A stretch of 64,000 bases of DNA from Candidatus Rariloculaceae bacterium (GTDB lineage Bacteria; Pseudomonadota; Gammaproteobacteria; Steroidobacterales; Rariloculaceae), in the NCBI GenBank assembly GCA_045561055.1, contig JBJKYL010000010.1:198681-262680 (forward strand), in the 5' to 3' direction. The notes beneath the pieces were generated by a model. It did no database searches and was not told where the DNA came from. It saw nothing but the letters and a program-made list of their open reading frames with translations. Within the stretch, counting starts at the first letter, position 1. Every line of letters begins with the position of its first letter. Shown here piece after piece: positions 1 through 64,000 of this stretch. A program made the position numbers and the translations under genes.

Positions 1-69
1 AGGCGCAAGGCAAAGACGCAAAGCAAAAAACAAACGGGCCGGCAAGCGGTCTATGAGAACGGAGATTAA
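1..69 (+). CDS. possible 3' end of tatB (partial, 5' end outside window)
   Basis: Frame 1 is open from the window edge to TAA at 67-69. It encodes a Lys/Arg/Gln-rich tail (RRKAKTQSKKQTGRQAVYENGD) that overlaps the tatC start, as expected for a TatB C-terminus. Only 22 codons are visible and frame 2 is also open, so the call is weak. Confidence 0.3.
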   Translation, partial: RRKAKTQSKKQTGRQAVYENGD

Positions 70-847
70 AGGACCGGGTGACGAAGAAGTGCTGGCTGAA
101 GGCTCGCTCGTTTCGCATCTCGTAGAGCTTCGTAATAGGCTTTTGAAGACCGCCGCCGCAATATTATTACTATTCATTTGCTTGGTCCCTTTTTCGGAGA
201 CTATATTCACGCTTATTGCTACGCCGCTCATGGACAAGCTTCCTGAGGGCGCAACGATGATAGCTACGCAGGTAGCATCGCCGTTTCTGACACCATTTAA
301 GACAACATTGTTCGCTGCGTTGTTTCTCGCGATGCCGGTTGTGTTGAGCCAGATCTGGCACTTCGTTGCGCCTGGGCTCTACCGAAAGGAAAAGCGTTTT
401 GCGTTGCCCTTAATCTTTTCTAGCATCGTGCTGTTCTACGTCGGCGTATCGTTCGCTTACTTCGTCGTATTTCCGTTGATGTTCGGATTCTTTGCTGCAG
501 TGGCGCCCGAAGGTGTCACGATGATGACGGATATCAGCTCGTATCTGGACTTTATTCTGACACTATTTTTCGCATTCGGCTTGGCTTTCGAAGTTCCAAT
601 CGCTACCGTCATGCTGGTTTGGAGTGGATTGGTTCCGATAGAAACTCTAGGTCGTGCGCGTGCATATGTATTCCTGGGCGCATTCGTCATGGGAATGTTG
701 CTGACACCGCCCGACGCAATCTCACAGACTCTCCTAGCGGTACCTGTTTATCTACTGTACGAGTCGGGATTATTTATGGCTCGAATATTCGGTCCGGCAA
801 CAGAGGGCGAAGATGAGGAAGATACGCCGCCTAGTATCGACGATTAA
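53..847 (+). CDS. tatC: Sec-independent (twin-arginine) protein translocase subunit TatC
   Basis: The 264-aa polytopic membrane ORF is colinear with TatC as I recall it from E. coli. Shared blocks are HLVELRNRLL, MIATQVASPF, FVAPGLYRKEKR, FAYFVVFP and LLTPPDAISQTLLA. Confidence 0.95.
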   Translation: MRTEIKGPGDEEVLAEGSLVSHLVELRNRLLKTAAAILLLFICLVPFSETIFTLIATPLMDKLPEGATMIATQVASPFLTPFKTTLFAALFLAMPVVLSQIWHFVAPGLYRKEKRFALPLIFSSIVLFYVGVSFAYFVVFPLMFGFFAAVAPEGVTMMTDISSYLDFILTLFFAFGLAFEVPIATVMLVWSGLVPIETLGRARAYVFLGAFVMGMLLTPPDAISQTLLAVPVYLLYESGLFMARIFGPATEGEDEEDTPPSIDD

Positions 848-864
848 GTTCACCAAAATAACTT

Positions 865-2361
865 ATGACGATTAATACTATTGATCTCTCGCCGCGCTCC
901 GGGTTTCTCGGTCATCCGATAGGGCTGTTAACGCTGTCGACGACTGAGATGTGGGAGCGTTTTAGCTACTATGGCATGCGAGCATTGCTCGTTTTATTCA
1001 TGGTTGAAGCTGTTGAGGAGGGGGGTCTTGGTTACTCCGATCAAACGGCGACGGCGATTTATGGTTTGTATACGGCTGCGGTCTATATGCTCTCTCTGCC
1101 CGGCGGTTGGATTGCTGACCGTCTCATTGGCGCACAGCGTGCAGTGTGGTTTGGCGGCATTATTATTATGTCCGGTCACTTCGTTCTTGCTATTCCTAGT
1201 ATTTCGACTTTCTTTTTGGGACTTGTTCTAGTTTCCCTAGGCACGGGGCTTCTGAAGCCTAATATCAGTGCCATCGTTGGTGAGTTCTATCAACCAGGGG
1301 ATCCCCGGCGCGACGGTGGTTTTACTATTTTCTATATGGGAATCAACGTTGGTGCTGCGCTTGGGCCGATAGTCTGCGGTTATTTGGCCCAAGATAACTG
1401 GCACTATGGTTTCGGTGCGGCCGGTGTTGGCATGTTGTTAGGTCTCGTTCAATTTAAGGTTACGCTGGCGAAGCTTGGCGAAGCTGGGCGGTTGCCGGCG
1501 GCTAAACCGCCGAATGATGTGGCCTTCGAACGCAAAGCATGGGTTGGGATATTTTTCTTTCTGGCCATAATTGGGGCCGTGCTCTTCGCGGGCCTTACGA
1601 ATACCGTAACCCTTAATGCCGTTTCGCTAGCACAAAATAGTACCTATGCCATCGTAGCGATGGCATTCGTCTACTTTGGCTACCTATTAATACTCGGCAA
1701 GCTCACGCGCGATGAACGTGGTCGTGTCATCGTAATCATCGTCCTGTTTTTTGCCGCTGCTATGTTCTGGTCGGGATTCGAGCAGGCGGGATCGTCGCTG
1801 AATCTCTTCGCGGAGCGTTACACGCTCAGACAGTTGGCAGGCTTCGAAATACCTGCGAGCTGGTTTCAGTCGCTGAATCCCGTATTCATTATTTTTCTTG
1901 CGCCGTTCTACTCGATGATGTGGGTGGCTCTAGCACGTCGACACATGGATCCGTCTACGCCGATGAAGTTTGCGGTAGGTTTGATCATCCTCGGATTCGG
2001 TTTCGCCGTCATGATCGGTGCGGCGGCGTTGGTCGCTGATGGACAACAGGTGCTGCCGACCTGGCTATTCTTTACGTATTTACTGCATACCATGGGCGAG
2101 CTGGCACTGAGCCCCGTTGGCCTTAGCTCCGTTACCAAACTCGCCCCACGGCGTTTCGTCGGTCAGATGATGGGAGTGTGGTTTCTAGCTGCGTCTCTCG
2201 GCAATATTCTCGCTGGGCTGATCGCTGGTGAATTTAGTGCCGATGCTGTTGATGACATGCCGCGGCTTTACACACAAATCGTACTCACGACTGTTGGTTC
2301 TGGTGTACTGCTCGCGATTGTGGCGAAACCGTTGAAGCGATTGATGAGCGGTGTAGATTGA
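865..2361 (+). CDS. proton-dependent oligopeptide transporter (POT/PTR2 family, DtpT-like)
   Basis: The 498-aa multi-TM ORF carries the PTR2 signature ERFSYYGMRALLVLFM and the GGWIADR block. Confidence 0.9.
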   Translation: MTINTIDLSPRSGFLGHPIGLLTLSTTEMWERFSYYGMRALLVLFMVEAVEEGGLGYSDQTATAIYGLYTAAVYMLSLPGGWIADRLIGAQRAVWFGGIIIMSGHFVLAIPSISTFFLGLVLVSLGTGLLKPNISAIVGEFYQPGDPRRDGGFTIFYMGINVGAALGPIVCGYLAQDNWHYGFGAAGVGMLLGLVQFKVTLAKLGEAGRLPAAKPPNDVAFERKAWVGIFFFLAIIGAVLFAGLTNTVTLNAVSLAQNSTYAIVAMAFVYFGYLLILGKLTRDERGRVIVIIVLFFAAAMFWSGFEQAGSSLNLFAERYTLRQLAGFEIPASWFQSLNPVFIIFLAPFYSMMWVALARRHMDPSTPMKFAVGLIILGFGFAVMIGAAALVADGQQVLPTWLFFTYLLHTMGELALSPVGLSSVTKLAPRRFVGQMMGVWFLAASLGNILAGLIAGEFSADAVDDMPRLYTQIVLTTVGSGVLLAIVAKPLKRLMSGVD

Positions 2362-2593
2362 TTATGCTAGCGTTGACGGCTGTCAGTCGTCTCCGGGTTG
2401 ATTACAGGTGAAGCTTTGATTGGCATCGGTATGGCGGTTCCGATCGTTCTTAGTGGTAACCCTGAGATTATTACATTGAGTCTCGAAATACCGACGATTG
2501 TAGGTCTCATAGTAATCGCTGTGCTAAGTACAATACTTTATCGCGTTGCGACAAAAAGCACTTAAAATCGCTGCAGAGATCGAGTAAGCAAGA

Positions 2594-3742
2594 ATGCCTG
2601 AGCTTGAAAGTAAATTGCCAGGTGTAGGGACCACTATATTCACGGTAATGTCTCGGCTCGCAGAGGAATATGGTGCGATCAATCTTTCGCAGGGATATCC
2701 TGATTACCAGCCACCGGAGGCATTGCTAGACAGGGTCACATACCATCTGCACGCTGGACAGAACCAGTATCCGCACATGACAGGGATTCAGCTTCTACGA
2801 GAGCAGATCTCACTTAAGATTTCAAAACTCTATGGCGTCTTGCCGGATTCGACTACGGACGTTACTGTTACTAGTGGAGCCACTGAAGCTTTGTTCTGTG
2901 CAATACACGCTGTGGTTCGGTCCGGTGACGAGGTCATCGTCTTTGACCCGGCCTATGATTCATACGATCCAGCCATTACGCTTGCGGGAGCAAAGACAAT
3001 CCATTTGCCTTTGCTCATGCCTGATTTCGATATCGATTGGGACTGCTTTGCCGATGCTCTTAATGAAAAAACGCGACTTGTCATTGTGAATTCGCCGCAC
3101 AATCCTTCGGGTAGCCTACTGACGTGTGCTGATCTTGCGCGGTTAGCCGAGCTCGTTCGTCCCTACGATACCTACGTTCTGAGCGATGAAGTTTACGAGC
3201 ACATTGTTTTCGACGGAGAGTCTCATTCGAGCGTACTTTCGAACCAGGAGCTGGCATCACGAAGTTTCGCTGTGTTTTCTTTCGGTAAGACCTATCACGC
3301 AACCGGTTGGAAGGTTGGCTACTGTGTTGCGCCCGCGTCCCTCTCGCAGGAGTTTCGACGCGTACATCAGTTCAACACGTTTACGACTGCGACGCCATTA
3401 CAGTACGCGCTCGCCGACTACCTAAAGGACTACCCCAAACACTACCTAGGCTTGCCAACGTTTTACCAGGAGAAACGTGACTTTTTTCTCAAACTATTTA
3501 ACGAATCGAAGCTCGTATTTCGCCCCAGTCGCGGGACTTACTTCCAACTGGCGGACTACACTGCAGTGTCGGATCTACCTGATGATGAGTTCGCGTGCTG
3601 GTTAACGCAGGAACGTGGCGTTTCCGTAATACCGATATCAGCTTTCTACAAAGTTCCGCCAAATACGCGTTACATTCGGTTTTGTTTCGCAAAGGAAGTA
3701 GAGACTTTACGCCAAGCCGCAGAGCGGCTAGCAACGTTGTGA
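2594..3742 (+). CDS. PLP-dependent class I aminotransferase (YbdL / methionine aminotransferase-like)
   Basis: The ORF is 382 aa. It has the N-terminal NLSQGYPDY block, NSPHNPSG, and the PLP-lysine context SFGKTYHATGWKVGY typical of class I/II aminotransferases. Confidence 0.85.
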   Translation: MPELESKLPGVGTTIFTVMSRLAEEYGAINLSQGYPDYQPPEALLDRVTYHLHAGQNQYPHMTGIQLLREQISLKISKLYGVLPDSTTDVTVTSGATEALFCAIHAVVRSGDEVIVFDPAYDSYDPAITLAGAKTIHLPLLMPDFDIDWDCFADALNEKTRLVIVNSPHNPSGSLLTCADLARLAELVRPYDTYVLSDEVYEHIVFDGESHSSVLSNQELASRSFAVFSFGKTYHATGWKVGYCVAPASLSQEFRRVHQFNTFTTATPLQYALADYLKDYPKHYLGLPTFYQEKRDFFLKLFNESKLVFRPSRGTYFQLADYTAVSDLPDDEFACWLTQERGVSVIPISAFYKVPPNTRYIRFCFAKEVETLRQAAERLATL

Positions 3743-3837
3743 CATTCTGAGTCCCTAGAGGTAACGCGGTTCAACAAAGTGTCATCTTCAGCTTAATCTC
3801 AAGCTCATCCTCTTAGAGGTACAGCTTGTCAGCTCAC

Positions 3838-4584
3838 TTACTCGCCAGAGCGCTCCATAGCGACTAGCTCGTCGATGAGCTCCATGAGTTCTTCGTAGCT
3901 ACCGGCCATACTTGCGTCGGTTGTGTACTTACCGTTGACGATGACTGTTGGCACACTACTTATTCGGTAACGCCGAGCGAGCTCGTCAGCCCTATTCATC
4001 CTCGTATTGACCGCGAAAGACTCATAGGCGGCATTGAAGTCGGCGGTGTCCACGCCATGGCTAGCGAAGAACACAGCAAGCGCTGTCTGGCTGTCAAGCC
4101 CATTGCGATTGATATGAATCTCGCGAAAGAAAGCCGAGTGCACGTCTTCGTTGACACCTAATGCTTCGCTTGCGTAGAACGCCCGAGCATGCATCTGAAG
4201 CAATGCATTCCAGACAGCAGGAATGCGCACGAAGCTTACGTCTTCCGGAAGATCTTCGAGCCAGTTCTCGAGATACGGGTCGAACGTGTAGCAGTGCACG
4301 CAGCCGTACCAGAACACTTCGGCAACTTCAATCTGATCCGGGCTAGAACTGGTTCCCTGAGCTGCTGGAAGTCGCTCATAGTGGCGCCCAAGCTCGAAGC
4401 GGCCGCTCGCCGGCATGGGATCGGCTTGCGCTAGCACGATTCGTTCTACCTCGGGTTGGGCCGTATTCGTGGGTGGTAGACTAGAGCTTGTGGGTTCCGG
4501 TTCGCTACCGCAGCCCGCTAGAGCTAGCAGAAAGGTTGTTACGACGGTCGTCAGTACTACTTTTGAGAATTTTGATTTAGACAC
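3838..4584 (-). CDS. dsbA: DsbA-family thiol:disulfide oxidoreductase, predicted lipoprotein
   Basis: The ORF is 248 aa with a lipobox (LLALAGC|GS), a Pro/Ser/Thr-rich linker and a thioredoxin-fold active site FWYGCVHCY. The C-terminal SSVPTVIVNGKY block (cis-Pro loop) is as in DsbA. Confidence 0.85.
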   Translation of the reverse strand: MSKSKFSKVVLTTVVTTFLLALAGCGSEPEPTSSSLPPTNTAQPEVERIVLAQADPMPASGRFELGRHYERLPAAQGTSSSPDQIEVAEVFWYGCVHCYTFDPYLENWLEDLPEDVSFVRIPAVWNALLQMHARAFYASEALGVNEDVHSAFFREIHINRNGLDSQTALAVFFASHGVDTADFNAAYESFAVNTRMNRADELARRYRISSVPTVIVNGKYTTDASMAGSYEELMELIDELVAMERSGE

Positions 4585-4857
4585 GATAAATACCTCTTTC
4601 GGGGCTGTTATTTAGCGCAGACCTCGCTGCATTGCGAATTTCGTTGTCCCGTTATGATACGGCGAAATCGCGCATTATCTGACTGTTAGAGGCATCGGAG
4701 GGTTCCATACCAGACTTGTAAATCCGTCTATCAACTAACAGGCTGCTCATACGCTACCGTTTTTTAAACGCTATGTACTTTCGTTGCGAACGGTAAGAGA
4801 TTGTACACTAAACTACTTATTTTCCGTATTGTGATGCGTTAACCGTTAATATTAATT

Positions 4858-5442
4858 ATGACCTTTTTCTCGAGTCTCGAGTTTCTCAAGAGTGCGCAAA
4901 AAGCGTCACAATTCCCTCCGGATTTAGGCCGTGAAGTTGCTTTTTCAGGGCGATCTAATTCTGGGAAATCCAGTGCGATTAACGCGATAGCAGCGCGCCG
5001 TGGTCTAGCCAGAACTAGCAAGATGCCCGGACGCACCCAACTCATAAATTTTTTCGAAATTGATGCCGGCCATCGTCTCGTAGATCTGCCCGGTTATGGT
5101 TACGCTAAAGTCGCAGAGCCTGTCCGCCAGGAATGGCGGAGTCTATTGGAGGCCTATTTCCGGCGTCGCGAGTCACTTTCCGGTCTATTCATAACGGTTG
5201 ATATCCGTCGCGGCCTCAAGGAGCTTGATGAGGTAATGCTGTCCTGGTCTCGGGAGGCAGGGGTACCGGCAGCAATACTTTTAACAAAGGCAGATAAGCT
5301 AAGTCGTAGCGTAAATCTTGTAAAGCGACAGCAGATTGCCGTAAATGCTGCGGTTCCGGTCATTCTATTTTCGGCGCCGAAGCGACTGGGCCTGGAAGAC
5401 GCGCGGCGACAACTTTTAACCTGGTTGGAAACTTTGGTATGA
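4858..5442 (+). CDS. engB: ribosome biogenesis GTP-binding protein YihA/EngB
   Basis: The ORF is 194 aa with G1 GRSNSGKSS, G3 DLPGYG and G4 TKADK. It is divergent from polA, as in many gammaproteobacteria. Confidence 0.9.
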   Translation: MTFFSSLEFLKSAQKASQFPPDLGREVAFSGRSNSGKSSAINAIAARRGLARTSKMPGRTQLINFFEIDAGHRLVDLPGYGYAKVAEPVRQEWRSLLEAYFRRRESLSGLFITVDIRRGLKELDEVMLSWSREAGVPAAILLTKADKLSRSVNLVKRQQIAVNAAVPVILFSAPKRLGLEDARRQLLTWLETLV

Positions 5443-5679
5443 CGGTACCTCGATGAATATAAAGAAAATCCGACTATGGGATTTAGAGGGGATATATAGG
5501 GATGGAGGATTCCATTCGATATCATCGCTATTTTTCAGGTTGCGGTGACTTTCAAGCGAAACTTAATACTTCTTTGGGCGTCATCAGCGAGGCAATATTA
5601 ATGACGAACGCTTCCTTTACTTCAGTCTCAATCCTCGCTCCAGTAGCGGTTGCTGCTACGTTCGATTTAGGCTTGTCGT

Positions 5680-8358
5680 CTAGTGAGCCTCGTCCCAGTT
5701 AGCGCCGAGTCCACAGTCGACTTTGAGCGGTACGGTCAACTCAGCGGCTCCTTCCATGAGCTGTGCTACTTCCGCAGCAATGTGTTCCGCCGACGCCTCT
5801 GCGACTTCGAGAACTAGTTCGTCGTGAACCTGCATGATGACGCGGGCATCTGATCCCGAGGAAGTCAGCCAGTCGTCGACTTGTAGCATGGCACGCTTGA
5901 TGATATCTGCGGCCGTACCCTGTAACGGTGCATTAATTGCACTGCGCTCAGCATACTGGCGCCGCTGGTGATTTCGTGATTCGATTTCATGTAGATAGAG
6001 TCGTCGGCCGTAGACCGTAGACACGAAACCGTCTTTCCGGGCCTGCTCGCGTGTTCTATCCATATAGGTTTTAACACCGGGATAACGTGAGAAATAGAGA
6101 TCGATGTACTCTTGGGCTTGACCGCGGCTGATGCCTAGCTGGCGCCCCAAACCGAATGCCGACATTCCGTAAATGAGCCCGAAATTGATTGCCTTAGCAG
6201 AGCGGCGTTCCTCAACGGATACTGCATCGGGAAGTATCCCAAATACCTCCGCGGCGGTCGCTCGGTGAATATCGGCGTCCGCCGCGAATGCCGCGAGGAG
6301 TCCGGCATCCTCTGAAAGATGGGCCATGATACGAAGTTCGATTTGTGAATAGTCCGCAGCCAGCAGTTGGTAACCAGGCGGAGCGACGAATGCTTGCCGG
6401 ATGCGCCGGCCTTCCGGTGTTCGGATCGGAATGTTTTGCAAGTTAGGATCGGAGGATGAGAGTCGTCCGGTTGCGGTTACCGCCTGATGATAGGAAGTAT
6501 GAATGCGCTTTGTGAGCGGATCAATTTCAAGGGGTAGCTTATCAGTATAGGTCGATTTGAGTTTTGCTAAACTACGGTATTCGAGAATCCTTTTAGGTAA
6601 TTCGTATTCTTCAGCGAGATCCTGAAGCACGCTCTCGGCTGTCGATGGCTGTCCTTTAGGAGTTTTACCGAGCACCGGCAGGCCTAGTCGATCATAGAGA
6701 ACTTCCTGCAGTTGTTTCGGTGACGCTAGGTTGAACGGCCCTCCGGCGAGTTCATATGCCTGCGCTTCGGTGGAAGCCATTTTTTTTGCTAGTTCCTGAC
6801 TCTGCTGCTTTAGCATGTTGGCATCAACGCGCACGCCGATATATTCAATTTTCCTCAGGACCTCAAGTAGTGGGTGCTCGATCTCCAAGTAGAGTTTTTC
6901 TAGCTCCGGAATTTTTTTGAGCTTCGGCCAAATCATCTGGTGAAGTTGTAGCGTGATATCGGCGTCTTCTGCCGCATACGGTGCAGCTATATCAATATTT
7001 ACTTCATCGAACCGCAGCTGCCTAACGCCTTTCCCCGCGACGTCCTCGTATTTTGTAGTCTTAACACCGAGATATTTGTTTGCTATCGAATCCATATCGT
7101 GGCGCGTTGCAGTGGAGTCAAGTACGTATGATTCAATCATTGAGTCGAAAGCGATACCCCCTAGTTCGATACCGTGATTGCGTAACACATGGGCGTCATA
7201 TTTAAGATGGTGCCCGACCTTCAGTGATGAACTCTCTAGCCAAGGCTTCATTCTCTCGAGCACTAGGTCGCGGTCGAGTTGGTCCGGCGCACCGGGATAG
7301 CTGTGGGCGACAGGAATATATGCTGCCACGCCGGTTTCTACCGATAGGCAGATGCCCACAACCTCGGCCCGCATGTAATTAAGGCTCGTCGTCTCGGTAT
7401 CGACCGCTACGAGTTCGGCGGATTCGACACGCGTGAGCCATGTGTCCAACGCGTCTTCGGTAAGCACTGTTTCATACTCTGCACTGGAATTCTGGAGATT
7501 TTCTTCAGTAGGGTCGATACGTTTCAGCAGGCTTCTAAGTTCTAGACGGTCGTAGAGACTCTGTAGTCGCTTAGTATCAGGATCTCGGTAGACGAGTGTG
7601 GATGGGTCACTAGTAAGCTCAAGATTACAAACGATGGTTACCAGCTCTTCATAGAGTGGTAGCTGTCCGAGTGTGTTTCGAAGATTCTCTCCCACTTTAC
7701 CGGGTATTTCATCTGCGTGTTTTTTTATTGTGTCGAGGTTCCCATGTGCGGTAAGCCATTTAACCGCGGTCTTGGGTCCTACACCCGGCACACCTGGAAT
7801 GTTATCCGAGCTGTCGCCCACGAGTGCAAGGTAATCGATGATTTGATCGGGCCGGACACCAAATTTTTCCTTTACCCCCTCGGCATCCATCTTTGAATTG
7901 TTCATCGTATTCACGAGTGATACATGGTCGTTAACGAGTTGTGCCATATCTTTATCAGAAGTCGAGATAACCGTCTTCAGGCTGGCAGCTGTCGCGCGCG
8001 TCGCAAGCGTTCCGATGACGTCGTCGGCTTCCACGCCTTTGATTCGCAGTACGGGTAACCCGATTGCCTCGACTGCTTGTACTAGTGGTTCGATCTGTGG
8101 TCGGAGATCTTCCGGCATCGGTGGTCGGTTGGCCTTATATTCTGAATAAAGGTCGTCGCGGAAGGTTTTGCCTGGCGCGTCGAAAACAATAGCAACGTTC
8201 TTTGGCTCGTATTCATCGATCAGGCTATAAAGCATGTTGAGTACGCCGTAGATAGCGCCCGTTGGTTCGCCTTTGCTCGAACTGAATGCCGGTAGTGCGT
8301 GGTATGCACGGAAGAGATATGAAGAACCGTCTACGATAATGAATGGCTTATCGCTCAT
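5680..8358 (-). CDS. polA: DNA polymerase I
   Basis: The 892-aa ORF has a 5'-3' exonuclease N-domain (IVDGSSYLFRAYHA), a 3'-5' exonuclease block (AVDTETTSL) and a polymerase domain (DYSQIELR, QVHDELV). Confidence 0.97.
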   Translation of the reverse strand: MSDKPFIIVDGSSYLFRAYHALPAFSSSKGEPTGAIYGVLNMLYSLIDEYEPKNVAIVFDAPGKTFRDDLYSEYKANRPPMPEDLRPQIEPLVQAVEAIGLPVLRIKGVEADDVIGTLATRATAASLKTVISTSDKDMAQLVNDHVSLVNTMNNSKMDAEGVKEKFGVRPDQIIDYLALVGDSSDNIPGVPGVGPKTAVKWLTAHGNLDTIKKHADEIPGKVGENLRNTLGQLPLYEELVTIVCNLELTSDPSTLVYRDPDTKRLQSLYDRLELRSLLKRIDPTEENLQNSSAEYETVLTEDALDTWLTRVESAELVAVDTETTSLNYMRAEVVGICLSVETGVAAYIPVAHSYPGAPDQLDRDLVLERMKPWLESSSLKVGHHLKYDAHVLRNHGIELGGIAFDSMIESYVLDSTATRHDMDSIANKYLGVKTTKYEDVAGKGVRQLRFDEVNIDIAAPYAAEDADITLQLHQMIWPKLKKIPELEKLYLEIEHPLLEVLRKIEYIGVRVDANMLKQQSQELAKKMASTEAQAYELAGGPFNLASPKQLQEVLYDRLGLPVLGKTPKGQPSTAESVLQDLAEEYELPKRILEYRSLAKLKSTYTDKLPLEIDPLTKRIHTSYHQAVTATGRLSSSDPNLQNIPIRTPEGRRIRQAFVAPPGYQLLAADYSQIELRIMAHLSEDAGLLAAFAADADIHRATAAEVFGILPDAVSVEERRSAKAINFGLIYGMSAFGLGRQLGISRGQAQEYIDLYFSRYPGVKTYMDRTREQARKDGFVSTVYGRRLYLHEIESRNHQRRQYAERSAINAPLQGTAADIIKRAMLQVDDWLTSSGSDARVIMQVHDELVLEVAEASAEHIAAEVAQLMEGAAELTVPLKVDCGLGANWDEAH

Positions 8359-8393
8359 AAGCCGCCCGTTGTTTTTCTAACGGATTAATACAC

Positions 8394-8591
8394 CTATTCA
8401 CGGGTTGTCCGGCTCTCTTCTTCCAAACCATCCTCGGTTTCACCGCTTGGATCCGTTTCGGTGACGATGAGCGCTGTGTCTGGAGTCGGCAGTACAAGCG
8501 GTCCCTTTTGACCGCAACTGTTGAGTAAAGTGGCGAAAATCAGTAGCCATAGGATTTTCGCTACAGCCAAAAAATCTCTATTCATCATCAA
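8394..8591 (-). CDS. small lipoprotein, LptM (YifL)-like
   Basis: The ORF is 65 aa with a signal peptide plus lipobox LLNSC followed by GQKGPL. This is the C-G-x-K-G-P-L motif I associate with YifL/LptM lipoproteins. It shares an ATGA overlap with the argH stop. Confidence 0.6.
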   Translation of the reverse strand: MMMNRDFLAVAKILWLLIFATLLNSCGQKGPLVLPTPDTALIVTETDPSGETEDGLEEESRTTRE

Positions 8592-9775
8592 TGGTCTTTC
8601 TTCAGCATAGCGGCCACGCGATGATAGGCTTCTCGAAACGGGATTCCCTCTTCGACTACGAGTCGGTTTGCCCGTTCGGCAGCATAAAGGTTGTCACTGA
8701 GCGGCTTGGCTATGCGAAATCGGATACCGCTCAAGGCGTGTGCCATGATTGCGAGCGTATTGTCGGCAAGATCGATGCTGCGAAACAGTGGCGCCTTAAG
8801 TCGCTGCAGATCCCGCTGGTATCCGGAAGTAAGTTTTGCAGTGATCGCGAGCGTTTCGGTTAGCGCGGCCATCGCCACAGCTTGAGCGCTACGTACGAGC
8901 TCGAACACATCGGGGTTGCGTTTCTGTGGCATGATCGAAGATCCCGTCGTCATTTCGTCGGGAAGTACCACTAATGCGAATTCCTCTGTATAGAATAACA
9001 ACAGGTCAGACGCTAAACGACCGAGGTCGCCCAAAAGTAGCGTCAGTTCGAATATTAGAGAGGCTTCGGCTTTGCCGCGGCTCAATTGCACAGCTGTTAT
9101 CGGATCCTGGGTGCTTGAGAACCGCAACGCTTTGCGTGTTGCTTCACGGTCGATAGACAGGCCAGGCACGCCGTAGCCGGCCGCTGATCCTAATGGGTTG
9201 ACGTTTGCTCTGCGTGCCGCAGACTCGAGCCCTATTGCGTCGTCTCGAAGTTCGGCCGCGAATCCACCAGCCCAAAGAGCCACAGAACTCGGCATCGCAG
9301 GCTGCATATGTGTATAACCAGGAATCTCTAATTCTCCTTGGCGTTTGGCAAGGTTGTCGAGTTCATTCGCTACGTCTACCGTGCCCTCAGCTAGTGTTTT
9401 TGCTACATCGCGCATATATAACCGCAGCGCTGCTAGCACTTGGTCGTTACGTGATCGTCCTAGATGAATGCGTCCGCCTGCCGGGCCAATCAACTCTATA
9501 AGGCGTTGTTCTAGAGCACTGTGTGCATCTTCCTGCTCAAGTTGAATCGACCACTGACCGTCTGCATGCTGTACGCCCAGAGTTTCTAGACCATCGCAAA
9601 TCGCCTCGCAGTCCTCGGTTGTTAGTAGGCCTTGTGCCTCGAGCATGCGTGCATGCGCGGCTGAAGCACGCACGTCGTAGGTTACGAGTCGTTCGTCCAG
9701 GAGATAGTCTTCTCCAGCTGTGAAGTTGAGAATTTTCTCGTCCAGTGGTGTCCCTTTGTCCCACAAGCGTGTCAT
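8588..9775 (-). CDS. argH: argininosuccinate lyase (short form, 395 aa)
   Basis: It carries fumarate-lyase superfamily motifs GRSRNDQV and GSSIMPQKRNPDVFE. The N-terminus (LWDKG...FTAGEDYLLDERL) resembles Bacteroidetes-type ArgH. It ends about 60 aa earlier than canonical ArgH. Confidence 0.88.
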   Translation of the reverse strand: MTRLWDKGTPLDEKILNFTAGEDYLLDERLVTYDVRASAAHARMLEAQGLLTTEDCEAICDGLETLGVQHADGQWSIQLEQEDAHSALEQRLIELIGPAGGRIHLGRSRNDQVLAALRLYMRDVAKTLAEGTVDVANELDNLAKRQGELEIPGYTHMQPAMPSSVALWAGGFAAELRDDAIGLESAARRANVNPLGSAAGYGVPGLSIDREATRKALRFSSTQDPITAVQLSRGKAEASLIFELTLLLGDLGRLASDLLLFYTEEFALVVLPDEMTTGSSIMPQKRNPDVFELVRSAQAVAMAALTETLAITAKLTSGYQRDLQRLKAPLFRSIDLADNTLAIMAHALSGIRFRIAKPLSDNLYAAERANRLVVEEGIPFREAYHRVAAMLKKDH

Positions 9776-9786
9776 TAGTTTATCTC

Positions 9787-10719
9787 TCAGGTTTGTTCGG
9801 CCGGACTGAGATGCTCGATATTGTTGACAACGAGCGTACCCATTCCCTCATTTGTGAAAATCTCTAGCAACAGACTGTCGGGCAATTCGCTAGAAATAAC
9901 GTGGACGCGCGGTACGCCACTCGTCAGCGCTTTTTCGATTGCAGCAGCTTTCGGTAGCATACCGTCCGCGATTCGACCCTCGGCACGAAGTTTAGCCAAC
10001 CCGGCGATATCTATATATGAGATCAACGATCGCGTGTCGTCGCGGGATTCGAGTATGCCCGGTGCGGAAGTTGCGAGTATTAGTTTCTCGGCACCCAGGG
10101 CTGAGGCTACCGCAGCCGCTACGGTATCTGCGTTGATGTTTAGTAGCGTACCGTTCTCGTCGACCGCCATCGGGCTGATAATTGGGACGACGCTATTTGC
10201 AATGTGTCCAAGCAGGATCCCTGCGTCGATCGCATCGATGTTGCCTACGAAACCGTAATCTATGGTTTCGCCATTCGGTCCTGCTCCATCGGTGGGTGGA
10301 CGCTTATGTGCCTTTATGACGCGTGCTTCGCTACCCGCTATGCCAACCGTCGGGACACCCAGATCAGCGAACGCGGCTTGGATCATCGGGTTTATCTGCT
10401 CATTCAAGACCTTTGCCATGACCGCTAAAGTTTCACCGTTTGTAACGCGGCGTCCGTCGATTATCTTTAGCGGGATATTCTTTTCTTTCGCGAGTTTTGT
10501 CGATTGTGGACCGCCGCCGTGAACAACGACGACGTTAATTCCGACTTCGTGGAGAATGCTTATTTGCTCGACAATCGCTTTAGTTGTCGTAGGTGATAGA
10601 AATGCTTCACCGCCGGCCTTCAATACAAATACCTTACGTTTGAACATCCGAATATACGGCGCCGCATGCTTCAGCGCCGTTACAACGATTGTTCGCTCAT
10701 TGTGGCTCAGGTGTGTCAC
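9787..10719 (-). CDS. argB: acetylglutamate kinase
   Basis: The 310-aa amino-acid kinase fold has the blocks VLKAGGEA, VVVHGGGPQ and NINADTVAAAVA. It lies in the arg operon. Confidence 0.9.
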   Translation of the reverse strand: MTHLSHNERTIVVTALKHAAPYIRMFKRKVFVLKAGGEAFLSPTTTKAIVEQISILHEVGINVVVVHGGGPQSTKLAKEKNIPLKIIDGRRVTNGETLAVMAKVLNEQINPMIQAAFADLGVPTVGIAGSEARVIKAHKRPPTDGAGPNGETIDYGFVGNIDAIDAGILLGHIANSVVPIISPMAVDENGTLLNINADTVAAAVASALGAEKLILATSAPGILESRDDTRSLISYIDIAGLAKLRAEGRIADGMLPKAAAIEKALTSGVPRVHVISSELPDSLLLEIFTNEGMGTLVVNNIEHLSPAEQT

Positions 10720-10723
10720 GTCG

Positions 10724-11725
10724 TTAATCCTTCATCATTTGGTGAAGCACGGCCATCTGCGCAAGCATTCGATTACGAGCTTCCGGTAATACGATGCTTC
10801 GCGGGCTGTCGAGCACCCGATCCGTGACCACGACACCGCGACGCACTGGCAGACAATGCATGAATCGGCAGTTCTTTTGTGCATTATCAAACCATGAGTC
10901 GTCTACGCACCAATCAATCAGTTTCTCGCGCTTTGCTTCGTCTGCGGGCCAATCACCATAGTGCTCTGTGGAAGACCAGGATTTAGCGTAGATAATGTGA
11001 GCGCCTTGTGTTGCTTCATCCCGGTCACCAGTGGTTGTGACGCTACCGCCAGACACTTGTGCGACGGCGCTAGCTTTCTCCAGTATGGCATCGGGGAGAT
11101 TGAATCCGGGGGGATTCAGTACTACGACATCCATTCCGCGATGCGCGGCCATCTGCAGTGTTGACGAGGGCACAGCCAGTGGTAAGGCTCGCGGATGATA
11201 CGCCCACGTGATGACGAAGCGCCCGCCTTCTGCAGGAATGTCGAAGTCGTTCATCGTCTTCCAGTCGGCTAGATTTTGACAGGGATGTTGGATAGCAGAT
11301 TCCATATTGATGAGTGGTACGTCGATGAGCGACGCCATACCCTCGAATTCTTTATCAGCAAGGTCGTCGTCTAGGTTGCGTCGCTCCGCGAAAGCTCGAA
11401 TCCCTATTGCATCGCCATACGAAGCGATGACTGGAATGGCTTCACGAATGTGCTCTGCGGCGGCACCGTCCATAACAATACCGGGCCGAGTTTCAAGGCC
11501 ATGAATAGACATATCTGGAGAGATGACGAACGATCCGCCTCCGAGCCGGCCCATTGCTGCTTGGAACGAAGCCAGCGTTCGGAGCGATGGGCTTAAGAAC
11601 AATAGCGATAGAACCTTTCCCTCAAGAGCGCGTGGCTCTGGGCGCTGCTCTAGGCGCTTAGCCAGGCCGAGAAGCTCATCGATTTCCTCAGTAGAAAAGT
11701 CGACCAGATTATTAAAGCGATTCAT
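10724..11725 (-). CDS. argF': N-acyl-L-ornithine carbamoyltransferase (AOTCase/SOTCase-type ArgF')
   Basis: The 333-aa transcarbamylase fold has SPSLRT, HPCQ and HCLP motifs. It lacks the ornithine-binding DxxxSMG loop of canonical OTCase and has YAKSWSS instead. That loss is the hallmark of the acetyl/succinyl-ornithine transcarbamylases described in Xanthomonas and Bacteroides. Confidence 0.8.
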   Translation of the reverse strand: MNRFNNLVDFSTEEIDELLGLAKRLEQRPEPRALEGKVLSLLFLSPSLRTLASFQAAMGRLGGGSFVISPDMSIHGLETRPGIVMDGAAAEHIREAIPVIASYGDAIGIRAFAERRNLDDDLADKEFEGMASLIDVPLINMESAIQHPCQNLADWKTMNDFDIPAEGGRFVITWAYHPRALPLAVPSSTLQMAAHRGMDVVVLNPPGFNLPDAILEKASAVAQVSGGSVTTTGDRDEATQGAHIIYAKSWSSTEHYGDWPADEAKREKLIDWCVDDSWFDNAQKNCRFMHCLPVRRGVVVTDRVLDSPRSIVLPEARNRMLAQMAVLHQMMKD

Positions 11726-12866
11726 CAGTTAGTTCCTCTAGAGCTTGTGCTAGCTGTTTTACATGGGAGGGTTGTAATATCAATGGGGGTAGTAATCGCA
11801 GCACATGGGGGTCGCTGCTCGTCCCCACGAGAATATCGTGGTTTAGAAGTGAGTTGCGCACACTAGCCGCCAGCGCGGTGGTCCTTAGACCCAGAAGAAA
11901 TCCTACCCCTTGGATGCCTGTAACGGGGCCGCAGACGCAGGTTTTGCGAATGAGTGCGGACACCTCTGTGACGTTTGCAAGTAGGTCTTCTGCTTTTATC
12001 GCGTCGAGTACGGCGATAATTGCAGCGCAAGCTAGCGGTCCGCCTCCGAACGTTGTACCGAGTGCTCCTGGACCGAGGTCCCTCGCCATATCGTTACGCA
12101 TGAGCACTGCGCCGCAAGGAAAGCCGCTACCTAAAGATTTGGCTGTTGTGATGAGGTCCGGACTGACGCCGAAGTAATCGGCTCCGAAAGGTGTCCCTAG
12201 CCGACCGACTCCGGTTTGTACTTCATCAAGGATTAATAGTGCGCTATTGGCGTCACAAACTGCCCGCGCGGATGTTATGAATGATTGTTCGAAATCGAAT
12301 GCTCCGGCAATGCCCTGAACAGGCTCTATGATGACGGCCGCAGTTTCTTGGTCGACCGCCTTTGATAACGCTACCGAGTCGTTTCGAGGCACGAAGGTGA
12401 CGTCCATCGGTATGTTCGGGAAGCCATACCATCGATCACGTGATCCCCAGGTCACAGCGCCAGCCGCCGCTGTACGGCCATGGAAACCTTTTTCCATAGC
12501 AACAACCTTGTTACGGCCGGTGGTCTGTAAAGCTAGACGTAACGCGTTCTCATTCGCTTCGGCGCCGCTGTTGACGAAGAATACGCGGTTGAGTCCATCG
12601 GGTGCGAATTCCGCTAGTTTGTCGGCAGCCTCGTCTCTTACTGATATGTTGACGGCGTTACTCTGGAAAAACAATTGCTGGGCCTGCTTATGCAGCGCCT
12701 CGGTCAACCGTGGGTGCCCATAACCCAAGCTAGCTACAGCGTGTCCACCGTAAAGATCGAGGACACGACGTTGATTTACATCCTTGAGATATACGCCTTG
12801 GCCGCTATCCGGTTTGTAGGGCAGCATCGGATACACCTCGTCCAAGTGGGCGGACTGCTTAGTCAT
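11712..12866 (-). CDS. argD: class III aminotransferase (acetyl/succinyl-ornithine aminotransferase)
   Basis: Motifs are GGHAVASLGYGHP, VNSGAEANE, LILDEVQTGVGR and the PLP-lysine TTAKSLG. I place the start at ATG 12866 (MTKQSAH...), which forms a TAATG overlap with the argC stop. The tracked ORF start at 12935 would run 70 nt into argC. Confidence 0.82.
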   Translation of the reverse strand: MTKQSAHLDEVYPMLPYKPDSGQGVYLKDVNQRRVLDLYGGHAVASLGYGHPRLTEALHKQAQQLFFQSNAVNISVRDEAADKLAEFAPDGLNRVFFVNSGAEANENALRLALQTTGRNKVVAMEKGFHGRTAAAGAVTWGSRDRWYGFPNIPMDVTFVPRNDSVALSKAVDQETAAVIIEPVQGIAGAFDFEQSFITSARAVCDANSALLILDEVQTGVGRLGTPFGADYFGVSPDLITTAKSLGSGFPCGAVLMRNDMARDLGPGALGTTFGGGPLACAAIIAVLDAIKAEDLLANVTEVSALIRKTCVCGPVTGIQGVGFLLGLRTTALAASVRNSLLNHDILVGTSSDPHVLRLLPPLILQPSHVKQLAQALEELTDESL

Positions 12867-13927
12867 TAGATCCACCCCGCGGGAGCAACTATGAGACCTT
12901 CTGTTTCGGGCCACTTGAGCAGGCGATTGACCCACTGAATCGCTCCGCCGGCAGCACCTTTGACCAGATTATCGAGCACACAACAGACGACGATGCTATC
13001 GGTATCAACGTTTACGCTTAAGATTGCATTGTTTGTTCCGACAATATCTTTGAGGCGCGGCGGTGCGTTAGCTACCGATACGAATGCCGAGTCGGCATAG
13101 AATTTTGTTAACGTGTCGTGTGCTTGGTCTTCGGTTACATCGGTGGCACGGGGTGCGAATATTGTTGCGTAGATGCCACGTGCGAACGGTCCGGATTGAG
13201 GCATGAAGTGCAGTTGTGCTTCCTTACCCGTCGCGTTGTGTACAAGTGTTTTTACTTCAGGCTGATGCCGGTGGCTAAGAGGTTTGTAGGCGAAGACATT
13301 ACTCTGGCGTAGTGGATGATGGGTTGTTTCTCGAGGAGTTCGTCCCGCGCCGGTACTGCCGGTCACAGCGCTAACGAAAAACCGCGGCTCGGAGAGATTG
13401 TTGGCGACTAATGGCACGATGCCGAGCAACATTGCCGTTGCGAAACAGCCGGGTTGGGCTGCGTGTGGTGTGTCGATATTTTTAAGATGTTCAGGGACAG
13501 CACAACTAAAGCTAGATAATCGTTGTGGAGCTTGGTGCGGTTGTTCGTAGATTGTTTCGAAACTTGACGCATCCGCATAACGAAAATCAGCTGAGGCGTC
13601 GACGACCGTTGCCCGCACGTCCGAAGCTTCGGCGGCAACCAGCAGGCTGTCCACTAGGTTAGCTGACGCGCCGTGCGGTGCAGCTGAGATTATCACCCAT
13701 TGCTTTGATGCTCCGAGTTGATCGGTTATGTCATCAGCGGAAACGAAGACATCGTCCGGATAAACTGTGGCGAGATGCCCAAAACTCGCCGCAATTGGTT
13801 CGCCAGCCTTACTAGTTGAGACTGCGGCACCAAGGTTTAATCGCGGGTGTGTTGCAATTAGGCGGAGTAGTTCGCCGGCGACATAGCCGGACCCACCTAG
13901 TACGATTACGGGTATCGAATCTTTCAT
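12866..13927 (-). CDS. argC: N-acetyl-gamma-glutamyl-phosphate reductase
   Basis: The ORF is 353 aa with an N-terminal Rossmann motif VLGGSGYVAGELLRL and a catalytic Cys context QPGCFATA. It lies in the arg operon and shares an ATGA overlap with the upstream gene. Confidence 0.88.
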   Translation of the reverse strand: MKDSIPVIVLGGSGYVAGELLRLIATHPRLNLGAAVSTSKAGEPIAASFGHLATVYPDDVFVSADDITDQLGASKQWVIISAAPHGASANLVDSLLVAAEASDVRATVVDASADFRYADASSFETIYEQPHQAPQRLSSFSCAVPEHLKNIDTPHAAQPGCFATAMLLGIVPLVANNLSEPRFFVSAVTGSTGAGRTPRETTHHPLRQSNVFAYKPLSHRHQPEVKTLVHNATGKEAQLHFMPQSGPFARGIYATIFAPRATDVTEDQAHDTLTKFYADSAFVSVANAPPRLKDIVGTNNAILSVNVDTDSIVVCCVLDNLVKGAAGGAIQWVNRLLKWPETEGLIVAPAGWI

Positions 13928-14997
13928 GTTGGTGCCCCCGTTTCTGCACCGGCAGTTTTTAGCCCTTCCAAAATGAGATCGCCCAGATCTGCACCGTGTG
14001 TGATCGCATTCAGTGCGGGGACCTTCGAACGCCGCTCGATAATTTCGAGCCCCACGTCATTATCGGTCGCCGGCCCGGTCACCACAGTTGGTTCTATCTC
14101 GAAGTTGTCGCGGAGTAATTTCACTCCCCCCCAAGCGCCGACCGGATCGTTGGCGCAAAGCACAACCGCAGTCAAAGCTTTGCGTATGTCCTCGTCATGA
14201 AGAATTGCTTCGACGCCATATGCGCCAAGCAGTCCGTCACCGAGTTCAAAGACGATGACATCAGGCCGCTCTGCTGTAAGGCTATGTAGTAGTTTGCGGG
14301 TGAGGTCTGGAGCGTTATCTGATGTTGTCGCAACGATACCGTGATCGGAGAAGATGCGGGTATGTCGTGCGCCGGCATCTTCCATTGCCAAAATGTCTCG
14401 TCGCAGTGCGACGCCCGTACTCTTAAACGCATCGACTGTGAGTCCGGTATGGCGAAAGCGACTGATGATAGTGCTCGCCGCAACGGTTTTACCGGAATCC
14501 ATACAGGTTCCTGCGATGGCGACGACTGGGACCTCGCCGATTTCTAAAGGCGATTTATCTATTTTTTCCTGCATACCAATACGTGCGGGAATACCGATAC
14601 GTTCCCCAAGATAAGGGAAATTTAGTACTACACCGAGTACACGACAGTCGAAAGGCTGACCGTGATTAGGGTTAATCGAGTCACAGACACCCATTACGCC
14701 ACCGAGATTCAAAATCTGAATGACGTCGCCTTCGTCGAGCTTTTTGGGTATATGCCCGGAGTAACCGAATAGTGCCTTACGATGCCCCAGTGCACCGACG
14801 ACAATGTCGCCGCGTTTCACCTGTGCCATTCGGCCGCTAGTTAATTCGAGCGTGTTATACCGTGACTTGTTGTTCAGAACTTCCGCTGCTAAGAGCACGC
14901 CTTCCTCACAAGGTATGTCAGGGCTGATTCGGATTTCCCGTCCGATATCGTTGCCAAGCGCAACAGATGAAATTTTGTCTACGATGAGTGAGCGCAT
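13924..14997 (-). CDS. uncharacterised P-loop-like protein (BioD/DUF1611-type GT-x4-GKT motif) embedded in the arg operon
   Basis: The ORF is 357 aa from ATG 14997 (MRSLIVDK...), one base after the argG TGA. It has the motif AIAGTCMDSGKTVAAS. It also has a downstream block VFELGDGLLGAYGVEAIL...AVVLCAN, reminiscent of the DUF1611 C-terminal domain as I remember it. Both ends are translationally coupled to neighbours. Function is unknown. Confidence 0.6.
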   Translation of the reverse strand: MRSLIVDKISSVALGNDIGREIRISPDIPCEEGVLLAAEVLNNKSRYNTLELTSGRMAQVKRGDIVVGALGHRKALFGYSGHIPKKLDEGDVIQILNLGGVMGVCDSINPNHGQPFDCRVLGVVLNFPYLGERIGIPARIGMQEKIDKSPLEIGEVPVVAIAGTCMDSGKTVAASTIISRFRHTGLTVDAFKSTGVALRRDILAMEDAGARHTRIFSDHGIVATTSDNAPDLTRKLLHSLTAERPDVIVFELGDGLLGAYGVEAILHDEDIRKALTAVVLCANDPVGAWGGVKLLRDNFEIEPTVVTGPATDNDVGLEIIERRSKVPALNAITHGADLGDLILEGLKTAGAETGAPT

Positions 14998-14998
14998 C

Positions 14999-16207
14999 TC
15001 ATTCACCTTTAGCGCGTGTATACAGCATGCCAGGCAGTGAGAGAATTCGTGAGAAGCCGACCGCATCGCTAGGCAACCACTCTCCTGTCACTTCGCCATA
15101 TTTGCCCTCACTCGCAGCCATTAGCGAATGTGGTGATTCGACGCCGAGGGCAAACACGCTACCAGCACGCAGGAGGCAACGCACGGAGCCCGTGACCCTT
15201 TCCTGAGATGACATAAGTAGCGCCTCTATGTCTCGGCATGCAGGATCCAGCTGCTTTCCTTCATGGACTAGATCACCGTAGGTTAGACTGAGTTGTTCTT
15301 TCACACGTTGCTGTAGAGCGCTCAGTGTGAGTTTCTCGAGTTCACGGTGGCAAGTTAGAAGGATGTCTGCTGCCGGTGCTTCAAAGGCTACACGACCCTT
15401 CGTACCTAGAATCGTGTCACCGAGATGGATGCCACGACCGATACCAAACTTGCTACCATGTTGTTCGAGTTGCTCAATCAATGCGACAGGAGTCAGTAGG
15501 TCGCCGTTAAGTGCAATGGGTACACCTTTAGAGAATTCGATAGTTAATTCCTCATCGGACGCCGGTGATTCGAATGCTCCTGTGCTCAATACCCAGGCGG
15601 ATTCGGGTATGGACGCGAGCGAGTCGAGTGTTTCCGTCCCACCGATTGTGACGCCCCAGAGCCCACGGTTGATCGAATAGGCCGAGCCTTGCGCGGGTTC
15701 GGGTAGGCCCCTGTCTGCAAGGTAAGAGAGCTGATCCTCCCTCGCCCAAGAGTGATCTCGCACAGGCGCTAACACTTCGAGCTCTGGCGCTAGCGTTTTC
15801 AGGATGATCTCGAACCGTACTTGGTCGTTACCTGCTGCGGTACAGCCATGGGCGATGGTATTTGCTCCGGTCCTGGTGGCGAGGTCGGCAAGATAACGGG
15901 CTTGGATTCCGCGTTCTGCGCCGACACACAATGGATAAAGCTGTCCGCGGCGAATGTTCCCCATGATCAGGAATTTCAGCACCTGATCAAAAAATTCATC
16001 ACGTGCCTCGACAAGTATGTGGTCGGTCGCCCCTAGTAGCTTAGCTCGCTCCGCGAGTGATTTGGTTGCCTTTATATCGAGCCCTCCTGTATTAACAGTA
16101 GCTGTTATCACCGGACGGCCATAGGTCTCCTCTAGCCATGGTACGCAGAAGGACGTATCGAGGCCGCCAGAGAAGGCTAGAATGATGGGATTGGTATTGC
16201 TGCTCAT
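14999..16207 (-). CDS. argG: argininosuccinate synthase
   Basis: The ORF is 402 aa with the N-type ATP pyrophosphatase motif AFSGGLDTS. It also has the HGCTAAGNDQVRFE block typical of ArgG. Confidence 0.95.
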   Translation of the reverse strand: MSSNTNPIILAFSGGLDTSFCVPWLEETYGRPVITATVNTGGLDIKATKSLAERAKLLGATDHILVEARDEFFDQVLKFLIMGNIRRGQLYPLCVGAERGIQARYLADLATRTGANTIAHGCTAAGNDQVRFEIILKTLAPELEVLAPVRDHSWAREDQLSYLADRGLPEPAQGSAYSINRGLWGVTIGGTETLDSLASIPESAWVLSTGAFESPASDEELTIEFSKGVPIALNGDLLTPVALIEQLEQHGSKFGIGRGIHLGDTILGTKGRVAFEAPAADILLTCHRELEKLTLSALQQRVKEQLSLTYGDLVHEGKQLDPACRDIEALLMSSQERVTGSVRCLLRAGSVFALGVESPHSLMAASEGKYGEVTGEWLPSDAVGFSRILSLPGMLYTRAKGE

Positions 16208-16701
16208 GAGGTGGTTTTCCCCCAGTTTTGTCGTAATCGCGAAGTTAGTCGTCGCAGGTGAGCTGGACCAGTCGTCGCGATAAATATTGTGTCATCACCA
16301 GAGAGTGTGCCGACGATCTCGGGCAGTTTGCTACGGTCTAGCGTCAAAGCAACGCGCTGTGCGGCGCCGATAGCCGTCGTTATCACGAGCATGTTCGGGC
16401 CCGCCGGGTTAACGTTGCGAACGAAATCCACCACGTTTTTAAGCTGCCGCTCGTTGTCGCCGTTTAGGTGTTCGGGCAAGCTGTAGCCGGAGTTAAGCTT
16501 CGCGGCGCCCATGTCTTTGAGATCGCGACTGACGCTAGACTGTGTCGCATGATAGCCATCGGAACGGAGTAATTTCACGAGCTCCGTTTGCCGTACGATG
16601 GTATTACTCTTCAATAACTGCGCGATAGCGCGCCGACGAGCTTGTTGTGGGGTGGCGGCATTGGGCATGATCAGAAAGCCTTTATGCATAAAGTTGCGCA
16701 T
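16204..16701 (-). CDS. argR: arginine repressor ArgR
   Basis: It has a winged-helix N-domain (QTELVKLLRSDGYHATQSSVSRDLKDMG) and a C-terminal oligomerisation/arginine-binding block (GTLSGDDTIFI). The start is uncertain: ATG at 16701, 16689 or 16668. It shares an ATGA overlap with argG. Confidence 0.85.
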   Translation of the reverse strand: MRNFMHKGFLIMPNAATPQQARRRAIAQLLKSNTIVRQTELVKLLRSDGYHATQSSVSRDLKDMGAAKLNSGYSLPEHLNGDNERQLKNVVDFVRNVNPAGPNMLVITTAIGAAQRVALTLDRSKLPEIVGTLSGDDTIFIATTGPAHLRRLTSRLRQNWGKTTS

Positions 16702-16729
16702 ATAATAATTAATATGCGAATATATTGCA
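16683..16729. promoter_or_regulatory. AT-rich imperfect palindromes, possible ARG-box-like operator / divergent promoter region
   Basis: The elements TATGCATAAAGTTGCGCATA (16683-16702) and TATGCGAATATATTGCA (16713-16729) lie at the 5' end of argR. They only loosely resemble the TGAAT-W4-ATTCA ARG box. Confidence 0.25.
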
Positions 16730-17420
16730 AGGATTTGATGAACACATGGAAAATCAGTTGGTAGATTCTCTCGAAACAGTAGAAATTACGAGTGGCGATT
16801 CACCAGTAGCAAGCGTGATTTGGCTACATGGTCTCGGTGCGGATGGGAATGATTTTGCTTCTATAGTGCCGCAACTCGATCTGCCGGTTCAGATACGGTT
16901 TATTTTTCCACACGCCCCCGTACGTCCGATTACTGTGAACATGGGTGTCCGTATGCGCGCGTGGTACGACATCCTTTCTATCGAACGGACCGATTCGGAA
17001 GATGGTGACGGTATTTGCACTAGCGCCTTGGCGGTAGGCGCCCTAATAGAAAAAGAGATCGATCGAGGTATTACTAGTGAGAAAATTATACTCGCTGGGT
17101 TTTCACAGGGCGGGGCCATCGCGTTGCATACAGCGCTTCGTTACCCGCACCGTTTGGCGGGAGTTCTCGCTCTATCTACCTATCTACCACTCAGGCGGAC
17201 GCTCGCTGCCGAAAGAAGTGCTATGAATGTGTCTATCCCAATATTCATGGCACATGGGATTTATGATCCGGTTATACCAAAGTCGAGGGCTTTGAAAGCG
17301 AAAGAAATTCTTCTAAAGCATGGTTATGACGTTGCGTGGCACAGTTATCCAATGGATCATTCCGTCTGCGTTGATGAGATTGCCGACATCAGTAGCTGGT
17401 TAACGGCTAGCCTATCCTGA
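16725..17420 (+). CDS. carboxylesterase / phospholipase family alpha/beta hydrolase (Abhydrolase_2-like)
   Basis: It has the WLHGLGADG block, the nucleophile elbow GFSQGGAIA and a late catalytic-His context. The tracked start is TTG 16725. ATG 16746 (MENQLVD...) is the more likely start. Confidence 0.85.
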   Translation: MQGFDEHMENQLVDSLETVEITSGDSPVASVIWLHGLGADGNDFASIVPQLDLPVQIRFIFPHAPVRPITVNMGVRMRAWYDILSIERTDSEDGDGICTSALAVGALIEKEIDRGITSEKIILAGFSQGGAIALHTALRYPHRLAGVLALSTYLPLRRTLAAERSAMNVSIPIFMAHGIYDPVIPKSRALKAKEILLKHGYDVAWHSYPMDHSVCVDEIADISSWLTASLS

Positions 17421-18153
17421 AGCATTCCATGCTCTCGCCGCTAGAAATACCGTTTGCAGCAAAGCGGCGCTCGATGAATTGCAGTTCTCCGTCTCGTGAC
17501 AGTAGTATAACGGTTGAGCAGCGAGTCCCATACCGAACGTCTTTTACAAAGACCATCGACCGAAGCTTCGCTGCGCGGTCAGCGCCCTCTGGCAAATAGC
17601 CATGGAGTGATTGGTTCCTAAGCATTTTGAACAAACATTCTGCTAGCTCGTCGTTCTCGGCGCAGTCGAGAAGCCGACTTTCAGCATAGTGGACTTTCGG
17701 CCACGCTGCCCCGAGGCGAGCGTTACTAAGCGCATATACACTATTTGTTGATAATTTTTTCTTTGACGCACGGTTACTGGCGTAGTGCAGCTCTTGTCCG
17801 TCGAATAAGACGAGATTGAAGGGCCCATAGTCAGCCAAATTGGATTGGAGTGCCGCCACATAGTCTGCCGCACTTATCGAATCTCTGAGAAAATTTTCCA
17901 CAAGTTTGCCGCGCGACCGTGAATACTCAGCAGCGATCTGGTCCCGAAAGTTGGTTACCGCGGCTATACGCCCTCTTCTATCCACGGCGAGCCAGCTACC
18001 GCCGGCAACGAGATCACGACCACCAAAGACATCGCAATGGTCTTCCCACCATCCTGCCGGCGCTGACGCGCGCGAATGAAACTCGTCTCGATTGGCGGCG
18101 AACACGAATGGGTAGCGGCCCGATTCCCGCAGAGAGAATGCAGCAAGACACAT
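17407..18153 (-). CDS. NRDE-family protein (TANGO2/DUF833-like)
   Basis: The ORF is 248 aa and its N-terminus MCLAAF...FVFAANRDEF contains the family-defining Cys2 and NRDE motif. Confidence 0.8.
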   Translation of the reverse strand: MCLAAFSLRESGRYPFVFAANRDEFHSRASAPAGWWEDHCDVFGGRDLVAGGSWLAVDRRGRIAAVTNFRDQIAAEYSRSRGKLVENFLRDSISAADYVAALQSNLADYGPFNLVLFDGQELHYASNRASKKKLSTNSVYALSNARLGAAWPKVHYAESRLLDCAENDELAECLFKMLRNQSLHGYLPEGADRAAKLRSMVFVKDVRYGTRCSTVILLSRDGELQFIERRFAANGISSGESMECFRIG

Positions 18154-18556
18154 CAGCTTTAGACCATAGTCTCGGCGTAGTAATATACCGGTAGGCGATA
18201 ATTTAGGCTGAGATAGGCCGGACAGTCGTTAAGTGGAAGCGCTAGCATATTATGGACATAGCTGATTGAGTACCCTTTGCAAAGCATAATTTCCAGTTCT
18301 TAACCTCACAGAATCCCCAGTAAAAGACCCTGTTCCCACTAGTGAGATAGAGCCCGGGCTGGGCGTTACGAGCAGACACGTCTCGTTACATTTGTAGAAT
18401 GAATACCTAAGATATACATTGCTTGGCAATAAAAGACTAGATGAATTATAGGTACCGATCTATTGTAGTCGCCTTATCGTCTCGACACAGTGGTACTTGA
18501 AACAGTTTATATAGAGCTTGCGGATTTGGTTGCCGCTCAATCTAAGGATCTGATCG

Positions 18557-19486
18557 CTGGACGCACTAAACATTAAGGATCTCCGTAAGGTCTACTCCAA
18601 TGGCCTGGAGGCGCTCAAGGGTATTGATTTAACCGTAGCAGAAGGAGATTTTTTCGCTCTGCTTGGACCGAACGGCGCTGGGAAAACGACCGCTATCGGG
18701 ATAATCACGTCGCTTATCAACAAGAGCAGCGGCCAGATAAACGTATTCGGCCTCGATTTTGATAGTCATCAAGATGCCGCTAAGGCTTGTATTGGCGTTG
18801 TCCCACAGGAGATCAACGTCAACGTTTTTGAGTCCTGCGAGACAATTCTTCTCAACCAAGCTGGCTATTATGGCGTACCTCGCCGGTTAGCGGAGACTCG
18901 TGCGGAAAAATATCTAAAAGCGCTGCGTCTCTGGGATAGGCGTAATGATATCGCTCGGACACTCTCAGGCGGTATGAAGCGCCGTCTCATGATCGCTAGG
19001 GCGCTGGTTCACGAACCCCGCCTGCTTATGCTCGACGAACCGACGGCTGGTGTTGATATAGAAATTCGCCGCTCCATGTGGGATTTGATGCGTGAGATAA
19101 ATGAAGTTGGTATGACGATTATTCTGACAACACACTATCTTGAGGAAGCTGAAAGCCTTTGCCGCAATATTGCTATTATTGATGAGGGTCGAATCATCGA
19201 GAATGATTCAATGACCAACGTTGTGAGCAAATTGCAACGAGAGGTTTTCGTTCTTACATTGACCCAGCCGTTAAGCGAGACACCAAGACTCGATGGTTAT
19301 GAAGTACGATTACGAAATGGTCTAGAGATTGAAGTCGAAGTGACCAATAAGCAAGATTTAAACTCGCTCTTCGCAACATTGTCGAAAAATAACTTACATG
19401 TCGCGAGTATGCGCACCAGAAGTAATAGACTCGAGGAACTCTTCATCGGCCTTGTAACGGACAAGACAAAGGAGAAATCGCCATAG
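18557..19486 (+). CDS. yadG: ABC-2 type transporter ATP-binding protein (YadG-like), apparent non-AUG start
   Basis: The frame is open from 18554. Its translation (DALNIKDLRKVYSNGLEALKGIDLTVAEGDFFALLGPNGAGKTT...LSGGMKRRLMIARAL...) is full-length and colinear with E. coli YadG as I recall it. There is no ATG, GTG or TTG in frame before 18974. CTG 18557 sits 8 nt after an AAGGA. Confidence 0.8.
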   Translation: MDALNIKDLRKVYSNGLEALKGIDLTVAEGDFFALLGPNGAGKTTAIGIITSLINKSSGQINVFGLDFDSHQDAAKACIGVVPQEINVNVFESCETILLNQAGYYGVPRRLAETRAEKYLKALRLWDRRNDIARTLSGGMKRRLMIARALVHEPRLLMLDEPTAGVDIEIRRSMWDLMREINEVGMTIILTTHYLEEAESLCRNIAIIDEGRIIENDSMTNVVSKLQREVFVLTLTQPLSETPRLDGYEVRLRNGLEIEVEVTNKQDLNSLFATLSKNNLHVASMRTRSNRLEELFIGLVTDKTKEKSP

Positions 19487-20319
19487 TGGTTGAAAAAAAA
19501 GCTTTTTTATCTAGTACTGTTACGTTGATTGACCGACCGGAGCAGAATCTGTTCCGCGTGAATGTTGTTGGGTTCTACACCATCGTTCGCCGCGAGATTA
19601 GGCGTGTAGCAAGAATTTGGATACAGACTATCGTGCCGCCAGCGATTACGATGACGCTTTACTTCGTTATCTTCGGTAGTTTGATCGGCGAGAGAATCGG
19701 AAATATGGACGGTGTTCCGTATATGAGCTTCATCGCCCCGGGACTGATTATGATGGCCGTAATTACTAACTCCTTCGGTAACGTCGTTTCATCCTTTTTT
19801 TCCGGGAAGCTCCATCGTCACCTTGAGGAGATGCTAGTTTCTCCGTTGATTTTTCCGACGATAGTAACGGGTTTTGTCATTGGTGGAGTAGTGCGCGGCC
19901 TCTGTGTGGCGGCGTTAGTTACGTTCGTTTCATTAATATTCACGGAGCTTAACGTCGTTCATCCTTTGATCGCGCTTTCCGTTGTCGTGCTGACTTCCAT
20001 GGTTTTCTCTCTGGCGGGGTTACTGAACGCAATCTTCGCAAAGAATTTCGATGACATTTCCATTATCCCGACGTTTGTGCTGACGCCACTCACCTACCTC
20101 GGCGGTGTATTCTTCTCGATTACGTTGTTGTCCGACACTTGGCAAGCTGTCGCGCGGCTTAATCCCATCCTCTACATGGTCAACGCATTTCGTTACGGAA
20201 TGCTTGGCTCGTCTGATATTCCGATTGCGACAGCTTACGCTATCATTTGTATCTCGTTGGTCATTTTGTACACGACTGTTCTAGTGCTGCTTAATCGGGG
20301 TACCGGAATTAGAACCTAA
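19486..20319 (+). CDS. yadH: ABC-2 type transporter permease (YadH-like)
   Basis: The 277-aa ORF has six TM segments and a GTG start overlapping the yadG stop. The ABC-2 membrane domain has a LNPILYMVNAFRYGMLG block. Confidence 0.85.
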   Translation: MVEKKAFLSSTVTLIDRPEQNLFRVNVVGFYTIVRREIRRVARIWIQTIVPPAITMTLYFVIFGSLIGERIGNMDGVPYMSFIAPGLIMMAVITNSFGNVVSSFFSGKLHRHLEEMLVSPLIFPTIVTGFVIGGVVRGLCVAALVTFVSLIFTELNVVHPLIALSVVVLTSMVFSLAGLLNAIFAKNFDDISIIPTFVLTPLTYLGGVFFSITLLSDTWQAVARLNPILYMVNAFRYGMLGSSDIPIATAYAIICISLVILYTTVLVLLNRGTGIRT

Positions 20320-20436
20320 TGTGTCCGGTCGATTTGCAATGCTTACACCGCTGGTGGGGATCAAACACTAGTTCGGGGTTGCTTTAAGTAAGCTTCAGTA
20401 GTTGCAGATTAGGCAGTGAGCCTATCGGTTATTTTT

Positions 20437-21054
20437 TTAGTCGGCGGAGAGAAGAAAACTCTGGCCGCGATAATTAAGTATTACGCCTTCCTCAGTTATG
20501 GTTTCGATTCTCGGGCCATCGCGTAATATTTCTCCCTCGCGATAACTTGCCGAATTAATGCGGACGAACCGATCTGTCGGAGTGCCGCTATACACGTGTA
20601 ATTCTAGTGCGAGGGGCGGGACTATTAGACCATCCGCGATAGCTTCCATTATTGTTGGTGGTCCGACAAGCATAGTCGGAGCCTCTACTTCTGGTTCAGC
20701 CTGCACAGGAGTAGTCTCAGTCGGTTGCTGAGTACGTGTCGCGGTCGCGGTGTTTGCCGTTGGTTCACGAGCGAGATTTCTAACTGCGCCGGACTGCAGC
20801 ATAGGTGAGACGGTGGGAGTTGGCTGTATTTGTTCGCGAGAACTAGTCGCCGCAACGTCGGGATCGCTAGCTCTATCATGCCACCAGTCCCAGACGAGAA
20901 AAAAAACGCTTGTGGAAAGTATTGCAATGACCGCTACTACCCAGGCTGGAGTTTTCCGGTTATGAATGACCGCCGGCACGTCACTAATACTTGGAGCGGT
21001 GCTTTGCTGACGTTCTTTTTCCGATTTTCTCAGTGCGTCTAGGATAAAAGACAT
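20437..21054 (-). CDS. GspB/ExeB-like type II secretion accessory protein
   Basis: It has the N-terminus MSFILDALRKSEKERQ, one TM segment and a Pro/Thr-rich linker. The C-terminal block VRINSASYREGEILRDG...ILNYRGQSFLL is typical of GspB. It lies immediately downstream of exeA/gspA. Confidence 0.6.
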   Translation of the reverse strand: MSFILDALRKSEKERQQSTAPSISDVPAVIHNRKTPAWVVAVIAILSTSVFFLVWDWWHDRASDPDVAATSSREQIQPTPTVSPMLQSGAVRNLAREPTANTATATRTQQPTETTPVQAEPEVEAPTMLVGPPTIMEAIADGLIVPPLALELHVYSGTPTDRFVRINSASYREGEILRDGPRIETITEEGVILNYRGQSFLLSAD

Positions 21055-22659
21055 TTACTGTCTCCTAAAGAGCAGGGGAGTACCGCTAATTGAAAGATCC
21101 GAGTTTATTAGGATCTGTGTTTTGGTGCCGACGATCCCATCAACTATCAGGCGGCGTTCGCGTTGATAATCACGTACGTGGTTGGCGAGTGCGTCGTCGT
21201 AGAATTCTGACTCCGAATCGATCAATGGTATGTTGCCGATTAAGGCGAGACTCTCTCGCAGCCAGCGCACGCTATCGTCCTGCATTCCAGGTACTAAAGT
21301 TTGTTCCGCCCATGCGCCCGGCCGCCAGAGAAGGAGATGATCGCCGAACCAGAATTGGGAAAGATCTTTCAGGCTGACCGAAAACGTTCGCGTTCCGATC
21401 GTGAGTTGTCCAACATCATCATCGAGTGCCGTCAGCACCACTTGGTGTTGACGGCCGTGTTCATCTATGAGGCCAAGAATCGCCGGTCGGTTTAGATGTC
21501 TTAGGTTATTAATAGAACCCTTCTGGAACCAGCAGCGCAACTGTTGTCGCTCCGCCTGCTGGCAAGCCGTTTCGGTTCCACGAAGATATTGTGCTCCCCA
21601 AAGAGAGAACAAAGTTTCGAAGGCAGCATCCGTTCCTCTAGGAAGAGATCGGTCCGCTAACGCAGTTGCGAGTATCCCGTTAGAACTCCCGTTCGGTGTT
21701 ACGCGGTCGAGTATGAAATTTGGTACTTGACCAAGTTGCACGGATAGCCAGTTGCCATTAGGGTTCAAAGCGAGCCAAGTTCCGATGACTAGGAGAGTGA
21801 ATCCTACGAGTGCGCTTGCTGCAGCGAGACGGCGCTCGACGCGAGGTACAAGACGCTTGCCATAAACTTCGGTTGCGGCCTTCTTTACGAGCGATTTATC
21901 GACGTCCCTCATATCTTTCGTATACGCCGCTAACAAAGCCCTATCAGCAATCACGTTAATAATTCTTGGCACACCGTCCGACCAACGGAAGACTTCTCTG
22001 ATAGCTGATTTAGAGAAGGTTGCGCTGGCGGCGCCTGCTACCTTCATACGATGCTCGAGATATATTGCAGTTTCGCCCTGATTTAGCGGCTCGAGGTGAT
22101 AGCGTCCAGTCACGCGTTGAGCGAGCTGTCGCATATCCTCGCGGCTGAGGATTTCGCGTAGCTCCGGTTGGCCGATTAGAATGATTTGTAGCAGTTTTTG
22201 CTTAGGCGTCTCAAGATTTGTAAGTAAACGTACTTGTTCAAGAACGTCGGTGGCGAGATTCTGGGCCTCGTCGACAATCAAGACCGTGCGCCTACCTCTA
22301 GCGTGCGCGTCAAGAAGGTGGGCACTCAAGTTATCGACGAGCGATTTAATTGAGTCGTCGTTAGGTAGCTCAACTCCGAGTTCCTCAGAGATTGCAGCTA
22401 GAAACTCGCGGGTTGTGAGTTCCGGATTAAGGATCAGTGCGACGTCAGCTTCGTCGGGGAGTTGCTCAAGCAGACTTCGAACTAGCGTCGTTTTACCAGT
22501 ACCCACTTCGCCGGTTAATTGTATAAAACCGCCGCTTTGAGAGATACCGTAAAGAAGATGAGCTAGAGCATCCGCGTGACGCCGACTCAGATAGAGATAG
22601 CGTGGATCCGGAGTAATCGAAAAAGGTTTTTCTGTTAACCCGAAGAATTGGGCATACAC
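21055..22659 (-). CDS. ExeA/GspA-like AAA ATPase with C-terminal peptidoglycan-binding domain
   Basis: The ORF is 534 aa. It has the N-terminal FFGLTEKPFSITPDPRYLY block, Walker A GEVGTGKTT, Walker B LIVDEAQ and one TM segment. The C-terminus is PG_binding_1-like (VRDYQRERRLIVDGIVGTKT). Confidence 0.85.
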   Translation of the reverse strand: MYAQFFGLTEKPFSITPDPRYLYLSRRHADALAHLLYGISQSGGFIQLTGEVGTGKTTLVRSLLEQLPDEADVALILNPELTTREFLAAISEELGVELPNDDSIKSLVDNLSAHLLDAHARGRRTVLIVDEAQNLATDVLEQVRLLTNLETPKQKLLQIILIGQPELREILSREDMRQLAQRVTGRYHLEPLNQGETAIYLEHRMKVAGAASATFSKSAIREVFRWSDGVPRIINVIADRALLAAYTKDMRDVDKSLVKKAATEVYGKRLVPRVERRLAAASALVGFTLLVIGTWLALNPNGNWLSVQLGQVPNFILDRVTPNGSSNGILATALADRSLPRGTDAAFETLFSLWGAQYLRGTETACQQAERQQLRCWFQKGSINNLRHLNRPAILGLIDEHGRQHQVVLTALDDDVGQLTIGTRTFSVSLKDLSQFWFGDHLLLWRPGAWAEQTLVPGMQDDSVRWLRESLALIGNIPLIDSESEFYDDALANHVRDYQRERRLIVDGIVGTKTQILINSDLSISGTPLLFRRQ

Positions 22660-22729
22660 GCCTAACTCCTAGCAACCGCTACCCGATAACCTGTACTGCT
22701 ACCACGCTATAACAGAACACAAAGTTTTT

Positions 22730-23218
22730 TCATTCAATAACCTGGATTGTTACTGGCTCCGATACCAACGGTGGGTCGTGGGGGATATGCAGCATATCGC
22801 CTAATACAAGCCGCAAGACATGCTCACCGGGTTCTAGTTCTATTGTCGCCTCGGTCTGCCCAAGCCCGAAGTGAATATTCTGAGCATCTGCCGGAATGGG
22901 GAATCCCATATTCGAGAGTTCGGTATCTACAAGCAGGTGATGGTGGCCGGTATCCGGAAAATCGATTAAGGCTGGCGCAACTCCAATACCTTTAAGGCCG
23001 AAAATTACGGTTACCGGACTTTGAACCTCATCGCCCTCGGTGGGCGAGATAATGTAGACCATAGCTCCGGGCGGAGAAGGGGTTCGAGCAATGCCTGGTG
23101 GTGCGGTAGTAGCCGGTGGCGCTGTCGCAGGTGTTTCCGAAGCGGGGTCACCGCCGTTTTGGCCACAGCCAAAAAGAGATAGACAAAAGGCTAAAATAAT
23201 TAACACACGAGTAGGCAT
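22730..23218 (-). CDS. DUF4399-like lipoprotein
   Basis: It has the lipobox LFGC. It also has the blocks TGHHHLLVD, HFGLGQTE and PGEHVLRLVLGD..H, which I associate with DUF4399. Confidence 0.6.
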   Translation of the reverse strand: MPTRVLIILAFCLSLFGCGQNGGDPASETPATAPPATTAPPGIARTPSPPGAMVYIISPTEGDEVQSPVTVIFGLKGIGVAPALIDFPDTGHHHLLVDTELSNMGFPIPADAQNIHFGLGQTEATIELEPGEHVLRLVLGDMLHIPHDPPLVSEPVTIQVIE

Positions 23219-23357
23219 GGGTCCCTCCGCTACAGGTAAGGCTGATCTGAACTGTTAATGTAGCACAGCCATCGCCTCAGGGGCTGTAACGGGATAATAT
23301 CTATTGAGTTAGCCAGGCGATTAAGGGCTTTTCTTCATGTTGCGGTGGGGAGTTTGT

Positions 23358-25820
23358 TTAGTTTTTTGCGGGCCGTTTCGTAGAGGCTCTTTTATCTTCC
23401 GTTGCTGTATGCTGAAGCAGTTCTTCTGGAGTGAAGTCATCTACGGCGATTAGCGCCATGACTTGTTCGCTAAATACAGTTATCTGCTTTGCTTCGGTAG
23501 CGGTGATAATATTTTTCTTTTGCGCTTCTTCGGTCTGCCCGTGCGTATCGTCAGCAGTGATTTCACCTCGCCGTTTGGCGTCAAACACCTTACGCTCTAG
23601 CGGCTTCACCTCTTCGGCTAGTTCCAATGCTTCCTGCAGCCTGCCGAGCGCGTTACTTTTGTATATATCTGCGCAAAGTCGTTCGCGTGATGGCGTGGGA
23701 TTAATAATGAGGTCAACGACCTCTTGCCCGAGTTCATCGGACGGTGATGAAAAGGTCCTACCGCGCGGGAAAATGAGGAGTCTAAGGGTCGCCGCAATCC
23801 AGCGATTAGGAAAGTTTCTTAGAAAGCTATGGAATTGTTCCTGGGTCCTGTAGAGCAGCATACGACAGGACCACTCGACAAGCGGGCGGTCCGCTTCCGG
23901 TGCTCCCTGATCTTCATAATGCTTCAAGATCATAGATACGAGATATAAATAGCTCAAAACGTCGCCTAACCGAGCGGAAAGTAATTCTTTGCGTTTGAGC
24001 TCTCCACCGAGGACTAGCATCGCGATGTCGGTAGTGAGCGCGAATGACGCGCTGTATCGATTCACGCGCTGGTAGTAGCGAGCGATCCAGCCACGCGCCG
24101 ACACCTTGGAAAATCGAGACAATGTCAGGCCCATCACGAGTGAACGCACGGCGTTCGATATTGTGTAACCAATGTGTTTGAACAGCAGTTGGTCGAAGTC
24201 TATGAGGCCGCGTTCGGGATCTACGTTGCGAGCAGCCTCTAGCTCGGCCAATACGAATGGGTGGCAGCGAATTGCGCCCTGACCGAAGATAATTAGGCTA
24301 CGTGTCAGAATATTAGCGCCCTCGACGGTAATGCCAACCGGAAGTGATTCGTAGCGGCGAGCGAGATAGTTGCTCGGTCCTAGCATGATGCCTCTACCGC
24401 CGTGCACGTCCATGGCGTCGTTAGTGACGTGCCGCCCGAATTCCGTATTGTGATATTTGAGGATCGCGGTCGGCACTGCCGGCTTCTCGCCGACATTCAA
24501 TGCGGAACAGGTTACGCGAGACGCCGCTGCCATGGTGTATGTGTAGCCGGCCATTCTTGCTAGGGCTTCGCCGACACCCTCGAATTTGCCAATCGGATGA
24601 TTGAATTGATGGCGAAGTTGCGCGTAAGCGCCAGTCGCGAAGACAGAGGCTTTCGCTCCGCCTAACGCGGTTGCCGGAAGCACAACACCGCGTCCAACCG
24701 ACAGAAGCTCGACTAGCATGCGCCAGCCCTGGCCTGCCATTTTGGGTCCCCCGATGATTGAATCGAGCGGGACGAACACATCCTTACCCTGCGTTGGCCC
24801 GTTCTGGAACGGGTTACCTATCGGCAGATGACGACGGCCGATCGTAATGCCCGGCAGATCGGTAGGGATCAATGCTGCCGTGATGCCGTACTTATCGCGA
24901 TCTCCGAGCAGATGGTCAGGATCATAGAGTTTGAACGCCAATCCCAGTACGGTTGCAATGGGCGCTAGCGTGATGTAGCGCTTGTCCCAGTTCAGGCGAA
25001 CGCCTGTGATTTGCTTGCCGTTGTAGGTGCCCTTGCAAACAATTCCGGAGTCGACGATGGCTGTGGCATCCGAACCGGCGTGGGGTGAGGTTAAGGCAAA
25101 GCAGGGGATTTCCTCGGCTAGTGCCAACCTTGGGAGCCAGTGCTGCTTCTGTTCCTCGGTTCCGTAGTGGAGCAGAAGTTCGGCCGGACCCAAAGAATTT
25201 GGCACGGCGACGGTGGATGATGCTTCGCCATCGTGAGACGAGATTTTCGCTATGACGACGGAGATGGCTAACGGCGAGAATCCCAGGCCGCCATATTTTT
25301 TCGGAATAATCATCGCGAAGAAGCGCTTTTTCTTTATAAACGCCCAGACTTCTTCCGATAGATCGAGTCGCCTATGGGGTATATCCCAGGTGTCAAGTAG
25401 CCGGCACAATTCCTCTGTCGGTCCGTCAAGAAACGCCTTTTCCTCGTCGGTAAGTTTCGGTGTCGGAAGGTCAGTTAACTTGCTCCAGTCGGGCATGCCA
25501 GAGAACAATTCGCCCTCCCACCATACATTGCCGGCTTCGAGTGCATCGCGTTCCGTTTGCGACAACGACGGCGACATCGTACGGTAGATGTTAAGTAGCG
25601 GAAGTGTTAGATGTTTGCGGCGGAGCGTCTCAATATTGAGCGCCGCCATACCAGCGAATAGCAGCCACAAAATAATCATACAAAAGATGCTGCTACCGAC
25701 TGTTGTATAAGCAATCGCTAGTATGCCGACGACGGCGGTAGAAATTTTTAGATCTATGCGACTATAAGCCAGTGCCAGGCAGGTGCCGAGTGAAACAATT
25801 AGCCCGAAAAGAGTCGCCAT
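23358..25820 (-). CDS. fadE: large membrane-anchored acyl-CoA dehydrogenase FadE
   Basis: The 820-aa ORF has two N-terminal TM segments followed by WWEGELFSGMPDW and an acyl-CoA dehydrogenase core, with FadE-type length and architecture. Confidence 0.9.
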   Translation of the reverse strand: MATLFGLIVSLGTCLALAYSRIDLKISTAVVGILAIAYTTVGSSIFCMIILWLLFAGMAALNIETLRRKHLTLPLLNIYRTMSPSLSQTERDALEAGNVWWEGELFSGMPDWSKLTDLPTPKLTDEEKAFLDGPTEELCRLLDTWDIPHRRLDLSEEVWAFIKKKRFFAMIIPKKYGGLGFSPLAISVVIAKISSHDGEASSTVAVPNSLGPAELLLHYGTEEQKQHWLPRLALAEEIPCFALTSPHAGSDATAIVDSGIVCKGTYNGKQITGVRLNWDKRYITLAPIATVLGLAFKLYDPDHLLGDRDKYGITAALIPTDLPGITIGRRHLPIGNPFQNGPTQGKDVFVPLDSIIGGPKMAGQGWRMLVELLSVGRGVVLPATALGGAKASVFATGAYAQLRHQFNHPIGKFEGVGEALARMAGYTYTMAAASRVTCSALNVGEKPAVPTAILKYHNTEFGRHVTNDAMDVHGGRGIMLGPSNYLARRYESLPVGITVEGANILTRSLIIFGQGAIRCHPFVLAELEAARNVDPERGLIDFDQLLFKHIGYTISNAVRSLVMGLTLSRFSKVSARGWIARYYQRVNRYSASFALTTDIAMLVLGGELKRKELLSARLGDVLSYLYLVSMILKHYEDQGAPEADRPLVEWSCRMLLYRTQEQFHSFLRNFPNRWIAATLRLLIFPRGRTFSSPSDELGQEVVDLIINPTPSRERLCADIYKSNALGRLQEALELAEEVKPLERKVFDAKRRGEITADDTHGQTEEAQKKNIITATEAKQITVFSEQVMALIAVDDFTPEELLQHTATEDKRASTKRPAKN

Positions 25821-25851
25821 GTCTTCCTTTATTTAACTTTTATACAGGAAC

Positions 25852-26841
25852 CTAGAGTAACTCCGTTACGTTCGCTCGTTCCTCACGGAGCTCATGGTCC
25901 GTAACCTCTATTTTACTGCGGCTGAATTCATTAACGTCCAGGCCTTGAACGATTTCGTAATTTCCATTGCTACAGGTCACGGGGTAGGAATACACGACTC
26001 CTTCCTCAATGTCGTAGCTGCCGTCGGAAGCTACTCCCATACTGACCCAGTCATCCCCGGGCGTGCCGAGCGTCCAGTCCCGCACATGGTCGATTGCAGC
26101 GGATGCTGCTGATGCTGCAGACGACGCTCCACGTGCCTTAATAATTGCCGTGCCACGGTTCTGGACGGTGGGAATAAAATCCTCGCGATACCAGTCGTCG
26201 GGGACTTGCATAGTCGCCGATTCGCCGCGGACAGTAGCATGAGAAATATCCGGGTATTGCGTTGCCGAGTGATTTCCCCAAATGATCATGCGTTTAACCT
26301 CTGACACATGCGCGTGAGTCTTAGTGGCCAGCTGTGCCTTGGCGCGATTGTGGTCCAATCGCGTCATAGCCGTGAAGTTTCGCGGGTCAAGATCGGGGGC
26401 GTTTTCTCGTGCAATGAGAGCATTTGTGTTTGCCGGGTTACCAACCACGAGGATTTTGGCATCCCTCGCCGCAACTTTGTTAAGAGCCTTCCCCTGCGCC
26501 GAGAATATCCGCGCGTTGCCTAGCAGTAGATCTTTGCGCTCCATATCTGCTGTTCGGGGTTTCGCGCCGACTAGCAGAGCATACTGAATATCTCGAAAAC
26601 CCACCTCTGCCTGATCGGTCACGATTACGTCGTCGAGGGTATTAAATGCGCAGTCATCTAACTCCATCGCAACACCGTTCAAAGCATTCATTGCGGGTGT
26701 AATTTCCAGTAGTTGCAGAATTACTTGCTGTTGTGGACCGAACAGCTGTCCGGAGGCAATTCTAAAAGCTAGTTGATAGCCGATTTGGCCAGCTGCACCG
26801 GTAATTGCAACACGGACTGGCACGGTTGTTTCTGTTGTCAT
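25852..26841 (-). CDS. mdh: malate dehydrogenase (329-aa long type)
   Basis: It has [12 protein letters not shown] (Rossmann), VGNPANTN and TRLDHNRA blocks, with the catalytic WGNHS context. Confidence 0.95.
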
Positions 26842-27102
26842 ATGAATCTAACACCCATGTATGAAGGATTATCTGTTGAGAGAGGGCGCAGATTCTAGCA
26901 CGCTATCGAGTTGTCTCCAGGCTAGAGACTAAGCACTATCCGGAGGTCTGCAGGCAACTCGTAGACCGGCTAAATTTCTACGAAAGCATTCGTTCCTTCG
27001 CTCGCAGCGCCTTCGTTACCATTTGCTAGGATCGTCGCGATGTACTCGAGCCAGGCTGCGGCCTCTTCCCAGTCTATTTGAGGACCTAAAAGACTAGCAG
27101 GA

Positions 27103-27471
27103 CTAGTTACCCGTATCCGTCGAAGTCGGCTCGGGGTCTGGGTTCGCTGCCCTATATGTTTGGACTTGCTCGTTAAACGATGCGGCAACCGCTTCCATTT
27201 CGGCGACCGCCGCATTGTGTCGAGAAAACAGGATCGCTTTGTATTCCGTGGGGGCGTCGTCACCAGCGGCATCTAGTTCTTCAGAAACGCACTCGAGATA
27301 AGACTCCATCCCGGCTATATAGATTCTGACACCAGATTGCGCAGTAATTAATTCCGACATCGTTGAGGTTTGGCCATCTGGAATAGCAACTAACGGAGGA
27401 TAGTCACATGCGAGGCTAGCCGCGGCCCCGCTGCCGGCTAACAATATAACCAATAACCTTATTGTAATCAT
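27103..27471 (-). CDS. hypothetical exported protein (two Cys)
   Basis: The ORF is 122 aa with a signal peptide (ILLAGSGAAASLA|CDY), a helical acidic body and a Pro/Thr-rich tail. I recognised no family. Confidence 0.45.
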   Translation of the reverse strand: MITIRLLVILLAGSGAAASLACDYPPLVAIPDGQTSTMSELITAQSGVRIYIAGMESYLECVSEELDAAGDDAPTEYKAILFSRHNAAVAEMEAVAASFNEQVQTYRAANPDPEPTSTDTGN

Positions 27472-27669
27472 GATGTTATCCAGACTGCTGTTGGGTTGTT
27501 ATGCGCGCAACTATACCCTAGCGGCTGTAGCGATTCCACGGTGAGACTCTGTCGAATGATATTTATCGGTCACAATGTTCAGCATATGCCTTCGGCTTAT
27601 AATGGGCTCTCGCTTGGTGGCGGATTCTAGATAAACGACTATCCGCTGTCACCGCTTAATAGGACAAAT

Positions 27670-29238
27670 GTGAAGGAACATTCTTTGCTTGATTCGCTGT
27701 TAGATTGGTTACAAGAAGGGGAAAATACTGGTCTCATCCGGAGGGGGTTGCGCGGTATCGAAAAGGAATGCCTTCGCGTTGATAATGCCGGTTATCTTTC
27801 TCAAAAGACCCATCCAATTAAACTAGGATCGAAGCTCACTCATCCTTATCTGACGACCGACTACTCTGAGGCACAGCTCGAGTTCGTTACGCCACCCTAT
27901 TCGTCCAACTGGGAGACGTTCCAATTTCTCTGTGATAGCCATGGCTTCGTAACACGAAGCCTCGATAATGAGTTGCTTTGGGCTCAAAGTATGCCCTGTA
28001 TCGTTGCTGCAGATGGGGAGCTTCCGATTGCATTTTATGGATCGTCGAATCTAGGCCAGATGAAAACGATTTACCGCCGTGGTTTGGGTTATCGTTATGG
28101 GCAGGCAATGCAGGCTATCTCAGGCGTACACTACAATTATTCTCTACCTAGTGCCTTGTGGAAACCTCTCCGGGAACACCAGAAAAACTCCGAGACTCTC
28201 GCAAGCTTTGCTACTTCTCAATACATGGGTATGGTCCGCAATTATCGACGTATCGCGTGGCTCTTTATCTATTTGTTCGGGGCCTCACCCGCGCTCTCTA
28301 AATCATTTCAAGCTTCTGGCCATGAACTTCTCGAGGAGCTAGATACCGCGACTTGGTATGGACCATACAGCACGTCACTGCGTATGAGCGACATCGGTTA
28401 CCGCAACAAAACGCAGGCTGCTCTGCAGATGTCCGCTAATTCATTCGATGAGTATACGTCGGACCTCGGAGTGGCGGTCACCACGGCCAACCCTGCTTAC
28501 GAAGAAGTCGGTATCCGAGCTCACGGTGAATACCAGCAGCTCAATACCAACATTCTGCAGATCGAGAACGAGTATTACAGTTCAATCCGCCCGAAGCCGG
28601 CTCCTGGGGTAGGTGGTTCGCCGATTGTTCGTCTACGTGAAACTGGTATCGAATATGTTGAAGTACGGACCCTTGACATAAATATGCTCGATCCTGTGGG
28701 GATTAATCAAACTCAGCTCCGCTTTGCTGAAGCTGCGATGATCTACTGTTTGTTATCCAGCAGTCCGCCTATCGATAGAGCTGAACAGGCTCGGATTGAT
28801 GCTACTGAACTCATTGTTGCTCGAGAGGGTCGTAAGCCTAATCTGAAGCTTCCAGGTGCAGACGGCAATGTGTTGATGTCTAAGCGGGGTGTCGAAATCG
28901 TCGACGATATTGCGAAAGTTGCCGCGTTGCTTGATGTGAATGATGAGGGTTACATCGCCGCCGCCGATGCCCAACGCGATGCACTGACCGATCCGACTCT
29001 CACTCCATCAGCTCAGATATTATTTGAGATGCGTGATAGGGGACAGAGCTTCTTAGAATTTACGCTAGATGTTTCCCGTGCGCATGCCGACTATTTCCGC
29101 GGAGTTGGTCTACCGGCGAAAAAAGAAGCGCTATTTGCGCGCGTGTCTGAGCGCTCTTTAAAGCAGGCGGAAGATTTAGAGAAGACGAAGGAACCGCCAT
29201 TCGAGGATTATCTGGCCAGTTATTTTGAGAATATTTAA
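27670..29238 (+). CDS. gshA: glutamate--cysteine ligase
   Basis: The ORF is 522 aa with a GTG start. It is proteobacterial GshA-type, with RGLRGIEKECLRV, TTDYSEAQLEFVTPP and IRPK blocks. Confidence 0.92.
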   Translation: MKEHSLLDSLLDWLQEGENTGLIRRGLRGIEKECLRVDNAGYLSQKTHPIKLGSKLTHPYLTTDYSEAQLEFVTPPYSSNWETFQFLCDSHGFVTRSLDNELLWAQSMPCIVAADGELPIAFYGSSNLGQMKTIYRRGLGYRYGQAMQAISGVHYNYSLPSALWKPLREHQKNSETLASFATSQYMGMVRNYRRIAWLFIYLFGASPALSKSFQASGHELLEELDTATWYGPYSTSLRMSDIGYRNKTQAALQMSANSFDEYTSDLGVAVTTANPAYEEVGIRAHGEYQQLNTNILQIENEYYSSIRPKPAPGVGGSPIVRLRETGIEYVEVRTLDINMLDPVGINQTQLRFAEAAMIYCLLSSSPPIDRAEQARIDATELIVAREGRKPNLKLPGADGNVLMSKRGVEIVDDIAKVAALLDVNDEGYIAAADAQRDALTDPTLTPSAQILFEMRDRGQSFLEFTLDVSRAHADYFRGVGLPAKKEALFARVSERSLKQAEDLEKTKEPPFEDYLASYFENI

Positions 29239-29336
29239 AGAATTCGTGAGTATTTCTTGTGAATTGAGTTGCTGATTCCAACGATTAAAATAGAGACACT
29301 TTACCTCCGAGATGCGATCAGTAAGCTAGTAATTAG

Positions 29337-30122
29337 ATGAAACCATCTAGAGCAGCTGCGACAAAGAAAAAGACTAAGAAGAAAGTCTCTGCTAAGGCAA
29401 CTGCGACAAAGAAAAAGACTAAGAAGAAAGTCTCTTCCAAAGCGACCACGACAAAAATAAAAACCAAGAAAAAAGTCAGCAGGTTTATAGTCGGAATGTT
29501 TGCAGGTTGCGCGGTGGCCGTTGGTGCTGCGCAATTTTACCCGTGGGTAGATAACCCTCGATCGGTACCCTTGACAGTCGTTTTGCACAATGGCGGCCGT
29601 GCTGAAGACTTCGTCATCTATTTTCCTATAGATCGTATTGCTAGTCTCGGCGGTTCGGAAATGGGCCTCCGAGCCAAAGCCTACCCGGACGGCGTCGATG
29701 TGCCAGCGGAGATAGCCGCTCATCCAGTCCTCGTCGAACATTTCAAGCTTCGTGACCGTGAAGGCGAGGTCATCGGCGTAGCGGTGCGCCATGCTAGTGT
29801 TGTTGAAGACGACGCGGCCAGCGCTTGGGCGCTGACAATCCCGGGCCGCGGGACGATGCATCTGCTCGGTCACGCAGATCCAGGCGCGTTGGATCGTGCG
29901 TTGGCTTCTGAAGGTCAGATAGAAGGTCGCCCATGGAGCGGCGATCTAGAGTGGTCTGCTGGGGGCGGGGGCGATGAGTCCGGCTTAGTTGCGGGAGGCA
30001 ATGACGAGTTTGCGGGTCTGCTTGGAACGTATAAAGAGGACTGGCTGATCAGCGGTGTGACCCCGGCTGGCGAACTTCGCGGTACGATAATATTGCGGAC
30101 GATATCGGAGGTCGTCGAATGA
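29337..30122 (+). CDS. membrane-anchored hypothetical protein with Lys-rich repeat tail
   Basis: The ORF is 261 aa. The N-terminal about 48 aa are repeats of ATKKKTKKKVS-x-KAT, followed by one TM segment (FIVGMFAGCAVAVGAAQFY) and an extracytoplasmic domain of about 190 aa. It is paralogous to the next ORF. Confidence 0.6.
   Translation: MKPSRAAATKKKTKKKVSAKATATKKKTKKKVSSKATTTKIKTKKKVSRFIVGMFAGCAVAVGAAQFYPWVDNPRSVPLTVVLHNGGRAEDFVIYFPIDRIASLGGSEMGLRAKAYPDGVDVPAEIAAHPVLVEHFKLRDREGEVIGVAVRHASVVEDDAASAWALTIPGRGTMHLLGHADPGALDRALASEGQIEGRPWSGDLEWSAGGGGDESGLVAGGNDEFAGLLGTYKEDWLISGVTPAGELRGTIILRTISEVVE
29356..29480 (+). repeat. 45-bp tandem repeat (2 near-perfect copies plus 1 degenerate copy) encoding the Lys-rich tail
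   Basis: The 35-nt string CTGCGACAAAGAAAAAGACTAAGAAGAAAGTCTCT is identical at 29356-29390 and 29401-29435. A third, degenerate copy follows (ACCACGACAAAAATAAAAACCAAGAAAAAAGTC). Confidence 0.9.
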
Positions 30123-30799
30123 ATTCCGGCGCCATGACAATTTTCGGATTCGCAGTTGGTTTTGTTTTGGCGGTAATCGGAATGTACTGCAATCCATTCA
30201 CCACTGATGCTGGAGAAGCTGACGATCTGAATGCCCGGGCCCTGCATTACAGTTCGCCTTTCACTGCCGGGCTTACGATGACGCACAACGGTCAGTCGCG
30301 GTTGCAGCTGAGGCCCACGACGATTCCAGAGTTGTGGGAGAACGCGATTAAAAACGCTATGCTGAGTGTTGTTGTGTTACGCGATGATGGTAACCAGCCC
30401 GTTGGTATTGCAAGCCGGGTGAGCCAGCTCTCCGAGAGAACGGACATGCTCAGTCGGGGCGTCTTAGTTGATGACGACTGGCTAGTTACGATAATGGGCG
30501 AAGGGTCATTTTTTATCCGCGCAAACAATAATCTTTGGCCATTTCTGAAGGAAACTCTGATCCCTGTCTGGTATCTCGACTGGCCCTGGTATGGACCGAA
30601 AAACTATCGGCCTACGGTCGGACCTAGTGCGGAGGGTTTTGCGCTCGTAACCGGAGGAACGGGTGCGTTCGATGGTGTCAGGGGGACGGCTATTGAAGAC
30701 TATAAAATTTATGATTTCGACAAGGCCAAGGGTCCAGGTACCGTAGACGTGCGTCTGTTCCTACAGCTTCCTTCTGATACCCTCAACCCGGCCTTGTAA
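30119..30799 (+). CDS. membrane-anchored hypothetical protein, paralog of 29337..30122
   Basis: The ORF is 226 aa and shares an ATGA overlap with the upstream ORF. It has an N-terminal TM segment. Shared blocks are VVVLRDDGNQPVGIASR vs HFKLRDREGEVIGVAVR, and VTGGTGAFDGVRGTAIEDY vs VAGGNDEFAGLLGTYKEDW. Confidence 0.6.
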   Translation: MNSGAMTIFGFAVGFVLAVIGMYCNPFTTDAGEADDLNARALHYSSPFTAGLTMTHNGQSRLQLRPTTIPELWENAIKNAMLSVVVLRDDGNQPVGIASRVSQLSERTDMLSRGVLVDDDWLVTIMGEGSFFIRANNNLWPFLKETLIPVWYLDWPWYGPKNYRPTVGPSAEGFALVTGGTGAFDGVRGTAIEDYKIYDFDKAKGPGTVDVRLFLQLPSDTLNPAL

Positions 30800-30887
30800 T
30801 AGCCGTTTTCTTGCTACATAAGCACAGACTGTGCCGCGTTGTAGGAGGGTGCGTGGGCAATACGTCGCCAGAAGTTACGCAACTCGG

Positions 30888-32111
30888 TCAAATCTTCTGC
30901 AAGAGATCTTTAAAGTTCGTATCTGAATCGGCCAGCCGCTCTGCTGTCACTTTCGTCTCGGCCGCTATGATTTTCTTACCGAATATGAAATCTTGTGGGG
31001 CGTTCACGGCGTCTATGGCAATCAACCGCCTGTCCCGCAAGTAGCATGCGGAAAAACTGTTACTTTTGGGATGGCCTCTGATCGCTATTTCATCGTGATC
31101 TCCGGAAAGACCAGCAATCTGTAGTTTCAGATCGTACTGATCCGACCAGAACCATGGCACCTGTTGATAAGATTGTGCCTCGCCCAGCAAGCTCAGCGCA
31201 GCGGTCTTGGCCTGTTCGATCGCGTTGTGTACGGATTCTAGCCTGATCGAGCGGCCGGTGAAGACGTTCGGATGATTCGTGCAGTCACCAGCAGCGACAA
31301 TACACGGGTCGCTGGTTCGTGCGTATTCATCGACGCGAATTCCATCCTCGCAGTGGAGACCTATTTCCGAAGCGAGTTCGACGACTGGTTTGATGCCTAC
31401 TCCCACGACCACGATGTCGCAGGGATGGAGTTGACCTGTACTAGTTCGGACAGCTGTAACATGGTCTCCGCCTTGAAATGCACTGACACCGGTACCGCAG
31501 AGAATTTCGACTCCCTTTGCGCTGTGATAGTCCTCATAGAATTGTGATACTTCTTTACACACCACTCGTGCCATTACTCTGGGCGCCGCTTCGAAAACGG
31601 TTACCTCGAGACCGAGCGTTGCAGCGATTGAGGCGATCTCGAGGCCGATATAGCCGGCACCCACCACAACAAGTTTTCTCCCCGGAATGAGTTCGGTGCG
31701 GATGGCGTCTGCATCCGCGAGGGTCCTAAGATAATGAATGCCGGCGAGCTCGCAACCCGAGATATCAAGCCTTCGCACCCGGCTTCCCGTGGATAGCATC
31801 AGGCCGTCATACTCAAGGATTCTTCCATCTTCTAAGCGCACTCGGTGGAATGCTGCATCAATCTCCGCTGCGTGGACGCCGAGTTCCATAGTGATCTCCC
31901 GCTCCGGGTAGAAACTTGCGGGACGAAGCTTCAGTCGTTCTGCCGCCAACTCGCCAGTGAGGTACTTCTTCGACAATGGAGGTCGTTGGTAGGGTTCATG
32001 CCCTTCCTCGCCGATGAGCGTAATGGTGCCGTCGAATTTTTTCTGGCGTAGAGTTTGGACAGCCTGTGCTGCTGCTTGGCCGCCGCCAATTATGATGAAG
32101 TGCTTAGGCAT
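30888..32111 (-). CDS. FAD-dependent pyridine nucleotide-disulfide oxidoreductase (ferredoxin/rubredoxin reductase family)
   Basis: The ORF is 407 aa with two Rossmann motifs (IIIGGGQAAAQA and VVVGAGYIGLEIA). It also has the PYQRPPLSK block typical of ferredoxin-NAD(P)+ reductases. Confidence 0.85.
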   Translation of the reverse strand: MPKHFIIIGGGQAAAQAVQTLRQKKFDGTITLIGEEGHEPYQRPPLSKKYLTGELAAERLKLRPASFYPEREITMELGVHAAEIDAAFHRVRLEDGRILEYDGLMLSTGSRVRRLDISGCELAGIHYLRTLADADAIRTELIPGRKLVVVGAGYIGLEIASIAATLGLEVTVFEAAPRVMARVVCKEVSQFYEDYHSAKGVEILCGTGVSAFQGGDHVTAVRTSTGQLHPCDIVVVGVGIKPVVELASEIGLHCEDGIRVDEYARTSDPCIVAAGDCTNHPNVFTGRSIRLESVHNAIEQAKTAALSLLGEAQSYQQVPWFWSDQYDLKLQIAGLSGDHDEIAIRGHPKSNSFSACYLRDRRLIAIDAVNAPQDFIFGKKIIAAETKVTAERLADSDTNFKDLLQKI

Positions 32112-32193
32112 AGGATATTGTATCGTTGTTTACTTGCGAGACCGGGTAGTAGCTGCTTAGCTAGTCAAGATTTAAAAAAGGATCAATGAAGAA

Positions 32194-33168
32194 ATGACCC
32201 ATGCAATCAGAATAAAAGAGTTTGGCGGGCCGGAGAAACTAGAGTTCATGGAGATCGAGTTAGGTGAGCCTGGACCGGGGCAGGCTCGGATAGCGCATAC
32301 GGCCATCGGTGTTAATTTTATCGATACCTATCATCGTTCTGGGCTTTATCCTATCGAATTGCCTGCCGGGCTTGGCGGAGAGGCGGCTGGTACGGTGGTT
32401 TCTGTCGGTGAAGGTGTGGAGCACGTTACGCCGGGCGACCGCGTCTGCTACGCAGTCCCGAAACCATCGACTTCCTATTCAGAAGAAAGTGTCATCGATG
32501 CAATGTGGCTCATTAAGATTCCTGAGGATGTCGCCGACGAAACGGCTGCCGCGATAATGCTCAAGGGACTGACCTCTTGGTATCTGTTGCGGCAAACGTA
32601 TGAAGTCCAAGAAGGAGATACGATTTTACTCTATGCCGCCGCCGGTGGTGTTGGGCTGATCGCCGCGCAGTGGGCCGAGCATCTTGGGGCGAGAGTCATC
32701 GGTGTCGTCAGCACCGAGGAAAAACGGCAGCTCGCGCTTTCTCATGGTTGTACGGAAGTTCTGCTAGCCGATAGCGACATAGTGACGGCTGTGCGGGATA
32801 TCACGAATGGTGACGGCGTGCCCGTTGTCTATGATCCTGTCGGCAAGGACACGCTTTATCAGTCGCTAGACTGTTTGTGTCGTCGCGGACTACTTGTAAG
32901 TTTTGGTAATGCCTCGGGCGCGGTTGATTGCTTGCCGTTACTTGAACTGGCGAAGCGTGGCTCGCTATACGTGACGCGGCCTGTATTAGGCAGTAACGTG
33001 ACGAATCGAGAAGAACTCGAGCTGGCTAGTGGAGAACTGCTAGGTTTACTTAGTGACGGTTGTTTGCAGGTCGAGATTGGCCAGCGCTTTGCGCTCGCGG
33101 ACGCGGCAGATGCGCATCGCGCGCTAGAATCGCGACGGACAAAGGGTTCGACTGTACTATTGCCGTGA
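32194..33168 (+). CDS. qor: NADPH:quinone oxidoreductase (zeta-crystallin/Qor family MDR)
   Basis: The 324-aa zinc-free MDR has GVNFIDTYHRSGLYP and AAAGGVG blocks. Confidence 0.85.
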   Translation: MTHAIRIKEFGGPEKLEFMEIELGEPGPGQARIAHTAIGVNFIDTYHRSGLYPIELPAGLGGEAAGTVVSVGEGVEHVTPGDRVCYAVPKPSTSYSEESVIDAMWLIKIPEDVADETAAAIMLKGLTSWYLLRQTYEVQEGDTILLYAAAGGVGLIAAQWAEHLGARVIGVVSTEEKRQLALSHGCTEVLLADSDIVTAVRDITNGDGVPVVYDPVGKDTLYQSLDCLCRRGLLVSFGNASGAVDCLPLLELAKRGSLYVTRPVLGSNVTNREELELASGELLGLLSDGCLQVEIGQRFALADAADAHRALESRRTKGSTVLLP

Positions 33169-33295
33169 CCTGAAAAAATTGATGGCTCATTGTTAATGAT
33201 TCTTTAGGAAGGTTTATTCGATTCGAAGCCCTCTAGCTTCGCTGCAATAAACTGAAATCACTCTGGGCCAAGCTGACCGAAGATTTTAGTAGTTC

Positions 33296-35659
33296 TTATA
33301 CGCTCGATAGCGGCCAGAAGATTGGTAACAAAACCATCGCGCAGACGAATACGATGATAGTCAAGGGTAACCCGAGTTTGAAGTAATCAGTGAAACGGTA
33401 ACCGCCCGGACCCATGACAAGAATGTTCGCAGGATGAGATATTGGGCTTGTAAAACTTGCGGAAGCCGCTATCGCGATGGCCATCATCGCAGTCTGCGGT
33501 GCAATGCCAAGATCGGCGCTTGCCGACAGTACGATAGGTGACATTAGAACGACGAGCGCGGCTGTTGGAATGATCATCGTTCCTGCTGCGGTAATCAAAT
33601 AGAGTCCGCCGATAACCCACCAGGGACCAAGCGGTCCCAACACGGCCATCGTCTGATTCGCAAGCAGTTCTGCAGCCCCGGTTTGTTCCATCGCCGTTCC
33701 GAGTGGCAGCATTCCTGCTATCAGGAAGATCGCGCGCCACTCTATCGCACGGTATGCATCCTCCATGCTTAGACAGGTAGTTAGAATCATGAGTGTCGCG
33801 CCGATCACCGCTGCAATATAGATGGGCAGCCAGCCTGCTAGAACCGAGAGAATAACCACAAACATAATACCGCCGGCGAGTGGCGCTTTCGCCGTATCAA
33901 CAGACCTCTGAGTTACCGGTGTAAGCACGAGGAATTCCGGATCACGCTCGAATATCGCGAGTTTTTGTCTCGGACCAAGAAGCAATAAGGCATCGCCTAG
34001 TTGCATCTTGAGTTGATCCAGGTTGGTTCGAATAGCCTCGCCTTTGCGCCACACTGCTACGAGTTCAAGACCATACCTCTCTCGGAAATCGAACTCCGAA
34101 AGCGCGTGTCCGGCCAGGGGTGAACGCGGGTCTAGTGTGGCCTCGAGTAGATTAAGACGGTCGGAGTCGAATGCGTTAAAGTTTGGGTGCGCGCCACGTT
34201 GGATTTTGAGTTCCTGTAGGCCTCGCAAAACGTCGAGATCTTCTCTACGTCCCTGAATCAATAAGAGGTCGCCGCCCTTCAGTGACTGATCGGGTTCAGG
34301 CATAAGCTTAAGTTCGCCCTCGCGAAATAGCGCCAGCAGTCGAAAATCGAAAGCATCACCGAGCCGGTTGCGCACTAGCGTTTCACCTGCGAGTGGTGAC
34401 TCACGCGGTACGCGCACCACGAATAATTTCTCCTGGAGCCGGTAAACTTCGCTAAGTTCTTTTTCTTCAATGGCTCTGCAGGCTGAGAACTCCGGTGAGC
34501 GCTCTATTTCTTCGGCTGTTTCAGGACTTGCTTGCAATAACAGCGCGTCGCCGCCGCGGAGTGGAATATTGGCTAGATTGACGCGGCGTACGAGATCACC
34601 GCGCCGTATAGCGAGAACATTAGCGCCATAGTGGTTCCGAAACTCGGCGTGGTGGAGTAACCCAGCGACTAGCGGTGAGCTATCTTTTACGGTGACCTCG
34701 AGAACCTTGATTTGCCCGGCCATGAGTCCCTGTAACACGGGCGCCTCGCGCTCGATCACAAGTTCGCTCCATCGTTGAAATTCGTGAAACCTATCGAGCC
34801 GCCCCTGGATCAGGAGGTTATCGTTGCTCTTCAATACCGTTTGACGTGACGGCATAAATTCCGATTTTCCGTCACGTTCTAGGGCGAGGACAATTAGTCC
34901 GGTGGCAACACCGATACGACTCTGGCTTAGCGTCTTGCCGACGAGGATGGAGTCGGCCGGCACACGCATTTCGAAAGCGCGCGCCTGCAGACCGTATTGC
35001 CTACGAAGATTTCTCTGGCTGCGTCGCTGCGTTTCTTCTTCAGGTTTCTTGCGTGGCAACATATGTTTACCAACCAACGCGATGAAGAGAGTTCCGGCGA
35101 TGAGAACGACTCCACCAACCGGCGTGAAATCAAATAGATTAAAAGGTTCGTAGCCTGCAGCTTCCAGAGAGCCACTAATGAGCAGGTTCGGCGGCGTACC
35201 AATCATCGTGGTCAAACCGCCGAGCAAGCTGCCATAGGCTAGTGGCATCAGCAAGCGTGAGGCAGGAATTCGCGTACGACGGGCCACGTCGATCACAACA
35301 GGAAGCATGAGAGCAGCAACGCCGATGTTGTTCATGAACGCCGACAGAAGGCCTGCTGTCAGCATAATTACAATGATCATACGTGTTTCTTGCCGGCCGG
35401 CTAGCCGGAGTACGCTATGACCGATTACGTTGGCAATTCCGGTTCTTGTCAGGCCAGCGCTGAGGATGAACATAGCCCATACCGCTATCACAGCGGGATT
35501 AGAGAAACCGGCTACAGCCTCAGGTGGTGTAACAAGACCTGTCAGAACAAGTGTTCCGAGCACCATGAGTGCAATAAGGTCCATTCTGATTTTTTCACTG
35601 ATGAATAGCGCCAGTGAGACGACCAGAATGACGAGTACGAGACCGATTTGTAGTGTCAA
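33296..35659 (-). CDS. SLC13/DASS-family permease with four central TrkA-C (RCK_C) domains
   Basis: The ORF is 787 aa with N- and C-terminal multi-TM halves flanking four repeats. The repeats follow the pattern (v.V...S.L.G.TL.......g..vlai.R.g........l..GD.Lll.G) at roughly aa 225-295, 315-385, 410-480 and 500-570. Confidence 0.85.
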   Translation of the reverse strand: MTLQIGLVLVILVVSLALFISEKIRMDLIALMVLGTLVLTGLVTPPEAVAGFSNPAVIAVWAMFILSAGLTRTGIANVIGHSVLRLAGRQETRMIIVIMLTAGLLSAFMNNIGVAALMLPVVIDVARRTRIPASRLLMPLAYGSLLGGLTTMIGTPPNLLISGSLEAAGYEPFNLFDFTPVGGVVLIAGTLFIALVGKHMLPRKKPEEETQRRSQRNLRRQYGLQARAFEMRVPADSILVGKTLSQSRIGVATGLIVLALERDGKSEFMPSRQTVLKSNDNLLIQGRLDRFHEFQRWSELVIEREAPVLQGLMAGQIKVLEVTVKDSSPLVAGLLHHAEFRNHYGANVLAIRRGDLVRRVNLANIPLRGGDALLLQASPETAEEIERSPEFSACRAIEEKELSEVYRLQEKLFVVRVPRESPLAGETLVRNRLGDAFDFRLLALFREGELKLMPEPDQSLKGGDLLLIQGRREDLDVLRGLQELKIQRGAHPNFNAFDSDRLNLLEATLDPRSPLAGHALSEFDFRERYGLELVAVWRKGEAIRTNLDQLKMQLGDALLLLGPRQKLAIFERDPEFLVLTPVTQRSVDTAKAPLAGGIMFVVILSVLAGWLPIYIAAVIGATLMILTTCLSMEDAYRAIEWRAIFLIAGMLPLGTAMEQTGAAELLANQTMAVLGPLGPWWVIGGLYLITAAGTMIIPTAALVVLMSPIVLSASADLGIAPQTAMMAIAIAASASFTSPISHPANILVMGPGGYRFTDYFKLGLPLTIIVFVCAMVLLPIFWPLSSV

Positions 35660-35977
35660 TTTAGACTCAGTTAGATAACTCGCGACCCTTTTTGCGCCTG
35701 AGTATGGAAAATCCGATAAGCGGACAAATTAAGTAGATTCTAATCGACCTGCGTACCTTCATAAAGGCTTCGAAGAAGCCGTTTGAAAATAAAATTACCA
35801 TATTCTCTAGATAGGGTTAGGTGTTCGGTCAGGCTACTATAAGATGTAGCGGATTGATAAGAGCGATGCAATGTTACAGGGGTCGTTGGTTTGGCACATT
35901 TGATGTTATGTTGAATTAATTTTCTTGCGGCCTATAGGGGGTCTAGCAAAAACAGTACACTACTAACGAGGGCCATT

Positions 35978-37156
35978 ATGAATAGATTTTCATTTACATT
36001 TCGCCGCAAGCCCCACCGATGGTCTTGTCTGATGATCTGTTGGCTAACATGCTGCAGCGCGTTCGCTCAACCTCAACCTCAACCCGAGTCTGATGACACT
36101 AAACTAGTATTCTCGAGTCTCGAGCTTGGTCAGACGAATAATGGCACCATCAATATCAACGGCTACGACCGATATTTTTCCGTTACGTTTCCTGCCTCGT
36201 ATAACAATGACGTAGCGTCTCCAGTCGTTCTGTTTTTTCACGGTTGTATGTGTCGTCCTGATTTCACCGAGGAAGCTATTTTGGGTTATTTGGATTGGGC
36301 ACCAAGATTAGAATCGTATAAAGAAGATTTCATCACCATAAAAATGTCTGCCTTCTCCAAGAAGAAACCGGAAGTTCCCCAAGGGGTGGAAGACGGTGGA
36401 GCGCGTGGTATGTGGCTCTGGCATGAAGGTTTGGAGTCAGAGCGTGACGATTACGCGTTCGTTGATACGTTGCTCGAAGAATTACAGTCCTCGTCTGATA
36501 TCAACATTGATCCGGAAAACATCTTTGGGGTTGGTCATTCGTCAGGAGCGATCTTTTTGATCTCTTACGTATTAGGCGGCCCGGTCGATCTAACCGATGT
36601 CAGCATCAATGATACTTATCAGTTTAAAGCCATTTCCGTAACGGGAGGTTCAACGTTACGGAAGGGGATTGTCGATTTCAAAGAAAATACGCCTGACACA
36701 TTGCCATCTGTCTTACACATCCAGGGAGAGCGGGATGGAGGGCTTTGGTTTAACGGTCAAGAAACGGGTAAAAGGGGTATCAATTTCTTAGAATTTGCCT
36801 CGATCGAAAACGGGGCAGCTATCGTTGATGGATTAAGAGACACAATACACGGGCTTACATACTCTGCATGGGACGAAAATACTCCCTCAAATCCCAGTAC
36901 CCTAGAAAGATGGGCCGAGCATCTCAATCTCGAGTATTCAGGGTACGAGGAATACCTCCAATATTACGTCTATAACTTCGCGCCGGTAACAACGTCAGAG
37001 AATGTGCTCGTCGGCATGAGGCTCAAAGATTGCGGGCATAGGCTTACCGCGGATCAATATCAGTCTGATTTCTTCCGAATCTTCTCGCAGCAAAATGGCG
37101 ATTTGCGAGCGTACGACAGCAAGATATCTCGAGACACTGTTTTGAGGTTCTGCTGA
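35978..37156 (+). CDS. secreted alpha/beta hydrolase (PHB-depolymerase/feruloyl-esterase LpqC-like)
   Basis: The ORF is 392 aa with a signal peptide (CCSAFA|QPQPQP), the oxyanion-region block VVLFFHGC and the nucleophile elbow GVGHSSGA. Confidence 0.65.
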   Translation: MNRFSFTFRRKPHRWSCLMICWLTCCSAFAQPQPQPESDDTKLVFSSLELGQTNNGTININGYDRYFSVTFPASYNNDVASPVVLFFHGCMCRPDFTEEAILGYLDWAPRLESYKEDFITIKMSAFSKKKPEVPQGVEDGGARGMWLWHEGLESERDDYAFVDTLLEELQSSSDINIDPENIFGVGHSSGAIFLISYVLGGPVDLTDVSINDTYQFKAISVTGGSTLRKGIVDFKENTPDTLPSVLHIQGERDGGLWFNGQETGKRGINFLEFASIENGAAIVDGLRDTIHGLTYSAWDENTPSNPSTLERWAEHLNLEYSGYEEYLQYYVYNFAPVTTSENVLVGMRLKDCGHRLTADQYQSDFFRIFSQQNGDLRAYDSKISRDTVLRFC

Positions 37157-37197
37157 TTCCGCGGTCGAACTACTTTTGACATAAAAAGAAGGTAAGA

Positions 37198-38334
<1,137 letters not shown>

Positions 38335-38453
38335 GACTAGTTAATCGGTTTATCGTTTATAACGAGTAGAATATAGAAAGCCAATCTATTCGCGGCGTTG
38401 TTGCGTCCATGAGTTGCCGCTATTCTTGATGGCTCGCAGTTAATAGAACTCGC

Positions 38454-39518
38454 TCAGTTCGTTAGCGTGTTTCCGGTTGACGCCCACTCTTCAAGTTCGC
38501 ACTCATATGGATGAATTTCTTCGCCAGGCTTCCAGATGAAGTGCCCCTCAAATACAAAAGGTTCGGCTAAGGTAGCTGGTTCATCGACGGTCATAATCCA
38601 CTCTAGCCGATTGCCATTTTCTTGGACCGTGAATCTCTCGTTGACCCTAACATTCGGTGTCTGCGGTGCACCGGAGCGATTGAAGTAATGCCAGCTGATC
38701 CGCGATGTATCGACGACGAGAGTTTCGCCTTCCCAGCGGCCTACCGAATACCCTAATTTAGAAGGCGGTATGGTTTCAGGGTCTGCGACATTATCGCCCA
38801 TATGAATGACTCGCAGCGAATCGAACTCCTCAAAGCGCAGTTCGATGTTATCTCCGACCTGGGCGAACTCCATGGGGTAAGGGTTGCCCATAAGCGACGG
38901 CATACCCGGCCCTATGCATTCCATAATAGGATTGTCGGCAATGTCATCCCATTCGGCGACCGCAGTGGCCGCAGCTTCATTCAGTTGATAGTTTGAACGC
39001 CCCGTGAAGAACCAAGCCATACCAGGTCCCTGGCTCCAGGCACGAAAGATACCGTTACCTGTCGCTGCAGTAACTAGTTCTGGGTCGAAGACGTTTCTAT
39101 CACTTCCCAGCGTTTCGGTTGCCCAGCGCGGTTCCCGTGCGCCACCGACGAGCAATTCAACACCATCGGGAAGTAATACATGGTTACCTTGAATGTAGTT
39201 ATCCCTGCGCGTCGATGGCCAGCCCGCTATGAGGACTTCATCACCGACGGAAATTTCATCACCGGTCAAGCCCTTGCGTCGTTGCGAGCTTACGGCGCCT
39301 GCTTCTAGATACCAAACTTGCTCCGCACCATTTTCGTCGGTATTGATTAGCTCAAGCAGGACGTGAGGGTTCTTCCACGAAACCTGCGAGACTACGCCTT
39401 CGACCTCCTCAATCACACTGCGATCGAATTCGGACATCGAATGATGAGCTGTGACAGAGAGCGGTAAGGTAATTAGTAAGCTCACAATTAGTGGGTAGGA
39501 CTTAACTTTGGAATCCAT
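38454..39518 (-). CDS. exported His-His-N-terminus protein, paralog P2
   Basis: The ORF is 354 aa. The signal peptide ends in SVTA, followed by HHSMSEFDR...VEGVVSQVSWKNPHVLLEL. It also has MECIGPGMPSLMGNPYPMEF and GYSVGRWEGETLVVDTSRISW. Confidence 0.72.
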   Translation of the reverse strand: MDSKVKSYPLIVSLLITLPLSVTAHHSMSEFDRSVIEEVEGVVSQVSWKNPHVLLELINTDENGAEQVWYLEAGAVSSQRRKGLTGDEISVGDEVLIAGWPSTRRDNYIQGNHVLLPDGVELLVGGAREPRWATETLGSDRNVFDPELVTAATGNGIFRAWSQGPGMAWFFTGRSNYQLNEAAATAVAEWDDIADNPIMECIGPGMPSLMGNPYPMEFAQVGDNIELRFEEFDSLRVIHMGDNVADPETIPPSKLGYSVGRWEGETLVVDTSRISWHYFNRSGAPQTPNVRVNERFTVQENGNRLEWIMTVDEPATLAEPFVFEGHFIWKPGEEIHPYECELEEWASTGNTLTN

Positions 39519-39548
39519 AGGCTGTTCCCCTCGGTTATCTAGCCTCGT

Positions 39549-40628
39549 TCAGTTTACCAGCGGCGTACTCTCAAGAGTTTGCCATTCCTCGAGATCACAT
39601 TCGTATGGATTGACCGTATCTCCAGGCTTCCACTCGTATCCTAGAGTAAATACAAACGGTTCGACCAAAGTAGCCGGGTCATCGACAGTCATGATTGTCT
39701 CCAACCGATTGCCGTCTTCTTGGACCGTGAATCTCTCGTTGACCTTAACATTTGGTGTCTGCGGCGCACCGGAGCGGTCGAAGTAATGCCAACTGATCCG
39801 CGAAGTATCAACGACGAGAGTTTCGCCTTCCCAGCGGCCTACCGAATACCCCAATTTAGAAAGCGGTATGGTTTCAGGGTCTGCGACATTATCGCCCATA
39901 TGAATGACTCGCAGCGAATCGAACTCCTCAAAGCGCAGTTCGATGTTGTCTCCGGCCTGCGTGATCCTCATGGGGTAAGGGTTGCCCATGAGTGAAGGCA
40001 TCCCCGGCCCTATGCATCGCATAACTGGATTGTCGGCAATGTCATCCCATGCGGCTGCGGCTGCGGCTGCGGCCTCTGTCAGTCGATAAGTTGCCTGGGG
40101 GCGATTTGCGAAGTACCACGCATTACTGCCGTTTCGACCCCCCTGGCTCCAGGTACGAAAGATACCGTTACCTGTCGTCGTAGTAGCTAGCTCCGGGTCG
40201 AAGACGTTTCTATCACTTCCCAGCGTTTCGGTTGCCCAGCGCGATTCACGAGCGGCAGAGATCAGTATCTCGACGTTGTCCTGTAAGAGCAATAGGTGCA
40301 TGCCCTTCATGAAATTATCCCTACGGTACGATGGAAAGCCGGCTATGCGGACTGCATCACCGACGGAAATTTCATCACCGGTCAAGCCTTTACGTCTTTG
40401 CCCGCTTACGGCACCAGCTTCAAGTATCCAAGTTTCTTCCTCACCATGTGCGCTGGTATTGGTCACTTCTAGCATGATGTGTGGATTTCGCCACGACAAT
40501 TTTGAGACTACACCCTCAATTTCTATCATTTCGCCTCTGGGCTCGAATTCGGACATCGAGTGATGGGCTATCGCCGAGAGAGGTGAGGCAATTAACAAAC
40601 ATGTCATTAAAGAGGCTAATTTACCCAT
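39549..40628 (-). CDS. exported His-His-N-terminus protein, paralog P3
   Basis: The ORF is 359 aa. The signal peptide ends in SAIA, followed by HHSMSEFEP...IEGVVSKLSWRNPHIMLEV. The remainder is closely similar to P2. Confidence 0.72.
   Translation of the reverse strand: MGKLASLMTCLLIASPLSAIAHHSMSEFEPRGEMIEIEGVVSKLSWRNPHIMLEVTNTSAHGEEETWILEAGAVSGQRRKGLTGDEISVGDAVRIAGFPSYRRDNFMKGMHLLLLQDNVEILISAARESRWATETLGSDRNVFDPELATTTTGNGIFRTWSQGGRNGSNAWYFANRPQATYRLTEAAAAAAAAWDDIADNPVMRCIGPGMPSLMGNPYPMRITQAGDNIELRFEEFDSLRVIHMGDNVADPETIPLSKLGYSVGRWEGETLVVDTSRISWHYFDRSGAPQTPNVKVNERFTVQEDGNRLETIMTVDDPATLVEPFVFTLGYEWKPGDTVNPYECDLEEWQTLESTPLVN
40051..40073 (-). repeat. hexanucleotide microsatellite (GCGGCT)~4 encoding poly-Ala in P3
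   Basis: This is a direct read of the sequence. P3 has AAAAAAAAW where P2 has AATAVAEW. Confidence 0.9.
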
Positions 40629-40726
40629 AGCTTATTATCCTGTGACGAGCTACTAACAAAGGTGACTTTACTTTATAAACTTAACAAATCTCAACTCAAA
40701 TTTGTTAGCTTCACGCCTTAGTAATG

Positions 40727-40987
40727 TCATTCCTCATAATAATTATCCGCTTCATCCGGGATTGTCGGTGCCGGACGTACCGCTGTCGGAGTAGGTGGCT
40801 GATCCAGCGTTGGCCCGAACGAATCGGGAGCCACCTCAGCTCCCGCGAACGGGGGTCGTGGCGCATTCAGCACGAATTTAGAAATGAAACCGAATAGGAT
40901 CATCATGATCAACAGTCCGACAGTCATATAACCTATCGTAATCCATACGGTGTGTCTATATCTTTTAGTTTTTAGGAATGAGGACAT
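40727..40987 (-). CDS. small single-pass membrane protein with Pro-rich acidic tail
   Basis: The ORF is 86 aa from ATG 40987, which is preceded by AGGAAG at a 5-nt spacing. It has the TM segment VWITIGYMTVGLLIMMILFGFI followed by PRPPF...PPTPTAVRPAPTIPDE. The tracked ORF start at 41101 would overlap P4. Confidence 0.5.
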   Translation of the reverse strand: MSSFLKTKRYRHTVWITIGYMTVGLLIMMILFGFISKFVLNAPRPPFAGAEVAPDSFGPTLDQPPTPTAVRPAPTIPDEADNYYEE

Positions 40988-41063
40988 ATTTCTTCCTAAA
41001 AGGGGTCGCTGAGCCTGGGACGCCATCTTAATGCGCGCTTGATACGGAGCTAGCTTCGCTATA

Positions 41064-42095
41064 TTACCTGTTCGATATCTCTGGTATGCAGTGGTATTCA
41101 CCGACTGGATATAGCGATTTGGTGTAATGGTTACTACCGGTAAACGGTACCTTAAAAAAATTGTTGTCCTCAGCCACCCATTCCATATCTATTGATGGAT
41201 CGTCGGGATTAACTGTAATTTTCTCAATCATATGCAGTGCGTTGCTATGTAAGACGCCGGGATGAGGAGTTAATACACCTGGTGCGAAGCCGATCGTATC
41301 GATCACGAGGGTCGAACCTTCGTACCAGCCGATGGAGTGACCGTATAGACGCGGGGTTAGATTGTCGGCGTGTTCTCGTGCCATACGAATTGTTCTCACC
41401 GTATCCATATATTCATGCCGGAGGATGACACGGTCTTCGGTTTGCTCGATGTCCGTTACGGTTCCTGGCTCGGACCAGGCACGTGAGATGCTTGATGCGC
41501 TGCACTCGAATGATGGATCGTCGAAGCGCTCATCGTAGCCTTCATTAGCAGCCAGCCCAGCCGGCGTCAAACGGTCTACGCCTGGTAGCGCGGAACCCGG
41601 ACCTAGCCCACCCCGCTGGCGGCGGCTCAGGTCACGTATCCACGGGCCAGAAAGATTGGGGATTCCCTCCCCGAGGAAAGCGAGGCGTTCCCCTTCTTCG
41701 ATTATTTCCGGTACGACGATCTCACCGCCTCTACCGATAGAGGTACCGTCGGCCATGACAGCCCCAGTGAATGAACAGCCGTGGGGATCGCGCCTTGCGG
41801 CAATGCCCGATACGGTGACTTCCTGGCCTGGCACAAACTGGTCCTCGGACCAACCCTGTCGTTTAAGCGTGTTAGCCGTCTGTAACTCGCAGTCCCAGAT
41901 GATTTCTTGTCCGTTTCTGTCTGTGGTAGCAATGTGTAGCCATGCGTGTGGGTTCACAAATTCGAACTCTGTAACGATGCCCTCAATTGTGATTGGTTGA
42001 TCTCGGTCATAGTGAGGCGCATTTGAATGATGAGCGTTAGAGCCCAGTGGGGTACCTATCAGCAAAGTCAGTACAGCGCGGCGGATAATTTTCAT
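41064..42095 (-). CDS. exported His-His-N-terminus protein, paralog P4
   Basis: The ORF is 343 aa from ATG 42095 (MKIIRRAVLTLLIGTPLGSNA|HHSNAPHY). It has IEGIVTEFEFVNPHAWLHI, then WDCELQTANTLKRQGWSEDQF (shared with P1), then GHSIGWYEGSTLVIDTIGFAPG. The tracked ORF start at 42185 overlaps the upstream gene. Confidence 0.7.
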   Translation of the reverse strand: MKIIRRAVLTLLIGTPLGSNAHHSNAPHYDRDQPITIEGIVTEFEFVNPHAWLHIATTDRNGQEIIWDCELQTANTLKRQGWSEDQFVPGQEVTVSGIAARRDPHGCSFTGAVMADGTSIGRGGEIVVPEIIEEGERLAFLGEGIPNLSGPWIRDLSRRQRGGLGPGSALPGVDRLTPAGLAANEGYDERFDDPSFECSASSISRAWSEPGTVTDIEQTEDRVILRHEYMDTVRTIRMAREHADNLTPRLYGHSIGWYEGSTLVIDTIGFAPGVLTPHPGVLHSNALHMIEKITVNPDDPSIDMEWVAEDNNFFKVPFTGSNHYTKSLYPVGEYHCIPEISNR

Positions 42096-42108
42096 AATGT
42101 ACATCAGA

Positions 42109-43032
42109 TTAAACCTCATCAATGAGTACGCGCATTTTTGCGCGCTCAACTGCGTTGGGTAAACGACCGAAAGAAGCTTGTGCATTCTCGGTCATATGAG
42201 CTGGATTACTCGTCTCGGTAAATATGGTTGTAACTGTTGGGTGTGCAAGGATGTACTTCAGCGAGAACTGTGCCCAGCTATTGCAGTCGAACTCGGCGGT
42301 CCACTCGGGTAGAGGACGACCCCCGAGGCGATCGAAGTAAGCACCGTTCATGAACGGCCGGTTAAGAACCACAGCTAGTCCCATGTCAGCAGCCATCGGA
42401 AGTAGTTTTTCTTCGGCAAGTCTTTCCGTGATCGAGTAATTGATCTGTACGAAATCTGGTGTCTCGCGACCTAGGAACTCGATGAGCTGATCATAACGTT
42501 CGTGCTGCGAAACCGTTACGCCAATATAGCGCGCACTTCCCTCCATTTTCCAATCTTTGAGGTTGGGCCACTGTGTGTCGAGATCGGTAAGGCTGAATAT
42601 CTGGACAAGATCGATCGTTTCGCGTTGATAAAGTTCCTGCGTCTGTCGAAATTGTGCGATACCGGCTTCTTTGCCAACCTTGTCGATTTTGGTAGTTACG
42701 AAGAGGCTATCACGAAGGTCGGGCAGGTTGATGACTTCGCCGAAGCCACTGTCGTTTACAGGGTTACGCGGCCATGAATCGACGACGCCACCGCCACTAG
42801 CTACCAGCGCTCTTAACACTGCCGCAACTGGCCCCGTGCCGTTGTCTGAAATTTGTGAGACTACCTTGCTCGAGCCTAATCCGATGACTGGGAGCATTTC
42901 GCCTGTGCTTGGAATAGCGCGCATCGGCATTTGTTGTTGTGCGAATGAATGCACTGGCCTGAGGCTAGCAACTCCCGCGACAGAAATCATTTCCAAGACA
43001 TCGCGTCGTGTGGCCATGAATTTTTCGTTCAT
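42109..43032 (-). CDS. aldo/keto reductase with twin-arginine (Tat) signal peptide
   Basis: The ORF is 307 aa from ATG 43032, preceded by GAGGGGAG. The N-terminus MNEKFMATRRDVLEMISVAGVASLRPVHSFA|QQ has a T-R-R-x-V-L Tat motif. The AKR body has DSWP..., FVTTK and INYSITER blocks. Confidence 0.82.
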   Translation of the reverse strand: MNEKFMATRRDVLEMISVAGVASLRPVHSFAQQQMPMRAIPSTGEMLPVIGLGSSKVVSQISDNGTGPVAAVLRALVASGGGVVDSWPRNPVNDSGFGEVINLPDLRDSLFVTTKIDKVGKEAGIAQFRQTQELYQRETIDLVQIFSLTDLDTQWPNLKDWKMEGSARYIGVTVSQHERYDQLIEFLGRETPDFVQINYSITERLAEEKLLPMAADMGLAVVLNRPFMNGAYFDRLGGRPLPEWTAEFDCNSWAQFSLKYILAHPTVTTIFTETSNPAHMTENAQASFGRLPNAVERAKMRVLIDEV

Positions 43033-43340
43033 AGGTCTCCCCTCTTTCGAGATTTGCTTATGATGCGAGTTTAACATTTGGTGGTATCTAAAATGGATTG
43101 CGTCCATCCAAAAAGTTAATGGAGCGGGGCATCTGATTCGATGTGGTAGCAGTGAACCTTCTAGGTATCGCCGTCAGTGGAAAGTGGCGGTGCTTGTTTA
43201 TACCAGGCCACTACTGTAGCAGTAATGGTGTTAGGCGCGATAACTAGGAAAAATGCGTTCAGCGTTACCCGTGTGATCCATCGCGCAGAGGATGTCGGCC
43301 GAACGGTCCAATATTGATTGATTTTTTAATAAAGTCGAGG

Positions 43341-44378
43341 CTATTCGACCGGCTCTTCCTCGATATCTTGTAGTAAGTCTTCCATTTCACGGGTCAATTG
43401 TTCGAATTTGAAGGCAGGAATCTGATAGCGCCAGCCTCCCACCCTTGCATTTATTTCAATGACTTCAGTTTCCGCTACACTTCGTGCCTCTTCAGATACA
43501 TCCGATAGCGTGGGGTCGACCATTGCTATAAAACTAGTCCACGCCGTGTCGCCGCGTTCGAAAGAATGTGCGGTGATTGTAATACCGTCAAATGTTTTAA
43601 ACTCAGTGACAATCTTTTCCTCGGTCGTTGCCGTGTCCTGCTCGACATCATCTAGTGTTAAATCCTCCAGAACGTTGCCTATGACGTTGGGGATGCTGTC
43701 GTAACTTAGAGCGCGGCCTTGAGGAATATTGTCGACAGTAAAATTTGCCTGTTCGCGTGCGGCTTTCGAAATAATGACTTCTCCTCCGTCCGGGCGGGTG
43801 ACGGTGACGTACTGGACACGATTTCCTTCAACGTCGATAACTGGGGTATCAAGCCAGTCGGTAGCAGACGTGCCGATATCCGGATCTCTATTGATTAGAT
43901 AAGACTGATCTTCGCCTTGTCGGCGCACATAGCGCTGAGAATTACCTTCCGCGTCACCAACAATTACCTCTACCGATTCGGCGGGACCAATAAGTCGAAT
44001 CCCGACGCCACTCGCGGTCTCGGATGCGAGTGCCTCGACACCCAGGCGATTATGTAGCATGGGATCTGCTGTCTTGAATTCCAGGATCTGAGTTTCCGCA
44101 AGACTCAGTAACAGGTTTCGAGTTTTCGTGAGGTCGGCTCTATAGCTACTCTTCTCTAGCACTGCCCAATTAGACTCGCCGCGCTCCAGCGTTGCGATTA
44201 CCTCCTCACCGCTTCCAGTAAATTCTATGCGGCGCACGTCATCGAGCGAGGCTGATAATGCCGGCAAGAATAGTTGACCGCTGGTTGTCTGCGGTTGCTG
44301 GTCACGTTGACCAACAGTAGCCAATATAGCGAGTACAACTAGCGTTCCCGAAAGCCATAACACTGTCCGATTGTTCAT
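43341..44378 (-). CDS. DUF4340-like protein (accessory component of GldG-type ABC system)
   Basis: The ORF is 345 aa with an N-terminal TM segment. It is the last gene of the ABC/GldG operon and overlaps the gldG-like stop. Confidence 0.55.
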   Translation of the reverse strand: MNNRTVLWLSGTLVVLAILATVGQRDQQPQTTSGQLFLPALSASLDDVRRIEFTGSGEEVIATLERGESNWAVLEKSSYRADLTKTRNLLLSLAETQILEFKTADPMLHNRLGVEALASETASGVGIRLIGPAESVEVIVGDAEGNSQRYVRRQGEDQSYLINRDPDIGTSATDWLDTPVIDVEGNRVQYVTVTRPDGGEVIISKAAREQANFTVDNIPQGRALSYDSIPNVIGNVLEDLTLDDVEQDTATTEEKIVTEFKTFDGITITAHSFERGDTAWTSFIAMVDPTLSDVSEEARSVAETEVIEINARVGGWRYQIPAFKFEQLTREMEDLLQDIEEEPVE

Positions 44379-46273
44379 GCTATTGCCTTCCTCTGTCTGC
44401 GGCGGAGAGCGACGAAAGTTAACGCGCCGATAGTCAGCAATAATGGAACGAGCCCGATGTTAATAACTTTGAGTAGTGTCCCGAGTCTCTCAATACTAAG
44501 ATCTAGATTTCTCTGAACAGCTCTGAGTTGCTGACGGATACTTATCTGCTGATCCAGAAAGCGCTGGATCTCTGCTTGCTGCTCGTCATTCATGAGTAGC
44601 GATCCACCGTCGCTACGAGCCGTTTGAAGTTCGCCGAGCCGTTGTTCCGTATCCGCAAGTTCTGCCTGAAGTTGTTGCTCAGTTGCCCGGAACTCTGCTT
44701 CGGCGATTCGCCGCAAATCCTCGACGCGCGTGAACGGTCTCGCGAAACTTTCACGAGCGCGAATACCGATTAGTGCAGCGCTTCCCGATAGATTGTCCAG
44801 CGCATTTATGACGAAGTCACCGTTGTTGGCGAATGCCGTGACCAGTTGCTGGCCGAAGAAGTTTTGGCTCTGTGCCCACAGCCGATCACTCAGCATGTCA
44901 ACGTCACCGACTAGAATCACGTTGGCTGCGTCGGTCGAGTTCAGATGGTTAGGGGGGTTGATTGGAGTGGGGGTAGAGGTGTCGTTGGTTGGCGCATCAG
45001 CAGAGGGTGGACCATCAGAGAATGCGGTTGTCAGACTACCCTCGAGCCGTGCAGCGAGCACATAAGTCTCGCCACTAGGGACAAACCCGTCCATAAGTGC
45101 TGCCGGATCGGATAGGAACTGAAACTGAATTGTCGGCATCATGCCGGCAGAGGTGCTCGATACGAGTAGCGGTTCCATCACGGTATTGCTACCTTCAACT
45201 ACTCTGAAATGCCCGGCCGTGCCGATGTTTATCGAATCCAGGCCGGAGGTAACGATATCCTCCCCGTTCATCGCTAACCCGTCCAGACCCAGCAGTCCGA
45301 TGTGGCGTACCGGACGGCCGGACGGCCCTCCCCCAACACTTAGCGCGTAACGATCGTCCGCGACGACGTTTTCCGTCTCGTATTCGATTCCCCATGCACT
45401 GAACAGAGGGCCAAGCGAAGAGGAGCTACCTGCCGCCATTGTTGCGGGGTCGCTTGAAGACATATCAATTTCGGCAAACGGATCAACAAAGATAAGCGCC
45501 CGACCGCCTCCAAGTATAAATTGGTCAATAGCGTATAGGGCTGCTTGGCCAAGTGCTTGCGGGTGCACAACCCATAATACGCCGATGTCGTCGGCGATCT
45601 CGGTAAGATCTGGTGTTAACTCTCGGATGTCGAAAACCTGGCGCGCCTGACTAGTAATCACCCACGGGTCCGTCATCTGCTGAGTCTGCGGATTGAAACC
45701 GGCATTCATCGAGACCCCCGATAGCAGTCCTACAACCGTCTTGTTAGGGTTGGAGAGGTTGTATATAAGCTTAGCAAGATCGTACTCGAGAAAAGTTTCC
45801 TTCTCCGGCTGCAGAAAACCGATCGTGTCCTCATCGCCGACGCTATTAGTACCGGCGATTCCAAAATAGACTGATTGACCCAGCGAACCCAGACTGATGG
45901 CTTGGAGCCCAAACTGCGAGGCGCGATCTTCGTCTTCGGAGAATGGCGCGGGATCTATTACGTTGACGACAAGCTGATCCCCGGCGACGCGTGCGAATTC
46001 CTCTAGAGTCTCACGAACCCGTGTCGCGTAGCCGCGCAGAAACGGAATATCAGCCGTTTCTTCGTCGGAGAAGAAAAAATAGATATTAATTGGTTCGTTA
46101 ATACTTTCGAGCAAATCGCGGGTGCCCGGCGAAATTGTGTAGAGATTGTTCTCGGTGAGATCGATGCGTAGGCCTCTGAGTAATGTGTTACTGGCGATCA
46201 GTGCCGTAATAAATATCAGTGCTAGGAGCCCTAGTGACATCAGTCCAACTCTTCTGTGTTGTTGTGTGGTCAT
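44375..46273 (-). CDS. GldG-like ABC transporter auxiliary protein (ABC_transp_aux family)
   Basis: The ORF is 632 aa with N- and C-terminal TM anchors, a large extracytoplasmic domain and a C-terminal coiled coil (EQQLQAELADTEQRLGELQ). It lies adjacent to the ABC-2 gene. Confidence 0.72.
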   Translation of the reverse strand: MTTQQHRRVGLMSLGLLALIFITALIASNTLLRGLRIDLTENNLYTISPGTRDLLESINEPINIYFFFSDEETADIPFLRGYATRVRETLEEFARVAGDQLVVNVIDPAPFSEDEDRASQFGLQAISLGSLGQSVYFGIAGTNSVGDEDTIGFLQPEKETFLEYDLAKLIYNLSNPNKTVVGLLSGVSMNAGFNPQTQQMTDPWVITSQARQVFDIRELTPDLTEIADDIGVLWVVHPQALGQAALYAIDQFILGGGRALIFVDPFAEIDMSSSDPATMAAGSSSSLGPLFSAWGIEYETENVVADDRYALSVGGGPSGRPVRHIGLLGLDGLAMNGEDIVTSGLDSINIGTAGHFRVVEGSNTVMEPLLVSSTSAGMMPTIQFQFLSDPAALMDGFVPSGETYVLAARLEGSLTTAFSDGPPSADAPTNDTSTPTPINPPNHLNSTDAANVILVGDVDMLSDRLWAQSQNFFGQQLVTAFANNGDFVINALDNLSGSAALIGIRARESFARPFTRVEDLRRIAEAEFRATEQQLQAELADTEQRLGELQTARSDGGSLLMNDEQQAEIQRFLDQQISIRQQLRAVQRNLDLSIERLGTLLKVINIGLVPLLLTIGALTFVALRRRQRKAIA

Positions 46274-46280
46274 TAGATTC

Positions 46281-47948
46281 TCAATCAGATTTTTTTATTT
46301 GAAGAACAATTGCATTCGCATAAAGCATAACGCTGATCAGCAGAGCGAAGTAGACGAGATCACGCAGGTCGATGACGCCTTTGCTGATGCTCGTGAAATG
46401 AGTCAGGAAGCTTAGGCTTGCGATCGCATCAATTAACATTTGAGGGGCCCACGCGGAAAACATATCGAGGACCAACGGAAAGCCTGCAAGTAGCAGCAAG
46501 AAACAGGCAACGACCGCCAGAATAAATGCAATAACCTGATTCTTTGTTGTTGCGGAGATGCAAGAGCCTACCGCCAGGAAACCACCCGCCATTAAGAGAC
46601 TGCCGATATAAGCTGCGACGACTGCGCCATTGTCAGGATCGCCCAGATAATTGACCGTGATCCAAATTGGAAAAGTAAGAACGAGTGCGAGCCCCGTGAA
46701 CGCCCAAGCAGCGAGGAACTTCCCCACTACGGCCTGCCATAAATCAACGGGGAGTGTCATAAGTAATTCGATGCTGCCCGATTTTCGCTCCTCGGCCCAC
46801 AGCCGCATGCTAAGTGCTGGTATAAGAAATAGATAAAGCCACGGGTGGAAATTAAAAAAGGCTGCCAGGTCTGCCTGGCTGCGCTCGTAGAAACCACCGA
46901 GATAGAAAGTAAAAGTACTCGTCAGCACGAGAAAAATTACTATGAAAACGTAGGCAACGGGTGTTAAGAAATAACTCCGAAGTTCACGGCGCATAATAGC
47001 GAGCATTCCGTTCATAGCGTCGGCCCCTCCTGTGATTGTGCGAAAGACTTCATCTAAGCGACCGGATTCGAGGTGCAGTTCTGCCAGTTTCCAACCCTCC
47101 GCATTCGCAAGTTCGGTTATGGCACCAAGCGGAAGTTTTCCCTTCGCCGGGAAGGCTGTTATGCGATCTGAATGCTCGTCTATCTCGATATCGCTAACCT
47201 CTGCGAGGCTTTCAATGCCGATTCGCACTGCCTCCAGCCCCGCTCGATCGGCGAGTCTTACCGATACTGCATTATTAAAGCGTGAACGCGCCTCCAGTCG
47301 CTCTGGGGTATCGTCAGCGAGGATTTTGCCATGCGCGATGATGATTGCACGGTTACACAGCGCATCTACTTCCTCGAGTAGATGCGTAGAGATAACGATA
47401 ATCTTACTCTCCGACATCCTATGGATTAGCTCCCGCACTTCATGTTTCTGATTTGGATCGAGGCCGTCTGTCGGCTCATCGAGTATCAAAACTTCCGGGT
47501 CGTGAAGAATCGCTTGTGCGAGACCGACACGACGCTTATACCCCTTAGAAAGAGTATCAATAGTTTGTTCAAGTACGGGCTCCAAATGCAGTAGTGCGTA
47601 GACTTCCGCAAGCCGATTTACTCTGTGTGATCCTTCCATGCCCCTAACATCTGCGACGAACTCAAGGAACGAGCGCGGTGACATTTCCGGATAACTCGGT
47701 GCACCTTCGGGCAGGTAGCCCACGCGCCTCTTCGCAGCCGTACTATGCGCTTCGACGTCAAACCCACAAACGGACGCTGTCCCCGAGGTCGGCTGTAGAA
47801 ACCCAGCGATGATTCTCATTGTGGTGGTTTTCCCGGCCCCGTTCGGCCCTAGGAATCCCAAGACCTCCCCTGGGCTTACCTCAAAACTAATGTTGTCAAC
47901 GGCAAACAGTGAGCCGTATTGTTTGATAAGGTTTTGACATTTAATCAT
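46281..47948 (-). CDS. fused ABC ATPase + ABC-2 (GldF-like) permease
   Basis: The ORF is 555 aa. The N-terminal half has Walker A GPNGAGKTT, the signature LSKGYKRR and Walker B LILDEPT. The C-terminal about 240 aa begin MLAIMRRELRSYFLTPVAYVF and have six TM segments. Confidence 0.85.
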   Translation of the reverse strand: MIKCQNLIKQYGSLFAVDNISFEVSPGEVLGFLGPNGAGKTTTMRIIAGFLQPTSGTASVCGFDVEAHSTAAKRRVGYLPEGAPSYPEMSPRSFLEFVADVRGMEGSHRVNRLAEVYALLHLEPVLEQTIDTLSKGYKRRVGLAQAILHDPEVLILDEPTDGLDPNQKHEVRELIHRMSESKIIVISTHLLEEVDALCNRAIIIAHGKILADDTPERLEARSRFNNAVSVRLADRAGLEAVRIGIESLAEVSDIEIDEHSDRITAFPAKGKLPLGAITELANAEGWKLAELHLESGRLDEVFRTITGGADAMNGMLAIMRRELRSYFLTPVAYVFIVIFLVLTSTFTFYLGGFYERSQADLAAFFNFHPWLYLFLIPALSMRLWAEERKSGSIELLMTLPVDLWQAVVGKFLAAWAFTGLALVLTFPIWITVNYLGDPDNGAVVAAYIGSLLMAGGFLAVGSCISATTKNQVIAFILAVVACFLLLLAGFPLVLDMFSAWAPQMLIDAIASLSFLTHFTSISKGVIDLRDLVYFALLISVMLYANAIVLQIKKSD

Positions 47949-48087
47949 AGTGACGTTGTCTCTCTGTTCTCGCCTAGCCGCGCATCAAACAGCAGCGGAA
48001 AAATCGGGGAGCAATTTTCCACAAGCTAATAATAGTTTCAAGTTCTTATTAAAATTAATGTGATTATTTGCTGAGTGTTGATTTTAA

Positions 48088-50808
48088 TCAGTTATTTAGA
48101 AGATTGCCGTCTGGGTCCATGAGTTCGATGGAACCTAGATTCAGGGCGCGGATATCCGCTTCTATCAGTGCGAGATCACCAACGACTACCCAGGTCAGCT
48201 GGTTTGGGGCAATAAGGTCCCGAGCGGCGGCGTTAACCTGCCCGACATCTACTGCATCAACTAGTGCCGGATAGCGCCGCCAGTAGTCCTCCGGTAGGCC
48301 GAACCGCACGATCTCCGCAATATCGCCCATCACTGCGCGAGCGGTCTCCCAGCGACCCGGGAGCGCTAGCGTGTTGCGGCTTTTTGTTGTGTTGACCTCG
48401 CCCGCGCTGATCGGGCGGTTTGTCTGAATTTCGCGGAACTCGCGGTCAAGTTCGAGCATTGATGCCGCGGTTTTATCAGTCTGAACCGGTGCATAGGTGA
48501 TAAAGGGACGCTGTCTCATTGTATCGATGATTGAGGAGCGAACGCCGTAGGACCACGCCTTATCTTCACGAAGATTCATGTTGACCCGTGATGTGAAGCT
48601 GCCACCGAAACTAGAGTTCATTGATTGGATTGCCAGCTCGCGCTCGTCGGTTCGCGGTGTCATGACATGGCCGACGATGATGAAACTCTGTTCGGAACCA
48701 GGCCTGTCCATAAGTACGACTCGCGGTTGTTCTGGAAGAGATACTGCCGGAATAATTTTCTCTGGAATTTCTCCTGGTTCCCAGTCGGCGAACCTCGCTT
48801 CGAGGCTCGGTGTTATTTCCTCGAGGGTTGTATCGCCTACTACGATCATCGTTGCGTTGTTAGGTCGGAACCAGGTGGAATGGAAATCTACGAGGGCATC
48901 ACGTTTTAGAGCCATGACCGCGTCCTCGGTACCCGAGCCAGTCATCGGCAACGAGTAGGCGTGCCCTTCACCATAGATCAGCTGCGGAAATATTCGCAAT
49001 GCCATACTCGCCGGTGTTGTTTTTTCCCGCTGTATGTTTGCGATTGTTAGCCGCTTTAGGCGTTCCAGTCCTGATTGTGGAAATTCCGGGTTCAGGATAA
49101 CGTCGCTAAAAATGTCGAGTGAAGGTCCGAGATTGTCCGTCAATGCTGAGAGGCTGACGAAGGCATAGTCAAGGTTAGCACCGCTTCTCAGTTCAGCACC
49201 GAGCGCGGAGAGTTGCGCACTGATCTCCAATGCTTCGCGGTTCGCCGTGCCTTCTTCCAACATGCTGATTGCCAAGCTCGCGGTACCAGGCCTTGAAAAT
49301 TGATCCGCGGCATAGCCTGAGTTGAGTTGCAGACTAAAATGGATGACTGGCACCGCATCATGGGTTGCAACGATTAGCCGGATGCCGTTAGAGAGCTGGC
49401 CCATCTGTAACTCTGGAAATTCGGCTTGTGGAAAAGAATTCGGAAATGGCAGCGTTGAACGATCTGCATCCTGAGCTGAGGCCATCAGATTCGCCGAGAA
49501 TGGGTGTATTTCCAGCGCAAATGACGGTTGTGATAGCCATTTCCGGGCCACGTCACGTAGGTCGTTGGGAGTAGCGCTATTAATGATATCGAGCGAATCC
49601 TGGTAGGCGTCGGGCCGGCCGCCGAAAACCGCACCTTCGACGAGTATCCGGGCCTTGCCGCTGACACGCTCCATTGTGCGTATCAGTCCAGCTCTAGTCC
49701 CGGTCACGACCCGTGAGAGCTCGTCTCGTGTCGGGCCATCTTCAAGAAATCGCGTAATCTCCTCGTCGAGTAAGCGTTCCACCTCGCCTAGATCCTGTCC
49801 AGGCTGAGCTGTTGCCCAGACGAGGAAGCCGCCCGCGATTTCATCCGATGACGTATATACTTGTACGTCCGTTGCGATCTGCTCTTCGAATACCAAGCGC
49901 TGATAGAGACGGGAATTTCTGCCGTCGCCGAGGATCGAGCCCGCGAGGTGTAGCCATTCGGCTTCCGTTTGGCCCCACTCGGGCGAGGGCCATGTTTTGT
50001 ATACTCGCGCTTGTGGAACGCGTTCCTCGACAATCATTCGACGATTGTGAGTGAGTGTTGGCACCCAGGTCTCGAGGCGCGCCAAAGGTGGTCCGGGAGG
50101 GATGTCGCCAAAGTAGAGCTCGGTTTTCTCGCGGGCAGTAGAAACGTCAATGTCGCCGGAGAGAACTAGCGTCGCGTTATTAGGCCCGTAGTAGGTTGCG
50201 AACCAGTCGCGAACATCATCCAGGCTTGCCGCATTGAGATCCTCCATTGAGCCGATAGTGGACCACGAGTACGGATGTCCTTGGGGAAATATATTCTGGG
50301 AGATGTAGTCAAATGCTTTGCCGTATGGTCGATTCTCGCCCTGTCGCTTTTCGTTCTGCACCACACCGCGTTGTTCGTCGAGTTTTTCCTGATCTACGGC
50401 GCCCAACAGATGGCCCATGCGATCCGATTCCATCCATAGTAAGAGATCCAAGGCACTGGTCGGAACAGTTTGGTAATAATTAGTCCGGTCCGAATTAGTC
50501 GTGCCGTTCATATTGGTTGCGCCGACTTCCTGAAATGGCCCAAAAAATTCGTCGTTGTAGTTTTCTGTGCCGTTAAACATGAGGTGTTCGAATAAGTGCG
50601 CGAAACCCGTCTTGCCTGGATTTTCGTTCTTTGAGCCAACGTGGTACCAGAGGTTGCTAGCGATGATAGGTGCTTTATGATCCTCGTGGACAATAACGCG
50701 TAGCCCGTTATCCAATGTAAATTCTTCAAATTGAATAATGAGATCATCGGCTGCGAGACAGGTGCCGGAGATCGTTAGTGCGTATAGAGCTAGGGTCGGT
50801 TTCTTCAT
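48088..50808 (-). CDS. secreted M16 (pitrilysin/insulinase) family zinc peptidase, double-unit
   Basis: The ORF is 906 aa with a signal peptide, the inverted zinc motif HLFEHLMFNGT in the first unit and a second M16 repeat without HxxEH. Confidence 0.9.
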   Translation of the reverse strand: MKKPTLALYALTISGTCLAADDLIIQFEEFTLDNGLRVIVHEDHKAPIIASNLWYHVGSKNENPGKTGFAHLFEHLMFNGTENYNDEFFGPFQEVGATNMNGTTNSDRTNYYQTVPTSALDLLLWMESDRMGHLLGAVDQEKLDEQRGVVQNEKRQGENRPYGKAFDYISQNIFPQGHPYSWSTIGSMEDLNAASLDDVRDWFATYYGPNNATLVLSGDIDVSTAREKTELYFGDIPPGPPLARLETWVPTLTHNRRMIVEERVPQARVYKTWPSPEWGQTEAEWLHLAGSILGDGRNSRLYQRLVFEEQIATDVQVYTSSDEIAGGFLVWATAQPGQDLGEVERLLDEEITRFLEDGPTRDELSRVVTGTRAGLIRTMERVSGKARILVEGAVFGGRPDAYQDSLDIINSATPNDLRDVARKWLSQPSFALEIHPFSANLMASAQDADRSTLPFPNSFPQAEFPELQMGQLSNGIRLIVATHDAVPVIHFSLQLNSGYAADQFSRPGTASLAISMLEEGTANREALEISAQLSALGAELRSGANLDYAFVSLSALTDNLGPSLDIFSDVILNPEFPQSGLERLKRLTIANIQREKTTPASMALRIFPQLIYGEGHAYSLPMTGSGTEDAVMALKRDALVDFHSTWFRPNNATMIVVGDTTLEEITPSLEARFADWEPGEIPEKIIPAVSLPEQPRVVLMDRPGSEQSFIIVGHVMTPRTDERELAIQSMNSSFGGSFTSRVNMNLREDKAWSYGVRSSIIDTMRQRPFITYAPVQTDKTAASMLELDREFREIQTNRPISAGEVNTTKSRNTLALPGRWETARAVMGDIAEIVRFGLPEDYWRRYPALVDAVDVGQVNAAARDLIAPNQLTWVVVGDLALIEADIRALNLGSIELMDPDGNLLNN

Positions 50809-51195
50809 AATGTTCTCTTTACTATTTACTCTTTCTCGTTCGAGTTCAGTAGTTGATAAAGCCGTCTTCGTGAGAGTTGGTTTTGCCTCTATACGAAGTT
50901 GTCAATCGCGGACGGCCCATGATATTCGGCTGATAACCTTTTACATAGGAGTTTGCCAGATATTTCCCCAACGTATCTAGGCAGCCACATTTCGCTATTA
51001 TTACGGATAGGTGCATTACTACTAGTGTCGTTGATGACGATAGTGGCATCCTGTTATAGCAAAGTTGCAACACAGCCACTACTGACTAAGGTGAAATATA
51101 TTGCATAGAGAAGTTATGGGGGGCTTGCGATCATCCCTATCGTCTGGTGTTGAGTGACTAGATCTGCCCCTTTCGTGAAAACTAGTAAATAGCTA

Positions 51196-52146
51196 ATGAT
51201 GTTACGTAATCTGTATCCACCGTTGGAACCATACGACCAAGGGTTTTTGCCACTGGATGGCGAGCACGCTGTTTATTATGAACAGTGTGGAAATCCTGAC
51301 GGTAAACCCGCTCTATTCGTTCACGGTGGTCCAGGCGGTGGCGGTGATGTAAGTGCTCGTCGATTTTTCGATCCTAAGCGTTATCGAATTATCGTCTTTG
51401 ACCAGCGAGGCGCTGGTCGTAGCAAGCCAGAGGCGTCACTTACAGACAATACGACTGCGCATTTGATTTCTGATATGGAACGATTACGGGAATTGTTAGC
51501 CGTAAATCGATGGCTCGTCTTCGGTGGTTCCTGGGGCAGCACGCTAGCTTTGGCATACGCGGAGACTCATCCCGATGCAGTCAGCGAGCTCGTGCTCCGC
51601 GGGATTTTCTTGCTACGCCGTAAGGAGTTGGCGTGGTTCTATCAATATGGCGCGGGCGTCTTGTTTCCAGACCAATGGGAACGGTTTCTTGCGCCGATCC
51701 CGGTTGCTGAGCGTCACAATCTTCTCGCCGCATATCATCGGCGCCTGACCGGGGATGATGAAGAAGCTATGCTCGAGGCCGCTCGTGCTTGGTCCTACTG
51801 GGAAGGTGCAACCTGTCACCTACTCCCCGACCCTGCTCACACGCTACCTTTCGAACAAACGAAGTTCGCAATCGCTTTAGCACGTATTGAGGCTCATTAT
51901 TTTGTTAATACGGGATTTTTCGAAACTGAAAATCAAATTCTGGACAGCGTGGATAGAATTCGCCATATTCCGGCTGTTATCGTTCAAGGCCGTTATGACG
52001 TAGTTTGTCCCATGGAGACCGCTTGGGAATTGGCTAGTCGATGGCCGGAAGCTAAATTCCAGCTCGTTGACAATGCCGGGCATTCAGCATACGAGCCGGG
52101 GATATCGCACGAGTTGATTTCTGCAACTGATGGATTTCTAGTATGA
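51196..52146 (+). CDS. pip: prolyl aminopeptidase (proline iminopeptidase)
   Basis: The 316-aa S33 alpha/beta hydrolase has FVHGGPGGG, the nucleophile GGSWGSTLA and the C-terminal NAGHSA. Confidence 0.9.
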   Translation: MMLRNLYPPLEPYDQGFLPLDGEHAVYYEQCGNPDGKPALFVHGGPGGGGDVSARRFFDPKRYRIIVFDQRGAGRSKPEASLTDNTTAHLISDMERLRELLAVNRWLVFGGSWGSTLALAYAETHPDAVSELVLRGIFLLRRKELAWFYQYGAGVLFPDQWERFLAPIPVAERHNLLAAYHRRLTGDDEEAMLEAARAWSYWEGATCHLLPDPAHTLPFEQTKFAIALARIEAHYFVNTGFFETENQILDSVDRIRHIPAVIVQGRYDVVCPMETAWELASRWPEAKFQLVDNAGHSAYEPGISHELISATDGFLV

Positions 52147-53480
52147 GCCGATTGCTACTGGTTAATGGAACGCTTGTAAATGAGGGGCGCGAGTTCGAGT
52201 CGGACATATTGATCGACGGTGATCGCATAGAGCGCATCGATTCAAATCTATCGGCTACCGCTGTGGATGAGGTTATCGATGTTCGAGGTTGCCATGTATT
52301 ACCCGGGCTAATCGATGATCAGGTGCATCTGCGCGAGCCGGGGCTTACTCACAAGGCGACGATCCCTAGTGAATCTCGCGCGGCAATATGCGGTGGCGTC
52401 ACGAGTTTCATGGAAATGCCTAATACGAGTCCACCAACGACGGACAGTGCTGCGCTTGCAGAGAAATACATCCGTGCGAAGGGCCGTAGCTATGCGAATT
52501 ACGCATTCTATCTCGGTGCAACCAACAATAATCTCGAAGAAATTCGCCGGGTTACTTCCGCAAACGCTTGTGGCATTAAGGTCTTTATGGGCGCATCGAC
52601 CGGCAACATGCTTGTCGATGATCATGAGGTGCTTGAGAAAATATTCTCGGACGCGCAGCTGCTCATTGCGACTCACTGTGAAGACACACCGCTGATTCGG
52701 GCCAACGAAGAAATCTTTCGGGAACGCTATGGTGAAGATGTGCCGATAAGCGCTCATCCCGAGATTCGCTCTACCGAGGCCTGCTATCTTTCGTCGTCCC
52801 TCGCCGTGGAAATCGCTCGACGTTATGGTACGCGTCTGCATGTATTACACCTGACAACGGCTCGTGAGCTAGAACTTTTCGAAAGCGGTCCGATCGATTC
52901 CAAGCACATAACGGCCGAAGCCTGTGTTCATCATCTCTGGTTCGATGAGTCAGACTACGCTGCGCTCGGAACCCGGATTAAATGTAATCCTGCTATCAAG
53001 ACTGCTAGTGATCGCAAGAGTTTAATCCATGCCGTCCAGGAGGATCGCATAGACGTAATTGCTACTGATCATGCGCCACATACCTTAGATGAGAAGAATC
53101 AGCCCTATTTTAAGGCGCCGGCAGGGTTGCCGCTTGTTCAGCATTCGTTGCAAATGCTCCTGCAACAACATTGTGATGGCCTGTTTTCGCTTGATCAGAT
53201 CGTTACCAAAACAGCGCACAATCCAGCACGGTTATTTGGTGTAGTAGAACGCGGCTTCCTGCGGGAGGGCTATTATGCCGATCTCGTGGTTGTAGATCTC
53301 AAGCAAGTTTCAGAAGTGACGCCGGAAAGTTTGAAGTACCTTTGTGGATGGTCGCCTCTCGAAGGACAAAAGCTGAATTCGCGGGTCATTGCGACGGTTG
53401 TCAACGGGGTAGTTGTTTTTCGGAATGGTGAAGTAATGGAGAAGCCGCAGGGACGCCCATTAGAATTCAAGCAGAAATAA
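52143..53480 (+). CDS. pyrC: long (445 aa) dihydroorotase-type amidohydrolase
   Basis: It has LPGLIDDQVHLREPGLTHKATIPSESRAAICGGVTSFMEMPNT and ATDHAPH blocks, colinear with multifunctional-complex-type DHOases. It shares an ATGA overlap with pip. The first His of the HxH motif is Gln. Confidence 0.78.
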   Translation: MSRLLLVNGTLVNEGREFESDILIDGDRIERIDSNLSATAVDEVIDVRGCHVLPGLIDDQVHLREPGLTHKATIPSESRAAICGGVTSFMEMPNTSPPTTDSAALAEKYIRAKGRSYANYAFYLGATNNNLEEIRRVTSANACGIKVFMGASTGNMLVDDHEVLEKIFSDAQLLIATHCEDTPLIRANEEIFRERYGEDVPISAHPEIRSTEACYLSSSLAVEIARRYGTRLHVLHLTTARELELFESGPIDSKHITAEACVHHLWFDESDYAALGTRIKCNPAIKTASDRKSLIHAVQEDRIDVIATDHAPHTLDEKNQPYFKAPAGLPLVQHSLQMLLQQHCDGLFSLDQIVTKTAHNPARLFGVVERGFLREGYYADLVVVDLKQVSEVTPESLKYLCGWSPLEGQKLNSRVIATVVNGVVVFRNGEVMEKPQGRPLEFKQK

Positions 53481-53503
53481 CGACAAAGTTGAGCGGTAAA
53501 AGT

Positions 53504-53576
53504 GGGGGCCAGGGTCGGAAATCTATTATCCGATATTACCCAAAATTTCTATTGTGCCGGGTGGTACCCGGCCCCC
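53504..53576. other. GC-clamped long hairpin / possible bidirectional terminator between convergent genes
   Basis: GGGGGCC-A-GGGT at 53504-53515 can pair with ACCC-GGCCCCC at 53566-53576. An inner perfect hairpin GCCGGGT-GGT-ACCCGGC lies at 53557-53573. There is a short T-run only on the minus strand (ACTTTTAC). Confidence 0.25.
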
Positions 53577-53653
53577 AAAAATGCCTCCCGGCGAGGCGGC
53601 GGTCACAACAAGGCGGGGGGAAGATCGCCTGGTGACAGCCTAACAACGGGCCG

Positions 53654-53944
53654 CTAACCGCGATTGTTTGTAAGCGCGCTCGCCAGCCTTAACGGCGGCG
53701 TTACCGACTGTTTCAAATCGAATTCCAGGTCCGCTTTGAAGCGAAGCTCGACAGTTTTCGTAAACAGGTCCATGTTGTTACGAAAGCGCGCATTTTCTGC
53801 GTGTGCTTCTGCTGTAGTCTGAGCACCGGTCACGATGACTTCTTCAGTAGCTGCCATTGGAGCGTTAATCACGCACAGGGTGACTATCGCAAGCGATATC
53901 CTGAGACCGGTTGAAGTATTTTTTCTAGATGCCTGGTTAATCAT
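53654..53944 (-). CDS. small secreted hypothetical protein, sigma-54-dependent target
   Basis: The ORF is 96 aa from ATG 53944, with AAGGA 8 nt upstream. The tracked ORF begins at TTG 53986. The signal peptide is LRISLAIVTLCVINAPMAA|TEE, and the rest is amphipathic helical. I recognised no family. Confidence 0.5.
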   Translation of the reverse strand: MINQASRKNTSTGLRISLAIVTLCVINAPMAATEEVIVTGAQTTAEAHAENARFRNNMDLFTKTVELRFKADLEFDLKQSVTPPLRLASALTNNRG

Positions 53945-54016
53945 GGCCTTAGTCCTTGATGTCCAATATTTCGGAAAAACAGTCAATTTTAAAATTACGT
54001 CTTTTGCTTTTATTAA

Positions 54017-54033
54017 TGCAGGAGTCGTGCCAA
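54017..54033 (-). promoter_or_regulatory. sigma-54 (-24/-12) promoter
   Basis: The minus strand reads TTGGCACGACTCCTGCAT. Against the consensus YTGGCACGrNNNTTGCW, the GG and GC elements are at exact spacing and there is a single T-to-C mismatch. It lies about 70 nt upstream of ATG 53944 and is divergent from a sigma-54 activator gene. Confidence 0.72.
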
Positions 54034-54076
54034 CTTATTAAATCAATAAAAACAGTATGTTATAGTTTATTAATGT

Positions 54077-54130
54077 AACGGAATTCCGTTAAAACACGGA
54101 ATATCGTTGATATAAATAGCGGATATCCGT
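54077..54130. promoter_or_regulatory. three related inverted repeats (CGGA-N2-4-TCCG), candidate enhancer (UAS) sites
   Basis: The repeats are AACGGAATTCCGTT (54077-54090, a perfect 14-bp palindrome), ACGGAATATCGT (54096-54107, imperfect) and GCGGATATCCGT (54119-54130, with a 10-bp perfect core). They lie 45-110 bp upstream of the -24 element and just upstream of the activator ATG. Confidence 0.5.
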
Positions 54131-54141
54131 AAACTTATGTC

Positions 54142-55944
54142 ATGTCTAGTAATGATCGCTATCAGTGGCTGTTTCGTAAGGGTCCGGCGTTATCGCTGTC
54201 GCTTAATGAGGAGGGTCACATTCTCGATGCCAGCGATGCTTGGTTAACGCGTTTCGGTTATGGCCGTCCCGAACTCAGTCAGCTCCGGTCTCGGGATATC
54301 ATTAATCAAGAATCGGCACGACGAATCATTGAGGACTACATGCCGTTATTGCGCCGCGCGGGTCGACTGACGGACGTCCCGGTAGATCTCGTAACGAAGG
54401 CGGGTAAAACTGTTGCTTGTCTCGCCAATGCGGTCGCTGAATCCGAGCCGGAAGGTGGTGACGGCATGCGCACGGTTGCAATTTACACGGAGTTGGAGGA
54501 TGAGCGGAGCGTTGGGCAGCACTATCAGGATCTCTACAAGGATACGCCGGCGATGCTTCATGCTGTGGATAGTGGGGGACGCATTGTGTACGTCAGTGAT
54601 CACTGGCTCAAAAAGCTCGGTTACCGTCGTGAGGAAGTAATTGGGCGCAGTATTATCGACTTTATGGCTGGAGAGTCGCGGGATGACATGGATGAAGGGT
54701 CGCTAGTCAACATAATTGCACAGGGAGAGCTTGATAACGCACCGCGGAATTATCTGACACGAGAGGGCGAGGTCATCGAGGCGCTAGTGTCAGCTCGAGC
54801 GGATCGCGACGAAAACGGCGAGGTTACTGGTCTTTATGTGGCCTTGAAAGACGTTACGGAGCGTAATCGTGCTGAACGGCAACTGCGTGCCGCGTTTGAG
54901 GAAAACGCGCGTCTGAGGCAGGAACTGGAGCAGGAGCGCGATTACCTTCGCGAGGAGGTCGAGGTATCAATGAATTTCGGCCGCATTATCGGCGAGAGTC
55001 CAGCGCTGAAGAAAATGTTGGCCCGCCTCGAAGCTGTTGCGCAGACAGCGGCCAACGTATTGATACAAGGGGAATCCGGCACCGGTAAAGAACTTGTTGC
55101 TCACGTGGTCCATTCACGAAGCGCCCGGGCCGACGGCCCGCTAGTAAAGGTTAACTGTGCCTCGATCCCCCATGAATTGTTCGAAAGTGAGTTCTTCGGT
55201 CATGTAAAAGGCGCATTCACAAGTGCTCACAGGGATCGGATCGGGCGTTTCCAACTGGCTGACGGTGGAACGATATTTCTGGATGAAATCGGCGAAATCC
55301 CGCTCGATCTTCAGGGAAAACTTCTACGCGTCCTGCAGGAGAGCGAATATGAACGTGTCGGGGATGACGCGACGCTATCCGTCGATGTAAGGGTGATAGC
55401 AGCAACGAACCGTAATCTTGAAAAAGCCGTTGATCAGGGCGGCTTTCGCGAGGATCTATACTATCGCCTCAGCGTGTTCCCTATCGACGTCCCGCCGCTG
55501 CGGGAGCGTGGCGACGATATTATTCAGCTCGCCAGTCACTTTCTTGAGAAGGCCTATCTGGATTTTGGTCACCGGCCCCTGGCCCTTTCCCGTCAGCAGG
55601 CAGGACTGCTCAATAAATACGACTGGCCCGGTAATGTTCGTGAACTCAAGAACGTCGTAGAGCGGGCTGTAATACTTTCCCAGGGGAAGGTGCTTAGGCT
55701 CGATCTCGCAATGGCGGATATATTGCGGTCGTCGCCGTCGCTTAACAGTAAGTCGGAGGGGTCGCTGAGCCACGTAATGACGGAACGGGAGTTTGTCGCA
55801 TTGCAGAAAGAAAATATGCAGGTCGCTTTAGGTTTGAGTAATGGAAGGGTCTCTGGTTCTCGAGGTGCGGCGAAGCTTCTCGGGCTGAAACCCTCGACCT
55901 TTACAGACCGGATGCGAAAACTCGGCGTGAGCAAGCCACGCTAG
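54142..55944 (+). CDS. sigma-54-dependent transcriptional activator (PAS-PAS-AAA+-HTH, no receiver domain)
   Basis: The ORF is 600 aa with two PAS-like modules and a coiled linker. The AAA+ core has Walker A GESGTGKE, the GAFTGA-loop variant GAFTSA, Walker B FLDEIGE and the ESEYERVGD block. The C-terminus is a Fis-type HTH ([21 protein letters not shown]). Confidence 0.9.
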
Positions 55945-56116
55945 TGCTGTTCGAAGACAGCGGAATTGTCCCGAGACTAAACTCTGCTTTGTGTAAACCA
56001 TAACTCTATATCTTCGGAGGGGTTGTGGTTAGTCCCTATAATCTGATATATGTTTGCCCACTACAGTATTAATTTCTTAGCCATCTACTAGCAAAAATAA
56101 TTAAAAAGACGACTGT

Positions 56117-56476
56117 ATGACCTATCTTGTTGATCGTTTTCAGGCTGCGGTGTCTGTACTCGTGGCCGAAGGATCTGTTAAGGATCGCCTAGCCACCGCT
56201 TACTCGGAACATCTAGGTGATTTGGAAATCAGCGAATTGCCTCAGAACTTGCAGGAGAAGTTTAAAACTCTTGATTCTGCGCTTCATTCTGTGAAGCCGA
56301 TTGGAAAAGAACTTTGTGTTAGGGCTTCGGTCCGAAAGATGTCTAGGCTGCAAGCGGGTGACCATGCCAGGACCATTTTTACGCTTTACGTATCCCTTAT
56401 CAGTCGGAGTAATCGTGCCGCGCCACTCAAGGCAGTTGACGGTAAGTACAAGAAATCGACGCGACTCGCCTCTTAG
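56117..56476 (+). CDS. hypothetical cytoplasmic protein
   Basis: The 119-aa ORF is predicted helical with no signal peptide and no recognised motif. Coding status rests only on ORF length and position. Confidence 0.4.
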   Translation: MTYLVDRFQAAVSVLVAEGSVKDRLATAYSEHLGDLEISELPQNLQEKFKTLDSALHSVKPIGKELCVRASVRKMSRLQAGDHARTIFTLYVSLISRSNRAAPLKAVDGKYKKSTRLAS

Positions 56477-56522
56477 AACCCATAGCGCTTCTGTTCCCTA
56501 TACTCTGATTTGGGCACAATAG

Positions 56523-57947
56523 ATGCCTATGCGAGTTTTACTTGTCCTGGTCGGTTGTTTTCTTGTAGCCGCTATGGTTACCGCACAGGAAGTTCCGGAG
56601 CCCCTGCAGAGAATTCTAGATGGGCACGAAATCCCAGCCGAAGATCTTAGTCTCTTCGTGCAGGCGGTAGACGCTGACTCACCGCTAGTGAGCCATCTCG
56701 CGCAGACGCCGAGAAACCCGGCTTCTACCGTCAAGTTGCTTACCACTTGGGTCGCCCTCGATAAACTTGGGCCGACGTATAGCTGGCCGACCGAGGTCTA
56801 CTTTCTGGGTGACTGGGATGGTCGGAAGCTCGTCGGTGACCTTGCTATAAAGGGTTACGGTGATCCATCTCTTGTTACCGAAGAATTCTGGAAAATGCTA
56901 CGTGCACTCCGCCAAACTGGTCTTGAAGAAATAGATGGTGACCTCGTTATCGACGCGAGTTTTTTCGATGGTAACGATGGTGACCCTGGGGCATTCGACG
57001 GCCAGCCCTACCGCTCATACAATGTTCTGCCGGACGCGTTGCTCATTAATTATAAAGCTATCCGCTTTCAGTTTTTCCAAGATATACAGAGTCGCGGCGT
57101 GCGGATAAGTGCGGATCCGATGCCGAGCAATCTCAGAATTCGTAACGATATCGATCTCGTTGATGGGCCCTGTAGGGGGTATCAGGCAGGAATTAGTTTC
57201 GACCTGCGTGATGCTGAGGCTGGCAATATGGTTGTATTTTCAGGGCGATTTCCTGCCGCATGCAGTCCCTACGGAATGACGCGTAGCGTGCTGCAGCACA
57301 ATACCTATGTCTATGGCGTGTTCGATACATTATGGAAACAGTTGGGTGGCAGCATCCAAGGCGGACTGGGTTATGGAGTTATTGCTGAGGATGCTAAGCC
57401 AGTCTTGACGTGGCGTTCGCCGCCTTTAGGGGAGATCATCCGCAGCATCAATAAGTTCAGCAATAATGTAATGAGTCGGCAGCTGCTGTATACGCTGGCG
57501 GCGGAGATTCATGGGCCGCCCGGTACCAAAGCAGCCGGAATCGAGGTTATTTCGGCGTATCTGGAGGAACAGGGTCTGGATCATACGATGCTCGTACTCG
57601 ATAATGGCTCCGGTTTGTCGCGTCGAACACGTATATCCGCTGAACTGCTCGCCGACATTTTGCTTGTGGCAGCGCGAAGCCGTTACAGCCCAGAGTATCT
57701 GTCATCGCTGTCTCTGGGCGGCCTTGACGGAACAACCCGCGGACGGTTCCAGCGTAGTGCCGTTGCTGGCAGTATGCACGTCAAAACAGGTAGGCTTGAC
57801 CACGTTTCAGCTCTCGCAGGTTTTGTGCACACAGCGAGTGCCCAGACCTACGTTGTTGTCGCGATACTGAATTCAATTGATGTCCACCGCGGCCCGGGGG
57901 AGGAGTTGCAGGAGTCGCTGGTTCGTTGGGTTCACTCTTTGCCATGA
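56523..57947 (+). CDS. dacB: D-alanyl-D-alanine carboxypeptidase/endopeptidase (PBP4, S13 family)
   Basis: The ORF is 474 aa with a signal peptide and the motifs SxxK (ASTVKLLT), SxN (FSNNVMS) and KTG (HVKTGRL). Confidence 0.9.
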   Translation: MPMRVLLVLVGCFLVAAMVTAQEVPEPLQRILDGHEIPAEDLSLFVQAVDADSPLVSHLAQTPRNPASTVKLLTTWVALDKLGPTYSWPTEVYFLGDWDGRKLVGDLAIKGYGDPSLVTEEFWKMLRALRQTGLEEIDGDLVIDASFFDGNDGDPGAFDGQPYRSYNVLPDALLINYKAIRFQFFQDIQSRGVRISADPMPSNLRIRNDIDLVDGPCRGYQAGISFDLRDAEAGNMVVFSGRFPAACSPYGMTRSVLQHNTYVYGVFDTLWKQLGGSIQGGLGYGVIAEDAKPVLTWRSPPLGEIIRSINKFSNNVMSRQLLYTLAAEIHGPPGTKAAGIEVISAYLEEQGLDHTMLVLDNGSGLSRRTRISAELLADILLVAARSRYSPEYLSSLSLGGLDGTTRGRFQRSAVAGSMHVKTGRLDHVSALAGFVHTASAQTYVVVAILNSIDVHRGPGEELQESLVRWVHSLP

Positions 57948-58051
57948 CAATAAATAGCTAAGTGTATGTCTGAGTCTCATTCATTTGTTGCAATCCTTCA
58001 TATCATTACCGTCGTTGAAGAAGATAACGATGCCCTCAACGGACGTAACGT

Positions 58052-58558
58052 GTGATAAGGCTAGTATTCTTAATGTCACTGATTTGCGGCGTCATGGGTG
58101 TGTCGGCTGAAACCGCCTATGTCACAGACATATTGCTTTTGGGGCTGCACGAGGCTGAGGATACGAGCGGTCAGCCGTTTAGGAACCTTGAAAGTGGTGC
58201 TGAGCTTAATGTGCTGGAGCGCGTCAGTGATTACGCACTAGTTCAAACGGCAGATGGCGAACAGGGTTGGGTTAAGTCTGCGTATCTCGTTGCGGACAAA
58301 CCAGCCCGCCTTAGACTAACCGAGGTAGAAGCCTTGCTCGAGATTATGCGTAATGAACTTATCGCTGCTCAGGACGCGGAATCCCATATGATGGAGGGCG
58401 ATTCCTACGAAGCCCTGATGTACAAATACCGCGGCAGCGTACCAATATTGTGGGTAGTTGCAGCGCTTGTTGTTGTGATGGCTTCTGGATTCCTTGCCGG
58501 AATGTGGTGCCTCGACGCGCTGATTCGCCGCCGACATGGCGGGTTCAGGATTTATTGA
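58052..58558 (+). CDS. SH3-domain membrane protein (YgiM/TIGR04211-like)
   Basis: The ORF is 168 aa with a GTG start and a signal peptide. It has a bacterial SH3 block (YVTD...LNVLERVSDYALVQTADGEQGWVKSAYL), a coiled segment and a C-terminal TM segment. Confidence 0.7.
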   Translation: MIRLVFLMSLICGVMGVSAETAYVTDILLLGLHEAEDTSGQPFRNLESGAELNVLERVSDYALVQTADGEQGWVKSAYLVADKPARLRLTEVEALLEIMRNELIAAQDAESHMMEGDSYEALMYKYRGSVPILWVVAALVVVMASGFLAGMWCLDALIRRRHGGFRIY

Positions 58559-59162
58559 CGGCCGTTCTCTGAAAGAACCGGCTTAGCCAATCTTTAGCTC
58601 TGAAGCTGAGCAATACGATGAGGACAAATGTGTAGACCAAAGGCTCTACGGTCGTGATCTTGACCTGCCAAAAAAAATGTATGATGCCGAGTGAGCTTAT
58701 CACATAGATTAATCGATGCAGTTTTTGCCAACGTTTGCCGAGCCTTCGTTGCATAGAGTTTGTAGAGGTAATAGCGAGTGGTACGAGTAGTATCAGTGCA
58801 GCAACGCCGACTGTTATATACGGGCGTTGAGTTACATCGGCGAAAAATATCGGCCAAACAAGTTGCAGATCTAGCGCGACGTAGGTGGTGGCGTGCAGCA
58901 GTACATATGCGAACACGGCAAGACCAAGCACTCGGCGCAGTGCGGTTAACCATTTCAGGCCCGTCAGCTTTCGTAATGGTGTGATGGCCAGTGTGATTAG
59001 CAGCAAGTTCAGCCCCGTTTTACCGAGTGTATGCAGAATTTCTTGGATAGGATTAGCGCCGAGGTTGCCATAGCCGAATGCGCGCGCGGCCAGCAGAACT
59101 AAAGGCAAACCAGAGGCAAGTATTACTAACGCTTTTATTAGCGTAAGCCTGCCGCGTGTCAT
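58545..59162 (-). CDS. msrQ: protein-methionine-sulfoxide reductase heme-binding subunit MsrQ (YedZ)
   Basis: The 205-aa six-TM ferric-reductase-like protein has conserved His residues and lies directly downstream of msrP. Confidence 0.85.
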   Translation of the reverse strand: MTRGRLTLIKALVILASGLPLVLLAARAFGYGNLGANPIQEILHTLGKTGLNLLLITLAITPLRKLTGLKWLTALRRVLGLAVFAYVLLHATTYVALDLQLVWPIFFADVTQRPYITVGVAALILLVPLAITSTNSMQRRLGKRWQKLHRLIYVISSLGIIHFFWQVKITTVEPLVYTFVLIVLLSFRAKDWLSRFFQRTAVNKS

Positions 59163-59171
59163 GAGAGACAG

Positions 59172-60167
59172 CTAGTAATTTGCTCGTAGGTCGAGGTTAG
59201 CGTAGAGATGACTGACCTCTTCCCCATAGCCGTTAAACATCAAAGTTGGAATACGCGAAGAAAACAAGCCGCCGCCGAGTGGCCGCTCAGATGCCTGGCT
59301 CCAACGCGGATGGTCAACCTCTGGATTAACGTTGGAATAGAATCCGTACTCGCGGGCGTTGGCCATATTCCAACTCGTTGCGGGCTGGGTCTCCGAAAAA
59401 CGGATACCAACGATTGATTTGATGCTTTTGAAACCATACTTCCACGGCACTATGAGCCGCAGGGGTGCGCCATTCTGATTTGGCAGAACGCTTCCATAGA
59501 CACCGACTGTGGCTAGTGTCAGGGGATGCATAGCCTCAGCGATGGTTAGTCCTTCGCGATATGGCCACTGTAGTACTGGCCGTCGCACGCCTGGCATCTG
59601 GTTCGGATCATTCAGTGTGAAGAACTGGACATATTTAGCACGCGACGTTGGGTTGAACCGTTTAAGTAGCCGTTCGAGCGGAAACCCTACCCACGGTACT
59701 ACCATCGACCACGCTTCTACGCAGCGAAAGCGGTAGATTCTCTCCTCGAGAGAATAGGGGTTGATCAAATCCTCAAGTCCATAGGTACCGGTATGTTCGG
59801 CTTCTCCGTCTACGGTCACCGTCCACGGATGGGGCTCTAGCGTGTGGGCGTTTCGTGCTGGATCGGTTTTGCCGGTGCCGAATTCGTAGTAGTTATTGTA
59901 TCCGGTCACATCCTCGTAGGCAGTGGTAGCGAGATCGAGACTGTTCGGCCACTGTGTCACGTTTTCCAATATGCCGTCAGCTGGGAAAGGTGGTTTTCGT
60001 TCTAGGAGAGCTTCAGTTGCTAAATCCTGTAGATTTTGCGGAAAAGCGGTAGCTGCGGGGATTAGTCCCAGCACGGCGAATGATTTCACAAATTCGCGAC
60101 GCTTCACAAAAATCGACTCAGGAGTTATTTCGGAAGGCTTAATGTCGGATGGTTGTTTGATTAGCAT
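59172..60167 (-). CDS. msrP: protein-methionine-sulfoxide reductase catalytic subunit MsrP (YedY), Tat-exported molybdoenzyme
   Basis: The ORF is 331 aa with the Tat motif KRREFVKSF. It also has the YNNYYEFG and RFRCVEAWS blocks typical of YedY. Confidence 0.92.
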   Translation of the reverse strand: MLIKQPSDIKPSEITPESIFVKRREFVKSFAVLGLIPAATAFPQNLQDLATEALLERKPPFPADGILENVTQWPNSLDLATTAYEDVTGYNNYYEFGTGKTDPARNAHTLEPHPWTVTVDGEAEHTGTYGLEDLINPYSLEERIYRFRCVEAWSMVVPWVGFPLERLLKRFNPTSRAKYVQFFTLNDPNQMPGVRRPVLQWPYREGLTIAEAMHPLTLATVGVYGSVLPNQNGAPLRLIVPWKYGFKSIKSIVGIRFSETQPATSWNMANAREYGFYSNVNPEVDHPRWSQASERPLGGGLFSSRIPTLMFNGYGEEVSHLYANLDLRANY

Positions 60168-60438
60168 GGTAACTCTCGGCTTGCTTACCAGAGGAACTTC
60201 GACGAAGTCTTACAATGGTGCAACTCTAGGTGACAAATGGCTACCCCCTATTAACGGCAAGCCGCGAACTTACTATCTTCCCGCAGACTAAAATAGTGTC
60301 GCTGGTATTCAGGTGTCGTGGCCTGCGCGCTCGGATTAGATCTTTTGGTGATATCCGCTACAATGATGGTACTAAAAAATAGTACTAAAAATGCATCCAG
60401 AAAAAACGGGTGTTTCTTTCTTGCAATTTTAATATTAG

Positions 60439-60786
<348 letters not shown>

Positions 60787-60795
60787 GAGTTCAGT

Positions 60796-62085
60796 ATGAA
60801 AACATTAACAAGAATATTGGCTTTAGTTACGACAATTGCGGTGTGGCCAGCGACAGCGTCCGCTCAGGCTATAGACAGTGGGGATACTGCTTGGATGCTT
60901 ACATCCACGGCGCTCGTATTGTTCATGACACTTCCCGGCCTCGCGCTTTTTTACGGTGGCCTTGTCCGTCGACGTAATGCGTTGTCTGTGCTCATGCAGT
61001 GCTTTGCCATTGCCTGTGTAATGTCGGTTATCTGGGTAGTTATCGGCTATAGCATGTCGTTCAGTGAGGGCATCCTCGGTAATCTAGTCGGTGGGTTTTC
61101 GGCAGCGATGTTGTCTGGCATTACCTTCGACTCGGTAAGCGGAACGATGCCGGAGACCGTGTTCGTTATGTTCCAGATGACTTTTGCAATTATTACGCCT
61201 GCGCTGATCGTGGGAGCGTTCGCTGAGCGCATGCGATTTTCTGCGCTACTGTTGTTTACTAGTCTTTGGATTGCCTTCGTTTATTTTCCAGTCGCACATT
61301 GGATCTGGGGTGGTGGTTGGTTAGCTGAGATGGGTTTCCGCGATTTCGCTGGTGGTGCTGTTGTGCATGTTACAGCGGGTGTCGCAGCGCTTGTCGCAGC
61401 ACTTGTCATAGGTAATCGGCGTGGATTCCCGGATACGCCGATGCCGCCACATAACCTAACGATGACAGTTACGGGCGCATGCATGCTCTGGGTTGGGTGG
61501 TTTGGCTTTAACGCTGGTAGCGCAGTAGCTGCCGATGGTGCGGCTGGAATGGCCATGCTTGTCACTCATATCAGTGCTGCGGTAGCGTCGTTGACATGGA
61601 TGGCAGCCGAGTGGATCAAGTTTGGTAAACCTAGCGTTCTAGGCATCGTAACGGGAATGGTAGCAGGGCTGGCGACCATTACGCCTGCCTCTGGTTATGT
61701 GGGCCCTTCGGGTGCGCTTGTGATTGGCCTGGCAGCTGGTTCAGGCTGCTTCCTCGCAACACAGTTCATGAAAAGGAAGCTTAAAATCGATGACTCCCTG
61801 GATGTATTTTCGGTTCATGGTATCGGCGGCATGATCGGCCTGTTATTAACGGGGGTGTTTTCAGCAACCTCTTGGGGTGGCGTTGGCTTGGACGAAGGTG
61901 TTGGCATTGGCGGACACGTCTGGATACAACTTGTAGGGATACTCGCGGTTACGGCATGGTGCGCTATCGCAAGTGGTGTATTGCTGAAGTTAATCGACGC
62001 AATCGTGCCGCTTCGTGTCTCGGCTGAGGAAGAAACTGATGGCTTGGACCTCGTGCTGCACGAGGAGAGCGGCTACAACCTCTAG
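60796..62085 (+). CDS. amtB: ammonium transporter AmtB
   Basis: The ORF is 429 aa with a signal peptide and 11 TM segments, plus the DFAGGAVVH and GFNAGS blocks and twin-His contexts. Confidence 0.95.
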   Translation: MKTLTRILALVTTIAVWPATASAQAIDSGDTAWMLTSTALVLFMTLPGLALFYGGLVRRRNALSVLMQCFAIACVMSVIWVVIGYSMSFSEGILGNLVGGFSAAMLSGITFDSVSGTMPETVFVMFQMTFAIITPALIVGAFAERMRFSALLLFTSLWIAFVYFPVAHWIWGGGWLAEMGFRDFAGGAVVHVTAGVAALVAALVIGNRRGFPDTPMPPHNLTMTVTGACMLWVGWFGFNAGSAVAADGAAGMAMLVTHISAAVASLTWMAAEWIKFGKPSVLGIVTGMVAGLATITPASGYVGPSGALVIGLAAGSGCFLATQFMKRKLKIDDSLDVFSVHGIGGMIGLLLTGVFSATSWGGVGLDEGVGIGGHVWIQLVGILAVTAWCAIASGVLLKLIDAIVPLRVSAEEETDGLDLVLHEESGYNL

Positions 62086-62101
62086 AGAGTTATCTATCGG
62101 T

Positions 62102-62129
62102 GGGGGCTTGAGTATCATCTTGAGCCCCC
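62102..62129 (+). terminator. possible terminator hairpin after amtB
   Basis: GGGGGCTTGAG-TATCAT-CTTGAGCCCCC forms an 11-bp stem including two G:U pairs. No clear U-tract follows, so the call is weak. Confidence 0.35.
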
Positions 62130-62320
62130 GCCAGGGTTTGGTTCGCAGCTCAGTTCCATTACATACGTGGGTAGTGTGGTGATATCTAAGTCTCTGCTCG
62201 GCTGCCTTACAATCTCGCCTTTTGTTGGAACGCTATAGTGGCTAGCGGCTGCAAAAGATCTGTACTAACGAGTAACAGCTAGCCTAGTTAGATCGTTTGT
62301 TGTGCTGAATACAGCGGTTA

Positions 62321-63505
62321 TCATTCAGATGGAAAATAACGGAAGCGGTGTCTGAATCGAACAGGTGATGTTGCTACAGGTTCTCCGGCAATGAGGCGAG
62401 GCCTGAAATAACTCTCTATCAGGCGTTGCTGATAGAGGTTTTCCATTAAATTTGGCGGTGTCGCTTCGATGATTATAACGTTGCGAGCAAGACCACCGGC
62501 AGTGATCTCGAACTCCGCAGCTATCGTCCCCCAGGCATAAGTAGAAATGCCGGGCTTCCTGTCGACGGGGCTAGCGGGAGGAATAAAATTGATGAGTGCG
62601 GGTTTTGCAAAGAGGGCTTCCGCGGCAGCGGCATTGTCCACCGCTAACGTTGCGTATGCCTCCTGGTACCGGGAAATACTAGTTTCCGCCCTTCCGGTCG
62701 CCAGCTCATAATCTCCTAGCACAGCTAGCGATAGGGCACGCTCGTGAGTGGAATAGTCGGATCCGAGCTCTAGCAGTTCCTCGAGTCGGCGGCGAGCTGA
62801 AGTTTTTTTCCCGGAGAAAGTATCGATACGAACGAGCTCCCGGAGAGGCTTGAGTTGCTCGCTCGCTCGCTCGTCGAGGTGGATCTCGAGAATGTCTATG
62901 ACGTCCTGATAGGATTCGCGCGCCTTCGTGCGCATTCTAGATAGCTCATAATATTCAGCGAGGCGATAGTAGAAAGGAATGATTTCAAGGTGTTCTCTTC
63001 CGAAATAGCGGCGCGCTATATTTAGATTCTCTTCTTGGAGCTCTAGTGCGCTGCGCGTGTTTCCCATGGCCTGATAAGCTTTACTCATTTCATTGATGAT
63101 GAGAGTTTGTTCCGTACTGAAAAGTCCGTAGTTCCGTTGGTGTATGTGTCGCGCGTGCTCCAATACCGTCAGCGTTTCGGCATGTTGACCTAGTTGTACG
63201 TAGATCGCGGCAAGCTGCCGGTATGGGCCGATTAATTGCGGAGAGAATTCACCGCTTTCCTGTATGAGAAGCTCGATTCCCTGTAAATAGGCCGTTTCCG
63301 CAGCCTCGAACTCATTGAGGCCTATCTGAAGTGAGCCGAGATTGAACGCTGCCCGCGTATCGTCAGTACGGTCAGCATATGTTGGGTTAGATGGTGTTGC
63401 TTTATTGCCATTGACTGATTGCTGCCCAAATCCTAGCTTGGTTGTACTCCCTAAGCCGATGCCGATAGTGATCAGCAAGAAAGATCTGAGAGCGTCCGAG
63501 GTCAC
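62321..63505 (-). CDS. exported TPR-repeat protein with TonB-C-like C-terminal domain
   Basis: The ORF is 394 aa with a signal peptide and several TPR-like helical pairs. The C-terminal about 80 aa (GTIAAEFEITAGGLARNVIIIEATPPNL...) resemble the TonB C-terminal fold. Confidence 0.55.
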   Translation of the reverse strand: MTSDALRSFLLITIGIGLGSTTKLGFGQQSVNGNKATPSNPTYADRTDDTRAAFNLGSLQIGLNEFEAAETAYLQGIELLIQESGEFSPQLIGPYRQLAAIYVQLGQHAETLTVLEHARHIHQRNYGLFSTEQTLIINEMSKAYQAMGNTRSALELQEENLNIARRYFGREHLEIIPFYYRLAEYYELSRMRTKARESYQDVIDILEIHLDERASEQLKPLRELVRIDTFSGKKTSARRRLEELLELGSDYSTHERALSLAVLGDYELATGRAETSISRYQEAYATLAVDNAAAAEALFAKPALINFIPPASPVDRKPGISTYAWGTIAAEFEITAGGLARNVIIIEATPPNLMENLYQQRLIESYFRPRLIAGEPVATSPVRFRHRFRYFPSE

Positions 63506-63508
63506 TCT

Positions 63509-64000
63509 TTAAGGTAGATAATGGAAGGTAAAGTTTCGCGCCAGTCCGCGCGCCCACACGATTTCTCCATCGACCATTCGTGGCCGGAAGCGAGACCGAC
63601 CGAGCGCTCGTACTGTGGAGACATCTTTAAGTCCTGGTGGAACGGATTCGACCACAGCCACATTTCGGGTTCTCCCCCTTTCGTCGACGTCGAACGTCAC
63701 CAATACTTTTCCGGGCAAGACACCCGGCTCGTCCGGGTCACTTAGACCGCGATTACTTGGGTTTTCGCGAAACACATAGCGCGGGTTTTCGAACCACCGG
63801 CTTTGTATTTCATCACTATCCTCGAGCTCGTCTAGTAGGGCCCATGCTTGACGGTATTCTTCACCGGTTCCGCCGTTGATGCTGAATGCAGTATTCCAGT
63901 CACCGATATCAATGAGAAGCTCGGCGAGAATTCGTGGATTCGTATCGGCTTGATCCTGGGCGATTTCTAACGCCTGGCGAAGCGCCGAGACCCCGCGCCC
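63509..64000 (-). CDS. paralogous TPR/TonB-C-like protein (partial, 5' end beyond window)
   Basis: I translated the frame by hand and it stays open from 63775 up to the window edge (...ALRQALEIAQDQADTNPRILAELLIDIGDW...). The C-terminus is VLVTFDVDERGRTRNVAVVESVPPGL...RPRMVDGE. The tracked ORF shows only the last 88 aa from an internal GTG. Confidence 0.55.
   Translation of the reverse strand, partial: GRGVSALRQALEIAQDQADTNPRILAELLIDIGDWNTAFSINGGTGEEYRQAWALLDELEDSDEIQSRWFENPRYVFRENPSNRGLSDPDEPGVLPGKVLVTFDVDERGRTRNVAVVESVPPGLKDVSTVRALGRSRFRPRMVDGEIVWARGLARNFTFHYLP

Follow-up and report, generated by a model that had tools for sequence, protein, structure and literature searches.

A candidate one-component sigma-54 switch with a short, two-part transcript in Candidatus Rariloculaceae and the order containing Woeseia

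In the genome of a Candidatus Rariloculaceae bacterium, the gene for a sigma-54 enhancer-binding protein lies back to back with a predicted sigma-54 promoter. The promoter faces one short transcription unit, which holds a small open reading frame (ORF) for a predicted exported protein followed by a structured 3' region. We describe the sequence features of this cassette within the window, a stretch of 64,000 nucleotides of contig JBJKYL010000010.1, and follow them through the 2.36-Mb genome, the family, and the order that contains Woeseia. Woeseia-related Gammaproteobacteria are widespread in marine sediments; to our knowledge, their regulation is essentially unstudied.

Organization and distribution of the cassette

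The features of the locus are collected in Table 1; the elements and their conservation are read from the sequence and from comparison with relatives. An initial annotation had proposed a sigma-54 box, three palindromes, a PAS-PAS activator, and a 96-aa signal-peptide ORF at this locus; all lie where it placed them and survive phylogenetic footprinting. It had further described a self-contained sigma-54 module, and this description holds: the promoter, the sites, their spacing, and the gene pair are kept across the family, and the layout is kept across the order.

Table 1. Features of the cassette in the window
Feature	Position	Strand	Evidence or detail
Sigma-54 enhancer-binding protein (activator), 600 aa	54142..55944	+	Pfam, NCBIfam, and PDB matches
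Sigma-70-like promoter of activator gene, TTGATA-17 nt-TAAACT	54107..54135	+	Consensus scan
Enhancer site 3, GCGGATATCCGT	54119..54130	.	Type ACG-N6-CGT; ends 11 nt before activator ATG at 54142
Enhancer site 2, ACGGAATATCGT	54096..54107	.	Distance from its centre to site 3 is 22-23 bp at almost every locus
Enhancer site 1, AACGGAATTCCGTT	54077..54090	.	Contains the genome's only perfect ACGGAWWTCCGT; centre 17-18 bp from site 2
AT-rich spacer, conserved TTGTTTTTA / TTGATTT block	54034..54076	.	Candidate IHF or bending site
Predicted sigma-54 promoter, TTGGCACGACTCCTGCAT	54016..54033	-	GG at 54031-54030, GC at 54019-54018; predicted start near 54006
5' leader, ~62 nt	53945..54006	-	Palindrome-like element and Shine-Dalgarno
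Leader palindrome-like element, CCGAAATATTGG	53963-53974	-	In relatives ATCGGAGTTTCGTAA or ACG-N6-CGT; conserved in alignments
Shine-Dalgarno, AAGGA	53953-53957	-	Conserved; 8 nt before small-ORF ATG
96-aa exported protein (predicted)	53654..53944	-	Homologs, alignments, codon-position bias
TEEVIVTG codons, TonB-box-like motif at predicted mature N-terminus	53825..53848	-	Pattern search of proteome
Hairpin H1, C-rich apical loop AUCUUCCCCCC at 53615-53625	53598..53640	-	Per-sequence folding of family
Hairpin H2, GCCUCGCCGGGAGGC, then U5	53583..53597	-	Terminator-like match
Domain P3, long-range stem GGGGGCCGGG (53567-53576) with CCUGGCCCCC (53504-53513)	53496..53576	-	Encloses two small hairpins, then U-run

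The cassette occurs in 19 of the 22 sampled genomes of Ca. Rariloculaceae, and in all 19 the small ORF is divergent from and adjacent to the orthologous activator, a pairing that the initial annotation had singled out for checking. Two family genomes lack both genes, and across the 19 genomes the flanks are rearranged around the pair. In the order containing Woeseia, activator orthologs are present in 85 of 201 genomes, and the same layout was found at all 16 order loci inspected, including that of the cultured Woeseia oceani (small ORF BA177_03000 in strain XK5). A limited literature search found no published description of the cassette; within the scope of that search, it is a recurrent and previously undescribed element of this marine order.

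The predicted promoter, its palindromes, and the activator

The predicted sigma-54 promoter is the best intergenic one in the 2.36-Mb genome. Read from 54033 to 54016, it has one mismatch to TGGCACG-N4-TTGCW. It is one of two matches to the -24/-12 consensus in the window, where 0.43 are expected, and the only intergenic match with a downstream gene in the 2.36 Mb scanned (at most one mismatch). In alignments, the form TTGGCA(C/T)G-N4-NTGCA is kept in 7 relatives, at most family loci, and at 16/16 order loci. The genome carries rpoN.

The palindrome centres, reread in the window, are 18 and 23 bp apart, as had been claimed. The pattern CGGAWWTCCG (at most one mismatch) has no window-wide enrichment, with 10 occurrences observed vs 9.7 expected; in the 2.36 Mb of the genome, however, three palindromes cluster nowhere but here. 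Palindrome pairs elsewhere (C2:329463, C2:82996, C5:256151, and C13:24909) appear by reading to be coding and have no -24/-12 box nearby, and the scan of the genome for palindromes and -24/-12 boxes found no second target. The site 3 core, ACGGAT(A/T)TCCG, is nearly invariant among 7 relatives, and its position is kept at family and order loci. Footprinting in 7 close relatives, 9 family genera, and 16 other-family loci, including Woeseia oceani, recovered the three sites with their spacing of 22-23 and 17-18 bp, the promoter, and the Shine-Dalgarno. A proposed fourth half-site after the activator gene (GCGGAATTGTCC, ~55960) did not survive: it is absent from relatives and was treated as a chance occurrence. 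The 5' leader holds a conserved palindrome-like element of its own, distinct from the rejected GCGGAATTGTCC site. The leader hairpin is weak in structure prediction, with one compensatory pair among 4 sequences. In the spacer, WATCAANNNNTTR is matched in some relatives, by reading of the sequence, and the window's match to the IHF consensus is partial only; ihfA is present in the genome.

The activator comprises two PAS domains (approximately residues 7-115 and residues 126-240), a coiled linker, an AAA+ domain (282-448), a lid, and a putative C-terminal Fis-type helix-turn-helix (HTH). Pfam and NCBIfam matches cover PAS (two stretches), Sigma54_activat, and AAA_lid_14 and include no receiver domain, in agreement with the earlier reading of a one-component protein. 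The AAA+ sigma-54 interaction domain matches PF00158 at E 5e-71, carries the Walker A and Walker B motifs GESGTGKE and FLDEIGE, and resembles the AAA+ domains of NifA, NtrC, FleQ, and ZraR in the PDB. The same database returned generic matches only for the PAS domains and pointed to no PAS ligand. HTH_8 missed the Pfam threshold of E 0.01 in the window's activator; PF02954 is precomputed for its orthologs, and the C-terminal 40 residues are nearly invariant. Orthologs within the genus-level group are 78-84% identical. The L1 loop reads GAFTSA in the window's activator, a variant shared by 7 near-identical sequences, and GAFTGA in 110 other orthologs. GAFTGA is the canonical loop for sigma-54 contact, and the departure from it counts against assuming that the activator is active in the window species. 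The genome has only two full-scoring sigma-54 activator domains, the other being NtrC-like.

The activator gene has a candidate sigma-70-like promoter of its own. Since its -10 box, which directly follows site 3, ends 6 nt before the ATG and no Shine-Dalgarno was found, the activator mRNA is probably leaderless. Enhancer sites 2 and 3 extend over this promoter's -35 box and spacer, so the activator should repress its own mRNA; the arrangement suggests a message both leaderless and self-repressed. A TAnnnT hexamer stands exactly 6 nt before the activator start at 16 of 34 loci; at several others it is, judged by eye, shifted by 1-3 nt. Taken as a whole, the cassette, an activator back to back with the sigma-54 promoter of one short transcript, is in our judgment likely to be a dedicated one-component sigma-54 switch.

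A small predicted exported protein and a structured 3' RNA

The output had been described as a monocistronic small secreted protein of unknown family. The single short transcription unit stands, but the protein is not its sole conserved product: a conserved structured RNA of ~160 nt, whose structure is supported by covariation, is predicted to continue the transcript past the small ORF. Likewise, the protein has no Pfam or NCBIfam match at E 0.01, but it is not featureless, and its predicted mature N-terminus matches the TonB-box consensus of the genome.

The small protein opens with a predicted signal peptide (residues 1-32), followed by the stretch TEEVIVTG (33-40) and a long amphipathic helix; the Arg-Gly at its C-terminus does not vary in a 30-sequence alignment. 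Its 25 homologs are 53-96% identical, and 24 of them are exactly 96 aa long; the ORFs differ chiefly at third codon positions (for example, 29/15/48 over the three positions). AlphaFold2 predicts one helix over residues 5-81 (mean pLDDT 74, highest at ~51-70), in which TEEVIVTG is drawn at low confidence. Across the sampled families of the order, the small proteins, 32-136 aa long, form separate sequence families between which no similarity was detected. Homology between the small proteins of Rariloculaceae and Woeseiaceae, for which hhalign gave a probability of 8%, is not claimed.

The 3' RNA has three parts. Hairpin H1 is present in 22 of 23 family sequences, with stems of 11-15 bp in 18 of those; its stem sequence varies between genera, and the CUCCCCC-like runs of the loop are kept. 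H2 has a sequence found nowhere else in the genome and a conserved loop, GCCGG, over a stem with U-A to G-C swaps. The P3 stem measures 10-12 bp in 18/23 sequences and shows G-C to A-U and C-G to U-A swaps; P3 is single-copy in the genome and a probable intrinsic terminator. H1 and P3 were assessed sequence by sequence, as MAFFT/RNAalifold across all genera did not align H1. In most of the other families sampled, hairpins with C-rich loops come immediately after the small ORF, and a strict scan found them in 11 of 38 module 3' regions vs 18 in the whole genome on both strands. Rfam gave no match to the 3' region at E up to 10; its sub-threshold chance matches lay elsewhere only. The 3' hairpins could be simply an elaborate terminator. 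A search for targets of the C-rich loop yielded six genes with G6 runs near their start codons; their translations shared no common theme, and the candidates were dropped.

Which of the two products matters can be read in more than one way, with the switch itself unchanged. The RNA may be the main conserved output, a 3'-UTR-borne or dual-function small RNA that pairs with G-rich or Shine-Dalgarno regions of mRNAs, with the ORF as a fast-evolving passenger or helper. We entertain this reading tentatively. Its C-rich-loop hairpins persist in most sampled families of the order, whereas the ORF products fall into sequence families that share no detectable similarity, and the H1 stem covaries around a retained loop. 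Precedents are the sigma-54-dependent RNAs Qrr, GlmY, and CrcZ. A further precedent, for an RNA carried behind a small ORF in its 3' UTR, is set by the CcsR/cuckoo RNAs (PMC8034643). Against this reading, the ORF is clearly constrained at the protein level inside any one family: some residues never vary, differences favor third codon positions, and the Shine-Dalgarno is retained. Nor do the Rfam search and the themeless G-run scan near start codons favor an RNA-centered output.

In the opposite reading, which strikes us as doubtful, function lies with the small exported protein alone, and the 3' structure is just a strong terminator shared by the convergent genes. This reading accounts for the U-run after P3, for the U5 after H2, and for the way in which the 3' region fills the gap between convergent genes in the window. 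A terminator, however, needs neither the conserved GCCGG loop of H2 nor a C-rich loop that is kept even as the H1 stem sequence turns over completely, and the 3' element still follows the small ORF at loci with a different or non-convergent downstream neighbour.

The N-terminus of the small protein resembles that of the genome's outer-membrane receptors. The pattern EE[IV][IV]VT[GA] occurs 9 times in 701,075 proteome residues: 8 times in Plug-domain TonB-dependent receptors and a ninth time in the small protein. Receptor N-termini in the same genome read LEEVIVTA, LEEIVVTA, or LEEVVVTG at the same place after the signal peptide, and the genome encodes three TonB_C domains. A Plug domain or beta-barrel was not found in the small protein itself, which at 96 aa is predicted to form one long helix. 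Within its family, the aligned motif is EE-[IVL]-x-V-x-G, in which the Thr of the box varies. Small proteins of other families, otherwise without detectable relation, also carry TonB-box-like strands (for example, IDEIVVTAPR twice in one family); such a strand is lacking from the Woeseia oceani protein. The module and the TonB-dependent receptors were not seen to be lost together: genomes without the module still have 14-16 receptors, and TonB function can therefore do without it.

Rather than a TonB box, the EE-V-x-V-x-G strand may be a signal by which another periplasmic partner docks on the protein or processes it, for instance a TolA-type domain, a protease, or a PDZ protein, with Arg-Gly as a second recognition tag. 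The variable Thr fits this idea, as does the invariant C-terminal RG, which is otherwise without explanation, and TolB docks on TolA via a similar N-terminal strand. We think it unlikely, since the window's heptapeptide is otherwise confined to TonB-dependent receptors of the same genome, in the same place behind the signal peptide.

Proposed mechanism and comparison with known systems

The mechanism that we infer from these sequence features (for DNA binding and sigma-54 dependence as for export, TonB contact, and RNA function) runs as follows. Dimers of the activator, a cytoplasmic PAS-PAS protein, probably occupy the three ACG-N6-CGT palindromes, whose centres lie ~77, 95, and 118 bp upstream of the point where transcription is predicted to begin. 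In response to a cytoplasmic signal, the activator would assemble into an active AAA+ ring; an AT-rich, probably IHF-bent spacer would let it reach the sigma-54 RNA polymerase at TTGGCACG-N4-CTGCA and open the promoter. Bound at the same sites, it should repress its own sigma-70-type, probably leaderless mRNA. That the palindromes serve only this auto-repression, with the -24/-12 promoter fired by the genome's other, NtrC-like activator, is very improbable: sites 2 and 3 do overlap the activator promoter and a second full-length activator does exist, but the sites stand at a fixed distance from the sigma-54 promoter in every family, the gene pair is co-inherited and co-lost, and three sites at ~-70 to -125 fit a classical enhancer (PMC2831303).

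The predicted output of the switch is one RNA of ~510 nt with two conserved parts. The first would encode a Sec-exported helical protein, ~64 aa when mature, whose N-terminus copies the receptors' TonB box and whose C-terminus is Arg-Gly; in the periplasm, it may dock on a TonB-type C-terminal domain and either modulate TonB-dependent uptake or be acted on by TonB. The second, with the C-rich loop of its first hairpin, may serve a regulatory RNA borne in the 3' UTR as its seed, anti-G-rich or anti-Shine-Dalgarno in character, or may govern 3'-end formation. At its most speculative, a conjecture to which we give little weight, the cassette would be an envelope-control circuit that runs from a PAS sensor through sigma-54 to a bifunctional RNA: a periplasmic TonB-box decoy or adaptor would tune all TonB-dependent uptake, and the C-loop RNA would act on G-rich ribosome-binding sites. 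In this manner, one signal would reset outer-membrane transport at the protein and mRNA levels.

The cassette probably controls something important, because it is one of two full-scoring activator systems in a streamlined 2.36-Mb genome and is conserved across the order. If the small protein does dock on TonB, it would be a periplasmic TonB-box protein of the cell's own making, of which our limited literature search found no description, and would provide a direct handle on the ways in which cells hold energy-costly outer-membrane uptake in check. With the C-rich-loop RNA, regulatory RNAs outside model organisms would gain a family that is sigma-54-dependent and borne in a 3' UTR. Woeseia oceani XK5 is a cultured host, which makes the cassette testable.

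Known systems share single features with the cassette. TonB boxes of TonB-dependent receptors, colicins, and pyocins are short acidic-hydrophobic strands near the N-terminus (PMC11658791); that of the cassette is a TonB-box-like strand on a soluble, self-made helical protein of ~64 aa, without plug, barrel, or toxin domain. The CcsR/cuckoo RNAs of Rhodobacter sphaeroides, located behind the small DUF1127 gene ccaF1, carry C-rich, anti-Shine-Dalgarno-like loops in a 3' UTR (PMC8034643, PMC4615179). Both they and, by prediction, the cassette combine stable C-rich-loop hairpins co-transcribed with a small ORF and an alternative sigma factor. They differ in that the CcsR/cuckoo RNAs have CCUCCUCCC loops in four copies under RpoHI/HII, whereas the cassette has a CUCCCCC-like loop in one copy under sigma-54 and a dedicated activator; moreover, the cassette ORF product is predicted to be exported and is not DUF1127, and the cuckoo Rfam model was unmatched.

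The initial annotation overstated its case in calling a dedicated activator for a single small exported protein unusual: in ZraR-zraP, PspF-pspG, and LuxO-qrr1, a single small envelope gene or a single RNA is under an activator of its own. Of these, the ZraSR-zraP system (E. coli and Salmonella) resembles the cassette as predicted in its divergent sigma-54 promoter and single small helical periplasmic protein. Unlike the cassette's activator, ZraR is the response regulator of a two-component system. ZraP, which has no TonB-box tip, is a member of the CpxP/Spy-like family with its LTXXQ-type helices; to this family the cassette's protein had no Pfam or NCBIfam match at E 0.01, and we know of no structured 3' RNA for zraP. 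LuxO-qrr1 of Vibrio, GlrR-glmY, and CbrB-crcZ likewise couple an activator, a sigma-54 promoter, and a short regulatory RNA, and qrr1 is divergent from and adjacent to luxO, as in the cassette; in contrast, LuxO, GlrR, and CbrB are response regulators, and their RNAs are non-coding and of families unrelated to the cassette RNA.

NorR-norVW of Escherichia coli sets a precedent for three enhancer sites: its inverted repeats lie at ~-84 to -137, and the spacer between them and the promoter binds IHF (PMC2831303). Like the cassette, it pairs a one-component activator, with an N-terminal sensor and no receiver, with a divergent target and three inverted-repeat sites, and NorR gave the best NCBIfam score for the AAA+/HTH part of the cassette's activator, 371 bits, which lies below the cut-off of 476. 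NorR has an iron GAF sensor and GT-N7-AC sites whereas the cassette has PAS-PAS and ACG-N6-CGT, which places the activator outside NorR. The targets differ as well: NorR drives NO-detoxifying enzymes, and the cassette's predicted target is a tiny exported protein together with a structured RNA.

The sigma-54 locus and its recurrence across the order

Judged from its sequence, the cassette, comprising a PAS-PAS sigma-54 activator gene and a divergent 96-aa small ORF, is a real and dedicated sigma-54 switch conserved across the order. The genome (2.36 Mb, 19 contigs, 98% complete) carries rpoN, on which any sigma-54 reading depends. The initial annotation had proposed a minus-strand -24/-12 box with correct GG/GC spacing and three palindromes with centres 18 and 23 bp apart; both are borne out (Table), and site 3 ends 11 nt upstream of the activator ATG. 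Within the window alone, the short core of the palindrome shows no enrichment. A scan of the whole genome for the palindrome and for additional -24/-12 promoters, as then suggested, singled out the cassette locus: it holds the sole perfect ACGGAWWTCCGT, the only cluster of three sites, and, with crude ORF calls, the sole intergenic -24/-12 box that has no more than one mismatch and is followed by a gene.

Table. Features of the cassette and its surroundings, with the corresponding layout at 16 loci from other families
Feature	Window position (strand)	Description	Other-family loci
Activator gene	54142..55944 (+)		Start codon is the reference point
Activator sigma-70-like promoter	54107-54135 (+); -10 box to ATG 54130-54144	TTGATA-17-TAAACT, ending 6 nt 5' of ATG	
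GAFTSA codons	55219-55236	Sigma-54 contact loop	
Sites 1, 2, 3	54077-54090, 54096-54107, 54119-54130	Palindromes	Three ACG-N6-CGT, first 13-16 nt from start codon; begin ~+16, +38/39, +55/56
AT-rich block		Between sites and box	TTGATTT, between palindromes and promoter
-24/-12 box	54033-54016 (-)	TTGGCACGACTCCTGCAT	TGGCAC-N5-TGC, +101 to +127; farther at one locus with uncertain start codon
Leader		5' untranslated stretch	Usually 45-80 nt
Leader element	53963-53974	Palindrome-like, just 5' of Shine-Dalgarno sequence	
Small ORF	53654-53944 (-)	96 aa	After leader; 32-136 aa, signal peptide or membrane anchor (15/16 loci)
H1	3' of small ORF	Hairpin, loop AUCUUCCCCCC	
H2	3' of small ORF	Hairpin GCCUCGCCGGGAGGC	
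P3	3' of small ORF	Long-range stem GGGGGCCGGG / CCUGGCCCCC, two small hairpins inside, then U-run	
Conserved block	56017-56060	GGTTGCAG...CCCATAAT.TGGTATAT.TTTAC in relatives	
Orphan ORF	56117-56476	119 aa	
TonB_C domain	63524-63712 (-)	33.5 bits, in 484-aa frame	

The intergenic region has diverged among seven close relatives, yet all of them keep the three palindromes, a TTGGCA(C/T)G-N4-NTGCA box, the AT-rich block, the leader element and the Shine-Dalgarno sequence. A fourth half-site, proposed to lie after the activator gene, shows no conservation in relatives and is set aside. The leader element is not this half-site but a separate, conserved one: degenerate in the window, it takes the enhancer form ACG-N6-CGT in the leaders of two other families (loci L039 and L053), and operator, roadblock and RNA hairpin are its candidate roles.

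Of 201 genomes sampled from the order, 85 encode full-length orthologs of the PAS-PAS part of the activator (30-76% identity), and the layout is repeated almost to the base in all 16 inspected loci from other families. These include Woeseia oceani, whose small ORF is the hypothetical protein BA177_03000 (WP_156762671.1). Homology of the small proteins between families is not demonstrable (hhalign probability 8%). Within the window's GTDB family, whose members NCBI labels Candidatus Rariloculaceae or Rariloculus, a six-frame profile search of 22 sampled genomes detected the small gene in 19. In all 19 it lies divergent from and adjoining the orthologous activator, the association that the initial annotation had put forward for checking, while the outer flanks are rearranged. 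Two family genomes are missing both genes; a third (1.2 Mb) keeps both in diverged form. In one genome there is a second small-gene copy away from the activator (locus L029, G149:C2:2088214-2091495; ORF ~1501-1785, ending in TRG); it has its own TGGCACGCGGCGTGCA box (TGGCACG-N4-GTGCA), and clear ACG-N6-CGT sites were not found there.

The activator and its own promoter

The activator, 600 aa long, has two PAS stretches and lacks a receiver, as first described; it also carries a sigma-54 interaction domain with an AAA lid, and accounts for one of only two full-scoring sigma-54 activator domains in the genome. Its contact loop reads GAFTSA instead of GAFTGA. This variant is fixed in seven near-identical (98%) sequences from separate assemblies, the window species included, whereas all 110 other activator orthologs examined have GAFTGA.

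The 6 nt between the -10 box and the ATG are too few for a Shine-Dalgarno sequence. At 16 of 34 loci a TAnnnT hexamer stands right behind site 3, exactly 6 nt from the activator start, and by eye several others have a -10-like hexamer at 7-9 nt. Because of this close spacing and the missing Shine-Dalgarno sequence, both repeated at many orthologous loci, the activator mRNA is probably leaderless. The activator may also repress its own gene, since sites 2 and 3 cover its -35 box and spacer.

Behind the activator, in some family genera only, lies the 119-aa orphan ORF; the conserved block upstream of it looks like its promoter.

The small, probably exported protein and its 3' RNA

The small ORF, described at the outset as a 96-aa protein of no known family, indeed has no family match, and its pattern of conservation marks it as a genuine gene. 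Its 25 homologs share 53-96% identity, all but one (24) have a length of exactly 96 aa, differences fall mainly at third codon positions, and an AAGGA 8 nt upstream of the ATG is conserved. When 1.84 billion representative proteins were searched with a profile, 33 matched, nearly all of ~90 aa. Family members open with a signal peptide, carry [TM]-E-E-[VIL]-x-V-x-G where cleavage is predicted, continue as a long helix and close with a C-terminal Arg-Gly, invariant among 30 aligned proteins. The AlphaFold2 model is a single long helix (mean pLDDT 74, best at ~residues 51-70).

By the -3/-1 rule, with cleavage after ...MAA, the mature protein would start TEEVIVTG. Similar strands (LEEVIVTA, LEEIVVTA, LEEVVVTG-type) lie a few residues past the signal peptides of the genome's Plug-domain receptors, 17 in all. 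The pattern EE[IV][IV]VT[GA] occurs nine times genome-wide, eight times in Plug-domain receptors and once in the small protein, against a roughly estimated chance expectation of ~0.03 (2,024 crude ORFs, 701,075 residues). In other families too, comparable strands stand at the head of the small proteins: IDEIVVTAPR (twice), ADEIVVTER, DLEVVAVMA and MEEVTVVENRG. The genome has three TonB_C domains, one of them in the window, ~9.5 kb from the cassette. We regard the N-terminal strand as a TonB box only tentatively, because the Thr of the motif varies within the small-protein family, the W. oceani protein has no such strand, and genomes without the cassette retain the receptors.

The 160 nt past the stop codon, which make up the whole convergent gap, are predicted to fold into three elements (H1, H2 and P3), and covariation supports this fold. 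H1 is present in 22 of 23 family sequences (stems of 11-15 bp in 18 of the 22); its stem sequence varies between genera, with 3-5 pair types at each of pair positions 1-9, and CUCCCCC-like loop runs are kept. In the P3 stem, G-C pairs are swapped for A-U and C-G pairs for U-A. C-rich-loop hairpins come after the small ORF in most of the other sampled families as well, W. oceani included. A strict scan (at least 8 contiguous pairs, C5 within a loop no longer than 16 nt) found 11 in 38 module 3' regions, compared with 18 on both strands of the entire genome. The element occurs once in the window's genome, has no match in Rfam, and accompanies the small ORF even where the neighbouring gene differs.

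Runs of G6-7 lie in or just before ribosome-binding regions at C4:20065, C5:253613, C16:24856 and C11:404919 of the window's genome. The C-rich loop could conceivably pair with these few genes, but they share no evident theme. Separately, a 255-aa frame opens with a run of ~21 G (C11:190413), perhaps a tract prone to slippage, perhaps an artefact of assembly.

Relation to known systems

By analogy, the activation mechanism would be of a textbook type, nearest to that of NorR, which has a three-site enhancer like the cassette's three palindromes (PMC2831303). What is new is the predicted output: a tiny exported protein with a putative TonB-box tip, together with a C-rich-loop 3' RNA. Among published systems, the CcsR/cuckoo arrangement comes closest to this RNA: there, a small ORF has C-rich-loop hairpins in its 3' UTR (PMC8034643).
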